Of a stretch of DNA of 64,000 nt, positions 1-64,000 are shown in pieces. Origin of the DNA: Trichosphaerium sp. ATCC 40318 (Eukaryota; Protista; Tubulinea); the NCBI GenBank assembly GCA_038496445.1, contig JALMLS010000466.1:558001-622000 (forward strand). The letters are read 5' to 3'. A program made the position numbers and the translations under genes. The notes below the pieces were generated by a model. It was not told the DNA's origin, did not search any database, and saw only the letters and a list, made by a program, of their open reading frames with translations. The first letter of the stretch is position 1, and every line of letters begins with the position of its first letter.

Positions 1-1123
1 GCATGATGTTTTCTCTTTCCTTATTTTTTCTTGTTTTCTTTCTACTCTATTGTACCCTTATCGACTTTCTTATAAACTATGTAAAGGTAGTACAACTTCT
101 GGAGGATGATAGAATCACAGCTGCACAAGCGCAGAACTTGAAATCAGCTGTATCAACTGCTTTGCTACAACTTCCTGAAGAATTTTCTGAACAAGATTTA
201 TACGAAACAATATGTGGTTTATCATATCTTGGTGATATTCGTAATAGAGTATCCGCAGAGAGTCCAACAAAAGTGATGGACTTGGTTAATAAAGGCGATA
301 ATTTCGAGCTTATTAAAGGCCTATACAGTAACACAATACAACAACTTTCAAAAGAAAAATACATGTCAATAAAAAGTAAAGGACAAGGCAAAAACGTACC
401 AGATGTCTTCATGGTACGATGACTTTTTCTTTAAACTCTTATCTCCTTCATAACTTGAATCTAAACTGTGCGTAGCAAGATCATTTGAATCATATTAAGC
501 TCATGGGAACGCTTCCTATTAATCTAAAAAATATAATATTAAAACATAATGCAAAAAAAAAACAATCCGAAGCTGAAACATTTAAACGTATTGTACAAGC
601 TAAAAAAACAAGAAAAGTAGTGAGACAAAGTGTGAGTATTATATAACTACTATATTTAAATACGTAATAACTTACTGACGTATTTACAGGTCGGAAAAAT
701 TGTTTCAACATCAAGTAATGCAATGGTACGTACAACTTTTCTTATTTTTTTCACTTTTTCTTATAAATTGTTTACTAGGTACTTAACGGATTTCTTGCAT
801 CTGGAGTTGGACGAAGTTTATTCTACGTAGCGTAAGATTATCTTCAAAGATATCAAGATTGTTTTAATCAAGTGGTAGGCGTAAATTCCGAAAAGGACTT
901 AACGGTGAAAGCAGAGGACGTGATACACTTCTTAAAAGACCAAAAATGGCTGTTGATCAAGCTATGGCGAATAAAGAGCTCCCTCGATTGCCTCCTAAGC
1001 CAAGGAAAGTGAGACGCTAAAAAACCGCTTCCAACACCAGAAACCAACCAACAAAAACCCATGTACAACAAAATTTTAAATGACATGGCTGCAAGAGCTC
1101 GTGTCGAACCGCTGTACTCTTAA
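1..1123 (+). CDS. TAM41: Mitochondrial phosphatidate cytidylyltransferase Tam41/Mmp37, 5'-truncated, spliced
   Basis: NLKSAVSTALLQLPEEFSEQDLYETICGLSYLGDIR..AESPTKV matches the Tam41 core; several GT-AG introns; stop TAA at 1121-1123. Confidence 0.85.
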
Positions 1124-1556
1124 CCTGAATAGTTGATTAAAATACGTGATGAAGGTAATTCAAGGCTCTTTCTACATAATTTAGTTTACTGGTTGGAAAT
1201 GTTTTGATTGAAAGATATGCGTGTAGTTTCATACCAGACTCGCACGTGGCTACTTCGAACAGATTTTACTAATAAACTTGCGACAAATATACTCTATCAC
1301 GCCGTCTCGACATGAGCCTGACCAAGAATGCGCTTGGAACAAAGGTTTACTTAAGTACACTTCAAGTGCCGCTAGCCAACAGTTTAAACTATGTGCTAAC
1401 CCTTAACCTTTAAAATGCGCTGATTGTGTATGACATGAAGCTCACAATACCGGATAAACGTTGAACACTACAACATTCCAATCGTTCACAACATCGACGC
1501 ACAGTTGTGAACTATGTGAGTCTTGTTTACCCCATACTCAATCGACTCAAAACGCA

Positions 1557-1936
1557 ATGCACCTCTTCGACTCACTTGCCATCGCCTGTCTACTTGTAAT
1601 GCTCATATGCCCTGCAGCTAGTACTGAAGAAGAGGAGGAGGCACAAACTTGTTCTGGAAAATGGTGTTCAAGATTGTTCACCAATGACACTGGAAAGACT
1701 TATTGTGGGGACAGGTGGGGTACGTGCCCTTCAAAACGTTTCATGAGCTACGCTTTGATATTAATTTGTTAGTTTCACTGTTGGTCTTACCTAAGTAGTA
1801 TGATAAAGTCTCAGGTTCAAAAAAATGTAAAAAGTGCATTAAACGTACTGCAGGTGGCAAGAAATGCAATCACCGAGATGGCCAAATGCACCAAAACCCC
1901 GTCGGCAACAGCATCACAAAATACGAGTGTAAATGA
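1557..1936 (+). CDS. Small secreted Cys-rich protein, splice structure uncertain
   Basis: Signal-peptide-like MHLFDSLAIACLLVMLICPAAS, then CSGKWC..CGDRW. Downstream frame YDKVSGSKKCKKCIKRTAGGKKCNH..YECK*. The simplest splice leaves an in-frame TAG. Confidence 0.5.
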
Positions 1937-2530
1937 TTTTTTTGTACCTAAATCTTGAACTGTTTAAGTCAAAATTACCAACAAAAAAAAAAGTGTAAAC
2001 AAATAAGGTAGCATGTTGCTTAAATGCTTGTATTCAATTGCTATTAAGGTGTCATATGATAAACAAATTTATTTTGAACGTTACAAAGAATGCATACTTA
2101 ATGAGATTCGCGTTTGTTGAACTAGTGGTAGCCTAGGGAGGTTAGAATACTTGGGAAAACACAAATAATATCAAGGTAGTCATAGCTTTGTTTTGGTTGC
2201 ATGTTGGGAAACTGAGTTGTAGAGAGCTTCTTTTCTGTCCTTAAATTAAAGAAAATGTAATTACTTGGGTATAATACAACGCTATATAACAAAGACGTTT
2301 ACCAGGTTGCGCTACATTTATGTACTAAAGCTGCTACCAGTAACTTCCTTTAGTTTGAAGTGTACTTTGCCCTTCACAATAGCAAGCACAATTGAATGGG
2401 CAGATGGATATGCAGTAATTTGATTTGTTAAGTAACACAGGTTACAATATGCTACAATGGCGCTGTTACCGTGATTCTTGTAAAATTGTCATAACAACAA
2501 GTTGAGAAACTTTGAGTTGGGTTTTAGTGG

Positions 2531-3986
2531 CTACAGCGGTAGAACAATTACAGGTGATGGTACTTGAGTTGTGATGCCGCTGAACTTAAGCAATCCGTCG
2601 TCATTGATTAGAAACGTTATTATACTATTAGTATTTTGGTTTGCTACTAACATGTATTCGCCTGTCTGGTCAATAGCAAAAGATCTAGGATACTACAAGA
2701 AAAAAATAAGAAAAGTTGTTTGTGAAGTCTACGTACAAGGCCTTCAGAACCAATTATCTGTTTATTTTCAACAAGGCCAGTATCAGGATCGATGGCAAAC
2801 ACAGAAATAGAGTTATGACCCCTATTAGAAGCGTATAGAATATTTGGAAGCTTTGGATGGAGTACGATTTCAGCGGCAATGTTGAATCCATTATAAACAA
2901 ATGGTAAAGTAGAAACAACCTGGAAAGGCTGCAAAATACCACCTCTGAGATAGCATGATGTTACCTAAATAGCTTATCAAAACAACCCAACAGAACCCAC
3001 TGATTTCGGGCATACAGTACTAGCTGTTTCTGATACGATGTACGCATATTTCAGCGAGCTGTGTAGCACTGCATGTCGAGTTCCTGTGTTTGCGCTAAGC
3101 TGTATAAATGGCTCGATGCTGTTTGGTGTCAGTGGTGCTTTTAAGGTATTCGGTTTAACATCAAGGTCGTATTGATACACTCTAGACAAACCCAGATCCA
3201 TGGTAAACGCGTAAGAATTATCATGACCAATAACCACTTCATGAGCGCGAGGATTTTTTGTATTATTATGCTGAATCATCTGAATAGTTGGAGAAATATA
3301 GCCTGTTAAGAAATAGTCAAACAACAGCATACAGTTTTCTCGAAGTGTCTTGTACCGTTGGCGACAGGGAAAACTGCAATGTTACCAGTACCTATTCCGT
3401 TACAATGAGTATGTGTAGGTCTGAGAAAAAGAGCGCAGGAGTTTAAAGTACCGAAATTCGCAACAAAGACATAGTTCCCTGTTTTATCAGTTATCACGTG
3501 ACATGCGTATTGTCCATAAGTTGGTTGGACGCTAAGTTCTTCCAAGGTATAATTTGATGCTATACGAAAACTAGTAACATTCGATTCTTCACCTTCGTTG
3601 ACAGCATAAATATACTTCTTTGTTGGATCAACAGTTAAAAACGAAGGACTTTCTTTGTGAATGGTTAGCACGTTTTTTGTGTTTCAAAAATCCTTACGTA
3701 AGGCGTTCATACTTACTTGTTTTAACTGCTTGGCCATCGTTTATAGGCGTGAGTTTACCAAATGCGAAGGTAAAAGCATAAATACCTAGCGAAAAATAAG
3801 TTTTCGAATTAAAGAGTCTAATGCCTACCTTCTCCGTTACCGCCCATTTCTGGCGTATAGGTACCCACATATACTACTTGCTCAGCTATTGTAGAGGTTA
3901 ACAGGATGGCTAGATTAGAAATACGTACCAACAACGCAAGAACAGAGAATAATAAGGCAGGCGTATACGTGACTTGTTGTAAACAT
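2531..3986 (-). CDS. 6-phosphogluconolactonase-like 7-bladed beta-propeller lactonase with signal peptide
   Basis: VYVGTYT, SPSFLTV, YVFVANFG, PRAHEV, GTRHAV, AAEIVLHP..LYASNRGHNSISVF, VANQNTNSI motifs across exons. Confidence 0.9.
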
Positions 3987-4493
3987 TGGGGTTTAAAGTG
4001 CGTTGTGATACAAAATACGAATTCGTGAGTAATGTAGAATGGATAACGTTAGTTACCATTCACACTCACTTACTAGAAACACTGATAGAGTAAGGTTTAT
4101 AGGACGTATTTTTTCCACATAGAAACGGATCGTTGAATCCAACTTATTTGATGAATACGTCAAAAACCGTTCACCTCAGCGTTTTTCCTCAGTTTCTCAA
4201 CTGTTTCCTGTATTTTCTATTTCACAAGCTCCTTTTGATGTTAAGTGGTCACTAGTCGTAAGACAAAACATTTGTATTGTAGCTGAGTCTTTGTCGTTGC
4301 TTCGGTGGAAATTCTGTGCTAATTTGAAGGACAAATATTTTGTTTATTTAATAGAAGGATGATGTTCTTTGCTGGTGAGAGAACGTAAAATGGTTTGTTA
4401 TTTATCTCTTTGTGCAACAAATGTTATCTGCGCCACCAGGGCAAAGACCGCTTGTAACAACTCCATCACAAGTAGAACGGTCTTGGCAAGTGC

Positions 4494-6673
4494 TTATTTT
4501 TCCTTTTACAACACATCTGTTCTTGTTGAGTGGGAATGTTCCCAAAAATGTCTGTGCTTCTACAGTTCTACGTCTTGATACTCTATTATTGGGGATAATT
4601 CTGAAGTCTGCGTAGATTGTGTCTACAAAGAAGGTGATTAGTTTTTTTTCTCACAAATACAAGTGTAGTTAAGTACTTCTGTCTCTGACACCGCTGTTGA
4701 TAGTCTTCAATAAGTCTGATTGAAGGAACTTTGAACTACCAGCTGAGAATACAAGTGAAGCCAAAGCATCAAATTCGTATTTCTTCAAAGGAACAGTAAC
4801 ATACTTCCTGAAAAGCAAAAATTAGATGTGAATACTGTTTGTCTTATTCTCTTACTTGATCGTTCTGGCAGCACCTCTTGCGATATCGTGGCGAAGTACA
4901 TCACGTGCTTCTCTTTCTGTCAAAGGAGGAGAAACTCTGTATTGCTATTGTGCAAAAAACGTCAGTCTTCAACTTGGAACTCTTAAAGATAACTTGAAAA
5001 GGTTTTGTTTGGTTACCTTTCCTTTGTATGTTGTAGCTGCCATTGTCATACATTTCATACACTTATGACCGAATCCAATAGTTTTGATATCTCTATTATA
5101 CCTTTTGGTGTCCGATGGAAAGTTTCAAAGTCTTCAATAAGATCCAAACCTACAGGTCCAATTTTAATGTTTTTGTTTGGAGAAGGTTTTCTTGGGACTT
5201 CTGGTTTCTCTTCTTCTTTTGGGTTTACTGGTCTAACTGGCATTGCTTTAACGCAACTAATATAACAAGTTAGATCTAATGATAACGAGGAGTAGTTGAA
5301 GTGAACATAAAACTACGAACCATTGTGTAGTATCAGGACAACGAGCGTTTGCAACAGATCTTCCTGCACAAGAACCTGAGTTCTTACAGATACCGCTAGT
5401 TCCACCTACATGCAATTAGTTATACATAAAAATGACACTAAGAAATAAGAGACGCACGACTAGTAGCACATTTTACAGGAAACTGTGGTTTTGGTTTTTC
5501 TATTTCTTTTGGTTCTACACAACTAAAGGAAAAGAGATACAAATAAGTATCTAAATACAACTCCATTTATACGAACCATTGAGTTCCTTTTGGGCAACGA
5601 GTGTTAAAAGTAGATTCACCTCTGCATGAAGTTGCACGTGTGCAAATACCATCAGTTCCACCTGTATGAATAAGTAAACTGGTACTCTACAAAAACAACC
5701 AATAACGTACGATTAACAGCGCATTTCACAGGAGGCTGTGGTGTAGGTAAACTCGTTCCACGAATGCAACGTGGACCAACCTTAAAACCAGAAGGAGGTG
5801 ATTCCTTAAGTGCGTTCTCTGTTTGTCTACCCATAAAACCATCAACAACAATACGGTTGTTGCGTCCAACATTGCGGTTGTAAAGCCTTAAACAAGGATA
5901 CTTAGAACGATAGAGCGCGTACATGGAGCGAATAATACATCGGTAACAAACGTACGCTTGGAATGCCTTGATAGAAGTGTCTCCAAATGGCGTCACACGG
6001 TCTCTTCTATAATAAAATGACTCCTTAGCACCCCTCGCTGGGTTGTTTTCAAAGCCAAATTTTATCAAAGTAGGACGCCATAATTTGTAGTTCTCAACGT
6101 CAATTTTGAGTCCAGAGCTAGACAAACCATGACCTAGTTCGTTGTTAGGAGTTGTAAACAAAGTACGACATACCAAATCGTGGTCGAATAGGACCGAAAC
6201 AAAGAGGTGCTTGTGTATACAGGTAGTGTTGTACAAGCGTAACTAAAGCTCCAATAACTAGAAGTGGTTCTTCTGGAGCATCTGGGGAATTTACCGCTTG
6301 AATTAAAGCGTCAACGACTCTAGGTCTTAGGTATCTAACGGCAGTTAGGTTTATTTAAGCTTCGGGAATTTTAGAAAGAAGAAAAAGGATTTACCCAACT
6401 GCGCTCTCTCCGACAATAATTTGTTCGTGTATGCCTTCAATGGACTTTAATTGGTTGGCTTTGAGGCAGTTTACTTCTTGTGCAAGTTGTTTACCTAAAC
6501 CAACCACAGACTTGGTATCACACGCCTCAGGGAGGTCAAGAACAACTAAAATGTGATTTGTGAGCGAATGGGTATTAAAACTGAATCTAACCATTTCCAA
6601 CCTTATCAGTAGGTGACATTGAGTGTGCCAAAGCTATTACAGCCACCAAAAGTAAGGTGAGACAAGCTTTCAT
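4494..6673 (-). CDS. Secreted modular lysin: degenerate M15-like domain + peptidoglycan-binding domain + 2 Cys-rich repeats + GH24 lysozyme; one frameshift near 5100
   Basis: Signal peptide; IKAFQ..YNRN..IVVDGFMGRQTENALKESP (PG-binding); GLDLIEDFE..TIGFGH..VTVPLKKYEFDALASLVF..RRRTVEAQTF (GH24). Confidence 0.85.
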
Positions 6674-6872
6674 TGTGTTTTGGTTAAATGACTGTACCAA
6701 AAGCGTCGTCCAAAATGAAAAAAACTTTCTTGTTTTAGAAAATTTGCTGTACTTTTTTAAGATTCTGTGGAGTATCTGTACATATTTTTAGTAGTAGAGA
6801 GATCATCTCATAGTTGAAGTTGATGTACAAAAGAAGTTTCATTATTTACAAATTTTATCATAGAATTCTCGA

Positions 6873-8230
6873 CTACTCTTGCTTGTTTGCAAGGTTTCTT
6901 TCTTCGTTTATGTTCCATACTAGTATGCCCATACGTAGTAACTTTTTTCTTAATCCCACGCAATGTCCCATGTCTGCTAGAAGCTATAGTACAAAAACAA
7001 GAGATTAACTTAATAGCACAAAAAAACGGCATAAAAGTACGTACTTTTGCTGCTTCCACAAACGTTTGACGGAGACTCCCAGGACACAGGTTACTTTAAA
7101 ATGAGAGTAAGTTGATGAATTTGTTTGCACATGAGCGCTAGTACCTTGCACTTAAATGTGCGTTCTTCCAATCCTCAAAGAACTCAAAAATCTCCTCACC
7201 AGCACTCATTCTAAATTACTTAATAAGACATCCAAGGAAGTTTACTATTAACGTACTTGTGTATGAAATTCTTTGGGAGAACTGGCTGGAAAATACCTTT
7301 GTAGGGAAGTTGAGTATGAATTAAACGTGGTGTGAAAAGTACCTGGAGCACAACCCCACTTGAAATTTGTACAAAAAACAACTGCTTCTAAAATATATCC
7401 TTGCTCGTTGTAATCAACTTTTCGAACAATATTAGAAACCCACACCCTAGCTAAGTTTAGGAGATATCCAATCCAATAAACAGCAAAAATGTTATATCAT
7501 ACCTTCCAAAAGGATCCGAAGTTCCTTCAAGTATCAAGCCACCTACAAAAGGCAGTAAGAAAAAAAAAAGAGCTCAACTTCAAAAAACACGTGCCTGGTA
7601 ACACTTGTTGTGACATTATTCTGAAAGCTTGAGGCACAAAGTCTTCTTCGTAATGCTGCCTTAGTACATTAAAGGCACGTACTAATCTTACAGACTCTGG
7701 TTTCCCAGCAACTGTTTTTAATGGAAAGTTAAAGCCACCTACAGTTGGACTCCAAATAAATATAATGATTCATTTAATGTTTAACCAAACTTTCTTACCT
7801 TTTCGAAATGTTGTATTGCCATCAGCGTATTTCTGTGCTTTACGAACGCGCTCATTTTCAATCTCTAGGCCTAGTACCTTCAAATCCGGGTTATGCCTAT
7901 TGTAAGAGTTACATCAAAGCGATTTGAGGAGTCTTGTCGCTATTTATGCGTAAGTACGTTCTAAACCGTTTTGCACTCTCCATTGTTGTTATTGGTAGCC
8001 GCCCATACCCCAAATCAACGAATAAGGCTTCTTTCCAGGGTCCATCTTCGCGTGTAACTATTTCCTGTGCATAATGCAACAAAAACGCATCTAGCCTTCT
8101 CAATCTATTATGAGCAGTCTTTCCGCGCGTACCCTGGCCTATTTATCGATAAGTTTATTAGTTTAGGCCAATTTAGCGTTTAGATGCAAATACCTTGCGC
8201 CTTTTTAAAGTGTATATGCTTTTGCTTCAT
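6873..8230 (-). CDS. Bacterial-type class I SAM-dependent methyltransferase-like protein, spliced
   Basis: TRGKTAHNRLRRLD, VDLGYGRLPITT, VLGLEIENERV, FRKGGFNFP, VRAFNVLRQ, GGLILEGTSDPFG resemble an actinobacterial/Chloroflexi methylase family (from recall). Confidence 0.75.
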
Positions 8231-8799
8231 TTATATCCAAATGGGTTTTGCTCGTTGTGACAAAATGTCAAAATTGTGTTGAAGTTAAAAGAATATTGTT
8301 CAGATTTTCGTAAAACCAGCAAGCTTTTTCACAGTCTACCACAATTATACACCACGCCCATTAAACCACATTTACATTGATACAAGCGTTGCACTAGTAC
8401 AAAAATAGAGCAGAAGAAAAACAAGAAAAAAAAACTAATGTCACAAACACTTTTCTGTAAGGTCATTGTGGAGGAAGAACATGTGTCAAAATTTAGATGA
8501 AAGATTCCTACTGTTGACACTAGAATTGCAGCCATCCATTAAATGCAACCACAGCGATCAACAGTTTTTTTTTTACGACCTGCACTGCTTGTCTATTTTT
8601 CGGCATAAAAACCAGAGTGGGAAGCATAGTGGTATAGGACGTGCTCCATTTTATTATTAATTTTTTTTTGGACATACTACTACACTGTGTGCACGAAATA
8701 CAAGTATAAAATTGAATGGCTAAAAAAGATTGAGAGAGATTGGTTCGAAATATGATTTTTTTTTTTTGGTTTTGTTCTCCAAAAATAAACCAAATAAAT

Positions 8800-11396
8800 T
8801 TATTGATGAGGATGATCATCAGCATCTTCCCAGTCATCTGGTTCTTCAAAATCTTTGACAATTGGCATCTCTTCGTATGTTTCAACAGGAGCAGGGAAAG
8901 TATGAAGGATTTCAATTTCTTTCTCACCAAAAGATAAATCATACTCCATAAGGAATGTATCACGATCTTCTGGAAGAACATTTACAGATAACCTAAAGAA
9001 AAGAAAACGTAAGCAAAACGAACACAAAAGCAAGAGAGACAAGGCAAAACCAAAGAAAAAAAACGGAGAAAAGAAAAAAGAAAACGACTTCCGGGACTAG
9101 CAGGCCGCTCAAAAAACAGTCTGTAGGTAAAATAAACGTACATAGATTTAAACAAACGAGAAATCTTTGCTCTGGCTACATCGTCGTGACCAGATCTACA
9201 CAAAACAAGTCAACACAAACAAGTCTACGCTCCTTTCTTTTCAAAAAAACAGAAAACAAACAAACAATAGAACGTACGATGAACGTGTCAAATCAAATAA
9301 TTTTTCAAGTTTCTCGAAACGACGGCTTTGCATATGGTTGAACTCGGCCAAGAATGATCTTATTGGGTAGATAGCCTCTTCAAGTTGTTTTTCCCATGCA
9401 TCAACCTCAGCAACTTGCTTCTTGGCTTCAGCAGTAGCTTCTTGGTACTCTTTCTTGAGTTCCCAGATTTTGACTTGCTTTTTCTTTTTTTTCTCGCTCC
9501 ATTCTGCGTAGTATGGCTCTTTGATCAACTCTTCTGGTGTTGTATTTTCAAGTTTAAGTGTAGCAATAGTATTGTACATTGTTCTCTTGATTCTATCAAT
9601 GTTCTTTTGAGAGTAAAGAGAAAATTGCTCATCAGTCTTAACAATCTCTTCTGGGTCGGTATCAAGTGTGATTTCAGGCTAAACAGAACCAAAGTAAGTT
9701 CGCGTAAATGAAGATGTTCAAGAAAAAAGAAATTAGCTCCTTTTTCACGTTGAGAGCGTTTTTACTCTAACGTTGTCACCACAAGTCAAAGAACTATGTC
9801 ATGACAATACAACCAATAGATTTTTATAAGCGCAAAAAAAAGCAAAAAAAAGTGTTTGGAGCGTTTAGGGTACACTAAGAAAAATGAAAAGTAGTTCTAT
9901 TACTACGCACCATGACGAAAGGTCTGCCCCAGTACTTGAATCTCTAAAAAAGAAACGCTATAAGTACAAAACACCCAGAAAACCGAAAAACCCAAAAAAA
10001 AAAAATCGTACAAGGTTTTGTTTCTTGGCCTCAGCAAGTCCTTCCTTATTACCACTGGCTTCAAGCTCCTTCATTTCTTCATCAGAGACAGGTTTAGGTA
10101 GACCTTTTTTCTGTGCTTCGCTCAGTTCAGCGTAAATCTCAACTCTCAATTTTTCGCGCTCATCAACTTCATCCTTGAGGTTGTGCAAAGCAGTTTCCTT
10201 CTTGTTAGCGCTATGGATCAAATTCAATGCATGTCTTGTCTTTACTGCCTTCTCATTCTCATCGAGTCTCTCTTCAACAGCACGAAGCATAATAACGAGT
10301 TCTTCATTATCGCGAATATGTTGCTTCTTTTCTTCGCGTTCTGGTCCTTCTTCATCTAGGATAGCCATCTCGTTGATCTCTTCTTCAGATAGCTTCTCTG
10401 GTAGGTCCATTCCTTTGGTGATACCACGCATAACCTCAATAAACTTTGAGCGGACTTCTTTGGTATTAATCTTTTCTTCCAAGTCACGCATGTAATTATC
10501 TTCCTCAGTTAGCCAGTGCTTATCAGAAAGAATATGTCTAGCGGTAAACATAAGTTTCAAAGAGAAAAGAGCTAATCAAAGAAAGTTCGACACTTTGTTC
10601 TATTTTTTTGAAAAAAAACTGTTTTGGCGTTTTGATGGCTTCAGTGGTTACCTTGTGACTTGGTACCAGAAGTAACGTTTCTCTTCAATACGGTGAGGCT
10701 GTTCGAGGTACTCTTTGATGTTGAAAGGATTTTCAGACTGAAAAAGCGTTAGCGAAGCCGAATAGTAGGAAAGGCAAAAAGTAGCGTGTTTTTTGCCGTT
10801 TAGAGAAACATACACCAGGTCTGAGATGTTTATGGCAAACATAATCGTGGTCTTCAAACCAATCGTTCCATTCCTCCTCAGTTGGCAAAGGACAAGTTCT
10901 TGCTTCCCAATAGAGGCGCCTGTCTACACGGCAGAAAATGTAATGATACCAAGGCTCATTTGGAGCGCGCAATTGGGTAGTACTAAGTGAATTAGAGCGT
11001 GCCATACACAAGGCAACAAAATAATAGCGTTTTGAATGATCAAGAGCGAGTTATTGGTTGAACCCAGAACGTACTCTCCCAAATGCCATGTTTTGAACTC
11101 TCTGAGTGCATTAGCCCAATAAGTGCCAGTAAATACTGAAGGGCTAGGAGCAACAGGCTCAGCTTTAGCCTCAGTTCTTGTGACAATGCGATCTGGGCGG
11201 TATGTGTCCTTTGCGCGGTAGGCACGACGACCTCTTAGCGAATGTGGTGCTGTCTTGTCTACATTCTAAAAATTAAGTATTAAGCTATTGTAAGGGCTCC
11301 ACGCTGCTCCAAGGGTTTTTCTTTAGTTTCCCAGCTTTATTTGTGTACCTTCGTAACAAGCACCGCTCGTGACCTTTGAGCAACTTTAAGAAACAT
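8800..11396 (-). CDS. Large predicted mitochondrial coiled-coil protein with C-terminal Cox1-c-like motif
   Basis: N-terminus MFLKVAQRSRAVLVTK..LRGRRAY resembles a targeting presequence; E/K-rich helical body; C-terminal IEILHTFPAPVETYEEMPIVK. Confidence 0.6.
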
Positions 11397-11783
11397 GGTT
11401 GCTTTATTATTCGAGTACGAAGCCTCTGGTTTGAATACAAGCGACCGACTTTTTAACCATGGTTTTTCAAAAACAAACCACCAAAAAACAATTCACCGCA
11501 AGCGCCGTTTACTGTGATGTTATGTGAGCCACAAGAACGCTAACTTGTCTGGGTTTGTTTGGGTAAAGAACGTTGAAACAAGAGCTTTTAGATTCTCCTT
11601 GGCGAGAGGTAGCGCTGGTGTTTTTTGCTATTTAGCCGTTCATTCGTAAAAATGCACTTTTTTTTTTGCGGATAGTGTATTGTTTGTAGCCGCGAATGAA
11701 GCAAACTACGTTACATATCATGACCATCGGATTAGACTGCCAAAAATCGTGTTTGGGCAGAACTGTTTTTCTGGATTTGGGCT

Positions 11784-13970
11784 ATGCGGTTGTCATGTAC
11801 TAATTGCAGGGCGTCACATGCTCTTTGTGATCATGAGAGGCCTTGTAGTACGCGTATTGCGTGTATTGTGTTTACGTAACGTGAATTGTAGGCGTTTGTA
11901 AGCGAGCGGGCATTCTATGCCTATATACCGTGGGAACTAGAGGCAGAAAGCCTGGTACGATAAACACATGCGCGGTTGTGTAATTTTAATGCAGGAACGA
12001 CGGAAAAGGCTCTAAGAGATAAGATAGTAATATTACAAAACGCGATAAAGCAACAAAAGGAAGCACAAAGCAATTTAAAGGTTATTCTAAGTACAAGCGG
12101 TACAAATACGTTAAAAACAGTAGTACCAATTGTGCCTAAACTGGTACGCGGACATACCACTCTGCTACATGTGTACTGAATAGTTCGAAGCCTTTTTTTA
12201 TTATGGCGAATACAAAACTCGTTTACACAGCTGATGTCCAAGCGAGTGTCGACGCATTTCGAGGGTTTGTTGGCTCAATGTTCCCACTACCACATACTAA
12301 AGTGAGCGCTCTTGATATGTTTTCCACAAAACGCACGTGTTCAAGAGGTTGCTATAGTAAGCTTACTTTTTCTCTTATAGCTACTCCTCAGCGTTTCAGA
12401 CTTCTATCTATGCTAGCTTTGCAGCAGTTATACGCTAGGAATGAAGATAAATCTAAAGACTTTGCAACTCAGGCAATGATAACTTATCGTGGTTTGGTTG
12501 ATAGGCCTAGTCCTATCACTGCAGGTGTACATTTTACTTTAATGCTATTTTATGGCTTACATTTTGCAACAGCTGGCTTGATGATTATGTCTTCGTATTC
12601 ATTTTCTATTGGTATGTTCGTAGTGGCCTTTAAGCAAATAGAAGCAGCAGATGACATGATGCAGTTTTTAACTGCTGTGAGAAGGCTTAGATACAGTACG
12701 TACTGATTCGTTTGTTTTCTGCAATGAAAAAACTATGAAACAGAAAGTAACTGAACCCTTCAATCACTGATAAGTATTTAACATCAATATGCTGCTCATG
12801 TTGGTTAAATATGATATCATCATATTTGAATACTGTCACGTGATACTCTATAAAAGTCTAAAATAAGCACAAGCCTTTTTGTTCCTTGTCTCATCATCCA
12901 ATACGATTTACAGCTTGAAACTCAATTCTGATTTAGATGAAGAGAACAATTATAGTTTTGGTGATCACGTAAATGTAATGAGGCTATATACAGCACCATT
13001 ACAACATTACGCACTTACAAAAAATTATGAAAATGATCGTGACTGGGCTAGAGAAATGCTACGTACTAAGTGTCAGTACATAAAAGAAGATATGAAAGAT
13101 GGATATGGCGATATTGTAGTACTCTTGAATTCTCTACAAGGGTTAGCAGAAATAGAGGTACACAAAAAAACATTTTTCTCTTCATTACTTTGTTTTTATA
13201 CTGAAAATTTTCCACTTTCTCAGTACGTTTTATCCTCACCATATAAAATATTCCATCTTTCTTTGTGGTCGTAGTAGTAACGCCAAAGATCGCTCCTGAG
13301 CCCAGTCAAATTATTAGTGGTGGGGAGAGCAAGTTTGGCGTATACTACCGCTCTTTGTTCCTGTTTATCTTAATCTGTCAAAGACCTTTAATCGTTTGTG
13401 CTAACAAGTTATTTAAAGATCAGTCACTTCCTACAATCACACAAGATAAAACACAAACGTCTTGGTGAACAATATATCAAAGAAGCCTTGGATATTACTG
13501 AAGGACTTAGTAGCAAGCCAGTAACTCAGTTTTTTTCATATAGTATAGCATCACGTTTATATTGTTTATTAAACTATAAAGAACGTGCTCTTGATCTTGC
13601 TAGAAAGGGTAATACAATAGCACGTGCAGTGCTTATTGGAAAGCCTCTACATCCATTTATTACATTCAGTCTGATAGATCTATGGATTGTGTATTATAAA
13701 TATGGAAAAGCTGGGGAAGTACATGAGTTATTAAAATTAATAGAATCGTTAGCTTTGAGCTATCCGCATATTTCCCCTCATATTCAGGTTAGTTTTTTTC
13801 AAATTACCTTTTTGTTATTACGTTACTTTGAGCTAATCAGTTTCCAAAATAGTATGTGAGCAAGTATGGTCTGCAATTTCCTCCAATGAAACCACCTCAT
13901 TCCTCGAGGACTTGTCACCAAGGCCCAAGAGCAACATAAGATGATCGCGTTAGGTGTATTCCATAAATAA
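11784..13970 (+). CDS. Zn(II)2Cys6 binuclear-cluster transcription factor, paralog 1
   Basis: Spliced N-terminus MRLSCTNCRASHALCDHERPC/SVCKRAGILCLYTVGTRGRKPG, then coiled coil and helical domain; homologous to 25590-27498. Confidence 0.85.
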
Positions 13971-14574
13971 AATCTTTTTGGTGATCACATACAACTTGTT
14001 GGAATAACCATTGGTAAAACTGGAAATTATGAGTTTTATTGTGAGTTAGGTGATACAGGGATACAAGGAATTTCAGTTAAAATACGATTCGAATAAATGA
14101 ACTGCACGACCAGCACATCGTTATTTTTATACCTTCCTTGATGCATGTTTTTCTGTTCAAAGTGTAATTAAGTTCATCAGTCGCAAAGTGTGTATTCAAC
14201 TTAAACTTCGATCTTCGTTAAAGCTACATCGCAGCGATTGTGTTCGTTGCAACGAACAGGTTATCATAACACTCAGGTTAACTTATCTCAAACCAATAGA
14301 TCTTAGAAGGTTATCCAGAGCTGTAGATTTGTAGTATAGGTTAATTTGCGTAAGCAGATGAACAACGAATAATCAGTGTCCAGTAAACAAGACCAAGTAC
14401 CGCTTTACAGCGCTGTAATGCTGTATTTATTGGCAAAATCGTTCCGTTTCAGTCTCATTTTACGTCGGTTCTTCTTTTGATACGACCTGTGTCACATTAC
14501 TTTTTTGTAAGTGTACATACCATAAATGACTTTTTTATTTGGTTTTACTTTTTCAGCTGACGTCACACAACGCC

Positions 14575-17500
14575 ATGAAGAAAAAGACAGAGCGCGTATT
14601 GGCGAAGCATAAGCGACTCGATCGGTTATTGAAAGGCGGCCAAACACTCCAATTAACATACGTAGATGAGCCTGCTCCTGTCAAAAAAGAGAGCGCAAAG
14701 TTAGACGCCTTCCGACCAGGTTTGAGCTTTTTACGATCTTATTTTGTTAATAATTGACTCTAGGTCTGAAGCATATCCTTAAAACACTGAAGAAACGCGC
14801 TAGTCATATTCAAACTACTATACAGAATGATAGAGAGGTAGCAGCACAATATTTAGGCTTATTGGCGGCTATAACAAACAAGCACGTGTCAGATGAAGTA
14901 ATGACGGTATGAAAAGAACATTAAAAGAATGTGCGTAACTGAAACTGCAGGGACTTCAAAGAGCGTATGACCTGCACGCTAAACTAGGGGAGTTACAATA
15001 TGATCTAGATAAGGTATGTAACGTTTAGACACACGTGATATGTTGGGTTTTTGGAATATTTTTTTTCAGAGTTTATTTTTACATGATTCTTTTAGAGTAT
15101 CTTGTTCATTAGTGGTCTTGAATCTTTGGGTGCGAGATGTTACGCGTAGGCATTTATTAATACTGTTGCCTTTAGATGAAGTTGTCAGAAAAGGAACCGC
15201 TGAGAAGCGCTCTTTTGATCAAAAGTTGCAACATTATGATAACTCATTAGGAAAGGTACATGCTAGATTGTTGGATTAAATAGCTGCTCTAATGCGCTCT
15301 TAGGTTAGAGCAATTAAAACTAAAAAGAGCTCTGCAGCAAAGCTGAAAGAGGCGATGGATGAAAAAACAGAAGCGCACAAAGTATTTAAAGAGGTACTAG
15401 TTATATTTCTTTTTACCTTTTCATGTAAACTCTTACTCACGTGTTAGAGCGAACAAACGACTCTTAATACTCTCACAGAGGTTAACTCAAAGATTGAAGA
15501 TATACTCATCGAACGCATATGCTCCTTACACAAGTCCTACGTATGTAAACAATAGAGGTTCTATTTTTGACTTATGTTTTTGTAGCTTCAATACTTTAAG
15601 GATGGCGTTGAGTTTCTTGAAGATGTAGCACCAGCTATAGAGTTATTACAAAACACTACAGGATCATCAAATGGAAGGAAAGGAGTAAGTGGGCTTTTAT
15701 TTAGTCAATCAAAGTATTTTTCTTAATGGAAGTGTTAGAGTACAAGAGTGTTTGGTGTTCCACTTCTGGGTGAGTTGTGATTATGAAACTTTACAATATT
15801 TAATTGTTTTTTAGACCTCGCAAGGAAGACAGGAGAAGACGTTCCTGGGATTGTCTCAGGTAAATAGTTCATTAATAGTAGGTTAAAAGTGGTAACATAA
15901 AATTATAGAAGCTTGCAAGTGGTTAATGACAACAGATAAGGCTTTACTGCGTGAGGGTATATTCAGGTATGAAAACAAATGATTTTATTTTTTTTTCATT
16001 TTTTTCTTATTTTTTATTTCAGGATATCATTGTCCAAAGACAAAGTACGTTAGATGGAATATAGATGCCAGTAAATACTAATTACAATCAAGCTTGATAT
16101 TTTCAAGTCAAAAGTAGATGCTGGTCGTACAATCAAGTTTACTAATTCGCTGGAAGCTTCTGCAACTCTCAAGGTATAACATAACCCAGAAATCTACCTC
16201 TCACATGCGCGGTTTAGTTCTATCTTCGAGATCTTCCTGCGCCCTTAGTCACACCAACTACGGAAGGATATAACGCAATAGTATCTCTGTATAGTGCGTA
16301 GAAAAGGAGCTATATAAAATTGTAGCTGACTTTTTTCTTAAGAGGATAACTCTGGAGATGATAGAGTACAGAAGATGGCTGCGCATTTAAAATCACTTGA
16401 AAAGCCTATATATGAGTCTTCTAAGATCATACTTAAAGTTTGCTACGAGGTACGTACATTGTTTGTTCCTTCTGTGCTATTTTTGGAAGGTTTTCAAAAA
16501 CTATTGTCACGTGATTTAGTAGCTAATTTCCATTTTTAGACTCAAAAGTATCAAGATGTTAATAAGATGAATACGCAGAATATAGCAACAACAATAGGAC
16601 CTAGCCTTGTTAATTTGAGTGCGTTGGTCTAAGGATTTTTCTTTCTGTACTTTGTTGATGTCTTACAACATCTCAGCTGGCATTCCGTCCTTGCAAAGTA
16701 TAGAAATGGGTAATACAATTGTCAAATTTTTTATTGATTATTATCCACAACTCTTTGACGATAGTTCGGCACAAACTGGTATAAAACTTCTGCTCACTAT
16801 TTATATCTAAACCTTGTCTCTAGAAAAAAAATCCCCTGGTGCAGGTCAGACCGATAAAAAGACGGAAAATGGTGCGACCCTTTATCACCAACTGCTTTCT
16901 TTCACCAACAGTATATTTTTTAGTCCAAACCAAGAAGCCAACGCTTAAGCGACCAAAACCTCCTACTACAACCCCACCAAACCCTACCACATCCATTCGC
17001 CATCCATCTCCTAAAAGAAGGAACGCTGATACACCAGCACCTACAAAGTCCAGGGAGAAAGAGAGAACAACATCTGCGACTGAATCTGGTCCTGATCATC
17101 TTCAACGAAGAAAAATGCGAAGTATTTCTACATCAGGATGGTCTGATACTGATGCCACTTCGGAGAATGGTACACTTTCTGGAGATATGCAATATCACAT
17201 GGCTTTATCATCGACAGATGAGAGTGGTACTGATTTATTAGAACCTCACAAGGGCTTTTTCTCTGGCGGCGATAATTCACCTGCCTTCAAAGTGAGCTCT
17301 TCTGAACCTGAGTCCACTGATAACGGTTCTGCCGATCCGGATGTTGGAAAGATAAATCCTACGCCCCAACAAGGAGAAACCAATGCTGAATCTGATAAAG
17401 AAGAAGATAAACAACCCGATATAGAGGAGTTACTTGATGATATTGGAGAGTATGTCATTGATATAAAACCTCAAACCGAACTATCACTGGTACGCTAAGA

Positions 17501-18946
17501 CATTTTTTACTATTACTTACTACAAAGCTACGCGAATACTAGCGTTGGCATAATTCCGTGAGCTCCTTTAGTTCAAAAACTACTACTAACGTTTTTCTCG
17601 ATTTTTTCTTAATATTTTGTTTAGCTAGAGGATAGCTTTTGTAATAGGGTTTGCTCTGGTCTTCTTGTACTTAAACTAGATGTTGTTATTCATGGGTTAT
17701 ATTTAGATAAATTAAGAGGTACATAGATGTTCTCACGTGAAATCATTGCTTAACTTGTTCATAGCATCTGATGTTTTACAAATATGGGATGGTTTGTCTT
17801 TCTCAGAATTCTCAGCATCAAGTTCAAGGAAGATAATGACTGTACTACAAAAGGTGAAGGAGTTTATCAGTAAAGATGACAAAGTGCGCAATCGTATCTG
17901 AACAATAGGCAAGTGACTAATACTTGTACATAGGAAGATAACGGCAAATGCGAGATTGACAAGTGAGTAGAAACTTTAAGTTGTTTTTTTTCTTCTTTCT
18001 AACTTCTTTTCTTTTTGAACAGACTTTTCCGTTTCTATACAGCTGTTGTTTTTTCAGAGCTTGCAGAGTGTGTTGATGTGGAATGTGTTGATAAGATTGC
18101 TGCCCATACTGCATCAGTTGTTCGTCTTATTACATCTCAATCACTTGATGGTTCTGCGGCTCTTATAGAAGCCTTGAAAGGCTGTGCTCAAATGGTCCGT
18201 TAAAATAACTTTAATAAGCCGTTTCTAAATGATAAAATAGCTTCTACGCAATGGGTTCATGTACGCTTCCTTGGCAGAACAAAGCAAAGTAGACGCATTA
18301 TTTAAAGCAATAACAAATATTTATGATTATGTGGGTGAGCTTAATGCACTAGTTCCACAAGGGTATGAGTTGGTTGTTAAAAAAAACGAGACCTTACACT
18401 GTTTTTTTAGGAGATCAAGCGAACTTATCTTGACTGTCAGGAAGCTTCTTCCTGCTTTGAAGCAATTGAGTGGTATTATACAAGAAACATCAAGTATAAT
18501 ACCTCTTGCTCCAGGATCTAATCTTGGAGATAAGAAACCTCTCTTGGAGTCATTATCATCGCTTAAAAGTATAGCTCAGAGTTTAAATGATCCAACAGTT
18601 TTCAAAGAAGCTACAACCATTGTTAATGAACTAAAAAATATATCATGTGATAACTTTGATACTATTGCGCAAGCGTTTAAAACAATCATCACCACAGTAA
18701 GACAAGTACGTAACTGATTTCAACAAAGCACCTGGCTAAGTTTTATTGTAGAAGGACTATGCTGAGTTTGTTGATTGCTTATCACATACTTCTTCAAACG
18801 TTGTATTTTATCTTTTGACAGGAGCGAGAATACTTGTATGCCAGGAAATACAAGGAGATGATGCTGAATTCATGCTTTTACATGCCTCTTCATTATTGTG
18901 TAGGTATCTAGAGGCAGTAAGGAACCACAGTACCTCACAAGAATAA
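14575..18946 (+). CDS. BAR-like + RhoGAP protein with Pro/Ser-rich linker and helical C-terminus
   Basis: VFGVPL, REGIFRIS, LKFYLRDLPAPL, NKMNTQNIATTIGP RhoGAP motifs; N-terminal helical region with YDNSL. Confidence 0.85.
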
Positions 18947-19165
18947 TCCAAATAAAAAACTGTACATCCATAAAAACAAACTTTGTCCTGTAAGAAAGTG
19001 CTTTATGTCAACAGCACCTAGTATACTAGATGCAACGAGACTCTATAAACTACTAAACAGTGTAGCAACCATACACACGTACAGTGACAAAAGTGGTACC
19101 AACGAGACAAGATCACTGAAAACTAAGTTTTTTCAAACACTTTCTAACGTTGTTAATAAATAGTC

Positions 19166-20087
19166 ATGCATCAAGCTATAGATGTACATCAGGAAGTACC
19201 TGCCAGTACTGAATCGAGCGAATACTTTCGTTCTATTACAGACGAGGACACGCCCGTTGATTACAGTACGGATTTTTTTTTCCCGCTTTAACTAATTACA
19301 GCGTAGAAAAGGGAAAAGACAAGCGTGAGCTTGGATCTAAAGCTGTTTGGACGTTATCAAGTGCTAAACCAGGTAAATTGACATATTATTACCTTAATAG
19401 TACTCACGACGCGCAGGATTTGGTGTAGATAAACTAAGAGATGATTCTATAGATACATTTTGGCAGTAAGTTTAAAAAGATTAGTTTTCGCGTATGAATA
19501 CCCAAACTGATTTGTACACGAAGGTCTGACGGCTTACAGCCGCATTTTGTCAATATTCAATTCCCGAAAAGTGTCAAAGTTGATGAAGTGCTCGTTTATT
19601 GCTCTATCGTACAAGATGAGAGTTATACGCCCACAAAATTCTCTGTACGTTCTGGTACTACACACCACGATCTTCAGGTTAGTGAAACAATGCCCAAGAA
19701 GGGAGAATATTCCCTTTTTTGAAAATCATTAATTTTGATTAAAAGGAAGTCAAAGTGTACGAAGTTGAAAAGCCTGAAGGATGGATTGTCATTGAGCTTA
19801 CAGACGCCAAGTACCTCTTATAATATTACTTTACAACCTTATTAATACTTTTAACTAGTGGAGGAGCTTTAGAAACAAACTTGCTCCAAGTAGCGGTTCT
19901 TGCAAACTACAACTTGGGTAGAGATACACATATTCGACAAATAAAAGTTTTTGGACCTCTAGTGTACGCCACGCAGCTCCTCTCTATGTACACTTATAAA
20001 CTAAATGTCATTAGATCATTAAATGAAATGTTTGATGTTCCACACTGGTCTGCTCCTGAGTTTTCTATGTACAACGGATTGCGCTGA
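19166..20087 (+). CDS. APC10: Anaphase-promoting complex subunit 10 (DOC1)
   Basis: [65 protein letters not shown]. Confidence 0.95.
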
Positions 20088-20327
20088 ATTTTTTGCTCTA
20101 AAAATGTCAGGACACTTATCACGCTACACAATCACTTTTTAAGAGGATGCCACCTTGTAAATAAACACCTCTTATAACGCACTTCCAACCCTAAAGAAAT
20201 GAGCTGGTGTTCTAGATCAACGAGTTTTATTCCAACCGCAGAATACTCAAACCAGACAAACACCTTCTTGTCTAGTTAACAATTCAAATCAAGCCTGATC
20301 TTGTCTACATTATAAAACTAGCAAATC

Positions 20328-20430
20328 AAACACTCACTGTCGGAGTGCGTGGAACATTATACGACACCACTACGCCAAAAGTTTATTAAAACACTCACAT
20401 CTCTGGAGTGCGGTGGAAGCTTATGACGTA
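20328..20430. repeat. Imperfect direct repeat (2 units, period ~61 bp), each with a small CACTC/GAGTG hairpin
   Basis: aaacactcactgtcggagtgcgtggaacattatacg versus aaacactcacatctctggagtgcggtggaagcttatgacg. Confidence 0.6.
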
Positions 20431-20901
20431 CGATACATATCACGTAACAAGTATTTCAGTTTCCCATACCATCTCTCCTGTTACTTTCATCTTCTTACTA
20501 ACGCCTTTGGTGATCATTATTTGCTCCTCGGCATAGTAACTGAAGGCACTGAATGGTCATTTCTGACTAAACGCTTAATTCGTAGTAGCTGGCACAGGAT
20601 AAAAACATAGAACCAGATGATATCAACACCTCTAAAGCGTAACAAATCTCAAAAAATTCTGATTTGAGCCATTCTACGAACTGTACAATATCGGACTTTA
20701 CCGACATCGCTAAAGCCCATCACAACAGAATAACAGAAACTTTGGATGTAAAGCATAAATCTCGTAAACCCCATCCAGAAAGTTCTGCTAATTTTGCAAA
20801 TTTATTTTTTTTACCAAAAAAACCAAAATACAATCACAACAAGTTGTGAATCATTCGCATAAGGTTTCAATACAAAGTTATATCTACAATTGCTTGGTAT
20901 G

Positions 20902-21049
20902 GCAACTTCGCAGTTACAACTTGGATCTCCCGGCTTGGATCCCGGTACCTGGCGCATGCAAATCGCTGCCGACTAATGGGGCGCATCCGTCGCTTTGCAT
21001 GCGCCAGGTACCGGGATCCAAGGCCGGAGGGCCAAATTGAGAAAGTTGC
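20902..21049. repeat. tRNA-Ala-derived palindromic element, copy A
   Basis: Perfect 29-bp arms 20934-20962 and 20994-21022 match the anticodon-loop-to-T-loop part of tRNA-Ala; 31-nt loop; imperfect pairing extends out to gcaactt/aagttgc. Confidence 0.9.
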
Positions 21050-22661
21050 GGATCCAGATTCCGACCGAAACGCAATATAATGCGGAGGTTATTTATTCGC
21101 TTCTTAACGCCTGAAGCGATCTTTTAAACGCACAAAGAGCAGTATGGAGTGAGTTCCTCAATAGTAGAAGATAATATCACAGAGATTTCACATTGTTGTT
21201 AATTTATTGTTTAATGTGTTCATGTGTTGAGTCTAGAGGATAGGCCTTATTCTCAACGTTCAAGGTTGATGGCTTAGAAGATTTTAACTAGCATGGTATT
21301 GATAAAGTAGTTGTCGTATTGCTTCGCTGGTAGGATTAAATTTTCAGCTACACATAAGTATAAATGTGTTTCCACTTTTCTTCTTATCCTTCGTCGCTGG
21401 GTGGTTTCACATGATTTCAACTCTTGCTTTTCTGTTTGTTTGGAAATTCAATGGGTTAATGGAATGGCAAAGAGAAGGTGTGACGGTTGAGCACAAGAGT
21501 TTTTTTCTTCTCAACAAAACAGTTGCTAAAACAGTCGTTAAGTGTTTCTGTTAGTTTTGTATTGCTTGTGAAAACGACAGTAGTAGGTCCATATTGAACA
21601 ACACGGTATTTGACACACGTAAACACTCTAAACAAGCGAAAACAGTTTTTTCAACGTAATAAAGCTTGGAGAGCTTTCAAACAACGATATTATAGCCTTT
21701 GGCGCGTTAATACAGGTATAATATTATTTTTGCCTTTAACAGCTTTTAATTCACTTTTAACGTCGTAAATAAACGTAATGTCATCAGTTTGTCATTATTT
21801 CAACAAAATGGTACTTGGCGCATTTATTCAAAACACGCCAACCTCACCAAATCTGTTCCTATTTCATTCTTGTTTGTTGCTCCGCGCAGTCAATAACAGT
21901 ACAATAGCTATTGGCCTTACGGAACGTAACGATAGGGCAACACGTGTTGGTGACTGTTTCGTTGTACGTTTTTCGAAAACCAAACACATTTTTCGGCTCT
22001 GATGAGATTTTTCGATTAAATAACAACCAAATTGGGTTGCCTGTTACGTTTTAATTCGTATTGAAATGAGGAATTTAGAGTACTCACAAAAGAGGTTTTA
22101 GAAAGGTTTTTTTTTATCTTTTTTCAACTGTTTCGATAGAATTTCCATTTGCCTTTCGCCACGCGTGGTTCAAGTGTCAAAAAACATGAACTATCTGGTG
22201 GTTTTTAAATAAAAATACTGCGGTAACTCTAGATTGTGTTCAGTTGGGAATGGTAATACCAAAGCCCATTTACCATCAAAACTGTTACCAACGAAAAGCT
22301 TTTTTTTTGTTTTTTTTTTGTGTTCATTGATTGATAAAACAAAAATCTCCGTTAACGTATCTTAGGTTTTTTGGTAGGGTTTTTACCGTAGATTCAGAAT
22401 ACAATAAAAACACGGAGCTTTATGAAAGCTCAAAAAAAGTATATCACGTTCTAGAATTCTACAAAGATTTTACACTTTGTCGTTGATATACAACCATAAA
22501 TGACTGACAGCGATGATGAACCACCTACCCCAAGTACGCACATAACCTCAATAATCTCTTTGAGAAGATTACTACAGTTTTTGGGCACCAAAACTATCCG
22601 TGAAAAAGCTCTTTTTTAACCATAACAAACCATCAACAACTACCTCAACAACTACTCAACA

Positions 22662-25231
22662 ATGTCTCTGTCTACTACTACTTCCTCTCTCACACTCACC
22701 CCTACCCGTACAGTAATGACTAGGACAGACCTAGCCAAGTGTTCATGTATTAGACTTCGCGCAATAGCAAAGGCTTGGGAGATGACGCGCTACTCCAAAT
22801 TGCGAAAGACCGCTCTAGTTGAAGCCATTTACACAACTATGCGTACGTTGTTAACAGTTTGAAAGCTCTAAAATTTTTCGCTTTCTTTTTAACTATTCAA
22901 CTTACTGTCAACTTCGACTTTTATTCTAACTCACTTTAGACAACGAAGGAGATCAGTTGATGCTGGAGCGGGCCAGTTATCAACGCGAAGAAGTTAACAA
23001 CGCCCTATTCCGTATCAAAAAGCGTAAGCGTAACGCCAAGTCCAAAGCCAGGCAGGCTGAGTACGATGCTGAGGTTGCTCGTAAAGCTGAGGCTGCTCGT
23101 AAGGCTGAAGCTGACCGAGAAGCTGAAGCTGCTCGCCGAGCGGACATAACGGTTCAAATGGGTGCCTTTGCTGCCCAATTCAACGCAAAGCTTGCTGCTC
23201 AAAAGGCTGAGCATGACAAAACAAACGCAAAGCTGGCTGCTCAAAAAGCCGAGCATGACAAGACCAAAGCTGAACATAACACCAAACTTACAACATTGGA
23301 AGGCGAATGTACAGCCTTGAAAACTACAACTAAACGCCTTAAAGTTGGTTTGGCGGTTACTAATTGCGCGTTCCTTCAAATGGCGCTTCTAATCGCCTTC
23401 AGTTCGATAAGAGATAAGACTCTCGATGAAATTATAGAAAAAGGTACGTACACTTTTTTTTTTCGAAGAATTTTCTAAATCACTAACTTTTTTCCCTGTA
23501 GACTACGACTGTCTTGGTGTACACGTAGATGCCCTGGCCATTCTTGTCGCTTTCTTCTATGACGTTCTGGAAAATATCATCTACCCTGATGATTTTCTTT
23601 ACGAAAACGGTGCTCGTAAACGGGACTGGAAGAAGGAGACTACGTTTAATGTTTTCATTGGAAAGTATTTCAAGGTCCGCCCAGACCTCCTGCGCCACAT
23701 GCTTGTGCATGACACACATGTACAAAACGTAGTTGGGGAAATACCTCAACACAAAATATCAAAGCCTGACCTTGCCGTTGTACCCAAATCTATAAAAATA
23801 GGCGAGAACGACAAGGTCAAGATACACCAAATCGCCATAATTTGGGAACTCAAAAAGGGAACTGGTACGCTTTCTCTTTTTTTTTTGTTCTTTTTTTTTC
23901 CTCTTTCTTTCATTGTACTAATGTTGTCTTAGCGGATTTTACAACTGCAGAGAAGGGGCAAACATGGCACTACCTCCACAAGCTCCTTTATGCCCAAAAA
24001 ACACGCACGGAGGCATATGCCATTCTTATGAACTTTGACAAGGTAATGTTCCTGAAGATTTCGATGGCAACACGTGAGGAGCTGAAAAACCCAAGCTACT
24101 TCACGTGTGGGCCGTACGACATTGATGGTGTGGGCGGGAAATATCTGTTCACAATGCTCAACCAAACTCCTGAAGCGCTGGGCTTTCGCATCAAAAAATT
24201 CAAGTATAAAGATACGGAGTACTTGGCTGGCGGAATTTTGGGTATTGGCACTTCGGCTGTAGTTTATTCTCTACAGATTCCTACCAAAGATGGGAAGGAC
24301 ACAAGAATAGTTGCGGTCAAGGAATTTAAACAAGACCGTAAACAGTTTATCCATGAAGAGATCAACATATACAAAAAGCTTAAGAATGTTTCTAGCGTAC
24401 CTAACTTGGTACGCAACCATCTTTCCTTTTTTTTCTTTGGCTAACGTTTTTTTATTGTAGGTTCATTATACACAAGACCATATTTTTTTAAGTCCCGTTG
24501 GCACAAGAATAAAAAATTGGGGTGATGTTGAAGACACTTATGGCTTTATATCTGGCATAATTAATACACTAAAGGCCGCGCACGAAATGAAAATAATTCA
24601 TAGGTATGTCCAACTATTTTATATGCAGCGACATTCAATGTGTCAAATTTTTTCAGTGAAGCGCAAGTGCCACTTTATGTTCGCTGCGTTTTTCTTTTCA
24701 TACTAGATGTGTCAGTACTGATATTAGTTTAGGGATGTTTCCACGTCTAACATTTTGTTTGCGGACAAAAAACCTTTACTAATCGACTGGGGTTGTGCTG
24801 TCGCCCCTGGTGTACCTGTGGTTATCGCAGGGACGCTAAAATATGCACCACATCATGTCTTGTGTTCCTTTGGTTCTAAGAAGCTTGTCAGATACAAACC
24901 TTCTGATGACCTACAGTCGTTTGTGTTCGTATTAGCTTATCTATGTGGCCAAAAGAAAAAAAGTTGGGATGCTGCTTATGATAAGTGGGCAGCTATCACA
25001 TGCAAGCCTAACTATGATGCCAAGGAAGAAGACGATCTCAGAGAGCTATTGTTTCGCGAACGAAGCATGAACATGCTTTTTGGGTGGTCGAATGCTCTCA
25101 ATCTTGCTAAGAAAGCTGATTATGATGGCCTTATTATCGAACTTGTAAACATGCTTAAAGATATGAGATCTTATTGGAAGTGTAAAGACTGTAAGCGCTA
25201 TAATTGTGATTGTAATAAAAAAATAGAGTAA
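22662..25231 (+). CDS. Crinkler-like protein: Rho-N-like HeH header + coiled coil + PD-(D/E)xK REase-like domain + protein kinase
   Basis: LRAIAKAWEMTRYSKLRKTALVEAI; KPDLAVV..IIWELKK..KGQTWHY; LGIGTSAVVY, VAVKEF, IHRDVSTSNIL, LIDWG, GTLKYAP, DDLQSF. Confidence 0.85.
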
Positions 25232-25589
25232 ACCACAAAGAACGAAATAAGTTTTTGCTTTTTTTTTTCCTATTCTGATCTTTACACTGTATTCGCTCGC
25301 AATAATTTCTTCGTGCATATTGTGTGAAATGTTATAGCGATCCTGCAAACTTGGCACCACACTTTGCGCCTGTGGCGAGAAAAAGCGCCACCAAGTGTAC
25401 CTAATTTAGGTAGATTTCCAGCGCTAGACATTCCTGGCAGTGTCTCAAAAGCGATACTGACGCTGATGATGTGTTCTATGTATTGCACGTCGAATTTCGC
25501 CGAATAACAAGACTCTCTGGCTTTCCTATGAAAAGTCTGCGTCAGTCAATCCGACACCGCCGGGTAAATTAATAACCGGTCATTGGAGC

Positions 25590-27498
25590 ATGAGCTGCCG
25601 TCATTGTAGACAGAAGCATACAAAGTGCGATCGTGGCACACCTTGTTGTAAACATAACGGACTGAAATACGAATTTTATTCAATTTTGTTGTAGCTACTT
25701 GTCTAAACGATGGTATTGAATGTATGTACCTTAAGCCCGCGCGTAGGGGTCGCAAAAAAGGTACCTACAAGGCTAATTACGATGTTATTTCTTGTTTTCA
25801 TGTAAACTCATTCTCGTTTATTTTGACGTAATGTTGAGCTTGTTGCAACGTCATTGCGCTTGTTTAGCGTTTTACACACTAAATCTCACGTGGTTTGTGT
25901 TACATTTATTCTTACACTCTGTTCAAAGGGACTAACAGCAACGTACTAAAGAATAAGATACTGGAACTGGAAGAGGCGTTAAACAGAGAAAAAGTGACAC
26001 AACAGCAACTAAAACAGGCTTTAAGAGTCTGCACTAAAAGAAAGGCGTACATGGAATCCAACCCACCCTCTAAAAAACGAAAAGCGGACAATTTAAAAGT
26101 ACAAAACAAATCGGGATTTCCGATCAGTTATTTCTTACCTTTGTATTGCAGTTCTCTCCGTGTCTATCAAGCGCTTCTATAGCTCATGCTGTAGACATAC
26201 ATGCATGTATAGATAATTATGGGACGTTTACTGGCTGTGAGTTTCCTACAATCCCTGTTAATGGTATACACTTCGATGATTTCTTTCAAGGAAAGAAAAC
26301 CGGACATACTTTAAAACTGTATTCAATGTTGGCTCTTCAGCAACTATATCATAAGCAAAAACAGCGTTCAAAAGAGTTTGCTGTTCTTGCAGAACAGTGT
26401 AAGACTGCTCTTATAGATAAACCGACAGTTGGAACAGCAGGTACGCCGAAATAATACAAAGTTAAAGTAACAAATCTTTAGTCGGGTTGATTTGTTTGTC
26501 AATGTACTACATCTCTATTGAAGAGAGAGATCGTTCTATCGAGACTATGAAGCTTGCTAATAGTATATTTGAATTCATCGATGCTATGAGAAGGGCTAGG
26601 GGTATACCTACAGAGCAGAGTGATTTACACCTTGCGTTTGCAACAATTTTAAAAGTATTTTTATTAAACATGGACTTACACAATGGCGATATTCGTGACG
26701 TCAAAGATAGCATTCTTTCTCTTCGTTCTAAATTCACGAAATATACATATTATCATATGGCTTCAGCAAAACTAATATTAGAGCACCTGGCAATTCTAGA
26801 GGCACGTGTTCTAAAAAAATTCTGAAAAAGTTCTTTTTTTCGAAAATGCAGTGAGCATTCAAAGTTGTAAACTATCTTCAAGTACAGTTTTATGTTTTCT
26901 CTACTCTATCAATTATCAATTACCTTATAAATTGCGTCACAACTTCAAGTTCGAGACTAACTTTTTTTTAACATAGTGTAAACAATGGCAACGTGATGGG
27001 TCTCCTTCGTCGTATCTAAAAGCGTTACAATATGTACAAGAATCACAACAGATTTGTAAATTACTAGGGGAAGTCAGGGATAAAGTTGCTATTGGAAGTA
27101 ATTTTATTGTGGCTAAAATATATCACATGTTGAATCTTCGAGATAGTTCTCTTGAAGCAGCAAATAATGTTATTTCACAAATTGCAGCTTGGAGATTACA
27201 AGACCGTCCATTACATCCTTTTGTAAGCTTGGCTATTGGTGGTGTATTTCACGTTTATGATGAATATGGTATGGTGCCTGTAGAAAGAGATTTTATGGTT
27301 GAAACAATAGAGTTGCTTGCTTCTGTTTATCCTTTGGTTGGAAATAATGTTGAGGTAAATTCTTTATTTTTTCTTCTTTTTTGTCCCGTTGATGGTTGGC
27401 TTATGCTTTTTTTGTAGTATTTCATAATGGGATTCTTAGAAAAGATATGTCCCGGTGCAATGAATGCTAGTATAGAAACAGTAGAGGAGAAGTATTAA
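25590..27498 (+). CDS. Zn(II)2Cys6 transcription factor, paralog 2
   Basis: Spliced MSCRHCRQKHTKCDRGTPC/STCLNDGIECMYLKPARRGRKKG; shares SMLALQQLY and PLHPF with paralog 1. Confidence 0.88.
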
Positions 27499-27661
27499 AG
27501 AATGTTACCTTTTTTTGTCTTTCGGTTGTTTAAATTCAGTTTCCCTGACCCAAGAAACCTTGTAGTTATTACATAATAAACGTATTTATTAAAATAACTT
27601 TTCATCTATCAAAATTCGTTCATAGTGGGCAACAACATATTTGTGGAGCTGTGCAAATATT

Positions 27662-28749
27662 TTATTGTGGAGTAGATTTGAGAATGTCTTGGACTTTTTC
27701 TGGTGTGTATGCAACATAATTGAATGTCTTTAATCTTAACTTACCTTTTATATGTAAAATTAGATAAAATAAATCATATTTTATATCATACCTTCAGGTG
27801 CCTTACTTCTATCAAGTACATATTCTTGTACACCACAATTTTTTACATTTTCAAGTCCTAGAACTCCATCTTCATCTAAATGCTGTAGAACCGCACGGAA
27901 TAGCTTATATGGTACTTGATGTGTAACGATTAATACAGAACGACCAGCGTATTCACGAGATAATAAATCAAGGAATGAGCTGACACGCATTTCAACATCC
28001 GGATAATTTTCACCACCAGGAAATCGAAACCTTTTGGTTCGAGTTAGATTACTTTCCAGCGTTTTACAAAAGTCTATACCAGTATTTTCCATCTCTTTGC
28101 CGAGCCTCATATTCAACAGGAAATTCTTCTTTTACTGTACTTGCGCGCAATCCGTGTAAACGACCAAACTCTTTTTCTCTGATTTCGGTTTAAGAAAAAA
28201 AGAAGAAAGCAAAGACAGAATGCGTTACCGTAATAGGTTGCTCTTGTAAATCTTTAAGTCATATGGAAGCTCTTTAATAATACTATTAGCAGTTTGTCTC
28301 GCCCTTGGTACACGTGTAAGTACACACAGCAGGCTTAAAATAACAGCAAACCTTAAGTAAGGAGAACAAAAACAAATATCAAACTGATTCGTCTTCGCAA
28401 GAGTTTGCCCTGAAAGTCACGTGTTAACAAAAACGTTGTATTTTTTGATTTTTTTAACGTGCCTGTGAAAGAAGCTTGGATAAAACCTTTCTTTGTTAGA
28501 GCTATATCTGCATCTCGTACAGACGCTAAAAAACAAGTAAGATATGTCAATCATATCATTTTTGTGGTTGAAATACTTGCCTAATGTGTCAATATCAGGT
28601 TGATTAAGGTCCAGAGCTGCATTCTACATTTAAATAAGATACTTGCGTTGGCCTCAGGTTAAATATCTAAAGAACCAACAACTCACCTGTTCACTCTGTC
28701 CATGTCGTATAATGACTACTCTTTTTGGCCATTTTGGAGGTACATACAT
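27662..28749 (-). CDS. Histidine phosphatase / phosphoglycerate mutase family
   Basis: KRVVIIRHGQSEQN, REKEFG, PGGENYPDV, VLIVTHQ, NC motifs. Confidence 0.9.
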
Positions 28750-28900
28750 ATCACGTAACTATGTAGAACATGTACTTAGCAAAAAACCAATCACAAAAGA
28801 ACTTTGCAATGACTCACATTTGGTACAGATACTGACCTTTGTAGTCTTTGGCTTCGCTTCTAAACACGTGAAGCAATTAAACAACAGTACCAGGTAATGA

Positions 28901-29689
28901 TTAAATACATACCTTATTGATAACAGAGGTAGGTGTTTGAAATAAACGCATAGTATCTTCAAGAGTTGAAGCATCTCGTATCAGCGTTGGCTTTGTTTTT
29001 TTTGTTTTTTTCGTTAGCTTGATTCGTTTAGCGTCTCCACTTCGATCTTGTTGTGCATCTGAAGGGAGTGGACGCTTTTTACTGACATGTGTCAAATGCT
29101 TTAAATGGATGACGGCTGTTATAGTACCCTTTGGGCGGATTCTTTACTTTGCAAGCTAGTAGAGCTACTTCTGCGATCGGTGAGTCGCTTTCGTTTGTTT
29201 CTAGTTTTTCGAGCTTTTCAAGTATTGCCATGCTCTTTGGTGATAGCTACCATCTATTTAGAATGTACATTAATTTACAAATGTCGTACTGCGCCCACAA
29301 TATCATACTTTGCATCAAAGGCGTCACAACGGTCCTAAATATATTAGTGTTGCTCTGCAAGCACCTTTCCGTACCAATGTGATAATAATATTCGACTTCT
29401 GGTTCAAAGCAACAATCCCGCGCTTTGAAAATGCTCCTATCGAAGCTTTAACCTTTCTAGGGCGTAATGGCGTCGATATTTTATCTCCACAACATTCAAT
29501 GTAAAAATTGGGTATAATACGCGTTACTTTGCCACTATAGATATGTCAGGGCCATTAGATTCGTTAAAAAAGGTTAACGTACTTTGAAAAAGTACCGCTT
29601 TCAACTAGACGTTGAAACTCCACTACGCTACTACCTGAAATACATTCAATTATCAAGGTGCCTTTGCTTGTATGAAGTATGACTTCCAT
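28901..29689 (-). CDS. Degenerate cyclophilin-like domain with Lys-rich tail
   Basis: MEVILHTSKGTLIIE..FQRLVESGTF..TRIIPNFYIE..RGIVAL..IIITL..FDAKYDIVG follows the cyclophilin pattern, but QGGD and MAN motifs are lost. Confidence 0.6.
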
Positions 29690-29801
29690 TAACAGAAGTG
29701 ACGCGAAAAAACGGTAAATTTCTGTACAAAGACTGTAACGTTTTTGTATTGTTCATTGGCTGAATAGCATTCTCGTTTATAATCTCCCAAACTATTCACA
29801 G

Positions 29802-32734
29802 ATGGAGTGTATAAACAGCTACGGTGTTGCTACGCCAAGATTCGCTTGTAGTGGTATTGCGCCTTGTGATGTTGGTGGAAATACTATAGGTACGAAATTA
29901 TGGGTGATGTGGTCACTTATACGGTTAGATGTGCCATTAAACGGGAGTATTGTGCGTATTAGCTTTGAGGAGCGTAAAAGAATTTTAATGGAGCCCGTAC
30001 GTGAACTACAGCTTTTTTAGTATACCCTCAAAGCATTTAAAACGACTATACATTAATTTACAAAACATAGCTACACAAAGACGTTATTACGTGTGTGCTG
30101 CACGATGGAGTAAACAATAACATCATCACAACGACTTTTGGAGGTACTTGTAGTATCTGGACAAAAGATTACAAACAACAACTTGCGACGCTTGAAACGT
30201 GCTCCGGCAGCAAGTGGAAGGTATCACAAACAATAAAACACGACTTTCTTCGCTAACCGATTATTGTTTAGGTGCCAATTTTAGATGCTTCTCTCTCACC
30301 TGATGGCACTCAGTATGACCTTCATTTTTAGTTTTAACCTTTTATTTACCTTGTAACTTCTTTATTAGCATCTGTTTTGTTTCTTTTAATCGCAATCGAG
30401 ATAAGCAGGTATGCTTTATTACAAAAACAGAATCTTGTTTTTTTCGTTTAGAATTGTGTACTGATTCTTGGTGTTTTAAAGGTTGATGCAAATGAAGTTT
30501 TCAAGCAAGCAACATTAAAAATTTACAAGATCGAGAATAGCACGTTTACCCACGTGTTAACAAAAGTGAGTTTTTTGACTTTATTTTTTTTTGTGAAATA
30601 CGGCTTGTTCATTCACTTGACCTTCAGAATACATTGATTTTTATTCTTCTTTGGATTAAATAATATCAATAGGAGAATTTTTATGACGCTAGCTTTGCAT
30701 GGGTTTCAAATGACGTATTAGTTGGTTATATCAACACTACTCAACCCGAGTATTTATTCACAACATCTGCAAATCCAAAAATATTTCTTTTGAACAAGAA
30801 AGGAGAAGTATTAAAAGAAAGAGAATTACAAGGTGGTATAATATCAACAATGACTGTAAACAGTGAATATAAACGAGTCGCTTTTATTCAGTCAAAGAGA
30901 CTAACAACTGTAACAAACTTTGATCTTGAGAACATATGGCACAGGAAAATACCAGGTATTTTCGTCTCTATTCTTAAAGTAACTGTACTTGTCTTGTATG
31001 CTTACGTACTACTTGAAGGTTATGGTGATGTATTTTGTGCAAATTGGAAGGGTGATAGGTTGTTTGTACCTTGCGATAGGTGAGAGCATGCAAGTTTTTA
31101 TTAATAGAATATTTCCGTTATGTTTACTTTGTTCTTTAGGAGATATTTTTATTTATGTGGACCTACGGAGGAAGACTCTACTGAATTTACTATGCAAAAG
31201 TCTGTAGGACGTACTTACTTTTTTACATGGGCTGATTCAGGTACACGCTTTCGTTGGAGTAGGTACTAACTAACCCATTCAGCCAAAGAAATAGTTTTTC
31301 TGTTCTCGCCTGGAGGTTGTCATAGAGTTGATCTTGTCAAGTCTAAACTAGAAACATACCAACAACATGACTTGGCTTGTTGTGGTGTAGATATCAATCC
31401 AATGGGAACGTTAGGTATAAACGACTTGTCGTGGAAAAATGTTCTCATTAATTAATACAAATTAGTTGCTGCTGGAGACCTAAGTGGACTTGTAAGTTCT
31501 CGTTCTTAGTTGGCGCTTTAGCTAACCTTCAATAAGGTCAAGTTATGGCCAGCGAAGTCGTCAGAGGAAACAACTGGTGATCCATTTCGTACGTTTGCTT
31601 TACCAGGTTCAGTAAGAAGTACACGATGGCGTTCTGATAAACAAGTGCGTGGCATTTTTTTGGTGGGAGTTTTTTTTTGACTGTTTTGGGTAGTTACTTG
31701 TTGGTCTAATGGATGGCACTGTATGGGTTTTAGAGCTTGATAAAGAACCATTGAAAATTTTTACTATGGAGTCAACTGTAACATGTTTATCATTTGGTAA
31801 ACATAAGCAAGATGAACCTCCATCTATCCTTGCAGCAAGTATGGTATTACTTCGTTTTTCCATTCAAACATTGTAACTTAGGTGATACTGCAAGTACCCT
31901 TGAAGTATGGACTATTGATGGTGATAATTATACACGCCAGTGTAGCTTGAAAGGTAGGTGGCGATTGTACAAGGCTTTTGTGAGTGTTGCTGATGATTTT
32001 TTCTAAAAACAGGTCATGGAACTGAAGAAATTTGGAGTACTGCATGGAGTATAGGTAAAAATATTTCATACCTCTCTCATTTGTTTATTTGATTTTAGAT
32101 AATCGATATCTAGCAACTGGAAGTGAAGATAGAACTATACATATTTATGATATGATGGATATGTCAAAACCAATTCTTGTTGAAACGTTAAAGGTGCTTT
32201 CGGAAAAAACCAGGATTACTTTTCGTGACTCATATAATATCTAGGGCATGACTGCTGCTGTCACGTGTTTAGATTGGAAAATGACGTCGCTAGGATCTAC
32301 GCTTGCTGCTAGTTCAGGTATGAAGAAAATAAATACACGAGCGTTTTGTCTTTTCTTAACTATTATTTCAGATGATAGGACTGTTCATGTTTGGACGAAT
32401 GAAGGGTCCACTTTCACATTACATCATAAATTCCAGACTTTGCATAGACACCTTATGATAACGTATTGTGTTTTAACAGATACCGATTGTCTAGTTTGCG
32501 TTACAATGAGCGGACAAATGTACTCTTGGTGCGCTTCAACAACCTCCTTTTATTGGCTTTTTTGCTTGCAAGAAAAGTACTGATGTTTTCGATAGGAATG
32601 TATCTTCAAAAGAGCATATTGCACAAAACAAACCACATATAGGATCTATAGAGGGTATATCATGGTGCCCGAAAAAGAAAATTCTTGCAACATGTTCATC
32701 TGATTGCACTGTAAATGTGTACAAACATAAATAA
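29802..32734 (+). CDS. WD40-repeat protein
   Basis: LATGSEDRTIHIYD, GHDAAVTCLDWK-like, DDRTVHVW, LATCSSDCTVNVY repeats. Confidence 0.85.
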
Positions 32735-32899
32735 AAATACTTTACACTATAAAACAACGGTACAGATTTGTTGACTCCATAATGCCGATACACCTGAATC
32801 TGTAAGGTGTAGTAAATAGATCTATAATATGTATACGTGTTATATACCCATTACTAGAGAACACAAAAAAGGCAAAAGAGGGACAAAGTCATATGTTTA

Positions 32900-34025
32900 T
32901 TAATGATTGTTGGGAAACAATTTGCGAACATGATTCAGTACTTTGTCTTGTGCACTTTTTATAACAATACCGGAAACACAGTTACCACTTGTGTTTTCAA
33001 CGACGCCAGAAACAGAAGTAAAATAGTGCATTTCACCCGCCTTTGGATCACCTCGCATGAAGTAGTAAAATCCGGTAGCATTCATAGACGAAGCAAGGTC
33101 AATACCGTCCTCAAGAGAGTCCACTTTTATGGTATGTTCACCGGTACCAGTTAGCGCAACTCCAGATGTCAACATGTACTTAGAAACTAGCAAAACAATA
33201 AATCACGTGATAGGTTCAGTTCACACGTGCACTTTAAAGTCGGTTTAGGTGTTCGAAACTTACGTACTTGTTTTGCTAACAGGACAAGCGTATTGTGATG
33301 CTGCCGTCATTGGGTACGATAGGGAGCCCTTTTCAGCTATAGTCCATAAAGAAAAATCTACAAAAGAAGTTATACTTCAGGCTTGATAGAAACAGTACTA
33401 ATACGCGCGTACCTCCAGCAGTTTTGTCACATGATACGGTCACTGTGTTGTAAAAAAAAAAGTAAGTTTAAACTCAAAAAAATAGGAATAGCCCCGAGCG
33501 ATGGTGTTTGGTTTGATTGCTTAGACTGGTAACAAGAAGGTAAACGTACAGTTGGCTGTTCTGCCAAAGTCACCCACCATATTTAAAACAACGCCTTTGC
33601 CACCGTCCAAGCCAACAACAGACATGTCCTTGAAATCGCCAACGCAAGCCTAGGCAAAAAAGCTGAGTAAAAAAGCAATCTCAGTTCAGAACACATTGTA
33701 CCTCAGCGTTAGGGAGTTCATAATCGTCCCATCGTTGACATGTACTACACTCGTAAGACATACCACATCTTCCATTCGCTGCACAAATGTCCAACGTATA
33801 CTGGTATTTTCCTTGCTACGACAAACGTTACATTCTACAATCTGCGAGTTTTCTTGCTAACCGTACTTTACAATTAGGGCACGGCATGGTGCCTAAACCA
33901 ACAACAATTTTGCTTTGTATTACTGTAAGATCATACTTCGTTCCATCAGCGGCTACAATATTACTGCAAATACCCGCCAAAGAGCAAGAAATGAAAACCG
34001 CTAAACAAATCACACGTGATAGCAT
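32900..34025 (-). CDS. Secreted protein with MRH (mannose-6-phosphate receptor homology)-like domain
   Basis: Signal peptide; ADGTKYDLT, YQYTLDIC, GKGVVL, FTVSCD, SQYACP pattern. Confidence 0.6.
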
Positions 34026-35236
34026 TTTGGCAATAGAGTGATTGGTTGTCAAAGAGAATGGATCGATTAATCCGGCTTAACTCATATTTATAAGATACAA
34101 ATGTGAGTTGCTGTATACACGTCACGGTGTGAAAAGTGGTACGAAAGTTATAAATTGTTTAGCACAAATTTACTTGTAAACTTTGTCTTAAAAGCACTAG
34201 GTGCTATGAACGTATGATCAACACAAGTCCGCTATTTTCTCCACCCAAACTTATTAGTTCAGTTTTATAGTTCAGTAGTATCGGAGCAAGATAGGTACTT
34301 TTTGTACATCATTTTTTCTGAAAATAAGAATAAAAACAGTTATCGTCAGTTGGAAGCGTGTGAAAAGCGCCTTCAAGCGTCTTGTGCAATGTTGCATCAA
34401 TTAAGGCGTGTGAAGTATAATTCAGTGCATTTGAAATGCTGTAGAGTTGGTTCAAGGTTGAAGTACGTTTATCATGTATTTTGTTTTAGACAAAATAACG
34501 TTAAGTTAAGCTTTTTATTTGATTGATTTACAAATTTGATCAAATCATTTGCGCTCAAGTCGCATGTACAGTGCTTCTTCTCTTCTATTTAGCCTCATTA
34601 CTAATTATTTTACAGCTTGAGCCTAATTACATCTACGGATAGTCCATTTGGCATTGGTTGTTCCTTTGATGAGTCTAAGCTTAACAAAGAAGCTTAAAGA
34701 GGTACCAAACGACCACAAATACTTGAGAGTAGAAGAAAAACTGCATTTACTGACAAACAGTAGATGTTGTACTTCCAGTAAACGACCACATAGAGATGTT
34801 ACCAAAACGGCTTTTAAAAAGGTCTCACAAACACAAGCCCATCATAGCAGTGATGAAGAAGTATCTCAGCAAACGTTGAATCTAGGTGGTAAGATTGGAA
34901 ATGGCACAAAACTCATAGCATAGACAACCTCCCAAAGAATACATGACAATGAAGCAGTGTTGTAATGAAAGATTCTAATTCTACACTCAATGGCTTTATA
35001 GGCTGTTATTGTATGGTGATAGATGATTAGGTATGTACTTGCAAGGGACAATATTGAAGTAGCATGCACAGAATAATATCCAAGTATTTACAGATAAAAA
35101 AAAAACCCTGTAGATTATGTGATAAAAGGTAAAACTTGTTTGAAGGTTCTGCTAGACACAAAGCTATCACATGGGGCTGTGCTTATGTGCATTTAGAAAA
35201 AGAACCCCAGAGTCTAGGATTGGCTTTCATCATGAG

Positions 35237-35309
35237 GGGCGCGTGGTGTAATTGGTATCACGGTCGCTTTGCATGCGACAGGTACCGGGATCGAAGCCCG
35301 GCGTGTCCA
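35237..35309 (+). tRNA. tRNA-Ala-TGC: tRNA-Ala(TGC)
   Basis: GGGCGCG/CGTGTCC-A acceptor stem with G3:U70, anticodon arm GTCGC-TTTGCAT-GCGAC, T arm CCGGG-ATCGAAG-CCCGG, T5 terminator at 35316-35320. Confidence 0.95.
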
Positions 35310-35370
35310 CTCCTCTTTTTATGCTTTACCTGCTGTTAACATGCCTTTGTTTCTTTTTTCTTTCTTCTCA

Positions 35371-35426
35371 CCCGGTTCTACCTGTCGCATGCAAAGCGAC
35401 CGTGATACCAATTACACCACGCGCCC
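35371..35426 (-). pseudogene. 3'-truncated inverted copy of tRNA-Ala
   Basis: Identical to tRNA nt 1-48, then GAACCGGG; no T loop/B box and no 3' acceptor strand. Confidence 0.85.
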
Positions 35427-35850
35427 CTCATGATGAAAGCCAATCCTAGACTCTGGGGTTCTTTTTCTAAATGCACATAAGCACAGCCCCATGTGATAGC
35501 TTTGTGTCTAGCAGAACCTTCAAACAAGTTTTACCTTTTATCACATACTTGCAGACAACAATACTTCACCAACCATGAAATAGTCACAGTAACTATTCCA
35601 TCAATTGACATTAGAAAGCCAATTCAACCAACAATGATAAAGAACTGCAAATAGTACTCTTGTTGAGTAAGGTCAGGCAGAGCTAAGCAACTTGCAGTGT
35701 AGTCTTGCAAAATATATTAGTAATATCTGTACAAACAATGTCTTTTTTCTGGTCCTGCTTTTGCTACATTTGTTCAACAGAGCATGTAGCGTCACAATAA
35801 ACAACAAAATAGATTTCACAAAATGATGTTTTGGTCGCTCCTGCAGTTTT

Positions 35851-35967
35851 TTGATCCGGGATTCATCACATGCAAACGTGTATGCATCTAATAGCCATTT
35901 CAACACCTTTGCATGCAATGGCTCCCGGGATCCAAGGTCGGGGATCAGATTGTAATTGTGAAAGTTG
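35851..35967. repeat. tRNA-Ala-derived palindromic element, copy B (decayed)
   Basis: gatccggg..cacatgcaaa-[31 nt]-tttgcatgc..ccgggatccaag..gatc..ttgtaattgtgaaagttg; same geometry and tail as copy A. Confidence 0.75.
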
Positions 35968-36701
35968 ACACTCCTAAAACCTTGCAAAGTGGGTTGTAAA
36001 ACGCTAAATAAAACAATCGCTACCAATTTACACCAATTTTCGGACATAACGAAATAAGAACAAGAATTGTGTTTCTTTTACAAAACTGCCCCAAATCACT
36101 ATAAAACAACTCCACGCACTGTTTAAAACATCCCACAATTTTTAGTGCATGGAAAAGCAACTCTTCATAAAGCTTTCATCTTTCTGTTATAACCGAGGTG
36201 CATAGTTGTCGTGCTTCCCCGATGGAAGGTTGTGGCTGATTATACTTCGTTTTAACTGATTGGGCTCTCGGGGCAATACTTTGTGGCATACTTCGCTTTC
36301 TCCCCGTTAGCCCTTTAAACCACCATTACAGCCACAGATGCACTAAGCGACACAACTATCTGCGGTGCTGCGACAGAGCTGGCATCGCTGAAGGATAGTC
36401 GTGACTTGCTTGTGCTAAAAACCTGAAATCATTTACTTCGCAAAAAATGTTGTTTTCTGAAAGAACCCTTGTGCCTTTAAGGACACGGATGAGCAAATCA
36501 TTCACTGTGTACCTTGGCACTGCTGTTGCACACTACGCGATCACCTCTTTTTGGTGTTACTGACATTGTTGATCTTCAGCTTGTGCCAAAAGCGAGTTTC
36601 TTACTCTTTTTCCTGTACTCTCTACTATACGTATTCCAAGTGTTCTACATGGCACTTTGTTCTTCAACAACATTAAGCTAGTTCCTACGTTATGTTGTAT
36701 T

Positions 36702-38274
36702 TTATTGCTCTGACATTAACAGTCCGGCCTTTTCATATAAACCTTGTGCAACTTTTTCAAGCTCGTCTTTCTTTTCTAAGTTTTCATAGTTGCAAAGAGG
36801 CACAATATCCATCCCATAGAAAGCACCGAACCACGCAGCGGCAATAGTCCCAGTCGAATCAGAATCTCCTCCATGAAGAACACCGCTAAGACGTATATTA
36901 CATATCTACAGAAAGCTGTTAATACTCACTGTTCACATAATGTTATCCAATCTCCATCACATGCCAGTAAAGCGTCATATGCGATAATAGTAGAATCGTG
37001 ACCGCTAGCACCGCCCCAACCATTATACGAAATTGCACTGTAGAACTTGTCTCTGAAAATTATAAGAGACTAAAAGTAACATATTTTTTTGTACCTTTCT
37101 TCAACTCCGTATTTATCGGGAAACAGAGGTCTTTTATCGCTTTGACTTAGGTGCCTTATTGTAATATAATCAATCCACTTTGATATAAAATACCCCATAG
37201 ATTCGAGGTTTATATTCACATGTCTTTTCGTCATTTTGATAAAATGTACTACACGCGGGAGTACACTAAGCATTCTCCATCCCCATGATTTTATAGGAAG
37301 TTGCATGAAAGCGAAACTTGTGAAAAGAGCAGAAACAAAGCCGCCCAAGTATCCAGTTGGATGATGATGAGTCATCCGAGATGTGTCCACAGACACAGAT
37401 ATTAAGTCATCTATTTGAGATGGTAGAGGGTACATGGCACCTATACACATAGCTCTCATAGACGCACCACATCCTTGAAAAAACAAAACGTTTGCAATTT
37501 ATAAGTTCTTACTTTGTACCTCCTCCTGAATGATTATAAGGTACTTTATCCCAAGAACTAGCTTGTCTTCCTAGATTTTGCAAGCCTTCTAATGTAGTAG
37601 GTCCTGAAAAAGCACTTGAGAATGACGATAAATTATCACGTTTTTTCACCTGCAGCTCTTCCTTGCATATCAAAAAAAGCCTCGTAGTAGGCTTTGCCTA
37701 TCCGCTGTATAAGAGGGATATTACCTTCGCTGATTAACCCTTTAGCAGTTGCCAGGTGAAGCACTGTATCTATTTGTAGAGTTAGTGCAAAAAAGGAAAA
37801 AAACGAATTAGTGCTACCGTCAGACACCCTCCAGTCGTTTCCTTTCAACGGTAGGTTTTTAACACCCATTCCTTTAGTTAGACGATGTAAATCATCATGA
37901 ATACGCTTCCCGTCTTTACAAAATTCCCATATACCAGCATGATAGCCCATAGCGTCTCCAACAGCGCCCAGAATCTGTTACGCAGTTAACGGACAGTTTT
38001 ATTAATGTAATAAACAATTTCGCACCATTAACGCTTTAACTTTCTCCCTTGTACTTTCTTGCGCGTAAAAAGTCTTAACGTGAGCACAAGAAGGCCATTC
38101 AACAGGTTTTTTTTGAATACACAGTTTTAATACATCTATTGTACGCGTATCCTTCTGTATTGCGCTACCATCGCTTTGTTGTATATCATCTGTATCAATT
38201 GCGTCAATTGCAGAATCAAGCTCGGACAGATCAATGTCGTCCTCGAATAGAAACTTGTACTTATCGTCTTCCAT
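36702..38274 (-). CDS. ADPRH: ADP-ribosylarginine hydrolase (ARH1-like ADP-ribosylglycohydrolase)
   Basis: [59 protein letters not shown]. Confidence 0.9.
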
Positions 38275-38408
38275 ATCCTTGCAGTGTTTTCAAGATAATC
38301 AGCAAAAGCACGTGCCTTACGTGGGGTTTTGGGGTCAAAAACCAGAAGAGAAAATTCAAACATTTTTGTTTCGGCATGTATTGGCGTAAATGCCTTCGTA
38401 TACGCACT

Positions 38409-40007
38409 ATGAAGCCCATTTTATACTCTATTATATTAACAGTCTTGTTTACCATGCTGGTAACCATGCTAGTGCTCCCTGATGGTAGTACGACGTATGT
38501 ACCGTATTATGCGCAGTAATGTATCTAAACGTCATAGAAATAAGGCGCAGAAGCTAGCAGAAGACTTACAAAGGCGCTTTAGCTATGTAAACGTTAACGC
38601 CAACGTGGTCACCTACCAACAGATTCTAATACCATATTTTGTAAATAACGTACGTTTTTCGGCGTATAAAGTGGTTTTTAAAACTGTCATAGCAAATGAA
38701 GCCTGCACAGGTAATAACGAGGCCTGAACCGCTTCAAGCGCCTATAAACTGTAAGAAAATAGCGTCTGAGGTACCAGCCATTCCTGTTAGCAACCACAAA
38801 CATAACCACTCGCAGATAAAACTTGTCGATTTGGTACTTTTTACAGGCGATCTAGACGCGCTCGAAATACGTCTGAATGAACTGGATGACGTGGTAGACT
38901 TTTTTGTTATAGCAGGCGTACATCACGTGCCAGTATATTCCAACAGCGACCCTAATGATGAAAGAGGTATTGGCGCACTTGGTTTGCTTGATAGGGCAAA
39001 ACAGAGATTTTCTTCATTCCTCTCAAAGATGCATTATATGAGATTAAACAGTAGTTACTCAAACAATGCACAACACAAAGAACTGTCAGTTCAGAAAAAA
39101 GTGAGATTTGATATCATTAATCAGTTTAAACAAGAGTTTGGCCGTAAATTTATAAGTGATGGTGACATTATACTTTATAGTAACGCCAAGCAAGTTCCTG
39201 ATAGTAAATTCCTAAACAGACTTAAGTATTGCAAGTCGGCGAGAGGTACAACACAACAATATAGTTTTTCATAACAGCCACGTTGTTTACGTTTTTCAAC
39301 AGACGAGCTTCCCGTATCACTGGGCTGTATAGTGTATCAGTGTTCATTCGAGTGGATCATAAACCAAGAATCAGATTTACTCAGTCCTATAGTTGTCAAG
39401 GTCGATGCAGGTATAAGATTTGTTTGCTCATTTTTTAGAATGCTGATTAGATATTTTAGTTTCATTTGAGGATTATGAAGATATATTTCACGCTCATAAA
39501 AACTCATGTGCTCAGTTAAATGACTTTGGTAATATTGCTTCTATTATGTATAGCCAAGCACAAACAAATCCTGAGCTATTCATTGAACACACTGACAGTG
39601 TCAACTTGTGGCTAGAGTATAAACGGTATGAATCCTTTTTCTTGCTGAATTACTTACTAGTACGCAAAGGGAACCGCAGAAATTATTTAAAAGCGTTACT
39701 AGAGCACCCCCAAATACCCAAAAAAGTTTCATTCCATGGTTTGCAAAACACAACGCTGCTCGCTTTTCTTCGTTTTTCCCAGTAGCATCTGTGGATGATT
39801 CGAAATATGCTGGATGTTGTAATTGGTAAACCACTTACTAGAGCTACTACCTACTATCATCAGTTTTATCGTCTAAGTCCATGAAAGGTACGTTAGGTAG
39901 TTTCATATTCTTTATTTACGTTTACCACAGGCCGTGATTTCTGGAATCAGGAACAAATGATTCTAAACAGAGCAACTTTAAAAACTACGGCGTTACAAAC
40001 GCGTTAG
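38409..40007 (+). CDS. Glycosyltransferase family 17 (GnT-III-like) type II membrane protein, probably inactive
   Basis: N-terminal TM; DLDALEIRLNELDDVVDFFVI; SDxDEIP motif replaced by SNAKQVP. Confidence 0.75.
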
Positions 40008-40611
40008 AAGCTTTGTTATGGTAACACTGGTACATAGCGCGTTGAATCCCTACCCGCATTTCCGCCCAGTCTAGACCAAAAACTCACACTGTGTATTGTC
40101 TGAAACTCCACTATACTGCAAGTATTTTTGTCATACTTACAGCAACTTTTACGCTCAGTGTTTGCTAATAATGCACCGCAAAATACTCCAACTTTCAATG
40201 TAAATAAAAATCACGTGATTGTAAAATTCCTGCACCAACAACATGCGAAGAAACAATAAAACATAAAGTGGGTGCGTGTGAATATTGTTACATGAGCTAA
40301 TTTTGCCATAGGGTCGATTACGCATTGGCCTTTAGCAAACAATAATATTGGTTGCGGAGCTTTGTTGTAAGAAAATTAAAATGACACTCACTTTTTATTT
40401 CGTATTATTACGTAATTTTCAAATGAATGAAAACTTGCATCTTTTTCGCTAGTTGGGTTTAAACAATATTCGAATCGTTTGTTCTAAAGAAAGAAAAGAC
40501 TGAAGCCTTTTTGTTCCGCCATTACATTGATCTTATTACCGGATTTGACTACACTCACGCCACATCCTTATATTCCATAAAAACTACAACAAAACCGCAA
40601 CACCTCCTGTT

Positions 40612-40899
40612 ATGGATTACTACTTGGGTATCTATGCTTGCTTTTTCGCAACGAATTATCTTGATGGCTTAGCTCGTATGAAAAGATCACGTGAAAAACG
40701 TCGAAGAAACCACATTACATCTCCCAATCCTTATGAAGAGAGGCTAAAAGATTTTAACGAGTTCCAGATAGGCGTATTCAGCAATGTTATCCTCAATTTA
40801 TTCGGAAGCTTGTTATGGCCCTGGCAGATTTTCTGGCGCTCTGCGCCATACATTGCACTGTATTTTGATCCAAGCAATGAAAGCACCAAAATGAAGTGA
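40612..40899 (+). CDS. Intronless 95-aa hypothetical membrane protein
   Basis: Clean ATG-TGA ORF with two hydrophobic segments and an SLLWP motif; AATAAA downstream. Confidence 0.6.
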   Translation: MDYYLGIYACFFATNYLDGLARMKRSREKRRRNHITSPNPYEERLKDFNEFQIGVFSNVILNLFGSLLWPWQIFWRSAPYIALYFDPSNESTKMK

Positions 40900-41477
40900 G
40901 TAGACCATACAATAAAGCGTCCCTTGTAGTAGTTGCCATTACAAATAAATAAAGGAATTTAAAACAACCGACCACTTCCTTGAATCATCACGATAAACAT
41001 TTGTGAAGTGCAAAAGTTAGTCAGGCTTTTTTTTTTTCCTGAAAACAATCGTCATGCTACATCATTTGCAAGGATAGTCCTCCAAACCTTGCCAAACCCT
41101 GTTAAATCCATTACCCCAAGTATGACATTTCTGTAGACTGTGTGGCTTTAGATTTTCTTTCTGGAATTCGGAACAAATGATTCTTCACAGAGCAATTTGC
41201 TACTAGCTACAAAAAGCGCGTTAAAAGCTCCCAGGTTGTAACATTGATACATGTGCTCAATATTATAGCGTCAGATTCGAGTTTCAAGTAACATTTCCGT
41301 CTTGGATGAAGAACTTAAAATAAAACTGTGACAAGTCGTAAACAATCGTATCGTCAATCTAATTCTCATAAAATCAAGTTCTCTGTCCACCACACTATCA
41401 TACCTGCAATCTATTATTGGATTGTACCTTTTCGTAAAGCTATTCCGTAATGAGTTGGTTAAAAGGCGTCGCAGAGC

Positions 41478-44400
41478 ATGTTTCTAATGAGTACGAAACC
41501 ATTGATACGCTTGGTAACGCTTTCTAGCGATTTATTTATTTGGAGACTTGATAATAAACATTCGGACTTTGGAGTATGCCCCAAAGGCGATCATGGGTTG
41601 TTTAGAAGCGGTATGCCTTTTTAGGGTGTTTTTTTAGTGCCTTGTTGTAGTGCAGTACTCTAACCTTGTGTAGAGGATAACTACTTGATATTGAAGGTAA
41701 TATAGCGTAGACTAACAAATATACTCCAAACAGAGAACTTCCTACTATCCACGCGCTAGTGTATGCGTTAATACCCCACTTAGGTTAACTACGCTGATGA
41801 TCAAAGTCGAACATTTGACGTTTACACTTGGGTTGGAAAAGCCGCCAAACAGGAGGTACAGAACGCTCTCAAGCGACAACTACATCAACGCAATAGCTTA
41901 CGAGTCTTTTTAGGCGTTACTAAACAAACGCTGTGACGAATTGGTAGAACATGTAAAAGAGTGCACACGAAACCGTGAGCTTGAAAGAGAAGAATCTAGC
42001 GCATTTAAAGATCTATTTAAATCCATGGCAGGTCTCACTTACGTTGAACCGGTGTCACTGAAAAAACAACGCGGTCTACGCAATGAGGTAACAAGAAAAG
42101 AAGAAATACTGCAAGTTTCTTTGTTTTATTAATTAAGCGAGTTTTGAGTTATTGATAGCTCTAAAAGTGGTAGTATCGTGTCTTTTCGCGTGAGAAGCAT
42201 GATACCTAACGTTTAAATTTGCTGCTTGGAACTTTGAAATTCTTTCCGTTCTTTGTTGTTATATCGCATTCTAACAGTTGTAGGAATATCCTGTACGCTT
42301 GATACAATTGAAAGGTAAACGGTTCATTCGTACTTCAATGGTTGAAGTGAGTTACAAGGTACAAAAATGCAATTACTTCTGACTGTTAGGTTAACCCTCG
42401 TTCGTAGTCGTTGAACTCAGGAGATGTGTTTTTACTAGATACAGACACTATCATTTATAGATGGGACGGAAAAAAATCAAGTAGTAATGAGAAGGTATTA
42501 TTTTCTTTGTAGTTGGAGTTATATTAATATTTCTTGCTCCAGGGTAAAGCTTTAGATCTCACTGTACGCTTAAGAGATGAAAGAATGAATAGACTTCGTA
42601 TGGAAGTCGAAATTATGAAGGAAGGTAGAGAACCTGATGAGTTTTGGGAAGCACTTGGTAAGAGAGCTTGGAAGAAAGTTAATGTAATTTATTATCGATT
42701 AGGAGGAAAAGGAGATATTAAGACACCTGAAGAGGGTGGTGATGATTTAGTTCATGAAAAAGCAGGATTATTAACAGAAACTTTACACCGTATAGGTGTA
42801 GTTGATGGAGAAGTTACAATTACTCCAATAGACACTGAGGTAAACAAATAGCAAAAAAATGAATTTTGAACTAGTTTTTCTCCTTTTTTTCTGCTTCACC
42901 TCCTAACTTATGTTAAGGGCAAACACTTAAATAGACAACACCTTAAATCAGATGCTAGGTACTGGATTTTTTTTCGCAATCAATAAAGGGTTTGTGCTAA
43001 AGGTTTTTTAGTTACTTAGTTGATTGTGGTGCTGAAATATTTGTATGGACAGGACGTACGCCACTGATTAACAATATTAGATTGACCCACTCACGTCTTA
43101 TTTTCTTCAGGTAAATCTCCTGGTAAAGCAAAAATACGTGCTATGGAGTACGCAGAAGAGTTAAAACAAGGAGAAGAAAGACCTGCTTGGACTACTATTA
43201 CAAAATGTACAGAGAGCGTAGAACCAGCTCTATTTAAAACAAAGTTTCAAGGAGCATTTAAAGAATATATTGATACGCCTGGTACGTTAATATTAAACTT
43301 CATCAAGATTTGTTTGAGTCAGCACGTGCTTACTTTTTTTTTTTTTACAGAGGCGTTTAAAAAGCGTGTAAAAAAGACAGCAAATGTTGCTAAGGTCAAC
43401 AAGCAAGTTGTAAATATTGACGCACTTCATCACCCTGAGAAATATGCTGTATGTATACATCATGCTCTTTGACTGATCAACTAATATCTATTAATAGATT
43501 GCAGGAGAACGACTTAATTTTAATGTACCTATGAGGTCATCAGCTGCTGATTCTGAACTTAAAGTTTATTATGTTCTTAAACATAAAACAAAAGAGATAA
43601 GTAAAGAAGACCATGGTGTCTTCTATACTGGTCATTGCTATATTATATGGTATTCTCTTCGTCTTAAAACAGGAGGCAGACGTGCTGTTGTGTACCATTG
43701 GCACGGTAGAGATTCTGGACGTGAAGATACAGGCGCTGCAGCATTACTCGCACAGGTACAGTTGGCTGCTTTCGCGTTTTTTCTTGATCAAGAAAAGGTC
43801 TGGATTTTCGCTCGTTTAACTTAATACTTAGGGTATGGGCAAAAGATCACGCCAAAGAGCAATACTTGTTCGAGTTGAACAGGGTAAAGAGCCTGATCAT
43901 TTGATGGAACACTTTGAGAGTTCTTATTTTGTGCGCAAAGGAAAAGTAGACGCGGAAAAGTATGTTTTGTTGTCCTTAATGTCTTATCGTTTCGTCAATT
44001 AATTACCCATCTAGGCCAGATAAAATGCTTTACCAAATCCGTGGAGATACCACAACGAACACTTATGCCACACAAGTTGACTTGGTACTATCTCAATAAT
44101 TTTTTATTTGGTCTAATAATGATGTTAGCGCTGTTCTGCTCTCAACACCAGCGATATCTTCTTTTTGGAATCAAGTGACAAAAAATATATGTGGACTGGT
44201 AAGCTAGCCAACGATTGTCAGAAATCAATGGCTGAGGCTATTACAAAGAAGCATAGTGATGTATGTGCACACCAAATTTATCTCCTAGAATCGTTCTAAC
44301 CCTGATTTAGAGCGGTAGTGAAGTTGTTCATGTTACAGAATCTAGTGAGCCTGAAGACTTTTGGACTTGCCTTGGTTCAAAAACAGGTTATCTTACCTCA

Positions 44401-45607
44401 CCACGAGCTAGTACGGATCATTTTTTACTATGACCTGAAGTCAAATTTCTAACAACAATGGTAAAGGCAAAAAGAGCAGATTGTTTCAATGTACTGAAGG
44501 TGGAGGTGTTTATAAAGTATTGGAAATATCAAATTTCTCTCAAAACGATCTTAATAATGATGACGTCATGTTACTTGATGCATACTCATGTTTATTCATG
44601 TGGTAAGTTTAAAAATTAGCGTAAAAATATACAACGAACAAACACTCATTTTTTGGAATAAAATAGGATTGGAACAAAAGCATCAGAAAAAGAAAAGAAG
44701 TCCACAGAAGAGCTTTGTCCAAAATACCTAGAAGCAGCAGATGATGGAAGACCTAAAAATTGTCCTATATATATTGTACAACCAGACTATGAGCCTTCTG
44801 CATTTACGTATCCCCACCAAGATTTTTTTAACTTTCCACTTCACTTTTTGGTTGAATTTTTTCGCCCTTGACTTTTAAAGAATGCATTTCTTCGGATGGG
44901 ATTATAATCTATCGCCTGAGGATACACATGATCCTCACACAAGAGAATTAAAACGATTCTATGCTCCTTCAGATATTTCTATACGTATAACAGAAACACA
45001 AGACGACGATGATCGTCTTAGACTAGAACGCGCTAAAAGGCGTAGAGAACGTAGAAGAAGGGGTGAACCTACATCTACTGAGACTACACCAGCTGTACGA
45101 TCAGTTTAAACAGTGCCATAAGCCCAAAGCTTACTCTTTTTTCGTAGACTACTCCAAGAGGAGCAATCACACCAAGAACGCCTAGAACACCACGAACACC
45201 AAGAACACCGAGAACTCCTCGTGATATTAGTAAAATGACACCTAGAGAGGCTAGAAGAGAACAACGTGCTAGAGAACGTGCTAGAGAGGAAAGAGCAAGA
45301 GCAAGACGTGCTCTGAAACGTAAACAGAATGATGGCGTTTGGCGTCCACAAACAGTACGTGTTCTAGCGTTACAACAATGGTTTTTTGTGATTAAGTCTT
45401 TCTGTTTAGTTCCACGACTATACACTTCTCCGACGCGGAGAAAAAGATGCTAGAGTACCTTACCCTGATGGTGTAGACTCTTCTAAATTAGAGGCATACC
45501 TTAGCGATACTCAATTCTTGGAAGTATTGAAGATGGACAAGAAAGCGTTTTATAACCTACCTGCTTGGAAACGAAAGGTAGTTAAAAAGGACCACGGTTT
45601 ATTCTAA
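41478..45607 (+). CDS. Villin/gelsolin-family actin-binding protein with C-terminal headpiece
   Basis: SLNSGDVFLLD, EPDEFWEALG, HGVFYTGHCY, QNDLNNDDVMLLD; headpiece LPDGVDSSKLEAYLSD..LPAWKRKVVKKDHGLF*. Confidence 0.95.
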
Positions 45608-45911
45608 AGAAAACCATAATCCTTTTTGGAACTCCTCCAACTTCCCTCCCTCTGTGTTTGTAAGTTAAACTGTGTGGTCACAAGTAGTGACCTAAAAATA
45701 TATAAATTGTATCTTCTTTGTCCATTGTTCAATGATTTGATTGATAGAGCAATTAACAACCAAGCTCACAAGAATAACTAGACATACGCAGGTTGTGAGA
45801 TAACAAGATAAAATACAGAAGCTGTAGTACTTTTCAACTTGTGTATGTTACAAACTGGAAAGTTGGTGCAAGTAGTACTGTTTTATTTGTTAGTACATTT
45901 ATATTGATTTT

Positions 45912-47141
45912 TTAGTCGCTCATGGGAGTACAACCAGCATATTTACTTTTGAACGTGAATTGTTTCTGCAAGGTCAAATTAAAAACGTGGTTTGTATCCG
46001 CAATTCCTACTATTAGCTGACAAACAAATACAACGCACCAATCAAAAATGTATTTGTGTTCCTTCTGTTTCCATTTTGCTCGCCATGCTGTAAGTATTGC
46101 TGGCTGAATATTCAATGGTTCTAATGTACAAGGACTTGAGCAAGGCTGTATTTGTGCATTGACGAACTTTTCATATATTGTCTTTGAAAGCAAGAGTTGG
46201 TCGTTTATCATTCCTATTCTAAAACCTGTCAGGTCAAAGCTCTATACAAATTTGTACTTTAAAGCAGCCCAAAAGTAGGGAATGGTAGGAACATATTCAT
46301 TACTAGCTTTGAAATCATCACAGCGTATTATTTCCCACGCTTTTGATGGTGTAATCTCTTGTTTAACAACACCAATGATTTGTTCCATATTATCATTAGA
46401 CCCAGAACGTGCCAAATAGTAAACTATATCACGCTTTATCTTCCTTGCAAAATCTTTGTTGTTACTTTGTTGTACGGTTTCAATGAATATCTTAAGATAA
46501 GAGAAGGATAAGACATTGTTAGCAATAACCCTTCCAATACATCTGTTGGCTCCTGCTTGATTTTCGAGTTCTACAAGTTCATTTGCCATGAGTTGACTCC
46601 AGAAAAAAGAAAATGCTGCTATGATTTTCTCATCTAACTTAGCACTTCCGTCCAAAAGATGTTTCCTTAAGTATTCCTGTGCAATAATAACACCACTTGT
46701 CTCGTCAATAGTGCCAAGTGTTCTAAACTCAACAACATTCAAAGAATATTCCCATGAAAAGCAATAAGCGTCATTTGAAATGTGCCCAGCAGTAATACTA
46801 AATATTCCATTAGAGCTTACGAATCTCTGAGAGACTCTTGGTTGTACTTCAAATTAGAGGTTTTAAAGTTGTACAGGCTTACGTACAGATTGTAAACATC
46901 GTATACGCTCTTCAGAAGATATATCGTAGAAACTGTCATAGATTTCGCTTATTGATTTGTTGTAGTGGGTAGCAAGCCATTTAAACCCTTCAGCATATTG
47001 TAAAACAATTAAGTAGTCGTCGTTTGTTTCTCCTCCTTCAATTTGCTCCAATTGAGCTGTTAATACTGTACTGAGTAAAACAAACTCTCGTGGTATCTCT
47101 GTAACAATTGAATCGGTTCTCCCAAGCCTTGCTTTTAACAT
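45912..47141 (-). CDS. Hypothetical protein, helical, spliced
   Basis: Three collinear minus-strand ORFs (46863-47141, 46242-46742, 45912-46211); no family recognised. Confidence 0.55.
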
Positions 47142-47250
47142 TTCGCAAACTTGGAATAATCCTATTTACAAATCACATTAGTCAAGACTCTTCTTAGTTT
47201 TAATTTGGAGTACTGGCAGTAAAACCCCTTAACCCTTCTCGTAAATATCG

Positions 47251-49298
47251 ATGACGTCTCATAGTACGATATTCTTTAAAATAACGAAGTATTTAACAGA
47301 GGAAATTTAGGAACAAGTATCGTAGTTTTTATTTTAGCTGCAATATGGTTTTACACTGCCACATGTATCCTGGAAATAGACAGCCCTGTAAATATAAAGG
47401 GAACATATAGAGTAGTTGGTCATAAGATAGGTTCTACTAACCAAAATTGGACCAAACGTAACATAACGCTTGTCCGTGATGATTTCCCTGATGTGACTGG
47501 TAAATATTTTAATTTGTTTGTTTTATTATTTTCCAACAACTTGTTAGGTAAGGCCGTTATCATTAACAGCGAAATAAAAGACTTTGAAGATAAGTATGTA
47601 GATGATTTTTTATGAATAAGTTATAAAACACTGATTTCTCCTTTACATTTGAAAAAAACAAAACCAGTCAGGGCAAACTTGTTTCATTTAACAATCACGG
47701 ATAATTTTTGTTAATTTTCCGCGTTCCGCACGCTGCTTATATTACAATTTTTAGAGCTTTTGATCTCCAAGAGAAGGGTGCTGTGCTTATTTTACACTCC
47801 ATAAAGAGAGACAGCGTAAACTTAGGTTCACATTTCTTTCATACAAAAGTAGTTTGACCTTACTTTGTCTAAGGTATCGTATCTTATCTTTTACGGCATC
47901 CTCACAAGAGCAAGCGCATGAACATCCCATTTGTAACGACATATGCAAAGGATTTGTTTGTTCTAAACTACTCTGAAGTAGCCTATGGAACGATTTACCC
48001 AGGTACTTATCCATCAAAAAATCACGTGATAAAAATCCAACTTAACGTTGTATCCAGATTCCAACTCATATTATAATCTATTAAATCATTGGGCGTATTA
48101 TCTTATTATTTTCTTACTTATATCATACACATTATTCTGCTTTATCGTTGCTGTTTGTATTCTATATCATCACTTTCAGATACGATCCAAGAATAGTAAA
48201 ATTGTGACAATACCTATTGTCTGTTTGGTGTTTGAAGCAATTGCCAATTTGTGTTCGTAGAATCTTTACTCACAGTCTTCCCTAACTCCTTGTAGTGCGT
48301 GTTATATTACTTTTAGATCCTTTTCAAGGGTTGCGCTTATACTCGTGGCTAGCTTCACAGTTTTTAACATCAGCATCATTACCATTCTCGCTAGGAAGCG
48401 CTCTATTGGTGGCTATGTACTGGTACGTACAAACAGTATTATTCAACAAAAAATATTACTTATCCTTGTCGCTATCAAAATGTTGTTTGTGTATACGTTA
48501 ACAAGCTGTTTGATTTTTGTTGTTTTAACTCATGAAGTAAAATAGGCACGAATCAATCCGAAACAAAGCCATCAAAGTTGAACCTTTCTTACACAAGACA
48601 AAGATTACTTTTATATGTATTACAGCTTCCCTGTTTTTATTCTATATTCTCTCTGGTATTTCTAGAGGATTACAAAATGTCGATGGCGTTGTTACAAATG
48701 CCCTGAGCAACCTTTTTTGGGTACATTTGTTTTTTGTTTTTATCAATAACGGTCTAATCATTTCACCTATTCTAGGTAGTAATACTTATCTCCGTCACTA
48801 TAATTTCTGTTTATGGGTTTATAGTATGCCGTGCTTTGATATCATATAGTAGAGGTACATCTATAAAAACGCGTAGATTGAACATGGTACACAAGTTGTT
48901 TCACTTCTTGTTTTTTTTAACTAGTACTTTATAGATGAGATTGCGACTTAATACTTTCTGTGCCCTCCAAATTTTGTTGTTAATTACCATGATTGGACTC
49001 GCATTTGTCATAAGTACTTACTTAACAATCAACGTTGAATTCTAACTCTTGTGGTAAAGGTTTCGGTGCTGATGCTATTTTATTTGCTTCAGTGATGTTG
49101 GTATACATAGTTCTCCTTGATACACTTTCCCTTGTTCAGAGTATTCCTCTGTGGGTCGCAAATAGACGCAAGATTACTGGTAGAAATACAAGTGGTGGTA
49201 TAATCACTAGTCCTAGTACAGATCTTGGTGTACTCGCCACAAATTCCACAATTGAAACTCCCAAAGACAGAGTGATTAACAGCAAAGAGAAATCTTAG
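47251..49298 (+). CDS. Signal peptide + PA-like domain + multi-pass (GPCR-like) membrane protein
   Basis: AFDLQEKGAVLIL..MNIPFV (PA-like), then about 7 hydrophobic segments including RVILLLDPF and LLVAMYWHE; start uncertain. Confidence 0.65.
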
Positions 49299-49378
49299 AA
49301 CAATGTAAAATTAGCTTTGACCTCCGTGTACTATAAAAAACAACATTACTTTATTTAGTATTTACAATTGGAAGTTTG

Positions 49379-49993
49379 TTAATCAAGGGAGATGATATTC
49401 GTAGTTGGAGGAGCTGTTGTAGCACCTTTACCGCCCAACTTGAAACCAATTTGTTCTTGCGTTACAACAAACCCTTTTTCTTGGTATTTGTGGGCAACAT
49501 CAACATGCGTAAATACATTATCGAGTGTTGCTGGTTTGTATTTAATGTACACGTGAAGTCTAGGTCTATGCGATTTACTGCTTGTACGGAGTCTAATGTC
49601 AAACTCTGCTTCAAAACGTTTTGTTGTATCCCCAAATTGTTCAATGTCCAGGCATGCCTTGGCTACTGTTTGGTTCATTCTTCTTCTCCTTACTTTGAAT
49701 ACAACAAATAGAGGTACTCCCTCCGTGTGATCTACCCTCATTGTAACCAAAGGAGCATTCCACGCAACAAAAGAGTTGGAAACGAGTCTATCGTATGGTG
49801 TATGTGCTTTGGTTGATTTGAACTTTCTCGAAGGAGCCCATAAGTACGCCTCTACCTTGTATGCTTTTGCGCTTGATCTAAAGTTCGTGGCTCTTTCAAT
49901 TCGCATGTTCAAAAATCCAGACGAAGTAGTAGCTGTAGGTGTAGTTATAAAGTCTTCGATATGGTGTAGCTTGTGGAACCGTTGTTTATACAT
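49379..49993 (-). CDS. C2-domain-like protein, intronless
   Basis: GFLNMRIERATNF..FKSTK..VAWN..LFVVFKVRRRRMNQTVAKACLDI beta-sandwich pattern; lacks acidic Ca-binding loops. Confidence 0.55.
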   Translation of the reverse strand: MYKQRFHKLHHIEDFITTPTATTSSGFLNMRIERATNFRSSAKAYKVEAYLWAPSRKFKSTKAHTPYDRLVSNSFVAWNAPLVTMRVDHTEGVPLFVVFKVRRRRMNQTVAKACLDIEQFGDTTKRFEAEFDIRLRTSSKSHRPRLHVYIKYKPATLDNVFTHVDVAHKYQEKGFVVTQEQIGFKLGGKGATTAPPTTNIISLD

Positions 49994-50589
49994 TGTTTGT
50001 TGTGATTGTATGAAAGGGAATGAAATGGAAATGTTTGGAAAGAGACTACAAGTGAACAAAAAAAAACTCCGATTGTGTGTACCTCGAAGCAACCCGAATG
50101 ACAATACTCATAGATTGTGTTTAGACAAGCTGATTTTTTAAGAGCTCCGCACGTGATTCTCTTAAACCCAAAACTACCAATCACAGAAATCACAAACTAC
50201 CAAAAACCTTCAACTACAAATACTTATCCAATGCAAATAGCACGTGAATTCTCCTGATTAAAAGTAGTCTAATTTAAAATAACGGACGTACCATATACTT
50301 CAGCAACCAGTTGTCAATAACCCAAAGAGAGGTGATTGAATCTTTAAAACCTTACTGCTGCTATCTAGTTAGGTACATCAAACACTGAGTGCAACCAGAC
50401 GAGAAATAGAACCGCAAAATCCAGTTCTTCAATGAAACAGGGAGCGTACCAAATACTCAACAATGCGAACCACTTGTAGACACTCGGTCGTTACTTAATT
50501 AGAGCCTCAGGAATAGTCCTGAACTAGTCAAACGAGTCAACGTGTAGAAAACAACGACTACTTTTTTTGAACTGACTTTTTTTTGTGGA

Positions 50590-51814
50590 ATGTCAAAAAC
50601 GCGCGGCAATAAATCAAAGAAACGAAAGGCGAATGAGCCAATACATAAAGAAAGCGTAAAGAGAAGGCGTCAAAGCATAACAAAGAAGCTTAGACGAGAA
50701 ATAAATGATTTAACTGATGAGGGGTTTATAGCTCTTGAGAAGGATCCTGAAACTGATTGGCTGCCTGTCACACAAAATACACGCTCTTACATTGAACAAT
50801 TGTTTGATGACGCTGTAAAGTATATACATACACGTAATATTCATCTAATCGCGTAATAGAACAGTTGTAGAGCGTGTACCACAAAAACGCCGCGAAAAAG
50901 TACTAGCCGCTTTCTCAACAACAAAAACCACGTAAATACGCGTAAAAACTACTCTTCTAACCGTTAATAAATAGAATAAGAGAGAAAGCGCAAGAAATGC
51001 TTTGTCCAAGAGCTAAGCACGCGTTTGACTACACTCGCATGGCTGATGCCAATGTAAGTACAAAAATAAACGCAAAACTACAAACAACTAAACCAAACAA
51101 CAAGGTTCATCTGGTAGATACAATAGCACAAGAAGAAGCGATTGTAGAGTCTCTTAAAGAAGAACTTCGATGTCAAAATGAGTATTGACATTTTAACCTT
51201 GTAAGAGTCATGGGTTGACTGTACTCTGTTTAGGGACTGTGATAAAGAAGAAGCTACGTTACAAGAGTTTAAAGAATCACGTCAAAGGTCCGACGTCCAC
51301 CAACAAAGGTTACACAAGAAGCACGTGCGTAAAGGAATTGAAAGGTTTTTTTTTATTTTGAATTATTTTTCGGTACTAACTTTGCTTCATCTAAAGCTTA
51401 ATCCATTGCTCATACAAGAACCTGAGAGTAAAGATATGGTTTTTAAAGATGCATTAGAGTTATCTTCAACTGTTTATAAAAAAGATGAGATTGCAGAGTA
51501 TGATGTGCGTGCACGTTCTATGTTTACTAATAATCCGTTTGCTTGAGTTTTATTGATTTGGTTTTAGTTTTCTAAGGAGAGTGACGATCTCAAAGCCCTT
51601 AAAGATTCAATATGTGATAAAATGACAACAATACTACAACACTACTTTGACCCACGTGTTGATAGAATACTAGAAGCAGTATGAACTTAGAAATTTGGTT
51701 TTTTTTGAAAAAGTTCATTTTACCAAATACCATTAGGTTTCTGAGGTTAAAGATACATTGACTGATATTGCTGGACCAGCTAAAACAGCTGAAGCATACT
51801 TTGGACCCCTCTAG
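50590..51814 (+). CDS. CENP-Q/Okp1-like inner kinetochore protein
   Basis: Basic N-terminus, WLPVTQNTRSYIEQLFDDAV..RREKV..MLCP..FDYTRMADAN, then coiled coil; resembles the CENP-Q pattern. Confidence 0.55.
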
Positions 51815-52084
51815 ATTAGATCCACGTGAATTTTATTAGCGAAAAAACTCGATCTCTTGTACAATATAAGCCCACCACAAAAATAGATTCACTGAGTTGG
51901 GTTACAACTTGCACTTTGTAGTTTTGTAAATCAACACAACTGTAGAAAACGTTTCACGTGGTGTACTGCAACTAGGTATCTGAGCGTAGGAACTGTATCT
52001 AAGTACACTTGAAACAAATCTGACTTGATCAACATGGTCTTTTGTGTTCTGTACAGTATCATTGAAAACATATAGCTATACGAC

Positions 52085-54005
52085 ATGAGTAGTGATTGTA
52101 GATCCGATTCTACTACTCCGGCGCTTTTTAGGCGCGTTGGAGATTTTATAGTTACGCATGCTGGAGAAGCGTACTACAAGGTTACAATACGTTTTTTACG
52201 TTATTCTCATACGTTTTAGGCATGGAGAGAGCATTATAAGGTTAATTTGTTACTTAACAATGTAATTGGCCCTCCCGTCGATTTTATGACTCTACTATTA
52301 CCAGAGCTGGTAGATATGGTGTTTATGTACCTTTCAAACAAAACAAAGAACAATTGTTCATTGGGTACGTATAACATGCGCCAATAGCTCAAAAAAAGCG
52401 TTGGCAAGCTAGGTTAAGAACAACCTGTTTTTGTAAACACAGAAAATAGAAATTATTTATTTTTCTCTTAAACCCAGACTAACGTCTTCTGTTTTGTGAT
52501 TAGTTTGCAAAAAATGGAATAACAAGCGATTAATTTCACAAAAATACGCTTGTGTCAGTAATAGCGCTTTTGATTCTGGATGGATTTGGCGTCTAGTTAA
52601 CCTGACTCATCTCATAGTTGTTCCACCTATGTCAAGATCTAATATAGAATCATTGACGAGGTTAAAAAAGCTCAAAGATGTTGATTGTTCGGAGTAAGAC
52701 GAGATCAACTAGTATTTGAAATAGGTTTTTAATTTACTGATCTTTAGACTGGATGACGACAACCTTCTCCTTGAAGAGTTAGCATCCCCGGTACAATTTA
52801 CATTTGGTCATACAATTTTGACCCTGAATGAAGCGACTATTGACAACATTGTCCGTACGGTAAGCACGAGTTATTGAACTTTAAACTTTTTTTTTACTTT
52901 GATGGAATATTTGGTTTTTTTTTTTCATCGCTCTTATGTTCTTCAAGGTACCTTTTTTACGGTCTTGTAAGATAAATTCACCCACCAGAAATCTACAAAG
53001 AAATATTACAAGGTTGAAAAATTTACAGGAGGTCGTATTTGATCTAAAAGAAGGAGATGATTTGGATATTTCTTGTGATATTCTAACAACTCTAACAAAC
53101 CTTCGAAAAATAGACGTTTCAAGCTGCATAAACAATATGGCACCAGAGATTCTTAATGCTATACATGATAAAGGACTTATTTTTAAAGATGTTACACAAT
53201 ACTCACTTCATACAGTTGACTCAGACTCTATTGAATCAGTGGCTTTCTCATTTCCGAATTTAACAAGAATTGGTTCTCTTGACATAACCTACTTTACAGA
53301 AGAAAACTTTGAGAAACTAGATAGCCTATCTAAATTGAATACTGTAGTTATGTTTTCAGAGCTATCAGTAGAACAATTAAGTCTATTCTTAAAATCAGAA
53401 ACATCAAAAAGATTGATTGCTTTTTCGTATTTATGTATTATTATCAACAGTCCAGAATTTGTAAAGACTATCATCAAAAGTATGCCTTCTCTACAATGTC
53501 TCTCATGTGGTACTGTTACATTCAATATTGATGAACTTCACACGGAATATGTCAGTACGTATCCTTACAAAACAAAATAATCACGTGTAGTTTTTTTCTC
53601 GTTTTTTTCTTAATCATGGAGTTATCTTCTTTTTTAATAGATGCTTTTCTTCAGTCTGTTGGTCAGTTGACTCAATTACAGACGCTCAGGATAAGCTTTG
53701 ATAATGTTGAAGATACAGTAGCACTCACTGATGAGTGTTTTGATAACTTACCATTATCATTACGTAGTCTGGCTATCTGTGGCCATGCAGCGATTCCGTC
53801 ATATGATTTTTACAGACTTACTAATTTGGAAAGTTTAACTTTGGATTGCAGAGCAATTAAGACATTGCCATCGTTTTTAGATGCTCTCATGAATACACCA
53901 AAACTTTCACAAGTCACAGTTTATTCTTTTTCCAGTGGCAAGAACGCTGTGTTCGCTGAGCAAGCACTAGATGATTTAGTATCAACGTTTGGCATGGCGA
54001 ATTAG
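52085..54005 (+). CDS. F-box/LRR protein
   Basis: LLPELVDMVFMYLSNKTKNNCSLVCKKWN F-box, then LxxLxxLxL repeats. Confidence 0.85.
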
Positions 54006-54382
54006 AGCAAAGAAAAAAATGTATGTACTTGTAATTAATTGGATAAACAATATACCACCTCTAAAGTCAGTACCTTAGTGACTAATTAAACGCAACATGT
54101 TTCCATAACAACTTTATATGCGAGTGTACAGAGGAAATATAATTATCCCGTTATGAATTTCCAAAGCTAATTATAGGCAATTGAACTGAGATGCGACAAG
54201 GCCATTAAATAGACCCATATCGATTGTTGTCAATAAGCCGCTTTATACACATCATTGCATTAAGGCTGGTTGTTTGTTTGCTAGGCGGTGCTTCACACAA
54301 AACTAGTTCGTTCATAGTAATCCAGTTATTATTATTACACAGTGTTTTCAAAAAAATTTTGAGTTTTTATAATTCTTATTGA

Positions 54383-55893
54383 TCAAGGCACAGCACTTAT
54401 CCAATAAAGAAGACTTGTAACTTCTGTAATATCAATATCAAAATCAGGTGCTTCATTTGTATAAAGAAAATACAACAAAAAGTCAAAAGACCTGTTTGAG
54501 AAAAAGTTTGACAGTTGTAGATTATTTTCCTTTAGTCCTAGTAAACTAGGACATCTTTGTTGTATTATTATTCTATGTATACTAAAATCTCTTCCTTCAA
54601 TAACCCAAAAACTATCAGCTAAAAATTGTGTGTTGTATAACTCCAATAAATCCGCAGATAATGAAGTCAGGTTGTTCTTAACCGCTTCCTCAACCTTGTT
54701 TATATAAAAAGGTGTCACCAGATTCGCCCTAACAGTTTTGTAAGTACGCACACGTGCAAAGTTGCTGGCATTACAGTACTGCGTTTGTTTGCGTTAAGCT
54801 TACCTTAAGTTCAGTTCTGCCAATGTGTAATTTGTTCGAAGCATCTGCAATAACCGTACAGCACCATTGTCTGATACGTTATTATTTTGTAAATGTAAGC
54901 AAGATAATGTCCTATTCTTCACCAACGCACTATTATTTTTGTAAGGAAAAGAAGCATAACGCCAGTGATTTGCCAGCAATTAAAGAAATGGCTAAAAGTT
55001 CGGAAAGGAAAAGGCGTACTCAGCAAAGTACTCAGCAGACAGATCAGTTAATGAATTAATACCCATTATTAGATGTTGTAATGTATTATTGCGTTCTAAA
55101 GCTTTAGCAATATGCCTACAACCCTCATCGCCTAAATCGGTAAGTCCTTAATTCACGAAAAAAATCCAAAAAAAATATATCCAAACAATTCCAATTTCAA
55201 CTAACTACCACGTACGTATTCCATTTGCGTACAAGTACAACGTTTTCAGACTTTTATTAACTATCAAAGCCTCGCTAATGCGACAAGCGTTAAATAATCA
55301 ACAGTGAGGAACAAAGAAAATAAGAAACAGGTAATACAAAATAGGTTATTTTCTTGCGTCGTTTCGCCACATTGGCGGTTTAAAAAAGGCGCTTTAGTTT
55401 CCCAAAACCGACAAAGATAACACGTACCTTATATGCTTGGCGCCCTCAGGGCCTAGCTCATTACCATAAAGGTCTAGTGATGTCAAGTTGTGATATGTTT
55501 TCAATACTTCTGCAATCGCTTTAGTACCCTTCGGACCTGAGTAATATTTTGTTAACAAGCGAAATTATTACGTTTTATTCCAGTGTACCGATACTATTCG
55601 ATCCAAGATCAAGCGTTGTAATTGTAGTGTTCACACTAAGCATATTTGCAACGGCTCTAGCGCCTAATGCTCTAAAGCCATTATTATCTAAGTAAAATGT
55701 TACTTTTGGTCCAATTACACTTTTATAATTCATCGTAATTACCTAGGAGTACTACAGTATGAATTTTATCGCTCTGGAGGCGTTCTGCTACTTTTGTCAC
55801 TCCTTTGTTCTTTAAACCGTGTCTTGATAGTCTAAACGTTTTTTCGGTTGTTTCTACAGCATCACCCTTTGCTTTCTCTGGTACTGGTTCCAT
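54383..55893 (-). CDS. RNI-like LRR + BTB/POZ protein, 3' end disrupted
   Basis: NTTITTLDLGSN, LTSLDLYGNELGPEG LRRs; FSIHRIIIQQRCP..FDFLLYFLYT BTB. Confidence 0.8.
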
Positions 55894-56199
55894 TTATTAC
55901 CGCGCTAACTATAGAAATCCACCTTTTAATGTTGCATGATAATACTATGTAGCCAATGACCAATTTAGAGACTAAAAAAAGTCCAAACAAACAGTCAACA
56001 GTTGTAACTCGACGAATTTACTTTTTTTGGCCGTTCACCGTTTTAACATAAACCATAATCACGTGTTCTACCTTTGCGCACTACGTATGAGCGTACAGGA
56101 GCCATTGGCAGCATGTGGAACAAGGTTCTACTTTGGTGGTACGGGCAAAGTTAAAAAGTCAAATGTAGTTGCTAACGCAATCAAACCAGTTATTGCAAC

Positions 56200-56519
56200 A
56201 TGAAAGGCAACGCACTGTACGCTTGGCACGTCCAAAACTCGATTTATTTACCATTTTGTAGTTCTGTAGTTTCTTTAGCATCATTAGGGGCTGTGCTAGC
56301 GCAATTAGAGGTAATAAATAGTTTTAAAAGGTACACCCGCTTATGCGAGTAGGATGGCGCCATAACTACCCCTCAAATCGGAGGAATAAGTGCGTCATAG
56401 GTTATTTTGCACTATTACGCTAACACTCTGCAGTGGTGGCCATTGTGGTTATAGTAGGGTTGGTAATTATAATAGCCTACATGCTTGTTAAAAGATACGT
56501 ACTGGATAGACGACGCTAG
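56200..56519 (+). CDS. Predicted 50-aa spliced membrane microprotein
   Basis: Five micro-exons join to MKGNALSVVSLASLGAVLAQLEDGAITTPQIGGIMVAIVVIVGYVLDRRR*. Confidence 0.6.
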
Positions 56520-56699
56520 AAGACTGCGCCCGAAAGCCCATGTAATTGTATAAAATTAGTTTAAACGTTATTTGTCTCATTGACTTAGAAGCCACTAATT
56601 TTTCCCACGTGGCTGTTTGCACCAACTACACTGACAGCTGTCGTGTTTTGGGCAAGAAATTAGTTGACGTTGAGTTTGTTTTTCAGGTATTTAGTTTAC

Positions 56700-57807
56700 A
56701 TGTCACGGAATAGTGGCCGCTACGGTGACAGAAGTAGATACGGTGGTGGTGGGAACAGAGGCGACAACAGACATCGACACAATGAGGTGTGGCTATTTAA
56801 TTTCTGTTTTTTTGTAATTTTGGTGTAGGAAGAGAGACGTAAGAGTAGAGACGAATGGATACAACGGTATTATTAATTAATGAATGTTATTCTGTTTAAA
56901 CTTATACCGGCCAGACGTGTCGCCAAGAGGAACAATGCGCGTAATAACCCAATATGGGAACGTTCTAGGTCCCCGCCGCTCCAATTAATACAAGACCTAC
57001 TTGCTGAAACGCCAAAGAAACGGCAAAGAGAAGAAACTAGTGTAGACAAGTCCCCAGAGCGTAGTACGTACCAAACTGTGCAATTTACCGGATTTAACGG
57101 ACCGAGCAGAACGACGCAGAAAGGATAAGCGAGAACATAGAAGCAGCGATCGCAGACATGGCAGCGATCGTAAACATAGTAGTAGAAAGCACAAAGACAA
57201 ACACAGATCCCATCGCAGAAGAGATAAAGATAAACGAGACAAAAGAGATAAAAGAAAGCGTGAAAAGCGTCCAACATCATCTGATGAATCAGCGCCTACA
57301 ATTTTACCACAGTTTCAAGTACGCAGATTTTATACAAACTTTTATTTTGACACTTGACACAATGTCAATGACGCAATTTTGTTAAACAAACAAAAAATAC
57401 TTTGTACTGGCGTTTTGCGCCATTATTAATTGCTGATAGGAGCTTCCAAAAGAAGATAAAAAAGATCTCGTTGTTGGTCCTACATTTGGGGAAGAAACTG
57501 ATAACGTAGAGTACGTGCAATTTGTCTCAGCAAGAAAGCTTTTTTTTTTTTGTAATTTTTTTTTCCTTCTAGTTTTGGAGCTTTATTGAGAGGAGATGGA
57601 AATCAGTTAAGAATAGCGCTCGATAGTACGGGACTGTCACGACCAGAGTTAGTGAAGACAATAACAGCGCTGAAAGACAAACATTTTGCAGTGAACCAAG
57701 AAGGCCAAAGGGCTCTAGAGTTGCTTAGAATATACGCAGAGCGTGCGTCTAAGGAAATAAAGGTAGTACAAGAGCTGCGTAAGTTATTGCCAGGCGCTGA
57801 AGACTGA
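56700..57807 (+). CDS. Divergent NKAP-like RS/RD-rich nuclear protein
   Basis: R/D/S-rich N-terminus, WERSRSPP, basic tract, VGP..FGALLRGDG..GLSRPEL..QRALELL..ERASKEIKVVQELRKLL. Confidence 0.55.
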
Positions 57808-58189
57808 ACAAGAACTCTTAAGCCAAAAGCTCCAAAAAAAGTCTGTAGTACTTTTAATGTTATTGTTTGTGACAGTACTGATACTACATTAATAAATATT
57901 GTACCATAATACCCAAATAGTATCGTAATATTGCTTTAAACTGATTTTTCATAATTTTTCCGAAACAATAAGTTAGCCTTACTTATTGACTAAAGTCGGC
58001 TATCTTTGAGCAACAGTAGACCTTACACTACCTATAAAGAGTCAGCTACGGTTGGTACGTAAAAAACTGGCCGCCAAATTATAAACAGTGACATTAAAAA
58101 ACAAAATACAACCACTACGCGTATTTTAAAGGCTTAGAGCGCCGGTTCATCAAAACGGGTATTTTAATCGTTGCAGGTTTAAGCAAGTA

Positions 58190-61100
58190 ATGGCCAGAGT
58201 ATTACGTCGCCGTTATTCGAGTGCAGCTGGCTTTGGGCATTTAGTTCAAGCGCCAGACGCCGAATTGAAAGGATGGGTCAGAACACAGCGAAATGTACGT
58301 ATTTATTGTCTGAGGCTAATATACGCTAGTATGGAATGCCTAAACGCTTTTTTCCGCTTTCTATACTAAAACCTTATCTAACCGCTACAAAGGCGTTCAA
58401 AGGATACTGCAACTATCATTTAGAACCAATTGGCAAAAAAATAAACAAACTCGAAGAAGATATGGCTGACGGTGTCACTTTGCTCTATTTGATAGAGACA
58501 ATAACAGGAGATAAAGTAAATGGATGGAAGAAGCATCCAAACGAATTTCAGAAGACGCTGAATCTCAATCAAGTCCGTTTTCTCAGTTTTTGTTTTTTTT
58601 TGATTTTTGAATTCTCCGCCTCTTTTTTTTCAAGTTCCTGTTATGTGCATATTTCGTAGTGTTTTCGCATGTGTTTTGCGTTGGAATGTTGTTTCACGTT
58701 CAAAAATTTCCATGCTCTGAGAATTATTCTGACATGCTTCATAGGCTTTAAAATTCATACAAGGAAGAGGTATACGCATAGATAATATTGGTGCTTCAGG
58801 TAAAATCAACTTTGAGGATTGTTAAAGGGAGTTCTCAGTTTCTGACGATTTTTTTTGGTTTAGATATTGCTCAGCAAGACAGAAAACTTTGTCTTGGTCT
58901 TCTATGGAGACTTATTGTACATTTTCATATGCAAGCTTTTAGCAAAATAGAGCTCTTAGAGTACGCTAGAAACAAAATAAACAACGTGACTTACAATAGT
59001 TTTCTAGGTGGGTGAGGTCTAGAGTTAAGAATTATGGCGTTGAACCAAAGGATTGGACTAAAAGGTATTGTTGATTTGTTAGATATAAGGTTTGTTCTTA
59101 CATACTGGATATAGTTGGGTTGATGCAAAAGCATTATGGTGCTTAACGGATAGTTTGCAACCTGGGATTTTAGGAGGGTTAGAAAAAATGTCTGTAAGTG
59201 ACACAAACCTTTTATTCCCTTTCCTCTCGTATGGTACCTAAAGTAATACAATTAGGGTGACCCATGTTTGGATGCACGTACAGCAATGGCTGTTGCAGAG
59301 AAGAATTACGAAATTCCTATTATTATAGAAGCAAAGTCCCTCGTAGAGGTATGTGAATATTGTTTAAACATTCTTCTTTTTTTTTTGAATGTTTGTTGTT
59401 TTAATTTTTTTATTCGTTTAGGAACCTGATGATTTAGCTATTTCTACGTATATTACATTCTTTAAACATTTTATAACGAATCCAGAAATGTTAAGAAAGC
59501 TTATAAGACGTGCTAATTCACGTAAGTGTCAAAGAAAGAGAAAACAATTTTTTTGTTCTGACTTTTTATGGCTTCTGATGTTTATTTTTTTTATTTTAGC
59601 TATGCGGTTACGAGGGTCTTCAAAGCTTGCTAGATCAACTTCATTAAGAACTTTTGTAAAAAGACCTTCTTTTGTAGATAAAAGAGATTTTGCACAAAAG
59701 TGGGGCTCTACGTCTCCTACTAAAGGTGTACCTGTAGATATTAAACACCTTTCTTCGGTTGATGAATTTGGTACGAAATTCCACTCTTTTGACGCTTTTG
59801 GGACACGTTTGTTTTAGTTTATTAACAAGTTTCGCTTCGCTCTTAGCTTCAAATAAATCCTGAAGGCTTTTGTCTTTTGTGTGCCGGTATTAATGTTTTT
59901 TGTAGAAATCGATAGTCAACCTAAAAGTGGCGATTTTGGTGATATTATTCTAGCTAGAAACAAGAGCGGAAGGTTTTTAACTAATAGTAATAGCAATAAT
60001 TCATTAGAGGTACACAAGCAACCCGTCAAGTGGCAAAAAGCACGTTAATTCCACCCTAAAGTCTACGGGTTTTTTTGGATGTATTATAGTGCTTGCTAGT
60101 GGCTTTTCTTTGCGTTGATGTGTCTCATTTGCTAGGCATTCACTTACCCTTTTTTTAGCTTAATGACTCTCATTCTCTTAGAAGGAGAGGCTTTGATAGT
60201 GATACATCAGATACAGAACCAGAAGAGCTTGATTCTAGTACATCTAGACGTAGACGTCTTTTTAGTAGTTCACCTCTGAGGAACAAACGTATTAGTAGAA
60301 GTGGATCACGTAGTTCTCTTGCCCCAGATAGTATTGCTCAGCAAGATATATACAAACAGAAAATTGAAGAACTACAAGATACTTTATCTAGAAAGACTGA
60401 AGAGGAAGCAAATCTACAACGTGCTTTACGTTCTCTTACAGAGAGTTTTAATTCTGTGAAAACAAAGGAGTTCGGTACGTTATTAAAGTCTCCCTGTCTT
60501 CACCAATTTTACTGTCATTGCATTCATGTTAAACAACACTCTTTGTCTGGTTATAGCTTCTCAAAATTGCTTTATTTGTATAGAAGTAGTTACACTAAAG
60601 CTCCTTTTGATAAGCAAGAACCGGCCATAGCTATAACTGGTGACAATGACTGTTGTTTAATGTGATCTGCTATTCAGTAATTTTTGATTTTTTTTTCTCG
60701 TCTAAAAACTAACTTGTCTGTTTTTGTTTTAGACCTTGAAGATTTAGTAAATTCTGTAAATAGTACAAACGAAGAGCTTCGTAGTACTTTAGAAGATAGA
60801 GAACGTGATATTGAGGATATGAAGAGGAATAACCTCAGGCTATCTACTAGCGTACAGCTTAAAGATGCTGATTTACTTGCTACAAGAACAGAGCTGGCTC
60901 TTGTTTGTCAAGGAAAGGAAAATTGGGAAGTTGCACGTAATTCTAGTATGGCATTAGAACAAGAGCTTGAGCTTATAAAATCTGACTTTGAGCATGTCCA
61001 ATCTGCTCTTGAGAGTTCTAAGCAACGATATAAAGAGCTTCAAGAAGCGTCAGCTTCGAAGACTCAAAGAACTGAGCAGGTTTTTGAAGCTATGAAACAA

Positions 61101-63007
61101 GCGAGTGCACAGCTTGAAAGCCTTCAAACTGCTAATACACAGCTTCAAGCTATGTTAAGAGGAAGGGATCAAGAGATTCTAACGACACGGAAGAGTAACA
61201 AAGAGCTTGAAGCTGTTCTTTTAGACAGAGATGCTACTTTAAATCTTACTGATAAGCGTTTAAATGAAAGAGAATCAGAGGTTCAGAAACTTAAGTCTAC
61301 AGCTGATAGTGCAAACAGGGATTTGAAACTAATGAGACAAAAGTGTGCTAATGTATATGAGGAGTTGCGATTCACAAATGATCAGGTACGATAACACAAA
61401 ATGTTTGTTTTGAAAATCAAGAAAAGGAAAACCAAAAACGGAAAAAAGTAGGATCCGTGACGGACATGGAGCTTTTAAAAACTTTAATTTGTATTCAAGA
61501 AACCTTTCAAAATATCGCGTGTCTCTTGCACGGGCGGCGTCCCTTTTTTTTACCTTTCGTTAAACGTTTAGAAAAGAGTCTGACTTACGTGTTTTTATTT
61601 ATGTTATTTTCATTGAAGTTAACTTTGTTTTAGCTTGAGAATGCTAAGTCTTATGAACGTGAAATTGGTTTACTTAAAACACAGTTTGACTATCTTACAA
61701 AAGAAAATGAAGAGAAGGATAGACATATAAGGTCATTACAAGAAGATATTGAGACACTTAAACTTGAAAACCTTGGACTTTGTGAGATTGATGATAAAAA
61801 TCAACATAAACTTGATAGGCAAACAGATTATGTTTCAAAAATAGAAGACCTTGAAGCACAGCTTGCTGAGCTTACAGAGTATCACATTGTACGTCATTTA
61901 TTTGTCTGTCAGACTTTCTTGTTGAACAAACAAAAAAAAACATACAAAAAATCTTTGCACGCTTGCGCTTGTTGAGCTTTTTGTGGCCCTGCGGACTTTA
62001 AAATTCTTTTATACAGTTTTATAAAATTTTGTTGCTGCACCATGTTCGTGGTATTTTGTTGACTTGGTTTCTTTTAGTCGCTAGAAGAGCAAAATGCAAA
62101 GTTATTAAGAGAAAAAAAACAAAAGAAAAAAAGTCAAGATATAAGTCAATTCGTTCTTGAAAATCATACTCTCACAGAGCGACTACGGGTGCGTTTATAT
62201 AAATACCAACCCGATAGGGTCTTGCTTGATATTAATAGTATCTATGTCAAGTACATAGGCAAAGACCCAAAGCCCTAGTTGTTCGAATTGTGGTTTTACG
62301 TTTTTTACTTACTGTTGCTTTCTTTAGAGTGCTTATACACATATACGACAGCTGGAGAAGACTCAATTACAGTTTGAAAAGGAGAAGCGTATGTATAATG
62401 TACAACGTAATTCTTTAAGTAAATACGAAATGCAATATACACGAGAGCTTAAAAAACGCGAAGAATTACAAAATCTTGTTGCTAAGCTTGCCATACGTCC
62501 TCATCGTCAAGTACGTCTCAGAAACAAACAACTACTTTTTTTGTATATTTTCATTACGGCATGCTTTGTTTTTACATGAATTGCAAGAGTTGTATCTGCC
62601 AAGTCATCCAAGAAAGTTTTTTTTTTTCCAAGTTTTTTTTTGACATGGTTTTTTTTTCAGAGACGACCTGAAGAGTTTGGGGAATTAGAAATTTCAATGT
62701 TTCAACTTGAACTTGAAGCAAAACGTGTTTTAGCTGCAGCTAAAAAGAATATGTATAAGAATGAGGATTCGTACGTGGTTGCAAGGAGCATCTTTGTCAA
62801 AAAAACCAAACTTTTCGTGCACATGTTTTTGTTTTAAATTATCACGTGATACTCACGTGATTTTAATTTAGATGGTATGGTATGGCACCAGCTATTTTCG
62901 GTGGTTTCGCTTCTGGTTGTATTCTTGTTATGACACTGACATACAGTAACCTTCTTCTTGCACTTTTTCTTGCACTTGGATTTTTGGTTGCTGCGTTCGC
63001 TCTGTAA
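58190..63007 (+). CDS. Actinin-type tandem CH actin-binding domain + long coiled coil + C-terminal membrane anchor (interaptin/nesprin-like)
   Basis: WVRTQRNAFKGYCNYHL, DMADGVTLLYLIE, NIGASDI..LGLLWRLI, EPDDLAISTYI; heptad-rich rod; hydrophobic C-terminal tail. Confidence 0.85.
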
Positions 63008-63451
63008 AAATAGTTAAAGGAGGAATTTTTCACTTTTTTCTTTTTTCGTCACTTGGAAAGAAGTATTTTGGTTAAGATGTACAGCAAATTGTAACATAAA
63101 TTAATAAAAAAATTATAGTTAAAAGTCATTGGCGGCCATTCTCACTGCAAACGTTTGCCAAACCTCAACCGGATTTAGCCTTTTGTAGGTTATAAAATGT
63201 GATGTTAGCTACCACATTATTGCAGGCTAAATATACAGCTAGCGAAAGTTGTTTTACAAAGGAGAAATTGTTAAGCTTTGGATGAAAGTGTCAAACGTCG
63301 TTTTGGATTAAAAGTCAAGCGAGTTCACAACCAATTATACATTCTTCATTAATACATAGCACTGTTACGTTCTGTACTAGTTGCTGTCGATTTGCTGCGC
63401 ATACAAACGCGTCTGGAAGAGCAAAACCTTATTATACCATTCTCTGGTATA

Positions 63452-64000
63452 ATGGAAACTAGGCAAGCCCATAAACGGTACGGTGATTAAGGCAGGTGTA
63501 CTGTTGATATTCTAAAGCCTCTGTAGTATTGAGAAACCAAATCTAGCTTGCTTGCTCCTCTCATTGCCTCTAGAGATACAACACTTTATTTTTCAATCAT
63601 CTCCGGCAGTTTTTAGAGTTTGGCCTTGTTTAAACCGTCAAGCAGCAACTACTTCTCGCTTTGACTCTAATCTCAATAGAAATGGACTATTCAAGTTATG
63701 GTATAAGAATAACAAAATAAAAGAGCAAGTGAGATACACCCATGGTATTAAAGATGGTAAATATGAACAATGGTATAGAAATGGAAACCCAAAGTTATTG
63801 GCTTTCTACAAGGACGGATTACTTGAAGGAGACTACAAGGAATGGCAAAAGAGTCCAAGAAATCAACTTAGTAAAGAGTGGTGTTATACAAGAGGTAAAA
63901 GAGAAGGAATACAAAGAACATGGAGACCAAGACTTGATATGGTAACAATTACTATGTATATAAATGACATAAAATTTGGGAAAGAAGAGTGTTTTATTGA
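63452..64000 (+). CDS. F-box-like + MORN-variant (YwqK-type) repeat protein, 3'-truncated
   Basis: LLSLPLEIQHFIF..; NGLFKLWYKNNKIKEQVRYTHGIKDGKYEQWYRNGNPK..YKDGLLEGDYKEW; one 5' intron; frame absent from the ORF track. Confidence 0.8.

Follow-up and report, generated by a model that had tools for sequence, protein, structure and literature searches.

Copy A, a hairpin lying within the window (the whole 64-kb stretch of DNA that was analysed), is a real palindrome derived from tRNA-Ala, and its most informative feature is that the copy-specific derived bases are present on both of its arms, as they are in a second copy (copy B) found elsewhere in the window. The explanation favoured here, at a probability somewhat below one half, is that the two copies represent a non-functional tRNA-derived fold-back repeat, which would have originated in a single fold-back, been copied as a unit and had its arms corrected by template switching.

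Structure and setting of copy A

The core of copy A is comprised of two perfect 29-bp arms, at positions 20934–20962 (minus strand) and 20994–21022 (plus strand), separated by a 31-nt loop (20963–20993, plus strand), with the tRNA 3' ends of both arms facing outward, as an earlier note made from the bare DNA had proposed. Each arm corresponds to nt 32–60 of tRNA-Ala(TGC) and carries the same two changes, A42C and G57C, with 27 of the 29 bases matching the intact tRNA-Ala(TGC) gene at 35237–35309 (plus strand), which is of the source type of the arms and has its A box and B box intact; both the origin of the arms and the changes common to them had been correctly recognised. Beyond the inner arms the pairing is imperfect and continues through a degenerate copy of nt 61–73 and a 22–27-nt non-tRNA tail. 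On the left (X) arm these segments are located at 20922–20933, containing the degenerate T-stem and acceptor 3' strands, and at 20895–20921, a tail of 27 nt (both minus strand). On the right (Y) arm they are found at 21023–21034, where the G53-C61 pair is broken by C61G, and at 21035–21056, where the tail is shortened by a 5-nt deletion relative to the left arm (both plus strand). Because the imperfect pairing runs out to TGG....GCAAC / GTTGC....CCA ends, the unit spans approximately 20895–21056 (no strand assigned), the outermost few bases being uncertain. The element does lie at 20902–21049, where it had first been placed, but extends further on both sides, and the non-tRNA tail reported outside the arms is indeed present, with the correction that a shortened version also occurs on the right arm.

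Copy A is ∼160 bp in length and non-coding, with no ORF within the unit. Its stem lies far beyond those of shuffled sequences (z = −9.4 and −11.2), with no shuffle equalling it, bearing out the folding that had been expected of it, and copy A is the most stable 150-nt hairpin of the whole window. Perfect inverted repeats of at least 12 bp with a spacer of at most 100 are found only three times in the 64 kb. The surrounding sequence is eukaryotic and intron-rich, with a GC content of ∼37%. Ten ORFs of the window proved absent from the protein collection searched, the closest relatives being 49–53% identical and taxonomically mixed. The hairpin itself is intergenic, located ∼0.8 kb past an APC10 gene (Pfam match) and ∼1.4 kb ahead of the next gene, which has a coiled-coil and a kinase-like part. 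The latter gene (22500–25231) contains introns and encodes alanine/lysine-rich coiled-coil repeats followed by a kinase-like C-terminal part; the exons tried, searched singly, gave no Pfam match above the cut-off.

The loop of copy A is probably a degenerate remnant of the tRNA 5' part. Its last five bases (GTCGC) continue the tRNA sequence (nt 27–31), and the GGGGCGC found within it resembles the tRNA start (p = 0.003 in shuffled loops, post hoc). The suggestion that the right arm and loop together read as a D-arm-deleted tRNA is plausible on the strength of this post hoc match, with a colinear degenerate alignment to nt 1–31 also being possible (p = 0.06, or 0.32 without the last five bases). 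The tRNA segment nt 1–31 is exactly 31 nt long, the loop length of both copies, which would fit a reversal of copying at the 5' end of the tRNA.

A second copy at an unrelated site

Copy B occupies approximately 35810–35975, ∼0.5 kb downstream of the tRNA-Ala(TGC) gene, no other tRNA gene being present in the window. On alignment it is a decayed full-length homologue of copy A, with two full arms surrounding a loop (35877–35907, no strand assigned) that has the 31 nt previously ascribed to it. The left arm (35810–35876, minus strand) is strongly decayed and is the probable homologue of the right arm of copy A, and the right arm with its tail (35908–35975, plus strand) is identical to the left arm of copy A in 49 of 69 columns. 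The homology extends from end to end and stops at the ends of the unit, with the flanks being unrelated in every pairing (p = 0.09–0.98); the palindrome is thus present as a unit in more than one place, as had been supposed, and a larger shared element or a segmental duplication is ruled out by the lack of homology between the flanks. Searches of the 64-kb window with nhmmer and a covariance model revealed neither a third copy nor a single arm.

Whole-element alignment of the two copies scores 105 in opposite orientation versus 88 in the same orientation, and the loops align with p = 0.03 and 0.27, respectively, so copy B probably lies in the opposite orientation to copy A. The central ctaat that the earlier note took to be common to both loops is a same-strand match (p = 0.27–0.41, not significant) and, as the copies align better in opposite orientation, it is not evidence of homology. 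The tail, on the other hand, is shared as claimed, the right-arm tail of copy B matching both the left (p = 2e-4) and the right (p = 0.001) tail of copy A, and does not match the 3' flank of the tRNA gene itself (p = 0.3–1.0). The changed arm sequence said to recur in copy B was found as GATCCAAG on one of its arms only, the other reading GATCAAAA. Comparison of the outer arms gave z scores of 6.3 for A-left/B-right, 4.5 for A-right/B-right, 2.6 for A-right/B-left and 0.0 for A-left/B-left, a pattern that favours descent of both copies from a shared asymmetric ancestor whose two arms were of unlike type (X and Y). The number of informative sites in this outer zone varies with the alignment (0–2 grouping by arm type and 0–1 by copy); consequently, such an ancestor is the preferred reading and falls short of proof.

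Copy B carries several CpG-type changes, together with unpaired changes in its stem. The CpG figure for 35501–36000, the interval containing copy B, is 0.34 as compared with 0.87 for the window as a whole, making it the second lowest of the 500-base bins. The wider stretch 34500–36000, which holds the tRNA gene and copy B, is CpG-poor, with 0 CpG in the 121-base tRNA flank and 1 in 35548–35807; it is possibly a small methylated island, and no transposon ORF was seen in it. Copy A is most likely young or recently corrected, and copy B old and decaying. The right arm of copy B ends in CACTCCT (35969–35975), the same seven bases as are formed by nt 72–73 of the real tRNA and its trailer. The tail of this arm looks as if it had been inserted inside the tRNA 3' end, a post hoc impression from a feature that is absent from copy A. 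A match to GCAACTTGCAG at 35687, considered as a displaced end of copy B, is at chance level (p = 0.46).

A possible rearrangement is seen at the tRNA gene itself. A perfect 169-bp inverted repeat (35116–35284 / 35379–35547), comprised of the tRNA-Ala 5' flank and nt 1–48, faces the intact gene and lies 300 bp from copy B; its inner junction has three extra bases, after which an interrupted T-arm match begins, and both of its outer ends finish in TA. This inversion could be a recent fold-back or an assembly artefact, and, taken as a fold-back, it suggests that such events act at this type of tRNA-Ala. It fits the fold-back at short interrupted inverted repeats that characterises ODIRA-type inverted duplications (PMC11790251, PMC4689423), which yield large inverted triplications in place, unlike the dispersed 160-bp units seen here. 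The presence of a recent local inversion of a real tRNA gene so close to copy B is also what speaks for regarding copies A and B as independent local inversion scars of two tRNA-Ala isodecoders, or as an assembly artefact. Such an explanation is very improbable, as the two copies share G57C, a change at a position that is invariant among four real tRNA-Ala genes, and also share their loop length and a non-tRNA tail that the flank of the tRNA gene lacks. Moreover, a chimera would copy exactly, but the outer arms of copy A differ at 12 places and copy B is old, making an artefact unlikely.

Probable homogenisation of the inner arms and proposed origin of the palindrome

Within the inner 29 bases of the four arms, four sites group the arms by copy and none by arm, a result obtained with six alignment settings; the earlier note had overlooked this pattern. 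The copy-specific bases are, on both arms in each case, C42 in copy A and T43, G44 and probably C48 in copy B. Three unrelated tRNA-Ala(TGC) genes are the same as the window tRNA over nt 44–65, including G57, indicating that the copy-specific inner bases are derived. Independent mutation would give at least two of the shared derived bases of copy B with a probability of 0.11 and at least three with a probability of 0.011. In addition, none of the 12 differences between the arms of copy A is located in the inner 29 of 68 columns (p = 5e-4). Taken together, the copy-specific bases on both inner arms and the confinement of the differences in copy A to the outer arms imply either that sequence passed between the inner arms once the copies had diverged, or that the two arms of each copy were made from one template at birth.

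The former is favoured, with homogenisation of the inner arms being best explained by template switching during replication. Short-range template switching makes perfect stems in one step (PMC10710096) and repairs existing stems (PMC8794818), and it has been put forward to account for the concerted arms of palindromes (PMC6649704). The present palindrome resembles these quasi-palindrome hairpins in having a perfect loop-proximal stem of ∼29 bp inside a longer imperfect repeat and mutations mirrored on both arms, and the mode of working matches; it differ in that template-switch hairpins are single-locus events, whereas it occurs at several sites and is made of tRNA gene sequence.

The latter, in which the palindrome is born afresh each time from a monomeric tRNA-derived master with a SINE-like head and tail, is rather unlikely. 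Reverse transcription or a stalled fork would reach the tRNA 5' end, fold on the anticodon arm and self-prime, providing one template for both arms. This would explain the copy-specific bases on both arms without any conversion and would be consistent with the absence of the tRNA 5' flank from the loop; its main support is the loop length of 31 nt in both copies, equal to tRNA nt 1–31. The alignment of the loop to that segment is, however, only marginal (the p values of 0.06 and 0.32 given above), the microhomology for fold-back in the loop is only ∼2 bp and no monomeric member was found in the window. Furthermore, the outer arms are asymmetric in the same way in copies A and B, and their common G57C removes the B box that a SINE master needs.

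In the favoured explanation, that of a single fold-back followed by copying and correction, a tRNA-Ala(TGC) copy already bearing G57C and a 25–30-nt non-tRNA tail would have undergone a single fold-back in the course of DNA synthesis. The growing strand would have reversed direction on the upstream side of the anticodon and copied the segment from the anticodon to the tail a second time, leaving what remained of the tRNA 5' part enclosed by a pair of arms that face outward. The palindrome would subsequently have been copied whole to unrelated sites, of which the two copies described here are examples, by a passive or non-autonomous DNA-level movement that we assume. Finally, the loop-proximal arms would have been re-equalised in each copy by short-range template switching (quasi-palindrome correction), so that a new mutation comes to lie on both of them, with the outer arms diverging, which is the pattern observed. 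Against this stands the fact that the explanation is drawn from two examined copies, that both loops are exactly 31 nt yet align only with indels, a coincidence for which it does not account, that copy A has no target-site duplication and no mobiliser was found, and that the 169-bp inversion lending it support could be an assembly artefact.

Relation to known elements and possible transcription

Terminal inverted repeats bound by a transposase are usually most conserved at the ends and least toward the interior. Here conservation peaks next to the loop and is lowest at the unit ends, with the TGG....GCAAC ends being imperfect in copy A and decayed in copy B. No target-site duplication of at least three bases was found at the inferred ends of copy A; copy B lies between two runs of AAAA, a weak signal in A-rich DNA. 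Neither a transposase nor a longer partner element with the same termini was seen in the window or beside either copy. The description of the hairpin as MITE-like is therefore apt for its shape, which is short and fold-back, and not for its target site or its pattern of conservation. A true MITE, that is, what remains of a DNA transposon after internal collapse, with a captured piece of tRNA-Ala in its terminal inverted repeats (TGG...CCA) and with the transposase encoded elsewhere in the genome, would be short and non-coding with imperfect inverted termini and unrelated flanks, as is found here, and could have left the AAAA on either side of copy B. It is nonetheless improbable, given that the termini are the least conserved part, that no transposase adjoins either copy and that the duplication is lacking at A and weak at B. 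MITEs and short fold-backs such as thug-S of Dictyostelium, a repeat which also gives rise to miRNAs (PMC6161686), share with copies A and B their short, non-coding, hairpin-forming nature, dispersed occurrence and unrelated flanks. Copies A and B differ from them in their tRNA-derived arms and in being best conserved on the loop side; the missing duplication at A and the missing partner transposase set the present hairpin apart as well.

Similarity to tRNA-derived SINEs, including the chance palindromic pairs of SINEs (PMC11481361), lies in having a tail of non-tRNA sequence behind a tRNA-derived head and in the dispersed occurrence. Copies A and B differ from them in being a fixed palindrome with one shared 5' remnant and no A or B box, in having tails without an A-rich or simple-repeat end and in the absence of a monomer from the window. 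Membership among tRNA-derived SINEs was accordingly rejected on the A and B boxes, the 3' tract and the target-site duplication at copy A, despite the tRNA-derived head. Dada transposons use the anticodon or the A box of tRNA genes as insertion sites, encode a transposase, have no terminal inverted repeats and lie between 5' and 3' tRNA fragments of the same orientation (PMC3706591, PMC8869645). They too are tied to tRNA genes, and the inner edge of the arms (nt 32) adjoins the target of Dada-tA, a hexamer of the anticodon loop. In contrast, copy A has two inverted 3' parts, with tRNA sequence running into the loop on one side, in place of colinear 5' and 3' fragments with a 6–7-bp duplication, and has no ORF for a DDE transposase, the unit itself being an inverted repeat; a Dada insertion was rejected on both counts.

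Neither an A box nor a B box was found on either strand of copies A and B, both being found in the real tRNA, and G57C removes the B box, which the earlier note had described as altered. No DUSE was found near either copy, with DUSE counts being at chance level, and in Rfam only the real tRNA was matched. A normal tRNA was rejected, as ARAGORN detected no cloverleaf at thresholds of 80–95, and so was a circularly permuted tRNA, for which none of 7200 anticodon-junction constructs per copy scored. On sequence grounds, the unit is one without a polymerase III promoter that would make no tRNA, and it is most likely non-functional. Within 36131–36375, a DUSE-like 8-mer does occur ∼60 bases before a foldable stretch of ∼170 nt, probably part of a minus-strand gene; the foldable stretch (36190–36375) has z = −0.6, and 8-mer and fold are both at chance level.

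A functional hairpin-RNA gene is quite improbable. Transcribed by read-through or from an external promoter, its stem would be cut by Dicer to give antisense small RNAs directed against tRNA-Ala, or would bring about silencing of tRNA-Ala loci. The stem is very stable on both strands, a duplex of the antisense arm and tRNA-Ala could form with an energy of about −60 kcal/mol and copy B lies in a CpG-poor stretch adjoining the tRNA gene; moreover, repeat hairpins can yield amoebozoan miRNAs, as in the case of thug-S (PMC6161686). However, complementarity to the tRNA is expected from the origin of the arms alone, Rfam gives no match and copy B shows decay in the form of unpaired changes. The surroundings of copy A hold no A box, B box or DUSE, and the sequence thus lends no support to the hairpin-RNA precursor suggested in the earlier note.

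Searches with patterns of the palindrome, its arms and its tail gave nothing in viral contigs, bacterial and archaeal genomes, phages or plasmids, and the tail was not found in the rest of the window or in the viral contigs. One metagenome match (L001, 255–335) is due to chance, being a short REP-like palindrome between bacterial genes with no tRNA sequence. Three further matches, rejected as copies of the hairpin, are ordinary intact tRNA-Ala genes; these eukaryote-type tRNA-Ala(TGC) genes lie on giant-virus-binned contigs (L002, 4078–4152; L003, 5234–5308; L004, 8029–8103) and have the variable loop and T arm of the window tRNA (A15, A48, A54). In the limited literature searched, no description was found of a fixed palindromic unit of two outward-facing tRNA 3' parts. 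It is doubtful that the hairpin represents an undescribed, self-propagating class of palindromic tRNA-derived elements, either formed anew at each insertion by 5'-end fold-back reverse transcription or transferred in hairpin form, with stems that might supply the silencing machinery with small RNAs antisense to the tRNA.

If the copies merely reflect frequent fold-back errors at tRNA genes, they would constitute a clean example of tDNA fragility, of modest interest. If, instead, the family is dispersed genome-wide, it would be a hybrid of SINE-like raw material and a fold-back repeat, and would offer a natural multi-copy test of arm-to-arm correction, with every copy serving as a separate replicate of homogenisation by template switching.
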